From contig NC_092673.1 of NCBI RefSeq assembly GCF_964355755.1, positions 18,597,648-18,661,647 on the forward strand: 64,000 nt of DNA, written 5' to 3'. This document shows positions 1-64,000 of the stretch, piece after piece (the stretch's first letter is position 1; each line of letters begins with the position of its first letter). Origin of the DNA: Antedon mediterranea. Taxonomy: Eukaryota > Animalia > Echinodermata. Made by a program: the position numbers and the translations under genes. The notes under the pieces were generated by a model. That model was not told where the DNA came from. It did not search any database and was given only the letters and a program-made list of their open reading frames with translations.

Positions 1-60
1 GCACCCTTAAAATTTAGGGGGGGTCCGGACCCCGTGGACCCCCCCTCTGGATCCGCCCCA
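1..60. repeat. Terminal fragment of a non-autonomous DNA transposon (GGATCCGCCCC-type end)
   Basis: GC-rich end ...ccccctctggatccgcccca. A related end (gatccgcccctg) lies at about 41078-41089. The rest of the element is outside the window. Confidence 0.45.
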
Positions 61-741
61 GATTTACAGTGAGTATAGTATTAGGCCTCTAGTATGTATA
101 AATCTGTCACTCGTGCAAAAAAGCTGCTCACGTTTTGTCTTGTGGTTGCTGTCACGCATCAGTGGCTTACCGAAGAGTCGATTGAGTCCGAAACGAACCG
201 GTGGAGGAACTCTCGTACGGAAAAAAAAATCGCGTACCGCACTTAATTTGGCGTCTAAGGCGCCAAATTAGGTACTATTGCAAAATGAAGTTCTATTGTA
301 ATTTTGTAAAATACAGTCTATATAAAACAAACATATTTAAGCCAGTATTAAACTACAATATGTATTCTGTGTTGTTACGCCTGTTATTAGATCAAGCTAT
401 TACATTAAATTAAATTTAAAGCAGAAAATAGTTATCCTTTTTTGATTTTCGTCGAATAGATCGAAGCGGATGTGCTTCGGTCATGGTCCGCAAATTATAT
501 GATACGCCTTGTGTGCCAAAATGTTTTTACTGCTTTTAGTTGAATCACCGCGTGTACAGTTAAAACCAATAGATTGTGCTGCAGTGCAGATTGTCTGTAC
601 AGTAATGTGGACTGTCTGCTTGGGGGTCTGTCTATCAAGGTACAACATTTCAACGAAGCCAATTTAATATTTTCATTCTGTTTTAATATCTGTAGAATGC
701 GTTGTCATTTATTCTGAAGCTAATACTGTAGGCCTATATAC

Positions 742-2640
742 CAGGGGTGGCGCCAGGATCTTCCCGACGCGGGGGCTACATTCCCCGATGAGGGGGCTAT
801 GCGAGCGAAGCGAGCATCACAAGGCTGGGGGCCAGGGGGCCGACAAGGGCCCCCGGTGGGGGTCTGAAGCCCCCGGAAGCAACGCGTTCTAGCGTCATTT
901 GAGGTCATTTTAATCAGATTTAGGGCAGCCATTTTTTCCATTTTTTATAATGCATAAATAAAATACTGCGTGCAAAAAAATGATGCGCGATGACTGTTTC
1001 AATCATATTTTTCAATTTAAAAAATAAAAGTTCAAAGAAAATTTAGAAAAATAGTATTGGAGGTCCTGGAAATTGGACTTATTATACTTCAAAACATGAA
1101 AAAAAATATATAAGTCCCTATCATGGTTGTGACTGAGCTAAGAAATGTTTGAAAAATAGAGATGTTAGGTCCCGGAAAATGCACTTCTTGTACTTCGAAA
1201 TATGACCAGCTTTATTGTTGGGGCTGAGCTAAGAAAATGTTTAAAACTAGAGCTGCAGGTCTTCAAAAAATTGCATTTTATACTTTGGAAACATCAGGCC
1301 CAGAGGCTTAAAAAACGCAAGCGTAGACCTTTTTCAGTCGGGGAAATAAGTTTATTCCTCCCAAGTGTATGCCTGCGTACCATCTGGACTTCCGAGTGGT
1401 GAGAAATTCATGACATACAGGACATTGAAAATGTAATAACTTAGCTATAATAAGATGTTGGCTAAGCGAAAATGGCATGTTTTTTTGTTTAGTAATGGAT
1501 GAAATATTTATTTTAGGTGCCCCACGGTACAGAAGGTTACTTGTAAATTAAAAAATTGGTGAACATACGAACAATTAACATAATTCGTTTTTGCTGTAGT
1601 GTAGCGTACGTCGACACAGTACACGACGTAACCGTCGGTAAACTTCGCCTGGAAAATAACTACAGTACACATTTTGGTCCCTGGATGGAACATGATATCA
1701 CGACCCAACGTTGAACGATTCGTACAAAGGGATACCGCCAGACAAGTGCGTACCTATAGCTATTGTTTAGTAGTAAGTTAGATCGCTGGCAATAATGAAT
1801 GCATATAAAGCGCATAATATCACTCTGACGTACTCTCACGGTCAATGAAACGTCGAGGTTTTCTAGGCGCTGAAGCTACGAAGTGAACGCGAACGAATTA
1901 TATTCCCCAACAAAAAGTACCCGAACCGTCGATAAACTTCGCCTGGAAAATAACTACATTACACATTTTGGTCCCTGGATGGAACTTGATATCACGCGTC
2001 TCGACCCAACGTTGAACGATTCGTACAAAGGGATACCGCCAGACAAGTGCGTACCTAGCTAATGTTTAGTAGTAAGTTAGATCGCTGGCAATAATTGCAT
2101 ATAAATTGCATAATAGCACTCTGACGTACTATCACGGTCAATGAGACGTCGCGGTTTTCTAGGCGCTGAAGCTACCAAGTGAACGCAAACGTTTTTTACT
2201 GTATATTATATTCCCCGACAAAAAGTACCCGTGTTCCCTTCGGTAACCGTCGGTAAACTTCGCCTGGAAAATAACTACATTACACATTTTGGTCCCTAGA
2301 TGGAACATGATATCAGGCGTCTCGACCCAACGGTGAACGATTCGTACAAAGGGATACCGCCAAACAAGTGCGTACTAGCTATTGTTTAGTAGTTAGATCT
2401 CTGGCAATAATGAATGCATAAAAGTGCATAATAGCCCTCTGACGTTCTCTCACGGTCAATGGAACGTCGTGGTTTTCTAGGCGCTGAAGCTATATGAAGT
2501 GAACGCGAACGTTTTTTACTGTATGTTATATTCCCCGACAAAAAGTACCCGTGTTCCCCGACGGGGGGGGCTAGGCTCCCCGACGAGGGGGCTAGAGCCC
2601 CCGTAGGCCCCCCCCCCCCCCCCCGCTGGCGCCACCACTG
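742..2640 (+). mobile_element. Non-autonomous hAT-superfamily element, copy 1
   Basis: TIRs CAGGGGTGGCGCCAG...CTGGCGCCACCACTG. Exact 8-bp TSD CTATATAC at 734-741 and 2641-2648. Three internal tandem units of about 300-320 bp (~1630-2545). No transposase ORF. Confidence 0.9.
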
Positions 2641-3659
2641 CTATATACCGTAATCAGGCGGTATTATTAAGGCTAGCTCACGTACAGCAGAATTCACGTA
2701 GAATTATGTGGTGTTGTTGCTTGATTGTAAATTGCCCAGATTCTTCATTAGAAAAGAACTGATCAATTTGAATTGAATTAAGGTTAATTCTAGAACTGAT
2801 ATAAGGAGTCTTTAGAACAGATATTAAGATGTCCTCTATAAACGGAGTCCTCACAAACTTATATAAGAGGTCCTCTTGTAAAATCAGGTTCCCGTCGAAT
2901 TTATTTTAGATAAGTAACTATATTATCATGGATTTCGTACCCACCATTCCATCGATAGCTTTTTTTTCTCTCTTTTGTGGCGCAAACACCACTTTTATCC
3001 ACATTCATATATTATCTCATGTCATTACATAAAATCATATTATTTAACACATTTGTTAATTCCCAATGTCGTTACAATTCATCAGTAACATTTTTACATT
3101 TATGAATTCCATATTGCCTCCTATTTTCATTAATGATCTTCGTTTTAAAATATTTTACACATAAAGAATTTGTGAGATTTTCAATTGTTTGTTTTAATTT
3201 TACAACCCGGATTATACAATGTATTTATATACAAGATAAAACGAATTAAATCAGATCAGCACCACCTGTAACTCGTATCACAGTGAATTCTTTTCTGATA
3301 ATCGAGCAAATTAGAATTTATATTAACATAATAGTATTTCTTAAAGCTACCCATTTTTCTATACTTGTTTCTTTATTGTTATATCTTTCACATTCAATGT
3401 TATATAGCATATGGCTTTTAAATGAATTCCATAAAGATTTACCCACTGGCTTATTTAATGCTGATTTATTCTATAAATAGTGAAGGCTGCAAATGTGTAA
3501 ATATAGGCCTAATCTACTATTCCATCGATATAGCTAATTAAATTACTGTATGTCAATAAATAAAAAATATTAACTTACAGTAGCATCCCATTCTCATCAC
3601 CCCACAAAGTATAAAAGTGCATGCATGTTCCATATTATGTACGACGTATGAATTGATGG

Positions 3660-4520
3660 AACGAACAATCGAGATGAAAATAACGCATGCAATCTCCATT
3701 GCAAAATTAGGTTCCATTTAAGTATAAATTCTAATATTCCCGACCTCAAAATAATTAGTGTTATAACTACGGTAACTGTATTTAGCTTCCTAGAATTTCG
3801 TCCACCCCTCCGAACATGCTTTCAACATCGTATGAACAAACAAGGTGACCGACTTCATTGCAAAATTAAGTTCCATTGCATTATTGCGAATTTAAGGTTG
3901 TTTCCGACTTCGAAGTAATACTTACTTAGAATTTCACCCCATTCCCATCCAAACTTGTTTCCCACATCGTAATATGAACAAACGAGATGACGACTTTATT
4001 GCAAAATTACGTTCAATTATTTGCGAATTCACGTTGTGTTCCCAACCTTAAAATAACTGTATCATGTATTTAGCTTGCTTAGAATTTCGCTCACCACATT
4101 CCCATCCAAACTGTTTCTCACATCGATATGAACAAATGAGATGACAACTTCATTGCACAATTATGATCCATTATTGCGAATTTATGTTCAAATGTTTCCG
4201 ACATCAAGGTAAAAAGTACCAGCTGAATAAAATATCTAACATATTGCAAAATTAGTCTCTATTATTGGGAATGTTTCCGACATCAAATATTGTTAAAACT
4301 TGATGAAAATGCTGAACTAATTAGGTACCATTATTTATTTATTGTGATATGCATGTTCAACTGTTACATTCTATTACGGTACGTGACATGAAAAGATTGA
4401 TAACAAAAGAGAACAAGGCAATATCTCATCTTTTAACATTTAGATAATGGAACCAAATTTTGCAATAAAGACTTTATTGCAAAATTTGGTTCCATTATCT
4501 AAATGTTTCCGACCTTATGA
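3660..4520. repeat. Degenerate tandem repeat (~150-bp unit) ending in a perfect palindrome
   Basis: Recurring gaacaaa.gagatga...attgcaaaatta.gttcc.att...ttccgac units. Perfect 36-bp-arm palindrome at 4435-4507. Confidence 0.65.
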
Positions 4521-5959
4521 GTTATTGTTTTGATGAAACAATATGATGAATTTCCCCTCGACTACCTTTAGGCCTACCATCCCTTATTTATTTATTATAG
4601 GTCACACACACATGTGTAACAAATGAGACGATGAAATTATAACGAATATCCAACTAACAATTTGCGACTTAGGTTCGCCATAGTATTGCAAATTTATGTT
4701 TTAATGTTTCAGACATTTCAAAGGAAATATAGTGTTATACTGTAGGTATAATAAGTGACAAAAATGTGATCATGTAACTAATATTTTTAAAGAACTTATA
4801 AATAAAAAACATAGGCCTAAATAACATTGGTCATATACATTTAAAAAAACGGAATTGATTAAATTAATAGTAAGCAATGTTAAACAAAAATATATATATA
4901 ATAATCAGTAGAATAACAGGATACATTCATATTCAACGAATAATCATTTTAATTTGAAAACATAAACATAGAAATTCATAAAACCGAACAAAATAATAAC
5001 GGGAATCATGTACCGACGAAAGGAACGTCAAATCAAATTATTACTAGAAAATAATGCAGCAATAGCGTCCCATAACTCAAACACTAAACGCTTTAGCGCC
5101 AAAGGCAAATTGTCCCAGACCATGTCCGCATAACATGCAGACGTGACTTCAGACACTTTCCTTTGGCGCTAAAACGAGTAGTCTCCTTTTCCAGCTGCTT
5201 AGAAAGGGGTCGGTAGGCTTCCCATCATGCATTTCGAGTTTTCTAGATTTTTCGATGAAGAGTGCCTTTCGTTTTTTACACTAAAATAGTAAATTTTCGT
5301 CGTATGTTTCAGTTATAATGGTTTAATTTCATACAATGAGTAAAGGTTATTAGGTTAGAAATACTTCGGTTAATAATTTTCAGTTTGTGTTTATTTGGAA
5401 ATAAGTAATATCAATATTTATAACACGATTAGCTCGCCAGAAACGTGCTGCCAAATTAAGTGACCTAGCCTTGTGCGATACAGGCCACGCGAACCTCATT
5501 TGGCAATGTCACTTCATTTGGCGTTACAAGGAGCACATGGTTAGAGTGCTCTCCTCTCCTCATATTGCTGTAATGCATGCATGAAAATAGGAAAGATTTT
5601 CATATAGGCCTACCCAACATGATATTCCTGGTTCATTATCAGCCCAAAAAACTGAACATCATTTGGATTGATTTTATAATGGTCATACACACAATAAGAA
5701 GGTATATATTTAAATAATATGAAATTAAAGTTACTTAAATAGACATAGGCTAGCCCTACCCACACAGTGCATCGTAACTGAAACAATATGGGGATTACCC
5801 TTTTCATTGAATGTTCAGTTGAAGTAGAGACTGATTACAATGTAATAAAGGCAATCAAACAAAATTATATCATTTGATTCTAATAAATATGTCTCAAATA
5901 TCGTTGTTTTATTATTAAAATACCATTGTTTTGATTGTAAAATGTTTAAATTTCGGCCT

Positions 5960-6070
5960 AGAAATAAGTGCGTCTTATGCATCGACTACATAAAAAATAC
6001 TAATATTTCAGTCTCCGTTATGGGTGCGTCTTATACACAGGTGCGACTTGTACACCGAAATATACGGTAC
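5960..6070. repeat. Right end of a Tc1/mariner-pogo type non-autonomous element
   Basis: Repeated gtgcgtcttat subterminal motifs ending in ...aaatatacgg|TA. Confidence 0.45.
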
Positions 6071-6214
6071 TATTTGTTTTTTATGTTTATAGGATAAGAA
6101 ATTATTTAAGGGCCTAATAATAATATACTTTTTTGCAACAATAAAGCTGTATTTCATGATCAGTACTACTAACTTCCATAATACTACTGTACTATATAAT
6201 TTCTCTGCATAACT

Positions 6215-6425
6215 CAGATTTTAGTAGGTAAAAAATGTCTCTGTAAGCTTATTAAAACAACCGAAATTGCTCTGAGAGCCTAAGCTTCCAGGGGCCTTCT
6301 CCCCCTGGACCCCGACTGGGGGCCCTTGGCGGCCCCCTGGCCCCCAGCCTACAGTTGCTCGCTGCGCTCGCAAAATACTTGGTGTCAAGAAAACCCCCCT
6401 CTGATGCATTCTGGCTACGGGCCTG
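6215..6425. repeat. Fragment of a hAT-like MITE related to 742-2640
   Basis: Shares the gggggcccttggcggcccc...gcccccagcct GC block with the hAT elements and ends in ggctacgggcctg. Confidence 0.5.
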
Positions 6426-6479
6426 TGCAGTCCTAGAAAGCCCATCAGCCTTCATTAGAAAAGTTCATATTCATTTTGA

Positions 6480-6659
6480 TTCGCTGTAACTGTATTTTGT
6501 CTTTACGTCTTTTATGTGTAAACTGACTTTGGGGTTGGGTCAACCGGCTCAGCTACAGTGATTAAGTTCACTTAGGTTTACCCTGGTCTCCCCAATTTCA
6601 GTTTTTTTTTGTTTTGTATATACTTAAATAGACCAAATAAATAATGAAATGAAATGAAA
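6480..6659 (+). repeat. 3' end of a LINE (L2/CR1-type tail)
   Basis: Short hairpin-like 3' UTR followed by AATAAA and a (TGAAA)n tail. Confidence 0.45.
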
Positions 6660-7755
6660 CACCAAGCCCTTCAAAGTATAACTAATCTCTACCAAGTGTA
6701 TAAAGTGTATTAGTCCATGGGCTGGAGGGGGGTTACCGTGCACCCCCCCCCCCCCCAGTTAAACTTCTTTGGTATCATTTTCTTCCCACGGACATGTAGA
6801 GTGAAAAAATCGATGTTGACAAGAAAAATATAGGGATGCATTGTATGTACTTGCGTCATTTGTAATGATCATCAGTGTTTTATCTTCAAATATTTTTTGG
6901 GGTAGGGGGTGACATTTATCCTAATAACCCAAGAATCCAACATCTAATTAGTATTATCTTAGTAACATTGTGTAGCATACATCTTTTAAAATCTTTTAAA
7001 ATTTAAATAAAATTAATCGGAAGATTATTAAGGTCAGTAGAGGTCAAAAGGTCATTGACCTTTTGCAAAATGCAAATTTTTCCCAAAATATAGATAAATT
7101 TCAATATCGTATCTACAATTTTCAATATTTTTATCTTAATTGTGTTTTACTTGTGCTTACTGACATATTGAATAAGAAAATATAGGTTAACAAGATAAAA
7201 ATTGCAGTTCATTATATACAAATTGTTATTTTTTATTGTTAAAAATTGCAATAAAAATACATTTTTTTGGGTAGAGGGTAACAATAATAGCAATAACCCA
7301 AGAATCAAACATCTAATTAGTATGATCTTGGTATCGTTGTGTATCATTCATGTTTTATAATCATATAAACTTTGAATAAAATTAATCGAACCATTTTTAT
7401 GGTCAGTAGAGGTCAAAAGGTCACTGACCTTTTGCTCACTAGCAATTATACCCGCCCCAGGGCGGGTTTTTTTTTTTTATTTATTTATTTCGGTATATAT
7501 AAAACATTACAAAAAGCAGAACAAGTCTGAAATTATTGTAGCACATTATATAAAAAATTTACATTACAGATAAAAAATACAAAACAATTTACAATATGCA
7601 TAAGAAAAATAAATATACTGTACATTAATCATTAAAATTTATCTAGTATTTTAAAAATATTTATCAAGGTTTTAATTTATTTTAAGCAATATATACAATA
7701 GTATTAATTTAAATGAATTTATTTATTTTCTTATAAAAATCCTATATAAAAAAAA

Positions 7756-10700
7756 TTATTTCGAGTTAAGCAGATTAACAATATATCTGTCGGTTTTGCA
7801 TTTAGGCACTTCCAGATTTCCACCATTGGATCTAAGGTTTAATTTTCGCTTGCGGCAAGGAGGGAGCATATCCCTATGCAAAGCCGATTTTATGAGACCC
7901 TGACCAAAGGAAAGCACCAGACTTTCCCTCCTTGCCGCAAGCGAAAGGAGTTGCGTCTCCTCTAAAGCTAAATCGTACGATATATAATTTTTTCCCAGGA
8001 TAGTTCTTAGAGCTCTTTTTTGAACAGCTTCAATTTTATGCGCTAATTTTTTAGTAATTGCACCATGCCACACAGGGCATGCATACTCAAGAATAGGTCT
8101 AATATAGCAACAGAACACCTTGATCAGGTCATTCACAGACGCGCGAGACCTCCTCATCACAAATAAAGCAAACATCTTTCGAGATGCCTTAGAGACTATG
8201 TCTGTGACATGCATGTCCCATTTCATATTATCTTGAATAGTAACCCCTAACAATTTGAGGTTGCCAACACATTCAAGGATAGTATTGTTGAGGGTGAATG
8301 GCTGGAACTCACTAGCATTACGCAAAAAATTAATTGTCATAACATGGCATTTAGACGGTTTCGGCAACATATTGTTAGCTTTACACCAGTCATCCAAATC
8401 ATCAAGGGAGACCTGTAAATAGGAATTATTGTTTTTTTTTCACGACTTCACCTAGAGTGAGATCATCCACATACTTCCATCTTCTGCAGCTTCCTAGACT
8501 GGCATCATTAATTAGGACCAGAAATAAAACTGGGCCCAATTTAGTGCCCTGGGGCACGCCGCAGGTGATCTTTCTTGTACCCGAGATGGTCTTACCCACT
8601 CTGGTATTGATGCCTCTATTAGTAAGGAAGCTGCAGATAATGGGTATTATGGATGATCTCACTCCGATATCTATTAATTTGTTAATAATTATAGTATGAT
8701 CAACCCGATCAAAGGCTTTAGCAAAATCAACCGCGCATAAATTAACATAACAATGTTTACCATCAGTATCCTTCAATACAGAATCAATTAAACTAATTAA
8801 GTAATGGGTGGTGGATGCACCCTTGCGGCTCCCGAATTGTCGACTATCAAGCTTAACGCTAATGTCCTCTATGATCCAATTAACTAAAAAAGTCTCAAAA
8901 GTTCTTGCTAATAAGGGTGTAAGTGAAATAGGACGCAGATCGTTACAGGTATTAGCTCCTTTGATTTTAGGGACAGGTACTACTGTCGCATGCTTCCACC
9001 TATCAGGGAAAGTACCTGCTTTTAGGGCGCAGTTAAACACATTGGTTATAGGGGGCGCTAGTTCAAAAGCACATTCTCTTAGAAGTTTAGCAGGCAGGTC
9101 TTCTGGATGTCCTGCCTTTTTGGGTTTTATTGATTGTAGCAATCTCTGGACCTGTCCAGGATAGATTTCAGGAGGCGGCTGCGAGGATGGAAGATATGCA
9201 GGCAAGTTGTTTTGGTCCAGAGCAGGTAATTGGCAACAGACATCCGCAAAGTGCTGATTAATTGATTCAGCGGTTTCCTTTTCGTTAAGACCTGGAATGC
9301 TAAATGACTGCTTCTGATTAAGATTACAAAGTTTTCCAACATTCTTGTGCCATTTGGAGGAGTCCGAATTGTGAAGGCCAGAAATCGCGTCTTGGTAGTA
9401 AGATTTTTTCACATCCATAATCGCTTTTTGTACACCATTTCGAAGTTTTTTCCACTTGCTAGATTTTCCAAATTTAACATATGCTTTTTGTCGTTGCTTT
9501 ATGAGTTGTTTCACTCTTTTCGTAAGCCATGGGTGATCAGTACTCCTCATTTTCAGCAACTCAGTCGGGAAATTACTATAATAGGCATTTTGTAGAGTAG
9601 TAGCTAGCATCACAGTTTTATCATTTGTATCCATAAGGTCGTAGACATTATTCCATTCATAATCAACTAACCACTGGCCAAATTGCCTCATGGACGAGTC
9701 CTTCATAGGTCTAATCTTTACCGCGAAATGATCATTTTTAGGTAAACAAGTTATAGGCTTCATTAACACCGAGACGTGATCACTGCTCCCAATGGGTGCT
9801 TTCCGTACTATATCATTATATAATTCAGGGTAATTCATAAAAATTTTGTCAAGTGTAGAATCTTTCCGTGTATGACAATTAACTACTTGAGTTAGGCCAA
9901 GATTGTCACAAGCTCATTAGTATTAAGGTCGTTGAAGTCACCTAGAATTATAATTGGAACTTCATGGTTGGCACTGCGTATCCTGTCGACTGTTTCAATC
10001 ACATGCGATACAAGTTGTTCAGCTCCAGCCGCTGCGGGTGGATAATATATCGCACCAACATATAAGTGTTTCAAGCGCCTGATGTTATTGGGTATTGTAA
10101 TACAACACCAAAGACACTCAAAATTACACTGATCATGGTGTTCAGTGTGATTCATAATTAGCCTGTCAACTGAGTACACAGATACTCCACCACCTTTTCT
10201 TCCAACACGCATCTTATTGAAATGTTGATATCCAGGAATAGTTGCTAAATTTTCAGTTTCGGCATTTAACCACGTCTCAGTTACAACTGCCAAGTCAATT
10301 TTGTATTTGCTAAGGGTAGCCTCAAATTCATCCACTTTGTTTCTAATTGACCTTACATTGGTTAACAAAATCTTGGGGCACGAAAAAACGTTTATGTTCA
10401 TGTACTTAGTATTCTCAATAGTTATAAGATTGCTCAATACTCGGCCTCTCGTTTTACTAGCTTTACTAGAGTAAGGTCAGTGGTGGCGCCAGCGGGGGGG
10501 CTACGGGGGCTCTAGCCCCCTCGTCGGGGAGCCTAGCCCCCCCGTCGGGGAACACGGGTACTTTTTGTCGGGGAATATAACATACAGTAAAAAACGTTCG
10601 CATTCACTTCATATAGCTTCAGCGCCTAGAAAACCACGACGTTCCATTGACCGTGAGAGTACGTCAGAGGGAACTTTTATGCATTCATTATTGCCGGAGA

Positions 10701-12260
10701 TCTAACTACTAAACAATAGCTAGTACGCACTTGTTTGGCGGTATCCCTTTGTACGAATCGTTCACCGTTGGGTCGAGACGCGTGATATCATGTTCCATCC
10801 AGGGACCAAAATGTGTAATGTAGTTATTTTCCAGGCGAAGTTTACCGACGGTTCGGGTACTTTTTGTCGGGGAATATAATTCGTTCGCGTTCACTTCGTA
10901 GCTTTCAGCGCCTAGAAAACCTCGACGTTTCATTGACCGTGAGAGTACGTCAGAGTGATATTATGAACTTTATATGCATTCATTATTGCCAGCGATCTAA
11001 CTTACTACTAAACAATAGCTATAGGTACGCACTTGTCTGGCGGTATCCCTTTGTACGAATCGTTCAACGTTGGGTCGTGATATCATGTTCCATCCAGGGA
11101 CCAAAATGTGTACTGTAGTTATTTTCCAGGCGAAGTTTACCGACGGTTACGTCGTGTACTGTGTCGACGTACGCTACACTACTACAGCAAAAACGAATTA
11201 TGTTAATTGTTCGTATGTTCACCAATTTTTTAATTTACAAGTAACCTTCTGTACCGTGGGGCACCTAGAATAAATATTTCATCCATTACTAAACAAAAAA
11301 ACATGCCATTTTCGCTTAGCCAACATCTTATTATAGCTAAGTTATTAAATTTTCAATGTGCTGTATGTCATGAATTTCTCACCACTCGGAAGTCCAGATG
11401 GTACGCAGGCATACACTTGGGAGGAATACACTTATTTCCCCGACTGAAAAAGGTCTACGCTTGCGTTTTTTAAGCCTCTGGGCCTGATGTTTCCAAAGTA
11501 TAAAATGCAGTTTTTTGAAGACCTGCAGCTCTAGTTTTAAACATTTTCTTAGCTCAGCCCCAACAATAAAGCTGGTCATATTTCGAAGTACAAGAAGTGC
11601 ATTTTCCGGGAACCTAAAATCTCTATTTTTCAAACATTTCTTAGCTCAGTCACAACCATGATAGGGACTTATATATTTTGTTTCATGTTTTGAAGTATAA
11701 TAAGTCCAATTTCCAGGACCTCCAACTCTATTTTTCTAAATTTTCTTTGAACTTTTATTTTTTAAATTGAAAAAATATGGATTGAAACAGTCATCGCGCA
11801 TCGTTTTTTTTGCACGCAGTATTTTATTTATGCATTATAAAAAATGGAAAAAATGGCTACACTAAATCTGGTTAAAATGACCTCAAATGACGCTAGAACG
11901 CGTTGCTCCCGGGGGCTTCTCCCCCTGGACCCCCACCGGGGGCCCTTGGCGGCCCCTTGGCGGCCCCCTGTCCCCCAGCCTTGTGATGCTCGCTTCGCCC
12001 CCTCGTCGGGGAATATAGCCCCCGCGTCGGGAAGATCCTGGCGCCACCCCTGAGTAAGGTGTGTTAATAATCACCGATATTTTTCTTCTTAATTTCCTAC
12101 CTCCTCGCTTGCGATGTCTCCGTTTACAAAATGGCCGACTTGGTCTTGGCCCTTCACTGTTTAATTCGCTATTGAATGCGATGACGTCGGGAGGAGGTAT
12201 GCCTCGGTTCGCGAATCGAAGTGCGACGAGATCCTGGGCTGAATATCGAAGATAGCACAT
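7756..12260 (-). pseudogene. LINE APE-endonuclease / reverse transcriptase ORF, disrupted
   Basis: EN motifs TNVRSIRNK, VTETWL, GDFN, SDH. RT motifs RPISLT, DFAKAFD, GVPQGTKLGP, KYVDD. Broken by the hAT insertion (10478-12052) and two frameshifts (~9905 and the homopolymer at ~8432-8440). Confidence 0.9.
10478..12052 (-). mobile_element. Non-autonomous hAT element, copy 2 (inverted relative to copy 1), inserted in the LINE ORF
   Basis: Same TIRs as 742-2640. Exact 8-bp TSD AGTAAGGT at 10470-10477 and 12053-12060. Two internal tandem units. Confidence 0.92.
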
Positions 12261-13479
12261 CGTGGCTCAGGACAGAACTTTCACTATAGTGCTCAAAAAA
12301 GAACCAAAAACTATTCAAACGTAAGTCATACGGGTTGCACAACAAGAACAATACAAAATCACATAAACAATCATTCAAAAACGAGACAAAATCAGCAAAA
12401 CTGCCAACACACGTGGAGCAAAAAAAAAAGGAATGGAGTCGCAGATGAACAGCGCCACCAAACGCCACTAAAATTAGTTTAAAGCCTTCTCAGTACATAA
12501 CACCCGACTGGCGTCGCCCTATAATCACCACCCCCACCCTCTTCAATAACACCCCACACTCTTTTTCTTTAAAAACAACAATTTTCCAACCACAATTCTG
12601 GTCAATTTTTTATAGCCTACTACCCCTAGCCTAAGCAATCCCCACTATCTTCTGAACTCCAACTCCCACACCCTAACCCTATCTCCCCCGTACTTTTTGA
12701 AATGTAGTTTAAAACCTTCACAGTACAATCACGATCATTTTGATACCCCATAATGTATGGTTACATGCAGAAACAGAAATTGTTATAATTAACAAACACC
12801 GAAAGTAGGCCATTTTTACCCCATTTTAACCCCTAACTTGGATCCTAGATGATGATGTGATATGGTAGTAGAACACAGTAACAGTAAATAACTGTATATG
12901 TTCACACAGGAATGGATGTCTGTAATGAGACAATCCAAGAGACCGATCCATAGCTGGATATGGTTAAAGTACTTTGCTAAATGTGTAAATGAATAGGTGT
13001 CATATTTGTTAATGAATAAAATATGTATATTATCTATATCTATATTTCCCCAAACACCTTGCTGAGGATAATTGAAATACTGTAAAACTTTTGTAGTATA
13101 ATTTTACAATTCGATAGCCTACAACCCCGAGCCCTAGCAAAAAATGACATCACAAACCACCACACCACCCCCCCCCCCCCACCCCTCCCACAAAAACCCC
13201 AGGAGTCGGGGGAATTTTTTTTAATGTAGTTTAAAACCTTCCGGGTACAATTGCCATCATTTTGATACCCCATACGTATGGTTACGTGCAGAAACAGAAA
13301 TTTTTATAACGAACAAACATCGAAAGTGGGGGTTTTGACCACAATTTGGTCCCTAACTTGGATCCTAGGTGGCGGATGATGTTGAAATATAGCTTAGAAC
13401 ATTCCCGGTACAATTGTGGTCATTTTGATACCCCATATGTAAGATTATGTGCAGTAACAAAAATTTGTATAACGAACAA

Positions 13480-13510
<31 letters not shown>

Positions 13511-13739
13511 AACTCTCTCACTTATAATATTGATAATATACAAATTCTTATAATTGCGTGCAACTTTAATAGCTTAAATTGTCCTTGGCTGTACTGCTAT
13601 GATTATAAGTTTCTCACTCACAGTCCATGTTCATTGGCACAAAACATTTTCAATGAGTTGAAAGATTGAGAGAATAATTTAATTGGTCAGATGTTTTGTC
13701 TTATTCTGATGTAATTGCACTGTATACTCAGTTCAATGA

Positions 13740-13842
13740 GAACACTTTGCGAACAAATTTCAAAGTATTTCACAGATTGGACTCAAACCCATGACCTCCA
13801 GATTACTAGCATTGCGTATATACCTCCAGACCACCAAGCTTG
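13740..13842 (-). repeat. Degenerate tRNA-derived SINE head
   Basis: Minus strand has an A-box-like TGGTCTGGAGG and a B-box-like GGTTTGAGTCC. No complete cloverleaf. Confidence 0.4.
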
Positions 13843-14189
13843 GTAGTCTAGAGAGGTTGGAGTCCCATCCATACACTCATTATAGTGTAAATATCTTTTT
13901 AAATGGTCACATATTATTTTAGTTACTGTTCATGTATTAATTAAAACAGATGGCATGGTAATGATACCACAACCAAAGTTGGCTGCAATAATATTAAAAA
14001 CATGAAAAACTATTTTTTTTATAAAATTAAATAGAACTAACACTGTGCAAGTCAAGTTGAAATAAATGAATTGAGGAAAATAGACAATCTTACATTGCTG
14101 TATATAAATTGTTCTGCTAGTGTACTTTTAACATGTTACCACTTACACTGACAATATTTTATTATTTCTAAATCCTTACCTTTTCACAG

Positions 14190-17100
14190 ATGAACAAGAT
14201 GATGATTATAGAAAAGAATTGACTATAGGTACGTTTATCACTGTTACAAAATTACAATATGAAAACAATGAGACAATGAGAGAAATAAAAAAAATGTATA
14301 AAATCTTCTGTTATATGTGTTTATTACCTGATTTGCTGCTAAAGACACACACACCCACAAGTAAACAATTACTAGAATTGTCTGGTTACAGTGCTTGATA
14401 CCATTAGCAGAGCTAAATATAAAAACCAAGTTTTCCATTTTATTATTCAACAAAAATATATTACCTGATATACTTTATGCTGGTAATCTCAAAACTATTT
14501 TACATTCAAATCTTAATTGATTATATATTTTATTGGGCCTTATTATATGTTTGTTAAAAAATAAACAATACTCAACTATGTGATTCGTATTGATATTAAT
14601 TGTTATTTGTTTCAGATCTGCACCGTGAATCAAACACTGACATGCAAGTATTTGATACTTTATGTACTCAGCACTATTTTTAACACACTGCCCAGGACAG
14701 ACCCAAGCTTTCACACTTTTTTTTGTTGACATGCTCTTTTTCATATTTTTTTTATTCTCTTTCACTTTTTTATAATTAAGTTACATTTGTTTAATTCTGT
14801 GTGTAAATTGGCCATAAAAGCACAGGTGAAACACAATTTGATACTGTATTGTTTTTTTTAATTAATATGATCATGATGCATTTAAATGTGCATTTATATT
14901 CCACTGTGACAATATAACAAGTTTTGAATATAATTTTTGTCATAATTATTTCACCGATATGATGACACTTTTTTAAATGAATGCCCAGATTAAACAAATT
15001 AGATAGTATTTATAGCTCAAACACAATACTTATTTATTGATACAAAATATTAATATGTACATTTTTTATAGCCTGAAATGGATAAAGAATTTTTGTAATG
15101 GTAAGTAAACCTTTTTTTTGACTAATCATGAGTCTTAAGATTTAAGAATTAAATTAAAAGTCAAACTTTATTTCTATTTATAGATATAAAGTAGTAATAA
15201 AATAAGAAATGTGTTGTAGGTGTAAAAATGAAAATAAGTATAACACGTGCCTACTGCACGCATCCATACACATGGGTATCTAAATGTAATGCCCTAAATG
15301 TGTATTAGGGAGATAGTGGTGCTTGCCGTAATTAGGTATCAAAATGTGGAGAATTGTACTGGAAAGGTTTTAAACTACACAAAGATATACTTGTAAGCAC
15401 AAAATATGTGTAAAGGTGGTCAAAATTCCAGAGAATTACAGAAACAAAATAATGTAATTTCATAATTATCATGGATGGACACACAGACGTATCCTCAAAT
15501 ATCTCAAATCAAAATATAAATCTTTGAAATCTATGAAAAGTATAAACAATTGTCTAGATCTTTCCTCTTCCAGAGCACTGGTGGATCATTTGTAGCTTTT
15601 TAATCATAGTCTTTGCAATCTGTACTCAATCTCTACTACCAGCAAGAATTGCCATAAGTATTGGCTTTTGCCTAATTCTTGTTGGAATTATCTGGTTTCT
15701 ACATGATAAAGTGACCAAGACAAACGTTTCACATTACAAGAAGCTACCTGAAGGTAGGTAAAATATGAGAGACAAAAGTTTTATTTTATTTTATTTGAAA
15801 ATCAAAAATAAAATCAAGACAGTGCAAAACAAATTCAAATAAATCGTCAACTTCAATAGTAAGCAGTACCATGATTTTAACAAAATCTAGTACTGTATTC
15901 ATTACGGAGACCCATAAGTTCCTATAAAGATATTTTGAAGACGAATTGCAGGAATTGAAACAATATAATATATAATTATGACTTTTTGATTACTGCAGAT
16001 CAACTTGTGGTGTTAAACGTGAGCTCTAAAGGTGGAACTCTCCATCTTAAAGCTGAAGACATAAAGTTGGAGATACCACCTGGAGCAATAGAAGAAGGAA
16101 AGGCAGTTAACATATCACTAGAAAATTTTATGGAAGAAATAGACTTTCCTGTACTTCATCCTCTTGAATCAGTAGTATCACCTGTTGTAAAATGTAGACC
16201 AGGAGGCACTGTCTTCCACAAGCCCTGTACTCTATCATTTCCACACAACGCTGTAAATGAAAAATTTTGGAAATTCACATTACTTGTTAAAAATCGCATT
16301 GAAGATAAATGGAGACAAATATCATTAAAAAGTGATGAAAAGGACATAACCTTTACTGTATGCAAAGGTCGGTGTTATGTAACTTTAAATCATTTCTGTC
16401 AATATGTGGCTGTGGGTCATCCAGCAGATGTTAATTATATGGCGAAGAGAAAAATGAAGTTATTGGTTTTTAGAAAGAGGATTACAAATTTTAAATATGA
16501 ACTTCAGATAAGACTTTGTAACCCAGGAGATATAAGGGTATGTACTATCAATTTCTTGATTGGTTGAAATGACATTGCATGACGAAAACGTCATCTAAAA
16601 TATTTTTTATATTAACTGTTCTGACTCCATGATGACATAATATGTCATGCGGGTGTAATATTATTACATATTATTATATTGTTCATCTAAGACACTGTGA
16701 AACAGAGTAGGTTACAATTTGTTGGCGATGGCAGCCAATTCAAATTGTTTATTGGAACTCTATATAATACAACCATTCTAAAATTGATGCATATTTATTG
16801 CATGTGTGTTACTGTTAGTGTATTATGTATTTCAGAAGATAACTGAAGAGCATGAACAGCACGAAGGAAAGCTTTTACAAACACCAGTAGATATACTTTG
16901 TTTGAATAAAAACATGATCATTACTGTAGAATCAAATTCAGATGAATGGCGTATTATGGAGCAAGAGAAAGTAAAATCATCTTTCAATATTGCAAATTAA
17001 GAAATAAAAATATGAATTAAAAACATTTATTTTAATTTTAATGTGATATAGTACACTAGAACTTTTATGAATATGAATTTTAAAAATATTAAAAATATCT

Positions 17101-20100
17101 TAAAAGTATCTTAGTTATTCACCTCAGCAGTTGGTCAAAGCCCTTGTATGGTTTCTTTTCTAGAAAATCAATGCTGAATACATATGGCATGCAACACCAC
17201 AAAAGAGTTTTCAATTAACAAGACGGAATTTATCAGAAAATCTTTTAAACGTAACAGTATCACCTTCACAAGCGGGAAATGAAATTGATCCAGTAAATGT
17301 GAATTGTATGTATTTAAAATAGTATACAAATAATGAACGTTTATGAGTTGGATGGTGGAGAATATTTCATGAGTTGATAGAGGTTGTTATATCTTTAACT
17401 CAGTAAATACAAATACGAAAAATTGCCAGGCAATTAAAAGTGATGTAGGCTAATTCTGTTTTTTTTTTCCACAGACTTCTTGTATAATTAATCAAAATCA
17501 GCGTTCCGCAACCTTTTTTGACCGAGACCCAATGATCCTATTTTGGGAATTCTTGCGACCCAACATTGCGAATTTGAGCTTACAGGCAAATTGTGTTTTA
17601 GTATAAAGTCACTCCAGTGGATATTTAGATTAGAACAAATTTGAAAATGGACCAAACATACATTGTCAGTTTTGAAAACAACACATTATTGAAATTTAAT
17701 TTAATTCATATATTCATTGTCTTTTCAGGTGAACTAGAAAATCCAATGTAAGTAGTTTATGGGTTATCAGATATTGATACAAAGTTATGATATACAGACA
17801 AGTATAGCAAAATTAGTATTTACAATTTTTACGTAAAATATTTATAGATAACTTAAGACAAACAAGAATACAGAGGTTTTTCTTATGCTCTCATAATTTT
17901 TGTATGGAGCATCATCAAATATAATACTCATCCTGTTAGCAAGAAGCCACAAAGTATGATTCGGAAAAAAAGAATTTCAACTTTCATTACTAAATCAATA
18001 CAATTTTAACATTTTGTTAATGAATGATCACTTGGTTATCAATTGGTTAATGTTAAACAACAAGAAACTATTTTATTTCGCTTTGGTAATCGTTCGAGAT
18101 CACGTGAGATCCCGTTGCGCACGCGCACATCAGTTCGTTGCATACACACAAAATCAGAAGTCTTCGACATCGAATATCTAAAGAAAAATTGATTATTTTG
18201 TAAGAAATACACATCATATTATCTATTAAGCACTGTTTGATGAAGGACAACTTATCACTCGGTAAGAGGGATGACGAAAAATCAAGAAAAATAGTAGAAG
18301 TAGGGCTTGAGAGCTCAGAAACTTAGACAGGTTTCGGCGACCCTGTGGGGCCAGGCGTGCTACTTCATAGCGGGAATAAAATACTGCGCCCACTGGGCCG
18401 GTAAATATAAAGCAGCGAGAACTGATACATGATTCTAAACATAAATCCACTAAATCAAAACAAAAACCTGTCTCAGAAACACCTACATAACTGTCTTGAC
18501 AAAATTGAGCATTTTATGAAGGAGTCTCGTCAAGAAAACAGTGAACTACGAGAGAAGTTAGAAACTGTATTGCTAGGACATACTAGCGATGAATATGATG
18601 ATGATCAATGCCCGTGTGGTCAGTACATAGAATCAGAATATAAAATCCACCAACAGGATGATGTTGCAAGTAGGTACATCACTCACTACATATCTGACTC
18701 TGATGAAGCGGTCGAGCCAGAGAATTTGGCCCAGTGCCAAGAAAAGATAAACAAACCGAAAAGTTAGGGTTTGCTAAACGTTTTGCCACTCTTATTGAGG
18801 AGGGAAAACTTCGGAAAGAATCTCAAGCAGATAGTGTAAACTACATTATCACAAATCCGCTGGAAGAGAAATACATGACAGAAATTTGTCAAAAATATCC
18901 CAAACCAATAAATTTAACACTAAATGTACGAAATCTGGATTTGAAGATTCAGAAATGCCAGAAACCTCTTGTCAAAGTTGCCTTTTTGAGATCAGCTGAT
19001 GAATTGCCAATTCTCACTAAGACACAGGAAGATAACGTGGCTTTATTGGCAAGCGCACACTTTGAACTGAATCAGTTGCGAAAGAAGCTGATCAAACCTG
19101 ATCTTAATTCTCGATCACTCATCTCTGTAAAACACGAGTAAAGACAACTGAATGGTTGTTTGGCAATGACCTTCACAAGGCAGTGAAAGAATTAGAGGAA
19201 GAACAGAAAACCATAGGCGTTGTGAAAAACCACCACGGGCAATATAGGTCACATCGGTTCACACCATATCAGAACTTAGGCTCTAGTACTAATACAAGAT
19301 CTTATCAATACCAGAACAACCGTTCGATAAATACAGGCTGGTCAGCAAGCCGTAGTAGATCACACCTGTCTTTTTAGGGCAAGGGCAACTTCAAAACCTG
19401 CACTGTCGATGAGAAATTCCAGGTACAAACGGGGAAGATATGTTGCGTCCACACAGTCGTTGGGAAAGCGGCAGTTCAATCAGAACTAAACCAATTAAAA
19501 ACTCAAATTATGAGAATGGTGAATTTTTATCAAATATTGTTACCAGACGCAAAAAAGATAGCGAATACCGTATGATCCTAGACTTATCTCAATTAAACAA
19601 ATTCATAAAATATTACCATTTCAAGATGGACTGTTTTGATACAGCCATAAAATTCATAAAAAAAGACTGCTTTATGACATCAATTGATCTCTGAGATGCA
19701 TATTATTCAATTTCTATTGCAAAACACCATAGAAAATATTAAAAATTTAGATTGAATGATGATCTATGGCAATTCTGCAGCACAACTATTTTCTAACTTG
19801 GGGTTTGCTATACATCTATCTAAATCAGTAATTGAGCCAGTAGGAGAAATTTCTTGTACGATTTGTAATATACTCTCGCACTGTGAAAATAAGCCTCACA
19901 AAAGAAAAGACCCAAGAAATATGTAATCAATGTATATCACTATACAAAAATTAGACACACTATACGTTCTGTCTCATCGGTTATAGGTAAATTCGTTGCG
20001 GCCTTTCCGGGTGTTCAATATAGACCACTACATTACCGTGGGCTTGAAAAAGACAAAATCTGTGCACTGAGACTAAACAAATAATTTGATAGAAAAATTA

Positions 20101-22168
20101 CCATCACACAAACCACTAAAAGGGAACTCAAATGGTAGATTTAAAATGCTAAATCGGCAACAGCAAAATAGATCATGGGGTACCCTCTGTGAACTTAACT
20201 AGTGATGCATCGGGCCTAGGTGCGTCAAATGGTTCTATTCACATAGGTGGGAGATGGAATTCCAAGGAAATAGAAAAAATCAAGTCATATGAAATAAACT
20301 ATCTAGAAATAAAGGCAGCTTTGTTTGCACTAAAAGCTTTTTGTGTAAATAGTTCAAATAGCCATGTTTTGATAAATGTGACAATACCACTGCATTGGTG
20401 TATATAAATAACATGGGGGTAAACATTCTGGAATTTTTGACTGCACTATATCCTACGTTAGGATAGAGTGCTCTCAACACCACAAAAGCTACGTTGTCAT
20501 TGTTTGTGACCCGCAAAGATGGCACTCAGTTAGGCACTCATCTTTTAATTTGCAAATGTATGAAACCACCTGCACCGTAAAACCAGTACTTAACCTTATA
20601 AGGAAACAGTTTCCAGTTGAATCTCTCAACCTTCGAGATTTGACCCTAAAAATGTGTATGCTGGTAGCGCTAATCACTGCACAACGTCAACAAACACTCC
20701 ATTTGCTAAAAATAGACACAATGCAAGTGACGACCTGGTCGGTAATTTTCAAAACAATGAATTATTAAAACAGAACAGACCAGGGAAGCCGACGTGTTGC
20801 TATCTAAATGTCAAGAAATATCTACAAGACCCTAATATTTGTGTTACACTGCGTTAGTAGAATACATTGACCACACAAAAGACCTTCGCAATGGTGAAGT
20901 GTATTTATTTATAACAAAAAACCTTATAAGAGAGTTACAACTGACACTATAGCATGATGGATTAAATGCGAGATGCAAATTGCGGGAATTGATGTTACAC
21001 AGTTTAAACCTCACTCAACCAGGTCGGCAGCAGTTTCAAAAGTAAAACAATCTATGCTTCCAGTCTCTGATATTTTGCAACATGTGAGTTGGAACATATT
21101 ACGATAAACCCATTCAAGAAGATGGTTGTAACTTTGCTCTCGCACTAATGAAAGAATAAATGTTAATTACCATAACTAACAAGCGAGCACACTATATTGA
21201 GTTAGTTTGATAAAATGTTATAACTTTAGTACAGTTACATTTTGCTTGAGTTTAATATCCCACGATGGAATGTTATACACAGAGAGATTGAAGTTCCTAC
21301 AAAACGTTAAATTAAAAATCGCTAACATGTTACTCTAAATGCTAAGTAAAAGTACTTTATGGCAAGTTGGAGTATAGGTTGTTAAAAGTGTTTATTACAA
21401 TATACAAGTTGTGTTTGGGATCAAGCTTGAAATCCAACGTTGGGAAGTTATACTCAGGCAATCAAAATGTTATTTAAATAATAAATATTAATGTTATTTA
21501 ATTACATGTGTCATTATTTACCCAAATAAACTGGTCGTTGAGGCCAGAGTTTCTTTAAACTCATGTGATCTCGAACGATTACCATAGCGAAATAAAATAA
21601 GAAGATTAAACGAGAACTTACCTGTTCAAAGTTTGATCTTTATTTTATGAGGTAGGTTAAGTGAGAGATAACAACTTATTTTAATATACTTTATTAAGTT
21701 ATTAGAGTTTTAAATATGCGTACATTTTCATTTCTAGTCTGTGCCAAATGAGGTCTTTCTGGAAGTTATTACAAGGTATTTAACTTTTCTATTTTTTGTT
21801 AGTTCAGAGTCTGAAAAAGTTTAATTTGTTCATACATTGTTTTGCTATTAGAAGACTGGATGCAATTTATAAGATTTTTTTCTTAAATAGTAATTGTAAA
21901 TTGTATTTTTAGCTAATCTTCATAATCTTAAAAGCTCAAGCAACAATATGTTTGTTCTACTTTTATTTCAGAACACTGGTGGATAGTTACTGTATTTTTG
22001 TTTGGTCTACTTGCAATCGCTGCAGTCTTGATTATTTGCTTCGCTAAAGAACCACTCATAATTGGCCTAGGTCTTAGTGTGTTAACTGCTGGTGTTTCAG
22101 GTATCTGGTATGTACATAGGAAAATGACGCCTCCGTCAGCAGGCAGACAGCAGATAGAAGCAGTCTAA
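14190..22168 (+). CDS. Spliced host gene: membrane hairpin - ZU5 - UPA-like - membrane hairpin protein (UNC5C-like/ZU5 family; 5' end not found)
   Basis: Phase-consistent exons 14190-14228, 14616-14643 (GC donor), 15072-15100, 15574-15753, 15999-16537, 16836-16970, 17164-17305, 17729-17747, 21738-21775, 21972-22168 (TAA). They join into one open frame. ZU5 hallmarks: GGTLHL..IKLEIPPGAI, VSPVVKCRPGGTVFHKPCTLSFPH, LNHFC. Confidence 0.8.
15574..15753 (+). CDS. Exon encoding the first two-helix hydrophobic hairpin
   Basis: Canonical AG/GT, phase 1-1. Translates (E)HWWIICSFLIIVFAICTQSLLPARIAISIGFCLILVGIIWFLHDKVTKTNVSHYKKLPE. Confidence 0.75.
15999..16537 (+). CDS. ZU5-domain exon
   Basis: Lies within ORF 15986..16567. 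Acceptor ctgcag|at, donor agg|gtatgt. Clear ZU5 sequence pattern. Confidence 0.9.
18429..19377 (+). pseudogene. DIRS gag-like ORF, fragmented
   Basis: ORF pieces 18429-18767, 18734-19141, 19156-19377 with LLASAHFELNQLRK..IKP and LFGNDL motifs. Confidence 0.7.
19440..20420 (+). pseudogene. DIRS reverse transcriptase / RNase H, fragmented
   Basis: FLSNIVTRRKKDSEYRMILDLSQLN..HFKMD..IDL*DAYYSI; LTSDASGLG..W..INYLEIKAALFALKAF. Stops and deletions present. Confidence 0.85.
20550..21100 (+). pseudogene. DIRS tyrosine recombinase, fragmented
   Basis: LRDLTLKMCMLVALITAQRQQTL, and FKPHSTRSAAVSK at ~21003-21041 (HSTR catalytic box). Confidence 0.85.
21972..22168 (+). CDS. Terminal coding exon encoding the second two-helix hydrophobic hairpin
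   Basis: Acceptor tttcag. Translates (E)HWWIVTVFLFGLLAIAAVLIICFAKEPLIIGLGLSVLTAGVSGIWYVHRKMTPPSAGRQQIEAV*. Confidence 0.78.
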
Positions 22169-25100
22169 AACAAGAACAATAGAATGACATTCAATGGTCT
22201 GTATGTATGTATACATCATGACAGCAGATAGAAGCAGTCTAAAACAAGAACAATAGAATGACATTCAATGGTCTGTATGTATATATACATCATGTCAGCA
22301 GATAGAAGCAGTCTAAAACAAGAACAATAGAATGACATTCAATGGTGTGTATGTATATATACATCATGACAGCAGATAGAAGCAGTCTAAAACAAGAACA
22401 ATAGAATGACATTCAATGGTCTGTATGTATATATACATCATGACAGCAGATAGAAGCAGTCTAAAACAAGAACAAGAGAATGACATTCAATGGTGTGTAT
22501 GTATATATACATCATGACAGCAGATAGAAGCAGTCTAAAACAAGAACAATAGAATGACATTCAATGGTGTGTATGTATATATACATCATGACAGCAGATA
22601 GAAGCAGTCTAAAACAAGAACAATAGAATGACATTCAATGGTGTGTATGTATATATACATCATGACAGCAGATGGAAGCAGTCTAAAACAAGAACAATAG
22701 AATGACATTCAATGGTGTGTATGTATATATACATCATGACAGCAGATAGAAGCAGTCTAAAACAAGAACAATAGAATGACATTCAATGGTCTGTATGTAT
22801 AAATACATGTCAGCAGTTGGAAGCAGTCTAAAACAAGAACAATAGAATGACATTCAATGGTCTGTATGTATATATACATCATGTCAGCAGATCGAAGCAG
22901 TCTAAAACAAGAACAATAGAATGACATTCAATGGTCTGTATGTATAAATACATGTCAGCAGTTGGAAGCAGTCTAAAACAAGAACAATAGAATGACATTC
23001 AATGGTCTGTATGTATAAATACATGTCAGCAGTTGGAAGCAGTCTAAAACAAGAACAATAGAATGACATTCAATGGTATGTATGTATAAATACATCATGA
23101 CAGCAGATAGAAGCAGTCTAAAACAAGAACAATAGAATGACATTCAATGGTCTGTATGTATAAATACATCATGTCAGCAGATAGAAGCAGTCTAAAACAA
23201 GAACAATAGAATGACATTCAATGGTCTGTATGTATAAATACATCATGTCAGCAGATGGAAGCAGTCTAAAACAAGAACAATAGAATGACATTCAATGGTC
23301 TGTATGTATAAATACATCATGTCAGCAGTTGGAAGCAGTCTAAAACAAGAACAATAGAATGACATTCAATGGTCTGTATGTATATATACATCATGTCAGC
23401 AGATGGAAGCAGTCTAAAACAAGAACAATAGAATGACATTCAATGGTCTGTATGTATAAATACATCATGTCAGCAGATGGAAGCAGTCTAAAACAAGAAC
23501 AATAGAATGACATTCAATGGTCTGTATGTATAAATACATCATGACAGCAGATAGAAGCAGTCTAAAACAAGAACAATAGAATGACATTCAATGGTCTGTA
23601 TATATAAATACATCATGTCAGCAGATGGAAGCAGTCTAAAACAAGAACAATAGAATGACATTCAATGGTCTGTATGTATATATACATCATGACAGCAGAT
23701 AGAAGCAGTCTAAAACAAGAACAATAGAATGACATTCAATGGTCTGTATGTATAAATACATCATGTCAGCAGATGGAAGCAGTCTAAAACAAGAACAATA
23801 GAATGACATTCAATGGTCTGTATGTATATATACATGTCAGCAGTTGGAAGCAGTCTAAAACAAGAACAATAGAATGACATTCAATGGTATGTATGTATAA
23901 ATACATCATGACAGCAGATAGAAGCAGTCTAAAACAAGAACAATAGAATGACATTCAATGGTCTGTATGTATAAATACATGTCAGCAGTTGGAAGCAGTC
24001 TAAAACAAGAACAATAGAATGACATTCAATGGTCTGTATGTATATATACATCATGACAGCAGATAGAAGCAGTCTAAAACAAGAACAATAGAATGACATT
24101 CAATGGTCTGTATGTATAAATACATGTCAGCAGTTGGAAGCAGTCTAAAACAAGAACAATAGAATGACATTCAATGGTCTGTATGTATAAATACATCATG
24201 ACAGCAGATAGAAGCAGTCTAAAACAAGAACAATAGAATGACATTCAATGGTCTGTATGTATAAATACATCATGTCAGCAGATAGAAGCAGTCTAAAACA
24301 AGAACAATAGAATGACATTCAATGGTCTGTATGTATAAATACATCATGTCAGCAGATAGAAGCAGTCTAAAACAAGAACAATAGAATGACATTCAATGGT
24401 CTGTATGTATAAATACATCATGTCAGCAGATGGAAGCAGTCTAAAACAAGAACAATAGAATGACATTCAATGGTCTGTATGTATAAATACATCATGTCAG
24501 CAGTTGGAAGCAGTCTAAAACAAGAACAATAGAATGACATTCAATGGTCTGTATGTATATATACATCATGTCAGCAGATGGAAGCAGTCTAAAACAAGAA
24601 CAATAGAATGACATTCAATGGTCTGTATGTATAAATACATCATGTCAGCAGATGGAAGCAGTCTAAAACAAGAACAATAGAATGACATTCAATGGTCTGT
24701 ATGTATAAATACATCATGTCAGCAGATGGAAGCAGTCTAAAACAAGAACAATAGAATGACATTCAATGGTCTGTATGTATATATACATCATGACAGCAGA
24801 TGGAAGCAGTCTAAAACAAGAACAATAGAATGACATTCAATGGTCTGTATGTATATATACATCATGTCAGCAGATGGAAGCAGTCTAAAACAAGAACAAT
24901 AGAATGACATTCAATGGTCTGTATGTATAAATACATCATGTCAGCAGATGGAAGCAGTCTAAAACAAGAACAATAGAATGACATTCAATGGTCTGTATGT
25001 ATAAATACATCATGACAGCAGATAGAAGCAGTCTAAAACAAGAACAATAGAATGACATTCAATGGTCTGTATGTATAAATACATCATGTCAGCAGATGGA

Positions 25101-28057
25101 AGCAGTCTAAAACAAGAACAATAGAATGACATTCAATGGTCTGTATGTATATATACATCATGACAGCAGATAGAAGCAGTCTAAAACAAGAACAATAGAA
25201 TGACATTCAATGGTCTGTATGTATATATACATCATGTCAGCAGATAGAAGCAGTCTAAAACAAGAACAATAGAATGACATTCAATGGTCTGTATGTATAA
25301 ATACATCATGTCAGCAGATGGAAGCAGTCTAAAACAAGAACAATAGAATGACATTCAATGGTCTGTATGTATAAATACATCATGTCAGCAGATGGAAGCA
25401 GTCTAAAACAAGAACAATAGAATGACATTCAATGGTCTGTATGTATAAATACATCATGTCAGCAGATAGAAGCGGTCTAAAACAAGAACAATAGAATGAC
25501 ATTCAATGGTCTGTATGTATAAATACATCATGTCAGCAGATAGAAGCAGTCTAAAACAAGAACAATAGAATGACATTCAATGGTCTGTATGTATAAATAC
25601 ATCATGTCAGCAGATAGAAGCAGTCTAAAACAAGAACAATAGAATGACATTCAATGGTCTGTATGTATAAATACATCATGTCAGCAGATAGAAGCAGTCT
25701 AAAACAAGAACAATAGAATGACATTCAATGGTCTGTATGTATAAATACATCATGTCAGCAGATGGAAGCAGTCTAAAACAAGAACAATAGAATGACATTC
25801 AATGGTATGTATGTATAAATACATCATGACAGCAGATAGAAGCAGTCTAAAACAAGAATAGAATGACATTCAATGGTCTGTATGTATAAATACATCATGA
25901 CAGCAGATAGAAGCAGTCTAAAACAAGAACAATAGAATGACATTCAATGGTCTGTATGTATAAATACATCATGTCAGCAGATGGAAGCAGTCTAAAACAA
26001 GAACAATAGAATGACATTCAATGGTCTGTATGTATATATACATCATGACAGCAGATAGAAGCAGTCTAAAACAAGAACAATAGAATGACATTCAATGGTC
26101 TGTATGTATATATACATCATGTCAGCAGATAGAAGCAGTCTAAAACAAGAACAATAGAATGACATTCAATGGTCTGTATGTATAAATACATCATGTCAGC
26201 AGTTGGAAGCAGTCTAAAACAAGAACAATAGAATGACATTCAATGGTATGTATGTATAAATACATCATGTCAGCAGATGGAAGCAGTCTAAAACAAGAAC
26301 AATAGAATGACATTCAATGGTCTGTATGTATATATACATCATGACAGCAGATGGAAGCAGTCTAAAACAAGAACAATAGAATGACATTCAATGGTCTGTA
26401 TGTATAAATACATCATGTCAGCAGATGGAAGCAGTCTAAAACAAGAACAATAGAATGACATTCAATGGTCTGTATGTATAAATACATCATGTCAGCAGAT
26501 GGAAGCAGTCTAAAACAAGAACAATAGAATGACATTCAATGGTCTGTATGTAATGTATAAATACATCATGTCAGCAGATGGAAGCAGTCTAAAACAAGAA
26601 CAATAGAATGACATTCAATGGTATGTATGTATAAATACATCATGTCAGCAGATGGAAGCAGTCTAAAACAAGAACAATAGAATGACATTCAATGGTCTGT
26701 ATGTATATATACATCATGTCAGCAGATGGAAGCAGTCTAAAACAAGAACAATAGAATGACATTCAATGGTCTGTATGTATATATACATCATGACAGCAGA
26801 TGGAAGCAGTCTAAAACAAGAACAATAGAATGACATTCAATGGTCTGTATGTATAAATACATCATGTCAGCAGATGGAAGCAGTCTAAAACAAGAACAAT
26901 AGAATGACATTCAATGGTCTGTATGTAATGTATAAATACATCATGACAGCAGATAGAAGCAGTCTAAAACAAGAACAATAGAATGACATTCAATGGTCTG
27001 TATGTATAAATACATCATGTCAGTAGATGGAAGCAGTCTAAAACAAGAACAATAGAATGACATTCAATGGTCTGTATGTATAAATACATCATGTCAGCAG
27101 ATGGAAGCAGTCTAAAACAAGAACAACAGAATGACATTCAATGGTCTGTATGTATATATACATCATGACAGCAGATAGAAGCAGTCTAAAACAAGAACAA
27201 TAGAATGACATTCAATGGTCTGTATGTATATATACATCATGACAGCAGATAGAAGCAGTCTAAAACAAGAACAATAGAATGACATTCAATGGTCTGTATG
27301 TATAAATACATCATGTCAGCAGATAGAAGCAGTCTAAAACAAGAACAATAGAATGACATTCAATGGTCTGTATGTATAAATACATCATGTCAGCAGATAG
27401 AAGCAGTCTAAAACAAGAACAATAGAATGACATTCAATGGTCTGTATGTATATATACATCATGACAGCAGATGGAAGCAGTCTAAAACAAGAACAATAGA
27501 ATGACATTCAATGGTCTGTATGTATATATACATCATGTCAGCAGATAGAAGCAGTCTAAAACAAGAACAATAGAATGACATTCAATGGTCTGTATGTATA
27601 AATACATCATGTCAGCAGATAGAAGCAGTCTAAAACAAGAACAATAGAATGACATTCAATGGTCTGTATGTATAAATACATCATGTCAGCAGATGGAAGC
27701 AGTCTAAAACAAGAACAATAGAATGACATTCAATGGTATGTATGTATAAATACATCATGACAGCAGATAGAAGCAGTCTAAAACAAGAACAATAGAATGA
27801 CATTCAATGGTCTGTATGTATAAATACATCATGTCAGCAGATGGAAGCAGTCTAAAACAAGAACAATAGAATGACATTCAATGGTCTGTATGTATAAATA
27901 CATCATGTCAGCAGATAGAAGCAGTCTAAAACAAGAACAATAGAATGATATTCAATGGTATGTATGTATAAATACATCATGACAGCAGATAGAAGCAGTC
28001 TAAAACAAGAACAATAGAATGACATTCAATGTTCTGTATGTATAAATACATCATGTC
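22146..28057 (+). repeat. 74-bp tandem array (~80 units, ~5.9 kb)
   Basis: Unit gacagcagatagaagcagtctaaaacaagaacaatagaatgacattcaatggtctgtatgtatatatacatcat with a few shuffled variant sites. Confidence 0.98.
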
Positions 28058-28414
28058 ATGTTATAAATTTTAAATGCAAAGAAAGAACTTGCAAGAATGC
28101 TAAAGATAGATGTGAAATTAAAAGTTTGTGAATAAGTCAACACAGTTGATTGTAAGAACAAAAATAATAAAATGAATGAATGGTGTCGTGACATGAAAAA
28201 AAAAACATTCCAAAATTGTAAATAAGTAGAATAAGTACAGTAGTAGTAGTATAGCTTTTATTTCTTTGTAATATAAAACGCTATAAAAAGAACAAAAAAA
28301 ATACTATACAAAAATTACAAGAGGTCAGTATCATATATGTGTAAAATACTGACAGGATTGTGAAGCTTGTCACAATGATGAATGGCTAAAAGCTCTAGAG
28401 GGTTTAATTTGAAA

Positions 28415-29122
28415 GGTCCTGTTTCTGCTGCACAAAAACGATCGGTTAAAAACGGTGTGATAAATTAACTCCAATTTCTTGGGAGCAGAAACAGGACAAT
28501 TTTATGGAAACAGGTTAAAAGGCATCGCAAAATAACCGGTTAAAAACACCCAGTCAATTCGGTGTTTTAACCGGTTATCGCTGAGCAATTTTTTTTTTTT
28601 ACACTGCAGTAACGTTAGAATTAACCACCAGGACCAATTGCATTTTGGGTAATTCTAACGACCACCCACTGATTTAAATGTTAATTTTGGAGCAAAATAT
28701 AAAATTACAGTTTTGAAATTATCGGTTTATTCAGCGCTATGCAGCAGAAACAAACCCTAAGGTCCTGTTTCTGTTAGATTATTAATGGTGTGAATAAACT
28801 AACCCCAATTACCCCCCAATAACCGGTTAAATGGCAGCCTTAAAATAACGGTTAAAAACACCTAATTGATTTTAGTGTTAGAATGTTCCGGTTATCGCTC
28901 TGTACAACTTTTAGCTGCAAAAACAGTTATTTGATTGACAGCCTTTGACACTTTGATAACGTTTGAATTGACTGTTTGAGTACATTGCATTTTGGGTACT
29001 GCTAACGATCACCCACTGAGAGTCCAAATTTAGCAGAAATGCAGTTAATATAAAATGTTTAATACGGGTTTAATATTTTTAAATAAATGATTTATTCTAC
29101 GTTATGCAGAAGAAAGAGACCA
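28415..29122. mobile_element. Tandem pair of PIF/Harbinger (Tourist)-like MITEs
   Basis: GGTCCTGTTTCTGCTGC...GCAGCAGAAACAAACCC, then TAA (28758-28760), then a second diverged copy starting GGTCCTGTTTCTG and ending ...GAAAGAGACCA|TAA. Confidence 0.65.
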
Positions 29123-29284
29123 TAAGGAAACCAGAGAGTTTTTACTCCTTGCTGGTACATTGATTTCAAGTTCTAAATTGGACAAACAGATATGCTTGCT
29201 ATTTTGTCTAGGTATCATACCATGTACAGTACATATAACTCAGTACTATTATTATTGCTTATATTAGTATTTAGTTACATAACA

Positions 29285-29547
29285 ATAGAAGGCCCTACAA
29301 TTTGTTTTTCATAGTCTGTATTGAAGTGACTGATTTATGCCTTTGGTTCCTCTAAGTTTTTCCTTTCCTTATTTAATTTCATTTGCTGTTAACTTGTTGT
29401 TTTTGTCTGCACCAGAAGGAGAGTACTCACATAGTGACTTTGTCGCTTTTCTACAATCCGCCAGACTGGTGTCAGTTTTCTTGTGTTTGTATTTTTAATT
29501 GTATTATATGTCTTCTGGAAAATAAATGAATTGAATTGAATTGAATT
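29285..29547 (+). repeat. 3' end of a LINE with a (TGAAT)n tail
   Basis: Structured 3' UTR-like segment, AATAAA, then tgaattgaattgaattgaatt. Confidence 0.5.
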
Positions 29548-31009
29548 TCAACAATAACATGTAAATTAATGTCAGGTATCGAAAGTTTGTCATTTGTTGT
29601 GTCGTTTGGTGGCGTTGGAATGTAGACCTAATTTACATTCCATGAGTCACTCCCTTTATAATGATTGTGTAGCAGAGAGAAAACATTTTGTTATTCTTTT
29701 TTTTTATATATAATATTCATATGGTTGCTCACATTTAAAGTAGATTTTTAATTATAATACTTAACTGTATAAAAACTCTACCTTGATGTTGTATTACTAC
29801 AGTACTGGGGTGTACTTAGACTTGCCACAAGTCTGTATTTATTGTCTTTTTTATTTATTTTTTTTATTTCGATTTTTGTCTGAAGCTCAAGTAGTATACG
29901 TATGAAACGCCATATGTGCCAAAATATTTATTTGTTTACTAATTAGTAATATTAAGTCAAAACTCCGTCTGGAACCCAGACTAGGGTGTACTGTTTGATA
30001 TCACTCTGTTAGCTGTATTGAATATGTTATATTTTATCCATAGTTGATTGACTTAATGATAGTTTTCATTACATTGATTATAACATTCACATTAATAATT
30101 TATGATTATTTAGATTGTGGTTACCAAAGTGGTATTAATGACATCATTGATAATTATCGTACCATGCTATGTAATTTTGATGCGTAAATGTACTGATATC
30201 TTATATTACTGTAATTTGTACTCTCAGTGTTTTCCTTATGTTTATAGATAAGCCAATATGTATGCATACACATATTTTACAGAGAACGTAGAAAGTGAAT
30301 AAAGTTATTTATGTGGCAACCAAAAACACAGTTTGGATCTTTTATTCTGTGATTTCCGTATCACTATATTGAGGAGAGCCTCACACGCTCATATATATGA
30401 GTTGAAGCAAACCCAAATAAATACAGATTGTTGAATATACCACGACAGTAATAAAGATTTCTTAAATAAAAATTGGTGGGAGAACAGAGCAGCCGACTAA
30501 GTTTTTATTGTGATCAGAAATGATACCATTATTGAAAAAAATGTTATTGAACTGAAATACTATAGTAACAATTTTTCGACATATTTGAAACAAACAATGC
30601 TTTTAATCTAAATTAATGTTTGATGAATTGTTTATACATTAGTGTTCAATTTTTTTGTACAGTACTAAATTATATTTTTTATGAATACATTTTATGATGT
30701 CTGTTGGTTGAAATGATTTGAAATGTTTTTTTCACTTTTAATAAAAATTTTGTAAATTAAAACTCAATTCAGTGTTTATGCTGCTATTTAATGTTTATAT
30801 ATTTTTAATAAATACTAATGAATGAAAAACTTATTTGTTTATTTTAAGGATAGTGTTTTTTGAAGGTGTAGATTTTAACATCGAGGAGATCATTATATCA
30901 AAATGTACGTGCTTAGCTATTGTTAAAAATTCATTGTATATTATAGGAATAATATCCATTTCACCAATGTTCGATTTTACACAGCTATAATGTGTTACGT
31001 ACACAAATG

Positions 31010-31090
31010 GTGATTGCGCCCTCTATAAAAAATAAAGTTTATTCACTCCAACAAACCATTGTACTCTCGCAACATGTTATCCTAAGAATG
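31010..31090 (+). promoter_or_regulatory. Putative promoter / non-coding first exon
   Basis: GCGCCCTCTA (CTCF-core-like) and TATAAA near 31016-31029, consensus donor gaa|GTAAGT at 31085, then a CTAGGC-rich tract. Confidence 0.35.
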
Positions 31091-31427
31091 TCAACACACA
31101 AGAAGTAAGTTTTTGTTTCATATTTGGCATACCATATCATATACGGAATTCTTTATACTGCATTATTTTAATGGCAGATCTTTCTTCTTTTAATTTTTTG
31201 GATCTTATATTCGTATCCTAGGCTAGGCCTAGCCTAATACTACTCTCTACTCTAGCCTAGGCCTAGCTAGGCTATATTGCTAGGCTAGGTAGGCTAGGCC
31301 TAGGCCTACTACCTCTAGCCATGCTCTCGCTAACAAAGGCCTACTACTACTAGCCTAGGCTTTTAACCCTAGCTAGGCCTACTACTTGATAGTACTATAG
31401 TAGGCCTAGTAGAGTAGTAGGCATGGA

Positions 31428-32266
31428 GGAAGTCTCCACAACTCGGCCTCAAGTTAACTCGGCCTCAAGTCAACTCGGCCAAAAACTAATTGGTCAACTC
31501 GGCCACAATAAAGTATGGAACGCAAAAAGTGCTTACGGTAATATTATTATGATTCTTACTAGCCTATCCACGCTTTAAAAAAAATAAAAAAATAAAAAAA
31601 ATAATATAATTAAATAATATATAAAAAAATGAACTCATTGCCGATATGAATATAAGTACCCGCGTGTTACAAAAACACATGCAGGTACCGCATTTTAGTA
31701 AATCGAACACGGAGGCCTACGTTCCACCATTTGGCCATAGAAAAAATGATCGTACATATTGTTTTTGTCCATGATTTGCTTTTTAAAAAAAGGGGAATCC
31801 CCGGTCAGTGAAAACACGCAGCAGTTGTAGATATCGAAAAAGCTGCCAAAGGCGCAGGGAGGCGCAGCTACGAATTGTTTTCAATTGTGCAATTTGAAAT
31901 TTTATTATTTAACGTAAATAAAGAAAAGTTGGTGAAATCATTCCTATTTTTTTTGCTAAATATATTATATTGTCTAAATATTAATATTCATTAAAAGTCA
32001 GAATTATTTTTAGTTAAAAAATTGTGAAGAAATATTATTTATCAATCCCCTTCATTTGCACTTTTTGCGTTCCATATTTTAACGGGGCTGAGTTGACCGA
32101 TTATTTTTTGGCCGAGTTGACGTGAGGCCGAGTTGACTTGAGGCCGAGTTGACTTGGGGCCGAGTTGACTTGGGGCCGACTTGACTTGGGGCCGACTTGA
32201 CTTGGGGCCGACTTGACTTTGGCCGAGACGGTTTAGGGCCGACTTGGATCGAAATCACGTAAACAC
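31428..32266. mobile_element. Non-autonomous TIR element with 16-bp subterminal tandem repeats
   Basis: (caactcggcctcaagt)n at the left mirrors (ggccgagttgacttg)n at the right. Inner inverted pair tatggaacgcaaaaagtgc / gcactttttgcgttccata. ATGGA on both flanks. Confidence 0.7.
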
Positions 32267-32802
32267 ATGGATGAGGATGTTTTAACGTTCATGCTCGACT
32301 CATTGAGGAGATCAGGGTTAACATTTTTTTTAAAAGCCACAAAAAAAGTAGAACAAAAGCAGAGAGTCGACCCTGCAACCCCTGCCTCTTGGGCTATACC
32401 CTTATCAATACACCAAGCCATCCATCTCGTTGGTCGAATCGGGTTTTACTTTGTATATGAATGGAGAAAAAATATATTATATGTAAGCTTTTTAACCAAC
32501 CAATCAGAACTTAGTTGACGTCGTTTCTATACTTGTATAACCACATAACAAACAGGCCTTCCATTGGGTTTCCCTGATCTCACAACAAGCATTCAAACAC
32601 AGCGTTGTGGTCTTTCATTTAAAAAAAAACATAGTGTGGTGGTCTTTTGTGTTCATGATGCATCAAACAACTACAATGCACTGTAAAGTTTGACGTGATG
32701 CGTAAAAAACTACTGAACTTTTCTATTTAATACTGAAATTTACTTTAACAATTTGAGAACTTGCAATGCACATGAAAGAGTATGACAGTGGACCTATCTA
32801 AT

Positions 32803-34273
32803 CTAGGCTCGCACTGGCCGATCGCCAAGTCGCCATGGGCGAAAACGTTTCTAGATTGGCGAAAAATAAAACGGCTACTTTAGCCATTTTGGCGATGACA
32901 TATGATAAAATAGATAATTAAATAATCATTTTGGCGAAAGCATAAAGTCCACTAAAAGGTCCATTTGTCGATCTCCAAGCATTTATTTTGTTCGTTATCA
33001 CGTTGTTTACTTCAAGCTCCATTTTTCGTCAACTTGTTTCGTTGTACCAGGCGTCTCTTTGTTATTTCAAAAAGATGGGGATAGCAGAGGTAGACTGCAC
33101 AGAGAGACAGACGTTACACGACACATGGATGATGAAGTCTACCCAAACTATCACGTGTTGTGCGCTGCACAAACGATCGACTACGTAGCCGACGGTCGGC
33201 TAATTACCGGGATTGTCTATTTTTCGATAGGGGTGTACTTTTCAGATTAAAAAGAAACATTATAGTATCTTCGATGAATGACGTCTTAATCTTATCGAAA
33301 TCAAAAATGTATGCGTTATGCATTTTAGAGTCTTCCAATTTAATGTAGTTTCATATTTTAGCCTTAATAAACTTCCCTCGTGCGTCAGTGTAAACAAAAC
33401 AACATGCGGGAAATGGTAGAGTCTAACAGGGATTTAGCTGAACACACACGTGCATCTCTGAGCGGGGCCGGCCGCTGGCTTCTGTCTTGTTGTGTAAAAT
33501 TAATAATAATCGGATAAATTTCTCGCCCTGACAGAAACGCTTCGGCGCAGCCTTGAGGGATGGAAAGACACGTGTACTCTGTGCTTTGGCCTATATTATC
33601 TTACGTTTAACAACGATACGAGTGTTCGTTTGCTAGGAATTTCCCTCAATATTTTTAGCATACGATATACCGTTGCGTTGTTGTACATAATTTTGTAGGC
33701 CTAGGCCAGCGGTTCTGCACTTTCGCACCTCTTGAGCATACCTAATTTAAAAACATTAACCGGCTGCGCGGCGGTGATTCCGAGTGATTCTAGGACACGA
33801 TTTTCGCCTGGTACGCCACACGCAAACATGACCAGCCAAGCGTAAAAAAACAAAAGTAACATAGCGTTCAGGGGATTTCAGAAAACTGTAAAATGTTTCT
33901 TATTAAATTGATAACTGTATAAATGCTGTATGATTAAAAACAATTTGAACAATTGTTTTGATCATGTAAAAAAAATACAAAAAAAAATATTTTTTTTAAT
34001 CATACAGTGATATAGGCATGGTTCTTTATCTCAGTGCCTTACAAAAATGTTCAGGGAACAGTGTATATAGACTGTTGACATAGATAAATTGACTAAAATG
34101 TTTTTACCACTATATTTCTAAAATTTTAAATGTTGGCTATAAACCGATTCATTTGGCTAAATAAAAAAATTTGACTTTAGCCATTTTGGCTATAGATAAA
34201 CTGATTTGACTAAAAAAAATATTTTGACTTTCGCCAAATGGCTAAACAAAATGAAATGTTAGTGCTACCCCAG
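32803..34273. mobile_element. Degenerate hAT-like non-autonomous element
   Basis: Ends taggctcgcact.../...agtgctacccca with repeated tggcga/tggcta subterminal motifs and a shared actttagccattttggc at both ends. TSD not clear. Confidence 0.45.
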
Positions 34274-34825
34274 CTAATTTATAGGTACATGTTATGATAA
34301 AGAAATTGGTACACTATTTGTTGATTGACTTGGTACTGTACACCATTCACTGTGGCTGCTGTGAGTACAGTACATGCCATATCAGAATTTCCTCAACTCA
34401 GAGGATGAATGCCACTATACATTTATGATACAGTATTTGTCACAATTGTGTGCATTACTGTTATTACATTATCAGATTTGTGATTTGTGATAGTATGTGT
34501 ACTGACGAATTCTATCCAACTCGGCCCTAAAGCCTGGTTTCCAGTCGACGTAAGACTTGCTTCCGCTTACGATTGCGTCGTTTTCTTACGATTACGCTTG
34601 CGTTCCGATCAGTAGACCAAAAAACTAACGTCGACACAAAATTATCATAATCGCGTTGTGCTGATTCCGTCATTACGAAAGTTGAATTTATCGCAAGTCT
34701 GTCCTTCTTGCCCTTACGTCGAGTTGAATTTTTTCCTTGCGACACAACACATGGCTCATACATTCCTCGCGAAAAGAGAGGAGGCCATTTTCCAAAACAT
34801 AAACAGTGTGCAGTGAGATTTCAAT

Positions 34826-37800
34826 ATGGTTATTCGTAGGAGAGGACGTGAGTTGGCCAAAAAGATACTTTATTTAAGAATATTAACGAGAAGAATTAAG
34901 AGGAGAAAGGAGTTGAACAAAGCACCAAGAATCCACAAGTTCTGGGAGAGGAAAGTGCTAAAAGAAAGAATAGAGTTCGGGCAGTACCATACATTATTTA
35001 AGACACTGATAAAAAACGACAGAGAATGGTTTTTTAGGTAGGCCTATATATATTAATAACATTTAATTATTATTAATATCTTTTTAGGCCTAGGCCTAGA
35101 TGTTTAATTGTAATTTGCATTCATAATTATAATGTTTGCCTAGGCCTAGGATATATGGATTTTTTTAAGGCCATGGATTGGTCTAGGCTAGGCCTAGTTA
35201 TTATATTTAGCCATGGAGATTTAGCTAGGCCTAGTTAGTAGAGTACATCATACATGGACCTGGCTAAAGATGAAGGTCACAGTTCATTTCAGCCGCCGAG
35301 CTGGCGTCTATATAAAGACGATGGTGAGTAAAATAGGCCTAGGTTAGGATAGGCCTATATAGGCTTACAGTATTTAGGCCTATATGCTATGATCAAGACA
35401 CTCCTAGACAGATCTTTATTCTAGGCTAGTAAAGTAGGTAGGTTACTACAACTAGAAGCCAATCCACACATGGTCTACACTACTACTACTGTACACCCAT
35501 CTACAGTGGTAGCCAAGTACTAAACGGATAGGAAGTATGTATTACTCCTACTGTTGTTATTTTGTTGAAAAATTAAAATCTAAATTGATTAAATAGTGCA
35601 TACAGTACACAATGAACAATTGTAGTCTAAATAAAATATCCCAAACAAAGTGCATTTATTGCCATAGAAGATTGAATACATAATCACAAATAATACATTT
35701 ACTAATCATGAATTAACTTTGACATTTGGCAAATCAATTCTGTTATTACTTTTTAAAATAGTCACGGAACAATTGCATAATTTTTAGTTCCATATCTTCC
35801 TTGTCTTCCTCGTTTACTCTTCGCATTTTCTTTGCTACCATCGTGCCGAATGTATCGGCTTCGTCTTCTTCTCCGCTTCCCTTAATCAGATCTATAAGGT
35901 CATTGTCTGTTACCCCACTCTCAACCTGAACAATTGAAATTAATGAAAGATTTTGACATTTCTATCTAAAAACAAATTTCAAATTTTCCACACTCTTCTA
36001 GCACTGTTTATTCAACAACAAAAAATAGGTATGCTTTTGCAAATTCATGATTATTTTAATATGCTATGTGAGAATACCTACATGCTTTTCTGTTTTGGAA
36101 CATTTTCCTTTTGGCGTCTTTGACCAAGCTTTTTTAACCACTGCTGAAAATTAAAACAAAAAAGCTTCGGTAATTTTGCAGCTTGGCATAACATTATGTC
36201 TGGAAACGCCATAGTACTGCTTATCATTATCAACACACAACTTTTTAGTACAATAGTAAATTACCAATATTGATATATAGTAATGATTTAAATACTTACG
36301 GTTCGGTCTTTCGACTGTCCTCTTGACTACTAAAAAGAAAAACAAATTAAAGTGTAGTTTCAGATATACATGAATTTCTGGAATAGGTGATGGCCTAGGA
36401 ATAGTGGTGCACCTGCCCACCCATTCTAGCATAATAACACTTTGTATTAAATTGTTAACTATCATGATTGAATATTTACCTCTTGTAACATCAGCTTTTA
36501 TTTGGGCAGCATCTGCTGAACCTTCTTCCAGACTTCCTTCATATCCTGCAAAAGCCCCTTCCAAGTCGTCCGAGACATTACCCAATAAGTCGGCTTCTTC
36601 TGTTTCATTTTGCAACTCAGTACCTTCTCCTAAAATTACAATAAATAATGTTTTTTTTTATTTTTAAGCCTTAAAAGTATGTAGTGTTGGTACAAACTAT
36701 TTTGTAGTAATGTAAATGTAAAATGTCATTTTTTGTTATTTATAATTTTGTTTATTGTCTTCAGGTATTTAAGGATGACGCCGGAAAGATTTAGTTATCT
36801 TCTGTCTGCGGTTGAGCCCTATCTAAAGATAAGACAAGACAGAGGTCGTACTGCAATTTCAGCAGAAGAAAGGCTTGTGATAACTTTGCGTTATCTGGCT
36901 ACGGGTGACTTGATGGCATCACAAACATTTAACTTTCGGGTTGGTCGTGCAACAGTTTCTAGCATAATCCGGGAAGTTTGTGATTCAATTTGGACAGCTT
37001 TAAATAAGAAATACCTAAGGCTACCATCAAGTGAGAATGAATGGATGGCAATTGCAGAAAAATTTGACAATGATTGGAATGTTCCTCATGCGATTGGTGC
37101 AGTAGACGGTAAGCACATTGCTATCAAGTGTCCCAAATTTGGCGGCTCGATGTACTATAACTATAAAGGCTTTCATAGTACAGTATTAATGGCAATTTGT
37201 GATGCTAGTTACTCATTTGTATGGACAAGCATTGGCTCATATGGGCGAGATAATGATGCCGCTATTTTTGGTGCTTCATCATTTTTCAAAAGAGCTGATT
37301 TTTGGAAAGCTAAAGCTGCCACCACCATCGGTTGTGGGTGGTCAACAATTGCCTTATGTTTTATTAGGGGATGATATATTTCCTCTTAGAACTTGGTTAA
37401 TAAAACCATATGGTGGCAACAATTTGACTGATGAAGCGGAAGTGGCAAATTATAGGACATCGAGAGGACGCCGAACCATCGAAAACACCTTTGGTGTAAT
37501 GGCTGCAAGGTGGCGCATATTTAGGCGTCCTATAAGAGCAAATATTGAAACTGTTGACCAGATTACAAAAGCTGTAATCTGCCTACACAATTACCTAATG
37601 CAAACTGATAACGCACACTACATACCCAGCGGGTTTGTTGACAGCTGGAGCAATGGAGAATTTAAAGAAGGGGAATGGCGCAGTGTTGTGCAAGATGATG
37701 AAACTGGCCTTCAAAATATAAGAAGGGTGGGGTCAAACAATTATACGGCTACTACCAAAGAAACAAGAGATAGGTTTCGAGACTACTTTAACAGCCAGGA

Positions 37801-37858
37801 AGGTGCTGTTCCTTGGCAGTATGATGTGGCACACAATTGCGGTCCTTTGGCATCTTAA
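34826..37858 (+). pseudogene. Harbinger (HARBI1-like, DDE) transposase; two exons, one frameshift
   Basis: Exon 1 34826-35037 (..REWFF-R) joins exon 2 from 36765 (YLRM..) in phase 2. Catalytic motifs GAVDGKH, LLGDDIFPL, RRTIENTFG. Frameshift at about 37285-37305. Confidence 0.9.
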
Positions 37859-38870
37859 AAGTGTTGTTAGTAAATTATATGTATTTGTTAAAAATAATCT
37901 TCCTGTTTTGTAAATAATCTATATGACATTTTTTTAAATCTATATTCAAATATGTTCTGTGTAATTTTGAATATTGACGAATCTTGTTTATTGAAGAAAA
38001 AAAATAACAATGTTGTAGTTTATGCTTGCTATAACTTGCATTCATAATTATTTTTTGTTTTCTTGTCCTTGTACTATGGTTTACATTTCCAAACATTCCA
38101 AATAAAATAGTTATTTCTTTCCTATCTTTCCTAAATTGATTTTAATTTTTAAATATATTGCTGATGTTGCAGAACGTTAACAAATATTTATATTTGATTG
38201 CTACTTGAAGATGTTATTAAATGTTGTTAATGAGTTATTGAGATGTAAAATTACTTTTATTTGTTTATCCTCCTTTCAAATAGTGTGATAAATAAAAAAT
38301 TTAGTGTGTGGTGGTTGATAAATACAATTATTTACCTGAGTCGTCAAAGTCCAGCTCCAACACTTGTTGAGTTTCGGAAAAAAGCCGTATGCATTCAGAT
38401 GAAGCTTCTTACTCGGTTAATGAAATTGACATTTCTTCGGACTCTAGTGTCTTCCTATGATTTATATGTTTAATCAACCATCTCATGTGTTCCCACTCAT
38501 GGCCAATTGGGAGGATGTCATCCCTGCCTGCACCACTACGGACACTAGCCCTAACCTTCTTTAGATGTCTACAAAATAATAATAATTATAATTATTATTA
38601 CAATAATAACAATAACGATTATTATAATAACTAAAAATTATGATTATAATAATAATAATACTAATAGTAAGGGCCTAGCCTAGTAGGTCGCAGTAGAAGA
38701 GTGCCGTTAACATCTTTAGAAACAGCTTCCCACGCATTTTTTTTTTCCCGTTTTCCACTTTTGTATTCTTTGGTATTTTTGTCATATACAGTAGACAAAG
38801 ATAAGCTTGAATAGCGTCAAACACATGGACTTCTGTAGATGAAGGCATCTTGTGAAATGAAGTCCTCAAA
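35746..38870 (-). pseudogene. Harbinger accessory Myb/SANT-like (MADF) protein with C-terminal BESS-like motif; six exons
   Basis: Exons ~38870-38700 (IQAYLCL/YDKNTKEYK..KKNAWEAVSK, frameshifted, donor lost), 38568-38336 (RSGAG..WEHMRWLIKHINHRKT; stop at 38409-38411), 36629-36480, 36329-36300, 36143-36082, 35925-35746 (DEADTFGTMVAKKMRR..MELKIMQL). The last five are phase-consistent GT-AG. Minus-strand AATAAA at ~35655. Confidence 0.8.
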
Positions 38871-40334
38871 AAGGGACGCAGAAATTATTTTTTTTATTCC
38901 TGATGTGATGATGATGATCTTTTTTTGAACGTTGAATTATGATTTGCCCACGATGTTATTTACATATACAGTTCATCTAATGGACTTTTTTACCCGGTTT
39001 TTATTTCCTTTTTTATAAATAGATAGGCCTAATTCAAATGATGTAGGCTAATAATTATTTATTTTCATTATCAAATGAATTATCATATGCCTATAAGTTG
39101 TGTTTAGATTCAAGCAAACACTACGGTGAATTTAATAAATATATATTATTAATTTATTACCCAACCTACCTTCATCATACAATTAAAACAAAATCATTAC
39201 GTAACTTTTCCCCACCTGCTTTTGAACGCAAACTATGCCAGGTGAACGTATTGTTATCCTGATGATCCTGATGATGACACTGTTCTCTAACATTTTATGA
39301 AATGTTATTGCCATAACGTTTTTAATTTAGTCCGTCTGTGTGTATTATTTTTACCCATTATATCGTATTTTTACTATGTTTATATAATTATAATAAGTAA
39401 TAAGCAAGACAATTTTGTATAGTTCTTACATCTATTTCATATTTCATCCACCTAAATTATTACATTCTATCACGAATTGAAAAAAAAAATGGTTCGTGTT
39501 TATTTACGTATCATTTATTGTCAACAATTCTTAATATATACGGTATTTTCTACTTTCTATCACCTTTCCAAGCTTTGACCTTCTTGCCAACGTCACATAA
39601 TCCTCGTCACTGATTGGCTGGTTCTTACGATCATTGCGCTTACGCTTACGAAAGTTGACTTCAAGTCAACTTTCGTAAGCGTAAGCGGAAGGGTATAAAA
39701 TCGAATCGTAAGGCATGTTTATCCAGAAATTCACCGGTTTCCTGTCGAACCGTCGATTATCGACGTAACAGACGGAAGCTTCAGTCACCGGTTTCCTGTC
39801 AAACACTTGTACTACGACGATTTCTACTTGCGTTACGTCGTTTTGACATTTAGCTTTTTTCAACCGGTTTCCTGTCGATTTTCAATTTCCAAAGTAAAAA
39901 CGACGCAATCGTAAGAAATTCTAATTTCTCACGTCGACTGGAAACCAGGCTTTACACCGTCAAAAATACTTTTTCTTTTTTATTGACATTAATTTATTGT
40001 GCCTGAAAAGTTTAATTGGTTTAAAAGAATATTAGTATTTCTAATCTAGAGTATACTACAAAGGATTGTGTTGTTTGTTTGTGTGTTAGATTGTGCACAT
40101 AAGGCATGTGCATTGTTACCTCACAAAATAAAACTGATAAGAAATTTAATTTCATTATGCAATTATTTTATCTTAATTCAGGGGCATGAGTTATTATTAT
40201 GTAATACCTTTTGTTTGTCAATGCTTTTGTCAATTTGTTATTTGCTTGTTCATTGTTGCGCCCATAATAGACTCCTTTGTTTTCTAGTGCACCCTTTTTC
40301 TATATGTATTTGTCTTTTACTAATATTCTATCAG

Positions 40335-40385
40335 TACCTGATGCGGGACCTGATGATGACCTATGGTCGAAAGTACTCGTATAAT
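40335..40385 (+). ncRNA. Minimal type I hammerhead ribozyme motif in a Penelope-like remnant
   Basis: CUGAUGA (40350-40356), U, stem II GACC-UAU-GGUC, GAAA (40369-40372), palindromic AGUACU, cleavage-site C. Stem I is weak and disturbed by a local duplication. Confidence 0.6.
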
Positions 40386-40452
40386 AAATATTTTATTTTG
40401 AGGCAGAAACAAGAAATTTGTCTGTTTTATATATATTATGCCTCCATTTACA

Positions 40453-40857
40453 TACGATTTCATCAACGATTTTACAGGAAAAGGGGGTACAAATCAACAT
40501 TAAAAATTGTTAATATCTTCAATTTTTTTAAAAGTTGAACCGAGTTCAACTTCAACGTTACGATCGGTAAAACTGACTGACCAATCAAATAGTTAATAAA
40601 TTACGTCATCATAGTTTGTTAAAAAATACGTACACGTTGATAATTCTTGTTATTTTAACACTTGTTATTTTGAAATATCAGACTTTAAAAGAGTACAACA
40701 AACATCGTCGCGTTGTCTGATACTTCAAAATATAAATTTTAATATAAAAACAATTTAATTTAATGTTTGTCTTTAGTGTAAAGCCTAGATTAAGATATCA
40801 GCGAAAACATGTCCTAGGCCGGCTGGGTTGAAGCATCAAAACCCGTAACTTTTTCCA
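40453..40857 (+). repeat. Truncated copy of the Harbinger MITE at 49742-50407
   Basis: Colinear similarity with ~49795-50180 (aacgatttt.acaggaaaagggggta ... agcatcaaaacccgtaactttttc). Confidence 0.75.
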
Positions 40858-43189
40858 TTATTATTTATTGCCGCAAAAAAAAAAACAGTTCCATATATTA
40901 AATATGGTCTATAAAACCCACTATATTCAGATAATTATATGACAAGAATCGACTGGCCAAAACGCCTCAGATGCTATCTTGGGGCGTCCAGAATAAAATT
41001 GTTTCCGGGGGGACCATGCCCCCCGACCCCCTAGACGATTATTTTCCCATATCGGCCCCCTCTTTATCAAAATCCTTGATCCGCCCCTGTCATTAGTCAG
41101 TAAAACATTTTTTCGTGGCTTAGACTTACAGCACCAGGGAACATTTTCGTTAGTGTAGCATAGCAAAAAGCTATACAAAACAACCTTATTGCTATACATT
41201 TCTAAAATTGTGTAGCAAAAAATACAATACAAAACTATGTTTCTCGACTAAAAATCAGTTTGATTAGCAATATTGCTAAACAAAATTTTTAAATGAAATT
41301 TTTCCCTGCACTCTTTATACTAATGGATATTTGGATGTATAAGTTTCATCCGATTAACAAATGGTAACATGCATTGACAATTGACAAACATTTTGTGGTT
41401 TTAATAAATAAAATAATTAATTATATAATATAGGGTAAATTACACAGAAAAAAGTAATGTGATGATGTGCGTTTGCCTAGCCTTTGTTTAAGGTGCACTT
41501 TCACCTTGGCTGGAAAACCCCAGGGCAATTTACAGTCATTTTTGTCTTTTCAGGTTTAGACATGCAAGTGATTATTAATTTCCAATAGACCATATCATAA
41601 AACCCATCAAAAACTCTATGTGAGTTGCTCTCTGTTGATATAAAATCTTTTATTTTCCATTGAATAGGCTGACATACAAGACTGATTTAGGAAGTCATGT
41701 GACACAGAGAACACGGCAAAGAGGGTGTTGGCATTGTGCATAACAATAAATACCTTATAGGCTGGTAGCATACAATCCCATTGCTGGACCAGTGGATGGA
41801 GGATTCTTTTCCAGACAAATGACATAATTTTATGGTTACCTACATTATTTATGAATTCATTAGTGTGATGTGAGTTGTAATTGTATATTTTTAAAATTTC
41901 ATTATAGTAATTTGGCTTTTAAGCTAGTAGAGCTTGTTGTATGAAGGTTTAAACATGGAGCTATAAATAATAGCTCCATGGTTTAAAGCTAGTCAGTAAT
42001 AATACAATACAATGGTTCATACAACAAACAGTAACCAAAACTAACATATTTTGGTTTATAATCCAACAGATATGTTGTGTGAGAATAAATGCTGTTTTAA
42101 ATGTCTTATTAATTCTTTTTAATTGTGGTTTGCTGTCTTTAAATTAGCTTATGATTGCCATGTTGATACTGAGACTATCTTATCTATTGAACAAACAATA
42201 TTATTTATGTAATTATTAGAATCAGGGACAATTTGATTTTCTCATTGTGAAAAAAATTGATCATACTGTGTGGCAATACTTACTTACAGTAGACAGATTA
42301 ATTTAGAAAAATAAAAACTGCAGAATGATTTTTTAAGCATTTTATAGCAATTATTTATAATAAAAACTAGATTTCAACTTGCCATGGTAATGAGTTAGGC
42401 TATTACTCAACGCATTGTAACACACACATGCTATTATATTAAGCTTTGTCTATAGTAGGCTGCACTATGACGATTGTACGAATATCATAGCCGTACAGTA
42501 GGCCTAATCAAGTCATAGGCATTTCAGTCGATCAAAGGGGCTATTTCTACTGTTCAAAAAGCATCAACATTTGACCGTATTAGCATTGTAAACAGTTTAG
42601 TTGATGGTTAGTTTTTATTTTACGCAACTATTCAAATATTTGGAAAGGATGACTTTTTCAAATTGAAAAATAAATTCATAGGTCTGAAAGATGCTTGTTT
42701 GAGTAATAACATATGGAAAATTGGAAGAAAACTGATAAAAATTAAGTAAGGCAATAAGATGATGTAGCTGCTCACAATTAAAATAGTGAGATAGATAGTT
42801 GTTTTGTTTCATTATGCAATGATAAATAAAAAAATAAAATAAATGTGATGTGAAGTAGGATTGGCCTCCCCATGGATATCTTTTTTCCTTCTTGATATTC
42901 CTTACCAATAATTAACCAGTATATAGGCCAATAAATAATATTATCAATAATATTATCACAACATAAAATGGCATAGTAGACCTCTCTAGCCAAACAGAGT
43001 CGTCCCCTAATTAGCCTTTAGTGACAATTGTTTTTTATACCTAAACAATTCCTTCAAAATACGCATTATTATCCTAAAGCACAAAATATTAATTATTATG
43101 AATTTTTTTATAAAGCTAACAATATATTATATGATAATTTGTGAATCATTATTTTACAGTTGTAATTCTACATGTTATCCTATCTATTA

Positions 43190-43420
43190 TGCACTTTATA
43201 TGCATTCATTATTGCCAGCTATATAACTACTAAACAATAGGAATGCACTTTGTCTGGCAGTGTCCCTTTGTATGAATCGTTCAACATTGGGCCCATTGCG
43301 GTTTACGCGTGATATGTTCCATCCAGGGACCAAAATGTGTAGTGTAGTTACTTTCCAGGTGAAGTTTACCCCCGCGTTACCTTGTGTACTGTGTATCGAC
43401 GTACGCTACAGCAAAAACAA
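43190..43420 (+). repeat. Diverged solo internal unit of the hAT element family
   Basis: Matches ~10965-11200 (tatatgcattcattattgccagc ... catccagggaccaaaatgtgta ... gacgtacgctaca). Confidence 0.8.
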
Positions 43421-43423
43421 GTT

Positions 43424-46120
43424 ATGGGGGATGTGGGTAGAGATGCTTGTCACCTGTTATGTGTATTTTAAGGGGGGATGTGGATAGAGGTGCTTGTCAC
43501 ATGTTATGTGTATTTTAAGGGAGGATGTGGATAGACGTGCTTGTCACCTGTTATGTGTATTTTAAGGGGGGATGTGGGTAGAGGTACTTGTCACCTGTTA
43601 TATGTATTTTAAGGGGGATGTGGATAGAGGTGCTTGTCACCTGTTATGTGTATTTTAAGGGGGATGTGGATAGAGGTGCTTGTCACCTGTTATGTGTATT
43701 TTAAGGGGTTGTGGATAGAGGTGCTTGTCACCTGTTATGTGTATTTTAAGGGGGATGTGGGTAGAGGTGCTTGTCACCTGTTATGTGTATTTTAAGGGGG
43801 ATGTGGATAGAGGTGCTTGTCATCTGTTAATGTGTATTTTAAGGGGGTTGTGGATAGAGGTGCTTGTCACCTGTTATGTGTATTTTAAGGGGGGATGTGG
43901 ATAGAGGTGCTTGTCACCTGTTATGTGTATTTTAAGGGGGTTGTGGATAGAGGTGCTTGTCATCTGTTATGTGTATTTTAAGAGGGATGTGGATAGAGGT
44001 GCTTGTCACCTGTTATGTGTATTTTAAGGGGGGATGTGGATAGAGGTGCTTGTCACCTGTTATGTGTATTTTAAGGGGATGTGGATAGAGGTGCTTGTCA
44101 CCTGTTATGTATATTTTAAGGGGGATGTGGATAGAGGTGCTTGTCACCTGTTATGTGTATTTTAAGGGGGATGTGGATAGAGGTGCTTGTCACCTGTTAT
44201 GTGTATTTTAAGGGGGATGTGGATAGAGGTGCTTGTCATCTGTTAATGTGTATTTTAAGGGGGATGTGGATAGAGGTGCTTGTCACCTGTTATGTGTATT
44301 TTAAAGGGGATGTGGATAGAGGTGCTTGTCATCTGTTATGTGTATTTTAAGGGGGATGTGGATAGAGGTGCTTGTCATCTGTTATGTGTATTTTAAGGGG
44401 GTTGTGGATAGAGGTGCTTGTCATCTGTTATGTGTATTTTAAGGGGGTTGTGGATAGAGGTGCTTGTCACATGTTATGTGTATTTTAAGGGAGGATGTGG
44501 ATAGACATGCTTGTCACCTGTTATGTGTATTTTAAGGGGGGATGTGGGTAGAGGTACTTGTCACCTGTTATATGTATTTTAAGGGGGATGTGGATAGAGG
44601 TGCTTGTCACCTGTTATGTGTATTTTAAGGGGGATGTGGATAGAGGTGCTTGTCACCTGTTATGTGTATTTTAAGGGGTTGTGGATAGAGGTGCTTGTCA
44701 CCTGTTATGTGTATTTTAAGGGGGATGTGGGTAGAGGTGCTTGTCACCTGTTATGTGTATTTTAAGGGGGATGTGGATAGAGGTGCTTGTCATCTGTTAA
44801 TGTGTATTTTAAGGGGGTTGTGGATAGAGGTGCTTGTCACCTGTTATGTGTATTTTAAGGGGGGATGTGGATAGAGGTGCTTGTCACCTGTTATGTGTAT
44901 TTTAAGGGGGATGTGGATAGAGGTGCTTGTCATCTGTTATGTGTATTTTAAGAGGGATGTGGATAGAGGTGCTTGTCACCTGTTATGTGTATTTTAAGGG
45001 GGGATGTGGATAGAGGTGCTTGTCACCTGTTATGTGTATTTTAAGGGGATGTGGATAGAGGTGCTTGTCACCTGTTATGTATATTTTAAGGGGGATGTGG
45101 ATAGAGGTGCTTGTCATCTGTTATGTGTATTTTAAGGGGGATGTGGATAGAGGTGCTTGTCACCTGTTATGTGTATTTTAAGGGGGGATGTGGATAGAGG
45201 TGCTTGTCACCTGTTATGGGGATGTGGGCAGAGGTGCTTGTCACCTGTTATGTGTATTTTAAGGGGGATGTGGATAGAGGTGCTTGTCACCTGTTATCTT
45301 ACAGTATGTGTATTTTAAGGGGGATGTGGATAGAGGTGCTTGTCACCTGTTATGTGTATTTTAAGGTGGGTGTGGATAGAGGTGCTTGTCACCTGTTATG
45401 TGTATTTTAAGGGGGATGTGGATAGAGGTGCTTGTCACCTGTTATGTGTATTTTAAGGGGGATGTGGGTAGAGATGCTTGTCACCTGTTATGTGTATTTT
45501 AAGGGGGTGTGGATAGAGGTGCTTGTCACCTGTTATGTGTATTTTAAGGGGTTGTGGGTAGAGGTGCTTGTCACCTGTTATGGGGATGTGGGCAGAGGTG
45601 CTTGTCACCTGTTATGTGTATTTTAAGGGGTTGTGGGTAGAGGTGCTTGTCACCTGTTATGTGTATTTTAAGGGGGGATGTGAGTAGAGGTGCTTGTCAC
45701 CTGTTATGTGTATTTTAAGGGGGATGTGAGTAAAGGTGCTTGTCACCTGTTATGTGTATTTTAAGGGGTTGTGGGTAGAGGTGCTTGTCACCTGTTATGT
45801 GTATTTTAAGGGGGGATGTGAGTAGAGGTGCTTGTCACCTGTTATGTGTATTTTAAGGGGGATGTGAGTAAAGGTGCTTGTCACCTGTTATGTGTATTTT
45901 AAGGGGGGATGTGAGTAGAGGTGCTTGTCACCTGTTATGTGTATTTTAAGGGGGATGTGAGTAAAGGTGCTTGTCACCTGTTATGTGTATTTTAAGGGGG
46001 ATGTGGATAGAGGTGCTTGTCACCTGTTATGTGTATTTTAAGGGGGGTGTGGGTAGAGGTGCTTGTCACCTGTTATGTGTATTTTAATGGGGGATGTTGG
46101 TAGAGCTGCTTGTCACCTGT
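43424..46120 (+). repeat. 46-bp tandem array (~58 units) with a ~970-bp higher-order duplication
   Basis: Unit gggggatgtggatagaggtgcttgtcacctgttatgtgtattttaa. The diagnostic variant series starting at 43501 recurs at 44471. Confidence 0.97.
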
Positions 46121-46179
46121 TCATCCCTTTCTTTTTGCTGCCTTTTTGTTGTTCGCCGTGATCACATTTAATAAATAAA

Positions 46180-46825
46180 ACTAGAAAGCCACTCCGAGAG
46201 TGCATACCTCCGCCTACTGCGAAATTCATCAGATTTAGTTACCGGAAAGTGTGTGTCTTTACTCTTAATGCTGTGTGTGATTTAGGCTAATTTCACTACA
46301 AGCATGTGCATGTGAGTTTGGTGTAAATGTTATGTAACCCGCCTTTCAACCAACAATAGCTTCAGCTGACTAACAATAGAACAGAAACGCGAAAAACAAA
46401 CGAGTGAATTTGAAAAGAAATAGGGTTTTTAAACTACCCGCATCAAAAAACTTGTACATTAAATCTAATTATGTTTTAAAATTACAAATCACAAAATTTA
46501 ATTCTTCCCTCTTGTACAAAAATGAAGATTCATTTTTGTACAAGTAGTTATCGAGAAAATACAATTTTAGTTTACTTGTTACTTTAAGACTGCTCACCGG
46601 CTTTTGAAATTTCTTTTAACACTAGCAAGTCTGAAAATAATTTTAAAAAGTGGTCTAGAATTAGGACCATGGTCCGGATTGCCTGCAAAATTAAATGGAG
46701 TTGTCCTTGACCACATACAGTATCTATCTGTATTTTCATTTTGGAAAAGATATTGTAATTACTTTTTGAGTAATCCTGCTAACAAACAAACAAACACACA
46801 TGCTCGATTCTTTGGCGGAGGTAAA
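46180..46825. mobile_element. Helentron-associated non-autonomous element (HINE/DINE-like)
   Basis: Asymmetric subterminal inverted repeats TACCTCCGCC / GGCGGAGGTA, terminal hairpin cactc-cga-gagtg, (AAAC)n tract, A-rich flanks. Confidence 0.65.
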
Positions 46826-47660
46826 TAAATAATCTTCATTCAGTAATGCCAGCATTCAGATGCAATTTAATTGTCATAGCCTTTAAAGGCTCAGGTACAG
46901 GCATGAATTTTAAATTTAATATTTGGTTAATTGTACATAATCAAATATTTGTAACAGAAATCGAGACGAAAAAACATGAATTTCACTTAATATGGTCAAA
47001 TACAAAATTTGGCAAAATTCTTCCATAAAAACCAGGAAGACCTTTTTTCAGTAGTTAGGTAGTTAACCTAATGTAATAACATCTCTGGTGACTCCCTAGA
47101 CGGTGAAAAAAGATGGTGGATATACGGTGGATAATTTTTGCTATAGCATGAAAATAAAAATCTGAAGTTGAATAAAAATATCAGAAATGTAATATTCAAG
47201 TTATATTACCTATATTTAGTCATCTGATAACATTTTTTACCACACTGTTTATTTTTCATAGCTTTTTAAAATGCCTCTCTATTTACAAAAAATTTGTGTA
47301 CAAACGAATAGAGATTTTACTGTGTAATTTGAACTATCCCCCCACTGATAAGAAAGTGCTTATTTTCAACAAACTCGTGTAACACAAATAAAATCCCAAA
47401 AATTATGAAACATAGGGGAAACTATAGATCGATAATTATTGGAATGTATGATCAATAGAATTTTTTTGCTTGCACCTGGCCTTTAAAACATCCTCATACA
47501 TACAGTTGCAATTGAATTGTCATAGCCTTTTTAATGCAAAGGTTTCTGTCTGATGGAATTATGTTTTACCTTTCCTATTTTCAGAAGAGAATGTGTCTTA
47601 CTTTTACACTAGAAGATATTGGCATTAATAATTGTTAAATGAAGACACTGTATTTTTGCA

Positions 47661-48148
47661 ATGGAGAGGTACATTTTTAACAATTATTTCAAACACAAAT
47701 AACCAGCTCCAATATGTGTTGATATTATTGAAATATGTAACTATTAATTAAAAACAAATTAAAATGTTTCAATAGTTATATTGAATAAATACACATACTT
47801 TATAATCAAAATTTATAGTTCAAATAAAAAGAAAACACTTTGATTTTAAGATATTCTTTTGAGAAAAATACTTCAAACTTCAAATTTTCTTTAAAATCCA
47901 AAATTCTTTCTTTCTTTCTTTAAAAATTATGAAATCATAAATATTACAATTAAAGGGCTTATTCTCATTAAATATAATAATAATATTATTTCCATCAGTC
48001 ATCATTCTCAATAAATACACAGGTAATAATGCATTATTTCTTACATTTTGACAGGAGAAATTTGGTAGAAGTTTTGGACAGGAATAATTTGCAAGAAATT
48101 AAACACATTTGTAGCACACAACCAGATCTTCTGAAATCTATCGATAAG
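47661..48148 (+). CDS. First coding exons of a second host gene, possibly ankyrin-repeat-like (3' part not found in window)
   Basis: Exon 47585-47668 ends ATG GAG AG|gt. Exon 48055-48148 has canonical sites. Together they give MERRNLVEVLDRNNLQEIKHICSTQPDLLKSIDK with a phase-0 donor. Confidence 0.5.
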
Positions 48149-48559
48149 GTATTTAAAAAAGGATATATTTTCATAATATTAACAAAAATAAATTCTTTTC
48201 ATTAAAGTTTAAAATAATAGAGAATGTAATTTTCTTTAATAATAATAAATTACCAAGCCTCGAATTTTACCGCGGCCAGTGCCGTCGGTGTCCTCCCAGT
48301 TGGCCTCAATGCCTTTGAAAAATAATAGCACCCACGGCCACTACTGGCCTGCCCTTTTTTTTTGCGTTGGCCGTGAGTGCCCTTCCCGAATTTTACCAGA
48401 ATAAAAACCACTGAAGTAGATAGAAAATAATGTCAAGAATATTTGTTTATACGACTCTGATAGTTTTGCATCTCGTCCATCGGCTGTCTTCGTTGCAAGG
48501 GGATTTCCCTAAACGCATTTAGACAAAACATCGAACATACCGTGTAACCAAAACAATAT

Positions 48560-49470
48560 CGTCCCGGACGCGATTTTTTTTTTCGTACATAAGTTGGGGA
48601 CCCCTTATTGAAACGTCACAAAATAAACATAAATAATTCATCAGTTACATTTTCTTGTTCCGTGTGCACCCAAGCGTATAGCAAAACAAGAAGTGATTAC
48701 ACGACACAACTGCGATACGATTCTAGGCCTATCTCCGCTGTGTGGTTGCGGCGTGCGATTTCATAAAAGAATAGGGGCGTTTTATGTGGATTGTCAAAAT
48801 AATCAGCCTTTAGTTTATGATAGTGTTTTTAATATAATGTATTACTAAAGAATTACGTGTTAAAATTATAGTTTCTATTAATACTATTAGGCCTAATTAT
48901 TGATCTCTAAAGCCCATGTCTATTCTAGTAGTCTGTGTGGGTGTGACGTGTGTGTTTCTGTTAGGTATGACACAGTCCGAGTAATAAGTCAGCAAAATTA
49001 AGCAATTACATTACACAAAAATACATTTTTTATTCTCGTGGTTCTAATCTTTCCATCTCATGTGTTCATCATATACGCGCATTTTTAAAGTTCCTTTGAG
49101 TACATGCATATTGTTTGATAATAAAATAGCTGAATTAAAAAATTACAGTACACAAATTATACACATTCTTCTTGTGGGTCTAAGCTTTCTATGGGCTATG
49201 TCTAATTACTACTGAGTTGAATGTCTTGCCTAGCTGTCGATTAGCCTCGACACATTTTGCATAGGTTGGTGTGTGTGTGAAGAAGAGTGCGCGAAGACAA
49301 TCACATGAATTGACCTAGAATCCTAGGCCTAGAAAGAATCGTATCGCAGTTGTAATCACTTGTTGCTATACGCTTGGGTACACACGGAACAAAAAATTAA
49401 CTGTTTATTTTGTGACGTTTCATGAGGGGTCCCCAACTTATGTACGACAAAAAAAATCGCGTCCCGGACG
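48560..49470. mobile_element. Foldback element with ~170-bp imperfect inverted arms
   Basis: 48560-48730 (ggacgcgatttttt..cgtacataagttggggacccc..caactgcgatacgattct) is the reverse complement of 49325-49470. Confidence 0.75.
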
Positions 49471-49741
49471 CCGTGCGTGGTAAATCATGGTATAGATAGT
49501 ACATTAAAATACAGGGGTGTACACTTTTAATAATCAAGCTAAAAATGTTCCTCAGAGAGAGAGAGGTCGGCGTCCGTCCATGTTTTGAATTCTTATAAAT
49601 ATGGATTTATACTAACAAAAAAACTTCAGAAATCGAAACTTGGAAAATAACACTCTGTGTATGAATAGTTGTAGTTAAGGCCTACAAACAAATTGTTTTT
49701 GAATTATGTTTTATCCATCCGCTGTGCCTTAGTGCTGCTAA

Positions 49742-50407
49742 AGCCTGTTTTCCTGTCGACGTTAAGTTACGTTGAGTTGCGTTGAGTTGACATATTCAAC
49801 GATTTAACAGGAAAAGGGGGTAAAAATTAACGTTGAAAATCGTTAAAATCTTAAATCGTTAAAGTTGAACACGGTTCAACTTTAACGATTACGATCGTTA
49901 AAGCTGACCAATCAAATGGTCCACAAATTACGTCATTGCAGTTTGTGAAAAAATAGGTACGCGCTGACAATTCTTGAATGTTTACAACGCGACAATGTTT
50001 TTCACCTTTTTTGTACACTTTTAAGGTCTGATATTTAAAAAAAACAAGTGTAAGTTAAATTAAATTATAATATTAAACCAATTAAATTTAATGTTTGTCT
50101 TTAGTGTAAGCCTAGATTAAGATATCAACGAAAGTATGTCCTAGGCTGGGTTTAAGCATCAAAACCCGTAACTTTTTCAATTTTCACGCGGTCCCGGCTG
50201 CGCGTGGCCGGCCTTAGTTTTGCAACACTTCACGTCCGCGTGTCCCAGCAACGCTCGAGAGAACCAAGAAACTATGAACGATCGTGTAAAAATGTGTAAA
50301 TATTAGCGGTCCGACTCGATCATCGTCATCGCTATTTTATTTTCAACTTTAACGATTTTAAACTCAACGCAACTCAACGTATTTCAACGTCGACAGGAAA
50401 ACAGGCT
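49742..50407. mobile_element. Harbinger-family MITE (666 bp)
   Basis: TIRs AGCCTGTTTTCCTGTCGACGTT...AACGTCGACAGGAAAACAGGCT with exact TAA TSD. Confidence 0.9.
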
Positions 50408-51627
50408 TAAGTGCTTGCTGTTGTTAGGGTCTTTACCTGTTGGGCCTTGGTTGGGCCTGGCTTCACATGCCTTTTTTGATCGCATTGTTTGAAACTAAAC
50501 GAAACATTCAACACAGGACGGTAAACTGTAAACGCTAAACATTGTACCTTGATAATTATTATTTATATGGATCGTAAATACACGTAATATTTATATGAAA
50601 TACAAAAAGATTTAGACAGTCCTCTCCTACTACTACTACTACTAGTACTACTACGACGCAATGTGATGACATAGGGGAATTCACCCCCACCTCATTCTAA
50701 ATATAGTATCAGAACATTCAATCGGTCGCTCAAAAGAAGACCGTAATTAATAGATAGTTTTTTTGGTCATGAAACGCGATACTCTCTGCTTTACCGCAAC
50801 CTCTCATGTTTTTTTTACTCGGCACGAGAGGGTGGCTCTGCCATCTGACGATGATAAAACAGTAATTGAGATCGTGTACCCGCATTTTGTGTCATATGAC
50901 ATGAAACATAATACTCTCTCTAAACTGCTTTTCCCCTCCAAATTCTGGTCGGGTCGTAATCATTTTTAAAGGCCTATGTTAAATCTTTTAATATGGAATA
51001 TATATTTATTTTGCATATATTTTGTTGGTGTCCTAGCCTAGGTGTCGTCGTTTTTATAGTTCGCTAACCCAAGGTAGGATTAAATAATTTATAGTGTAGG
51101 CCGCCGAAACTAGGCTAGCCTCGAGTCTTTCTGCGTGAGCTGAGGTCCACGGGCCCGATGTCGTCTCGTCGGCGGATTTCCGTCCAAATTAGGATAACCT
51201 TAGGGCAGCTACAAAAATTGTATCTTTAGATAGGATTTTAATTGCAAACAATACATTGTTTGTTTGCATTGTCCATGCTTCTAAAGGCGATGGCAATGGT
51301 GTTTACTAACCCTACGATCGACGCATAGATAATTATCATAACAATACATCGTAAGCTACGAACAATACTTCGTAGAGGCTACGTTCAGAGAACAACGACC
51401 TACGATCTACCTACGCGTAGGCTACGAAAGGTTACTCGTAGATACGAAGGGGTAGTAACAAAGTGCGAGGCACGCGAGGCAGGGAAGGCATGCGAGGCAA
51501 GTCAGAAATTTATGCGAGGCATCATTTTACCATCATCAAAAAATGCGAGGCATCATTTTATCATTTCTCAAAATTGCAAGGCAGGAAATCACCGAAATTG
51601 AAGTAGCCTAGGCCTAGGCCCGCTAGG

Positions 51628-52460
51628 CTAGTTTCCTTTTGCACCTGCCTTGTATTTTAACCAACTTTATCCTGAATACCACAGCTTAGAATTAGTAGGC
51701 CTACTTTAATGAAGAAAAATCACATAAAAGTAACAATAAATCCATTAAATTGGTGATTTTACAGACGTTGTTTTTCTCGCATTTCGCACACTCAATGTTC
51801 AATATTTTGGTTTCTATGGAACGCCAAAAGAGCAAAATTAATTAGAGGGCTAAAAAAAAAATGTGGAATCCATTTATATTTAACGCATTATTTGGTGAAA
51901 ATCAAGTACAATTTCAATAGATTTTGTCACTGTCAGTAAGGAAAAATGTTACTGTTGATAATGTACACGGTTTCGTTAACCTTTTAAAGAATAGGCCTAA
52001 AGTAGAAAAATTCATCATAATATCCTTAGTAGGATGTCCTAGGTCTAGACTAGGTAGTGATGTTGATTTAGGATCGATTATTATTCTTTGAAAACAGAAC
52101 AGTATCAGCAGTAACATATTACAGCATTTTTATTGACAAATTAACAAATATATTGAAATAAAACATGTTTTTCACCAATAAATGCATGAGAAATTGACGC
52201 ATTCCACTGAGTTTTAGTCCTCTATTATCGTTGCTCTTTTGGCGCTCCATAGAAACAAAAATATTGAACATTGAATAAGTGAAATTTGCGAACAGTGTGC
52301 GAGAAACACGCCTGTAAAATCATTAATTTAAGGATTTATTTGTTACTTTTTATGTGATTCTTTCATTAAAGTACTCATGAGGTATACTTCTAAGGTGTGG
52401 TATTCACACGATAAAGTTAGTTATCAAATTTGGAGTAAAAATACAAGCGAAGGAAACTAG
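51628..52460. repeat. Internal foldback module (~270-bp inverted arms)
   Basis: 51628-51900 is the reverse complement of ~52170-52460. The same module occurs at ~57345-58005. Confidence 0.75.
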
Positions 52461-52607
52461 CGCCAGGTTTATTAGTACGTACATAGACAACAATAAATAA
52501 AAATCGTTCGTAATATACCTAGCTTACTAAAACAGGAATAGTGTATCATTATTAAATATTACACCAACTATTATTATATCAAAATTGATTAAATTATTTT
52601 CTACATA

Positions 52608-55600
52608 TAGTCCGGTGGCAGGAGGGGGGATATCACCACCCGAAAGGGGACAAATTGCCATCCAACTTTTCTAGACCAGAATTTTCCGTAGATTACGAAT
52701 ATGGAAGGTAATCGATCAGGATAGGAACCGTTTTCGAGATATAAGGGGTCAAAGTTCAAAATTGACAAATATAAAAACATGCTATATCTCTGGAAATTCT
52801 GGACGTAGTGAGATAATTTTAGTGTCAAATTGTTCACAATGTATATGTTTATATTAGCTCTAACAGAACTTTCTTTGAAAAATTGACCAGAAACCCCATT
52901 GTTAGCAATTTTGACCTTTGACCTCTTTTTGCTATATCTAAGTAACGGCAGGTCGGAGAGAATTAAAAATAGGAGCAAATTGTTCCCAAGATATACATTT
53001 ATATTCAGTATAACAGATGATATTGCTTGAAAATGACCGGAAGTGTGGTTATTAACCTTTGACATAATTGAATAAGGTTATAAAAACATTAATAAATATT
53101 TGTCGTAAGGAGCCAATTTTGGTGTCAAATTGTTCACAATATATATGTTTATACTTTACATAATGCAACATTTTTTTCAAAAAGTGACTTAAACACCTAT
53201 TTTTCTGTAATTTTAACCTTTGACCTGTTTTTCTCATCTAAATAACGACATGGCATAGAGATTTCTAACTGGCAAATTGTTTATAATAGATATTTTTATT
53301 CAATCTAATAGATTATACTGTTTGAAAAATACAAGTGTGATTATTGCCTTGAAAGCCTATCAGGGCAGATTTAATTCAAAGAGGTGTGGAAGGGGAATAA
53401 TACTATTACTATACAGTACAATGTCTTTCTTTTGAGCCATGTATCTCCAATAAACGGAATGTACGGCTCATAGAGAATTCAGAAGTTACCCTTGGTTCAT
53501 TTTGGCAAATCCATATGGGTTCCTTTTAAAAGGATTGAGGGTGCACAGACAGGCTTTTCCCATGGCTTAATATTGGAACCTACAGTTTTAATTACCCGAT
53601 ATATTTCTAACACAGTAACTTATGTAGCCAAATGCATTGATCCTATACAGGAGCCAAATGTAGAACTGACCATACAGTAGAGAACCACAGAAGGGTCTAA
53701 ATAGATGACCTGCTGTAATTGTTTCATTTTAGGCAAAATCCAAATCGGTTCTTTAAGGATCGAGAGTGCACAGGCAGCTTTATTCCATGTGCCTGTCTAT
53801 ATTAACCAACATTGTCACCCCTTATATTTCCATTATGAGGCTTAATGTCCATGGATGACCGGCCCTTGGGTTAATTTGGGCAAATCCATAAGTGTTCCTT
53901 AAGGATGGAGAGTGCAAGGCAGCTTTATTCCATGGGCCCGCCTGTCTATTATGAACCCACAGTGTCACCCCTTATACTGTATGTCCATTATGGGGCTTAA
54001 TGTCCATCCATGGAGGACCGGCCTTTGGGGGTTAATTTGGGCAAATCCATAAATTTGTCTTAAGGATCGAGAGTGCACAGGCAGCTTAATTCATGGGCCG
54101 CGCCTGTCTATATGAACTCACAGTGTCACCCCTTATATTTCCATTATGGAGCTTAATGTCCATCCATGGAGAACGACCGGCCCTTGGGTTAATTTGGGCA
54201 AATCCATAAAATGTTCCTTATGGATGATCGAGGGCACACAGGGATATTTATTATATCTCTATGAACCCACATTTTCACCCCACATACATTATTTCCAATA
54301 TAGGGTCTCTTGTAGCCCCACATAGAGAACCCCGAAAGGTCCATGAAGGATCAGCCCTTGGGTTCATTTGAGCAAATCCATAAATGTTATTTAAAGATTG
54401 AGGGTGCACATTTAGTTTTATTCCATAGTTCATCTATGAACTATTATTTTACTAATTTCTAATACAGGGCCTTATGTAGAAGCACACCACATAGAGATCC
54501 CAAAAGGGTCCTCAGAGGGTTCATTCGGGCAAATCCATATGGGTTATTTTAGAATCCTTTGTATACAGGAAACTCTTTCCTGTATGGGCCAAACTATATA
54601 AAAATTGTGGTCTGTCTGTGTAGTGAGTTGTGGATTGAGTTTGGCCACCTGGATCTGCCTATGCCCTATCCTGTACGAATTGGTATTCTCTGGTTCTGAT
54701 GAATAGTAGTTTATTTTCCAAAAACGAATATTGTTGCCCTAATAAATGCAACTGTATAGTGGCAAATCATTGAAGGTCAGCGCAACATAACATTTTAATC
54801 GTCATAATATTAATTATATTATTTACTTTACAGTATTATATTAATACATTTAAAATAATGCGCACTAGAAAAAATATAAAAATACCATAACTTCACTGAT
54901 CAAATAATGTGATTCCATTTATGAACATCGATCTCATAGTTTGAATAACTTTGCATTATTTAGTGGATCATTTGTTCAAATGTTGACCTTTGACCCATGT
55001 CGACTTGTGTAATGATAAATGTGCTCTTTTGATTGTGTATGATTGATAGATGTCTTAACAGAATGATAAAACATAACATTTTGTCTTAAATGTTAGTTTT
55101 TATTTGGTTTTAAATGCAAATTGTGTGATTGGTCAATATTGACATTTGACCTTTAATTGCAAAGTATTTGTTTTATAAGGCGACTGAATAACACCATACA
55201 ATACCTATAACCATACACATGTATTAAAATTGAAATTTAATAAATTGGTTATAATACATATGTATATAATACATTGTTATAATTGGTCAATTTTGAACTT
55301 TGACCCCTTATCTCTTCCAATTCGCTTCCTATCTTGATTGAAGTCTGATTTGATTAAATACAGTATTATAATAAAATAACATAACTTTACTAATCAAATA
55401 ATTTGATTACTTGTAAAACCATCAATATCATAGTTTCGACAAATTTGCATTTATTTGTTAATACGCGTATTAAAATGTTGACCTTTGACCTTATGTCAAC
55501 TGATGAAATTGACCTTATGTCAACTGATGAAATGATGTATTCGCTCTTTTACATTGCGTATGATTGATTAACAGGATGAGAAAACATCCAATTTTTATTA

Positions 55601-55953
55601 AATAGTAGTTTTTATTTGGTTTTATAGGTACGTTTTATGATTGGTCAATATTGACATTTGACCCTTAATCACAAAGGATTTTTTTTTCATAATGTGATTG
55701 AATAGACACTTATAATCATAAAAATGTAATAACAGACCAAATTGTGCTTCAATAAATTTGTTATAATACATATACATAATACATTGTTGTAATTGGTCAA
55801 TTTTGAACTTTGACCCCTTATATCTCGAAAACGCTTCCTATCCTGATCGATTACCTTCCATATTCGTAATCTACGGAAAATTCTAGTCTAGAAAAGTTGG
55901 ATGGCAATTTGTCCCCTTTCGGGTGGTGATTCCCCCCTCCTGCCACCAGACTA
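52608..55953. mobile_element. Long-TIR non-autonomous DNA element with TAG...CTA termini (Academ-like or unclassified)
   Basis: About 165 bp of near-perfect TIR (52608-52770 vs 55790-55953). Internal ~115-bp tandem units (53490-54540) and a ~490-bp duplication (~54870-55830). No convincing TSD. Confidence 0.75.
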
Positions 55954-56884
55954 ATTGGCCTCTTATCTAGGTTAGGGCTAAGCATATTAGCTAAAGTTTA
56001 ATTTTAGGCCTAGGCCTAGTATTACAATTGTCGGACGTAAGTCTTTTTTCACACGCGCTCCAGAATTCTGTCGCAATTTTTTTCTTTGCGGCATGTTATT
56101 GGATCGCCATATCAGTTACCTTTTATTCACCGCCAGTTATTGAACTTGTCCTGGCAATCGCTGTTCACCTTATTTGCGAGAGAGGTACACGTGTTGTTCC
56201 TAGAGAATGGAATGTCAAAAATGTCTTTGGCACGCCGCTCAGAGAGAAGTCTGTGCGTTGCTGCTGCTGAAACCACGTGCTATAGGAGGGGAATGCACCA
56301 CAATCCTCTGAGCTGAGGGCTGAATCATTCTGCTACCTGCTAAATAGTAAAGAGGGATTTTCCATCTCTCGGGTCTACCGGATCTAGGCGCAGGGGTGTG
56401 ACAAAATATTATTTTCACTCTGCTATGTTCGAGAGACATGTGAGTGAACACGCTCGAAATGCCAACAAACATTGCAGTCATTTGATGAGTGTGTCGCTAT
56501 AACAATTATTGTTTATCGAAAGTTGAAGACGGTCATTCAGATTTTTGAACCGTAGTTTGGGCACTTTTGTAAAAGTAAAATTTGACAAGATATGACTTGA
56601 ATGAAAAAACAATCGTTACATAAAAATAAACAACATGATGAGTGTATACGAATCTATTTAGATACGCTTGTATCGATTGATTATTAGGCCTATAATATAG
56701 CATAATAGCACGTTAAGATATGCCTCGCACCTTTTTGAAATTGTAAACTATATGCCTCGCATGCCTCGCACTTTTGGAAATGATAAAATGATGCCTCGCA
56801 CAAATATTTGGCATGCCTCGCTTGCCTCGCGTGCCTCGCACTTTGTCAACACTCGATACGAAGCAGTAATTTCTTTCTGTACTG

Positions 56885-59349
56885 TATATAACCTGCATGT
56901 ACTGATTAACCACATTAGGCTATAAATAATAATATAAATACACACTGATGGTATAACCTACATGTACTGATTAATCACATTAGGCTAAAAATAATAATAT
57001 AAATACACACTGATGATGGAGGGGTGTCACGAAACCTAAGACCACGAAAGCTAAGACCCCCTAAGACCTAAGATCACGAAAGCTAAGACCCAAGACCTAA
57101 GATTACAAATTCTAAGATATACTACAGCTTAAAAACAATACTTGTTTATCCATACATAATTTTAAAGACATATAGGTTTCATTTATTACCATAAATATAA
57201 TTTAATACTACCGCAAAACATAGATAAACTCACATTATTTTCGCCCGTTGAGTAAATGTATATTTTTTCTTTACAACAAACAAACTTGACGGGTTGTTTG
57301 TTGGTATATATTTACTCCAATGTGTTGGTTCAGAGGATGTTTTTCTTACGCACCTGCTTTTCTTGTATTTTGACTCCAAATTTGTTGACTAACTTTATCC
57401 TGAATACCACACTTTAAAATTAGGACTTATAAGTACTTTCAGAAGGAGAAACACATAATAACAAATAAATAAATCCTTTAAATTGATGATTTTACAGATG
57501 TGTTTCTTTGTATACTGTAATGTAACTCCTCGAGCTCCACATGCTCAATGTTTTTGTTTCTATGGAGCGCCAAAAGAGCAACAATAATAGTACAAGTATA
57601 AAAACAGAAAGAAAACGAAACAAAAAAACTTATCATGATTTTTAAGTTAAAATTTATTTGCCAGTATTTATTTCTTTGTACTTGCATGATTATACTATTA
57701 TCATTACAATTTTAATTTTACATTGTTCCATCCACACTGTAGATGGACTCCACAGAGTTTTTAGCCCTCCATATAATTTTTGCTCTTTTGACATTCCATA
57801 GAAACAAAAACATTGAACATGGGGTAGGCCTACTAGTGTACTGTCTGTAGGCTAGTCATTTTGTGTGCGAGAAAAACGTCTGTAAAATCATCAATTTAAA
57901 AATGTATTTGTTACTTTTTATGTGATTCTTTTTCATGAAAGTGCCAATTCTAAGGTGTGGTATTCAGAATAAATGTTGGGAGTTAAAATACAAGGCAGGT
58001 GCGAAAGATAAATATTTGTAATCTTAGGTTGGGGGTCTTAGCTTTCGTGGTCTTAGGTTTCGTGACACCCGATGATGGAGGTATAACCTGCATGTACTGA
58101 TTAATCACATTAGGCTAAAAATAATAATATAAATACACACTGATGATGGAGGTATAACCTGCATGTACTGATTAATCACATTAGGCTAAAAATAATACAA
58201 ATACACACTAATGATGGAGGTATAACCTGCATGCACTGATTAACCACATTAGGCTAAAAATAATAATATAAATACACACTGATGATGGAGGTATAACCTG
58301 CATGTACTGATTAACAACATTAGGCTAAAAATAATAATATAAATACACACTGATGATGGAGGTATAACCTGCATGCACTGATTAACCACATTAGGCTATA
58401 AATGATAATATAAATACACACTGATGATGGGGGTATAACCTGCATGCACTGATTAACAACATTAGGCTAAAAATAATAATATAAATACACACTGATGATA
58501 GGGGTATAACCTGCATGTACTGATTAACCACATTAGGCTAAAAATAATAATATAAATACACACTGATGATGGAGGTATAACCTGCATGCACTGATTAACC
58601 ACATTAGGCTAAAAATAATAATATAAATACACACTGATGATGGAGGTATAACCTGCATGCACTGATTAACCACATTAGGCTAAAAATAATAATATAAATA
58701 CACACTGATGATGGGGGTATAACCTGCATGCACTGATTAACGACATTAGGCTAAAAATAATAATATAAATACACACGGATGATGGAGGTATAACCTGCAT
58801 GCACTGATTAACCACATTAGGCTAAAAATAATATAAATACACACTGATGATGGAGGTATAACCTGCATGCACTGATTAACAACATTAGGCAAAAAATAAT
58901 AATATAAATACACACTGATGATGGAGGTATAACCTGCATGCACTGATTAACCACATTAGGCTAAAAATAATAATATAAATACACACTAATTATGGATGTA
59001 TAACCTGCATGCACTGATTAACCACATTAGGCTAAAAATAATAATATAAATACACACTGATGATGGAGGTATAACCTGCATGTACTGATTAACAACATTA
59101 GGCTAAAAATAATAATATAAATACACACTGATGATGGGGGTATAACTTGCATGTACTGATTAACCACATTAGGCTAAAAATAATAATATAAATACACACT
59201 GATGATGGAGGTATAACCTGCATGCACTGATTAACCACATTAGGCTAAAAATAATAATATAAATACACACTGATGGTGGAGGTATAACCTGCATGCACTG
59301 ATTAACAACATTAGGCTAAAAATAATAATATAAATACACACTGATGATT
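56885..59349 (+). repeat. 71-bp tandem array (~20 units) interrupted by a transposon
   Basis: Unit gatgatggaggtataacctgcatgcactgattaaccacattaggctaaaaataataatataaatacacact. Confidence 0.95.
57022..58070. mobile_element. MULE-like MITE inserted in the 71-bp array
   Basis: Perfect TIR GGGTGTCACGAAACCTAAGACCACGAAAGCTAAGACCCCC. Exact 10-bp TSD GATGATGGAG at 57012-57021 and 58071-58080. Confidence 0.9.
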
Positions 59350-59819
59350 ATGGCAAGCCTCAGCTGTCTGAAGTATTCAAAATATTATATTATTATATCA
59401 TTTTTTTATTATATTATATATTGTATTGTAATGAATTATACATTTTGCATTATATTACTTGGTTTTAGCATTATATTATATCTATTTCTAATATATTATG
59501 TGAAAAATGTAACAAATTATTGACTTTTTGTATTATATTATTTGGTTTTAGCATTATATTATGAACATTTAATATTATATTATTAATAAAATACATTATA
59601 TTATAATATAATTGTATTATATTAAACGCATTTACTTTACTTTATAACATACAACATTATTATATTATACGGATTCGTTAGTTATATTATTATGTTGTAC
59701 ATGTTTATTATACGTCACGGCTTATTTCAGTTCTTCTAACTCTTTCTCTCCCTCCCCCTGTTCACTAGCAATCAGCGGCCGGCAGAATCTGAATTGTGAC
59801 TGTTGAAGAATAACTACGT

Positions 59820-60130
59820 ACTAGGCCTAGCCTAGGCCTACTAGGGGATCTAGACAAGTGACCAAGGATCACCGGACAGCTACAACTAATACTACAATAC
59901 AATAATACTACTACAATAACTACTACTGCTACTACCTAGGCCTAGCTAGTGAGTAGTAGGTAGCTACTACTAGGCTCTAGGGCGTATGTATGATGTTAAC
60001 TACTAGGTAGGGCTAGGCCTAACTAGAGGCCTACTAGTACTAGGCTAGGCCTAGACTTAAGTTGTAGTAGGCTAGGGCCGGGCCTGCTGCCTTAGGCTAG
60101 GCTACTACTACTACTAATACTACTAGGCAG
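59820..60130. repeat. CTAGGC/CTA low-complexity tract
   Basis: Dense ctaggc, aggcct and (cta)n words, as at 31215-31420 and 35085-35420. Confidence 0.7.
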
Positions 60131-61889
60131 CCCATGATGGGTACGAGTAAGCCAAAATTTTGGATACTGTATATGTAAACCAAAATTTGGGTACGAGCGT
60201 GTTGGCATGGCATGCGTACGGGTTAACCTGTATCCTTCTAGCTAATCGTACTATGCCTAGGCCTCAAGTAAGTCTACGCTACCCAGTCCGGCTACAATAT
60301 GGTCTATTTTGTTTTATAGCTTTATTGATAGCTGGGTTCAAATCTGGGTTGGGACGGCTTTTTCTCATTCTAAAACAGATTTCCTTATAATAAAATAATA
60401 TATGAATTTATTTGTAATATTGTAATGTATACATAATATAAGTAATTGCCATTGCCTTTATTACTATTAATTATGTATTAATAATTATACGGTTACCCCT
60501 TAATTATACTATATTATAATTTCATTGTTATATTTTACAATATTTTCTTCCTAATTCTACAATTTTGTCTTTCACAGCACAAATTTATCATACTGAATCA
60601 TCACACACCAAGTCTCATAAATCTCTACTGTATTTGTCCAAGCTACTCCAGCTACATGGTATTGCCTTGAGGCTAAATTACACGGTATACTGGCACTACC
60701 ATCATTCCTGGCTCGTCAACCTGTACCACATAAGCACAGTTTCAGTTTCAGTTTATTTACCATTTCAATTTCTGAACATAAGAGATGAACAACTTATATG
60801 GATGGATAACCGTAAGAGCGAAGCTCGTTTACCGGTCACCCGTTAGTGCAGTGACATTACAGACAACATAAAGACAGGACAAAGGTGCAATACTTAACAA
60901 GACATGTGAACACTTGTGTTTGCAACCCCTTGGATAAAATAATATATTTATATAATGGAGAAAGTTAGATATTATAATATTTCTTTTTGATCATACAATG
61001 ATAATTTTTAAATTACTTCTTAAGAAGTCATACTACTGATTCAAAATAGTGACTTACACCCTGTGGTCAAGGCTTTCTTTGCTCTTATGCTTATTTCCTC
61101 CAACATACAGAGTACATAGGACTTTTTTTATTCATAACTGTTGAATTGTTTCCCAATACATAGTACCTATTGGTATTATATCTAAAAATACAAAGGCGGC
61201 TAACACAGATAGTTCCATATATACAGTACTCTTTTATAAATAAATGTATCTCTCCAAACTACTCCCAACTACCTAATCTAATAATAGTACTATTAGCATA
61301 CTACTATACACTTTGTAGACAAGAAATAAGTTGTATACACTAGAGGACTTATGGTAGTACAGTCGATCGCCCTCTAACTGGCCCGGTCAACATAATCTAT
61401 ACCTAGATTATTACAGTAATTAAAGTACATTATTACAGAGTTTTTTTTTTTTTGCAGAAATCAAAGTTATGTGTATAGAAAGCAGTACTCGTATTAAAAA
61501 CTAAGCAGGTTTTTGAACGCAAACTGGCAGGATATTTTGAATATTTTTTGTTGTTGAAACGATGGAATCCTAACTTCAATTTCCACGAACCCTTTTATTT
61601 AAATTTATTTGAATAGACCTCCATGTAAACTCATTAAAGGCTACATGATTGTTTTATATTTTAATATGTGATAGTAGAAAATCATTGTGTATAATGAGGA
61701 CTATGAATCTGATATTTACTTGCATTCTCATCTTTTTAAATTATTATTTATAATGCCGGTAATGAGTTTAAAATTTAATTATATTGACTATTTTTGATAA
61801 TCATCATGTCCTTATAAATTCATTTATATTTCTTTTGTGTAATATAGTTCATATATTATGTATTAAGTAAATTGGTAAGGCCCTATACT

Positions 61890-64000
61890 GTTACTATTTA
61901 AGGAAAGTTTATATACACTATTATTTTATGCCTACCAATATTAGTATTAATTGTTTATGTAAATATTTTGTCTAATTGCCTTGATTTTTTGTATAGGCCA
62001 ATGGCATCAATGTTTTTCTCAAAGCAAATTAGCCTAATAATGCCACATTTAGACACATGATTCATTGATTTCTGATATTCTGTACTTGTGTATGCATTAC
62101 TAAAATAGTAGTTAATATATTTCATTTATAATGTATGTATAAACATATATTCATATTTTTTTAAACATTTTTAAATTTAAAAATTTTTACAATACCTATC
62201 TACCTTTCTGATATTGTTACTATTATATATTATTTTTTGAGGCAGCAATAAAAAAAAAATTAGAACAATTAATTTGAGTTATACTGTACTATGTTAGTTC
62301 AGGAGATGAAGTGTGTGTGGGCAGAAACTAGTGTGTTGGAGGTTGGTGGTGTGAGGTGTATAGTTGTCACTTTAAGATCTAAATTAGATGTTTTCTGAAG
62401 AAAAGAAGTAAGCGCATACGCTTTCAAACAACTCCAAGAAGATTCACACAAAAATAATTACTTTCCAATAAAGTAGTATAACAGTGTATATTACAGTACA
62501 TTGAATAAACTCGAGCGGAATAATAACGCACATAAAAAAACATTCATTTTCTTTTCGAAAAGTGCCCTCTCTAGTTTTCTATTAATTTATTAATAATTAT
62601 TATTAATTAATGAGTAATATGAACATATTTTTAACATTCAATGCTGGAAGCTGGTTCTACTCCTAACAAAGTTTCATATCTCCAAATTTCATCAACGTAT
62701 TCAAAGCACTTCAATATTAAATATCACATTTAACATAAAAATTCGGGTTTTGGATAGAATTTTGCTTAAAAACATATACAAAAAACATCGATAAAAAATA
62801 CTTTTCGTATTCAAAAACATTTGATACTTGGTATAAATGTTCACTATAGGTTGCTCTATTCACAGAAAAAAAATTGCATTCATGAACGTTTTTTGTTGGT
62901 TGTTTTTTCAAAATAGTTATTAGCTTGAAAAAAACGAGTTGGAATTGTATGGTCTTTCATAAGTGTACATTTTGTAAAAACGTAAATTTAAAAAATCAGT
63001 GATATGGCTTGATAGTTATTTTTGGTTTGCAATATGGATGGAGCAACCTATATTGAACATTTATACCAAGTATAAAATGTTTTTGAATACGAAAAGTATT
63101 TTTTATCGATGTTTTTTGTATATGTTTTTAAGCAAAATTATATCCAAAACCTGAATTTGTAATGTTAAATGTAATTTATTTAAGTGCTTTGAATACGTTG
63201 ATGAAATTTGGAGATATGAAACTTTGTTAGGAGTAGATACAGTTTCCAGCATTAAATTTTAAAAATATGTTCATATTACTCATTAATTGATAATAATTAT
63301 TAATAAATTAATAGAAAACTAGAGAGGGCACTTTTCGACAAGAAAATGAATGTTTTTTTATGTGTGTTATTATTCCGCTCGAGTTTATTCAATGTACTGT
63401 AATATACACTGTTATACTATTTTATTGGAAAGTAATTATTTTTGTGTGAATCTTCTTGGAGTTGTTTGAAAGCGTATCCGCTTACTTCTTTTCTTCAGAA
63501 AACATCTAATTTAGGTCTTAAAGTGACAACTATACACCTCACACCATCAACCTCCAACACACTAGTTTCTGCTCACACACACTTCATCTCCTGAACTAAC
63601 ATAGTACAGTATAAGTCAAATAAATTTTTTAATTTTTTTTTATTGCTGCCTCCAAAAATATTATATAATAGTAACAATATCAGAAAGGTAGATAGGTATT
63701 GTAATAATTTTTAAATTTAAAAATGTTAAAAAAAATATGAATATATGTTTATACATACATTATAAATGAAATATATTAACTACTATTTTAGTAATGCATA
63801 CACAAGTACAGAATATCAGAAATCAATGAATCATGTGTCTAAATGTGGCATTATTAGGCTAATTTGCTTTGAGAAAAACATTGATGCCATTGGCCTATAC
63901 AAAAATCAAGGCAATTAGACAAAATATTTACATAAACAATTAATACTAATATTGGTAGGCATAAAATAATAGTGTATATAAACTTTCCTTAAATAATAAC
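61890..64000. repeat. Long inverted repeat (arms at least ~960 bp, spacer ~170 bp), continuing past the window end
   Basis: 63037-64000 is the near-exact reverse complement of 61890-62868, with scattered substitutions. Confidence 0.95.

What the first reader, a model, noticed from the sequence alone, without database searches (positions are those of the whole stretch)
14190..22168. ZU5/UPA-like protein held between two duplicated membrane-hairpin modules, no death domain
Seen: the ORF track shows only the ZU5 exon and the next one, but splicing by hand gives one open frame. A three-exon module occurs twice with identical intron phases (1-2 micro-exon, 2-1 micro-exon, then an exon starting EHWWI): 14616/15072/15574 before the ZU5, and 17729/21738/21972 after the UPA-like part. 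Both end in two hydrophobic helices closed by G(I)IW(F/Y)xH. Known: ZU5-UPA proteins (UNC5, UNC5CL, PIDD1, ankyrins) normally carry a C-terminal death domain and at most one TM helix. Inference: this is a four-TM architecture made by exon-module duplication, tethering the ZU5-UPA unit to the membrane at both ends. It could be a lineage-specific signalling or immune sensor-effector family. I do not recognise this architecture but cannot search for it.
Basis: partly seen in the sequence, partly recalled or inferred. Interest (0 to 1): 0.78.

Follow-up and report, generated by a model that had tools for sequence, protein, structure and literature searches.

The report
Double-anchored self-cleaving feather-star immune protein
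A feather-star gene places the ZU5-UPA unit known from self-cleaving human immune sensors between two related copies of a predicted membrane hairpin, so the protein would likely cut itself into two membrane-anchored halves, but its front end is not in view and may hold the cell-death domains that its closest relative carries there.

Summary
Ten exons (14190-22168) give 447 open codons. All 9 junctions, one GC-AG, appear in contigs of one run guessed to be RNA, and one contig joins hairpin 1, ZU5-UPA and hairpin 2. RefSeq (Antedon mediterranea, 'UNC5C-like') holds residues 136-447 exactly. The two modules are homologous (z 10.9); the model of the middle matches UNC5b ZU5-UPA (Z 19). New here: an HF/C motif sits at the PIDD1-type self-cleavage position, and homologues keep a nucleophile there. 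'No death domain' is shown only for the C-terminus and this window. There is no Met before residue 136, so the start lies upstream, unseen, and the nearest paralogue is tandem-DED-like, membrane repeats, ZU5-UPA, hairpin. Best reading: a membrane-tethered, likely self-cleaving member of a crinoid ZU5-UPA/tandem-DED expansion, assembled by exon-module shuffling. The scan had no earlier ZU5 note in this genome and no look-alike sequence; one sea-urchin note describes a related layout. New variant of a known kind; interest 0.42.

The parts
14190..14228 (+). Most 5' exon found; phase 1-1 linker micro-exon, no in-frame start
   Evidence: junction to 14616 in X1
14616..14643 (+). Module 1, phase 1-2 micro-exon with GC donor
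   Evidence: GC..AG joint in X1
15072..15100 (+). Module 1, phase 2-1 micro-exon; amphipathic helix (highest hydrophobic moment of 437 windows)
15574..15753 (+). Module 1 hairpin exon: two predicted membrane helices, basic tail
15999..16537 (+). ZU5 domain, HF/C motif (residues 223-225 of the spliced frame) and start of UPA
   Evidence: Pfam ZU5 E 4.2e-19
16836..16970 (+). UPA, middle exon
17164..17305 (+). UPA, last exon
17729..17747 (+). Module 2, phase 1-2 micro-exon
   Evidence: letters between the joint in X1 (table 5c); P0005
18063..21677 (+). Decayed mobile element in the intron, 40-nt inverted repeats near its ends; DIRS-like by recalled motifs only
   Evidence: DNA run X2 has a joint across it (table 5c); Pfam gave no fitting hit
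21738..21775 (+). Module 2, phase 2-1 micro-exon; amphipathic helix
21972..22168 (+). Module 2 hairpin exon and stop codon
   Evidence: (to 22128)
22148..28058 (+). 74-bp satellite, 80 copies; its first unit holds the last codons and the stop

Best explanation
The gene splices a ZU5-UPA unit between two homologous amphipathic-helix-plus-hairpin modules and belongs to a crinoid expansion whose members mostly carry tandem DED-like domains; its product is predicted to sit in a membrane by both ends and likely cuts itself at HF/C, and its unseen 5' exons likely supply a tandem DED-like output as in its nearest paralogue. Shown: exon chain, module homology, family membership, motif and its conservation. 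Predicted: fold, four membrane helices with ZU5-UPA and both termini on the cytosolic side (short loops, basic residues after each hairpin). Inferred from PIDD1, UNC5CL and CARD8/NLRP1: an N-to-S acyl shift cleaves the chain, the halves stay latched through the last ZU5 strand, and unlatching or removal of one half frees an N-terminal (DED)-hairpin-ZU5 piece from a UPA-hairpin piece that would cluster in the membrane. The hairpins would serve as anchors that set location and local concentration of an immune or cell-death signalling complex. The trigger is unknown.
For: 9 of 9 junctions in X1 contigs; P0005 identical to residues 136-447. Model of P0005 from a 70-sequence alignment: pLDDT 89.4; UNC5b Z 19.0, rmsd 2.4 A over 228 residues, CARD8 FIIND Z 13.4, NLRP1 FIIND Z 10.5. 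HF/C lies at the turn before the last ZU5 strand, where CARD8 and PIDD cut (PMC3210808, passages, which names Ser, Thr or Cys as the nucleophile). Of 131 complete homologous domains (33 partial set aside), 101 have HF and all 101 follow it with T (66), S (25) or C (10); 14 of 14 crinoid domains have S, T or C there. Tree of 18 rows: sister is P0006 (93/91, below the starred level), in a clade (82/88) where P0006, P0003 and P0154 have the DED-like profile N-terminal to ZU5. P0002 ends in the same HWW module after its DED-like pair (z 7.3) and P0153 ends in a related hairpin (z 3.1, 20 of 2000 shuffles). No Met before 136 and Ile at 136 in the RNA contig require an upstream start.
Against: No DED-like exon in the 14 kb upstream (0 of 46 plus-strand frames of 50 aa or more hit Pfam), and RefSeq did not join one. 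The fifth member of the clade, partial model P0008, has no DED-like hit. The paralogues' DED call is weak (Pfam E 1.7e-6 to 0.06, all below the gathering score). Pfam UPA does not hit this protein; UPA rests on alignment and model. Cleavage is untested and a motif does not prove it. Helix 4 is marginal (1.75). RNA evidence is one run whose contig ends before the stop codon. No immune-challenge data.
Confidence: 0.5

Rival explanations
1. The protein truly has no death fold: a short N-terminus, hairpin, ZU5-UPA, hairpin. It would act as a membrane-bound decoy or regulator that joins DED-bearing paralogues through UPA and damps or relocates them.
For: No death-fold profile hit in the window; RefSeq has none; UPA promotes oligomerisation in CARD8 and NLRP1 (PMC7794386, abstract); at least 7 further ZU5-UPA models are on record on a 36.19-Mb contig like P0005.
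Against: Sister and two clade members have N-terminal DED-like pairs; the start exon was not found among candidate donors in the window.
Confidence: 0.22
2. Death-domain-free sensor-effector: after self-cleavage the UPA-hairpin fragment oligomerises and the amphipathic helix plus hairpin disrupts the membrane, as two-TM effectors do in bacterial defence.
For: The hairpin occupies the position of the death fold after UPA; amphipathic helix before each hairpin; hairpin-2 exon differs at 25 of 159 letters between the RNA contig and the window against 7 of 996 elsewhere (P 8e-17), and 22 of 24 listed differences change a residue (17.7 expected, P 0.03).
Against: The same module is a plain single tail anchor in P0002; Pfam two-TM effector hits are weak and below cut-off (CyanoTRADDas_TM E 0.032, Saf_2TM E 0.16); the helices carry few polar pore-lining residues (sequence).
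Confidence: 0.1
3. A 5'-truncated relic or recent shuffling product: still transcribed, translated only from an internal Met or not at all.
For: No start exon seen; RefSeq starts at Met136; no sign of purifying selection between the two alleles (22 of 24 differences nonsynonymous); transposons upstream and inside, satellite over the stop.
Against: Open frame and canonical splice sites over 10 exons; none of the 24 listed differences makes a stop and the contig pieces have no gaps; hydropathy of hairpin 2 is kept in the divergent version (3.0 and 2.18); Met136 start would cut ZU5 in half.
Confidence: 0.15

Closest known systems
UNC5CL (ZUD) and UNC5C-like proteins
   Same: Membrane-anchored ZU5-UPA without ectodomain; autoproteolysis preserved in Unc5CL (PMC10084454, passage). 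54 of 154 fetched homologues have one or two hydrophobic windows only N-terminal to ZU5; 38 of 70 aligned ones have a Pfam Death domain.
   Different: Two hairpins instead of one N-terminal helix; no death domain after UPA; Cys instead of Ser as nucleophile.
PIDD1, and the FIIND of CARD8/NLRP1
   Same: ZU5-UPA fold (Z 13.4 and 10.5) and a cleavage motif before the last ZU5 strand (PMC3210808, passages).
   Different: Those are soluble, with DD or CARD on the released C-terminal piece; here the C-terminal piece ends in a membrane hairpin.
Antedon mediterranea XP_071957970/XP_071957969 (P0006/P0153)
   Same: Nearest paralogue (66% over the ZU5 exon); HF/C; hydrophobic segments on both sides of ZU5-UPA; related C-terminal hairpin.
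   Different: Has an N-terminal tandem DED-like pair and three hydrophobic repeats before ZU5; uncharacterised model.
Lineage-specific death-fold expansions of marine invertebrates (Kaur et al. 2021, PMC8195603)
   Same: Shuffled architectures that include DED, membrane helices and the UPA-ZU5 module, predicted to self-cleave (passages).
   Different: Those centre on TRADD-N, which was not tested here; a ZU5-UPA between two hairpins is not in the 12 passages read.

Membership tests
UNC5CL-like | ZU5 domain | tested here: met
   Pfam E 4.2e-19
UNC5CL-like | UPA domain after ZU5 | tested here: met
   Model aligns to UNC5b 585-828, Z 19.0; full-length alignment to P0002, which has a sub-threshold Pfam UPA hit; no direct Pfam hit
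UNC5CL-like | Membrane anchor N-terminal to ZU5 | tested here: met
   Two hydropathy peaks, 2.31 and 2.46; hairpin rather than single helix; prediction only
UNC5CL-like | C-terminal death domain | tested here: not met
   UPA is spliced to the hairpin module; no hit with a profile of 50 homologue tails or Pfam
Autoproteolytic ZU5 (PIDD1, UNC5CL, FIIND) | H-F-nucleophile motif before the last ZU5 strand | tested here: met
   HF/C at 223-225; position in model
Autoproteolytic ZU5 (PIDD1, UNC5CL, FIIND) | Actual self-cleavage | not testable with these tools
   Needs expression and a Cys225Ala control
Crinoid ZU5-UPA/tandem-DED expansion | ZU5-UPA nests among crinoid paralogues | tested here: met
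   12 crinoid rows form one clade, 98/97
Crinoid ZU5-UPA/tandem-DED expansion | Tandem DED-like pair in the same chain | tested here: inconclusive
   None in the window, but the 5' end is missing
Two-TM membrane effectors (Saf_2TM, CyanoTRADDas_TM) | Sequence match to the family profile | tested here: inconclusive
   E 0.16 and 0.032, below gathering scores, as expected for any hydrophobic hairpin
Two-TM membrane effectors (Saf_2TM, CyanoTRADDas_TM) | Oligomerises and permeabilises membranes | not testable with these tools
   Needs a cell or liposome assay

The most novel reading that the evidence does not exclude
An animal self-cleaving sensor in which the death fold after UPA has been swapped for a fast-evolving amphipathic-helix-plus-hairpin effector: cleavage at HF/C and unlatching release a UPA-hairpin fragment that oligomerises and breaches the membrane with no caspase step, while the twin anchors make the ZU5 latch respond to membrane tension or sorting, as the related GAIN domain does to force.
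Probability: 0.1. Interest if true: 0.8.

Novelty: new variant of a known kind. Interest (0 to 1): 0.42.

Why it matters
ZU5-UPA switches (PIDD1, UNC5CL, CARD8, NLRP1) are understood as devices that free a death fold. A copy whose two cleavage products would both stay in the membrane asks what UPA does without a C-terminal death fold, and gives a natural Cys-nucleophile variant to test. It also documents how a three-exon membrane module is shuffled among crinoid immune-type genes, and shows that the RefSeq model is likely cut short at its 5' end. If the unseen exons hold tandem DEDs, it is one more architecture of an expansion type already described.

Tried and rejected
Complex prediction of four copies of the UPA-hairpin fragment gave no answer (score 0.00; alignment not used), which is no evidence either way. 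Fold and Atlas searches of the hairpin gave only generic helical hairpins (best Z 7.0). Homologue search with hairpin exon 1 found 0 of 2 candidates, and with P0005 only itself; both are word-limited. Single-sequence fold failed for ZU5-UPA. No whole genome is held, so the upstream contig and a genome-wide count of the HWW module could not be searched; within the window a module profile finds only the two known exons. No listed run is on record as RNA. The start exon was sought by tblastn of 12 paralogues, two profiles, a donor scan and Pfam without result. A second allele of the last exon in X1 was considered and dropped: the extra contig covers about 22 letters. Conversion of the X1 last exon from hairpin 1 was rejected by eye from the alignment (few changes move towards hairpin 1). 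A candidate exon at 17475 is skipped by the contig. Excess of nonsynonymous change in hairpin 2 alone is not significant (P 0.10-0.14). Similarity of hairpin 1 to the N-terminal repeats of P0153 is not significant. The UNC5CL primary paper is not held; supplements of PMC8195603, which list architectures, were not read and may bear on novelty.
Full report
Observation. The window is animal DNA (GC 26-43%). Five public runs hold the stretch, none on record as RNA. Run X1, guessed to be RNA and also holding intronic DNA, shows all 9 junctions: one 1229-nt contig runs from 15573 through ZU5-UPA to 22128, with the 17729 micro-exon as letters between a joint, and three short contigs give the upstream junctions, including the GC..AG one (the lengths add up). 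These three have only 28-30 letters on the short side, as micro-exons must. A RefSeq protein of Antedon mediterranea, named UNC5C-like (P0005), equals residues 136-447 letter for letter, which confirms the last five junctions and the stop as modelled there.

Anatomy. ZU5 hits Pfam at E 4.2e-19. UPA has no direct Pfam hit, but a model of P0005 from a 70-sequence alignment (pLDDT 89.4) matches UNC5b ZU5-UPA at Z 19.0, rmsd 2.4 A over 228 residues, then CARD8 (13.4), ankyrin-B (11.2) and NLRP1 (10.5) (Foldseek agrees on the top hit). Each flanking module is a 1-2 micro-exon, a 2-1 micro-exon coding an amphipathic helix (moment ranks 1 and 10 of 437 windows) and a hairpin exon. The modules are homologous beyond composition (0 of 2000 protein shuffles, 0 of 1000 codon shuffles). 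Hydropathy peaks are 2.31, 2.46, 3.06 and 1.75 against 1.08 inside ZU5-UPA, and module 2 is modelled as helix-helix-turn-helix. Short loops and basic residues after each hairpin suggest a cytosolic ZU5-UPA (inference from the positive-inside rule, recalled).

Self-cleavage motif. HF/C at 223-225 lies at the turn before the last ZU5 strand. PIDD cuts at HF/S and CARD8/NLRP1 at SF/S at this place, through Ser, Thr or Cys, and the pieces often stay associated (PMC3210808, passages). Unc5CL keeps this activity and one membrane helix (PMC10084454, passage; PMC7883297, passages). Among 164 homologous domains, 33 were partial; of the 131 complete ones, 101 have HF, always followed by T, S or C, and all 14 crinoid domains have S, T or C. 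Cleavage itself is untested.

The missing front end. The first in-frame Met is residue 136, within ZU5; the RefSeq product matches only positions 47-94 of the 97-position profile, and the X1 contig has Ile at 136. The 14190 exon opens in phase 1, and X1 cover of it works out to 38 letters, so it begins at about the acceptor, as a spliced upstream exon would give (inference). No upstream exon was identified: a DED-like profile from six Antedon regions (best window E 2.3; it finds three paralogues outside its training set), a death-domain profile from 50 homologue tails (best E 9.8), tblastn of 12 paralogues and Pfam on 46 upstream frames were all blank. So the absence of a death fold is shown after UPA and within these 64 kb, not for the protein.

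Family. A search of 1.84 billion representatives gave 348 hits; the 9 at E under 1e-30 are crinoid. Their architectures shuffle ZU5-UPA with tandem DED-like pairs, Roc-COR and membrane segments; the DED call is below Pfam's gathering score throughout. In a tree of 18 ZU5-UPA domains (P0005, P0153, P0009 and most distant hits left out) the 12 crinoid rows form a clade (98/97), and the window's sister is P0006 (93/91, not starred) inside a group (82/88) in which 3 of the 4 other rows have the DED-like pair before ZU5. Of 154 fetched proteins, only P0006 and its isoform P0153 have two or more hydrophobic windows on both sides of ZU5-UPA; these are the best 150 of 348 representatives plus a few extras, not a census. 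P0002 ends in the HWW module as a single tail anchor (z 7.3). The module is therefore a mobile anchor of this family, and the double-anchored layout is shared with one DED-bearing paralogue.

Variation. The X1 contig differs from the window at 25 of 159 letters in the last exon and 7 of 996 in the four listed exons before it (P 8e-17). Of the 32, 24 were listed; 22 change a residue (17.7 expected, P 0.03), none makes a stop, and both helices stay hydrophobic. This fits diversifying selection or conversion from a paralogous exon, but also a chimeric contig, a paralogue or a processed copy; one run cannot tell them apart.

Mechanism. Best reading (0.5): a membrane-tethered, likely self-cleaving member of the crinoid ZU5-UPA/tandem-DED family with DED-like output in unseen 5' exons; cleavage would leave two latched, membrane-anchored halves. 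Rivals: death-fold-free decoy acting through UPA (0.22), 5'-truncated relic (0.15), hairpin as membrane-breaching effector driven by UPA oligomerisation (0.10; UPA promotes assembly in CARD8 and NLRP1, PMC7794386, abstract). An immune role is inferred from domain company and lineage-specific shuffling, as described for marine invertebrates (PMC8195603, 12 passages); no expression data under challenge were available.

Novelty. Eight literature searches (listings and abstract starts) showed no description of this layout; crinoid plus ZU5 gave 0 papers. The library lacks most subscription papers and I read no supplements. Earlier notes of this scan hold no ZU5 locus in this genome and no look-alike sequence; they list hairpin, Roc-COR and tandem-DED shuffling on the same piece and a sea-urchin four-pass ZU5-UPA-death-domain gene, all unchecked. 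Verdict: real, transcribed by one run's contigs, a new variant of a known kind; interest 0.42.

Noticed in passing
window:18063-21677: Decayed element with inverted repeats between the two micro-exons of module 2; DNA run X2 has a contig joining 18062 to 21678, so an empty site likely exists. DIRS-like by recalled motifs; Pfam gave no fitting hit.
   Followed up: partly
window:22148-28058: 74-bp satellite, 80 copies, 96% matches, whose unit includes the gene's last codons and stop; ordinary sequence with an AATAAA resumes near 28170, as if the stop region was amplified inside the 3' UTR.
   Followed up: partly
window:22143-22150: At the place homologous to the donor of hairpin exon 1, hairpin exon 2 has a weak GC in place of GT; the last exon may be an internal exon that lost its donor.
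   Followed up: no
window:7756-10476 (-): LINE-type element: endonuclease and reverse transcriptase in separate frames, flanked by two related copies of a repeat at about 750-2640 and 10480-12050.
   Followed up: partly
window:36685-37858 (+): DDE_Tnp_4 (Harbinger-type, name recalled) transposase in two overlapping frames.
   Followed up: no
window:43422-46121 and 58071-59348: Two more satellites, 46 bp x 59 and 71 bp x 18.
   Followed up: no
P0006/P0153: Paralogue with three full and one truncated hydrophobic repeat between its DED-like pair and ZU5; an odd number of passes would put them on opposite sides of the membrane.
   Followed up: no
P0003: Antedon protein with Roc-COR, DED-like pair, ZU5-UPA and a second DED-like pair.
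   Followed up: no
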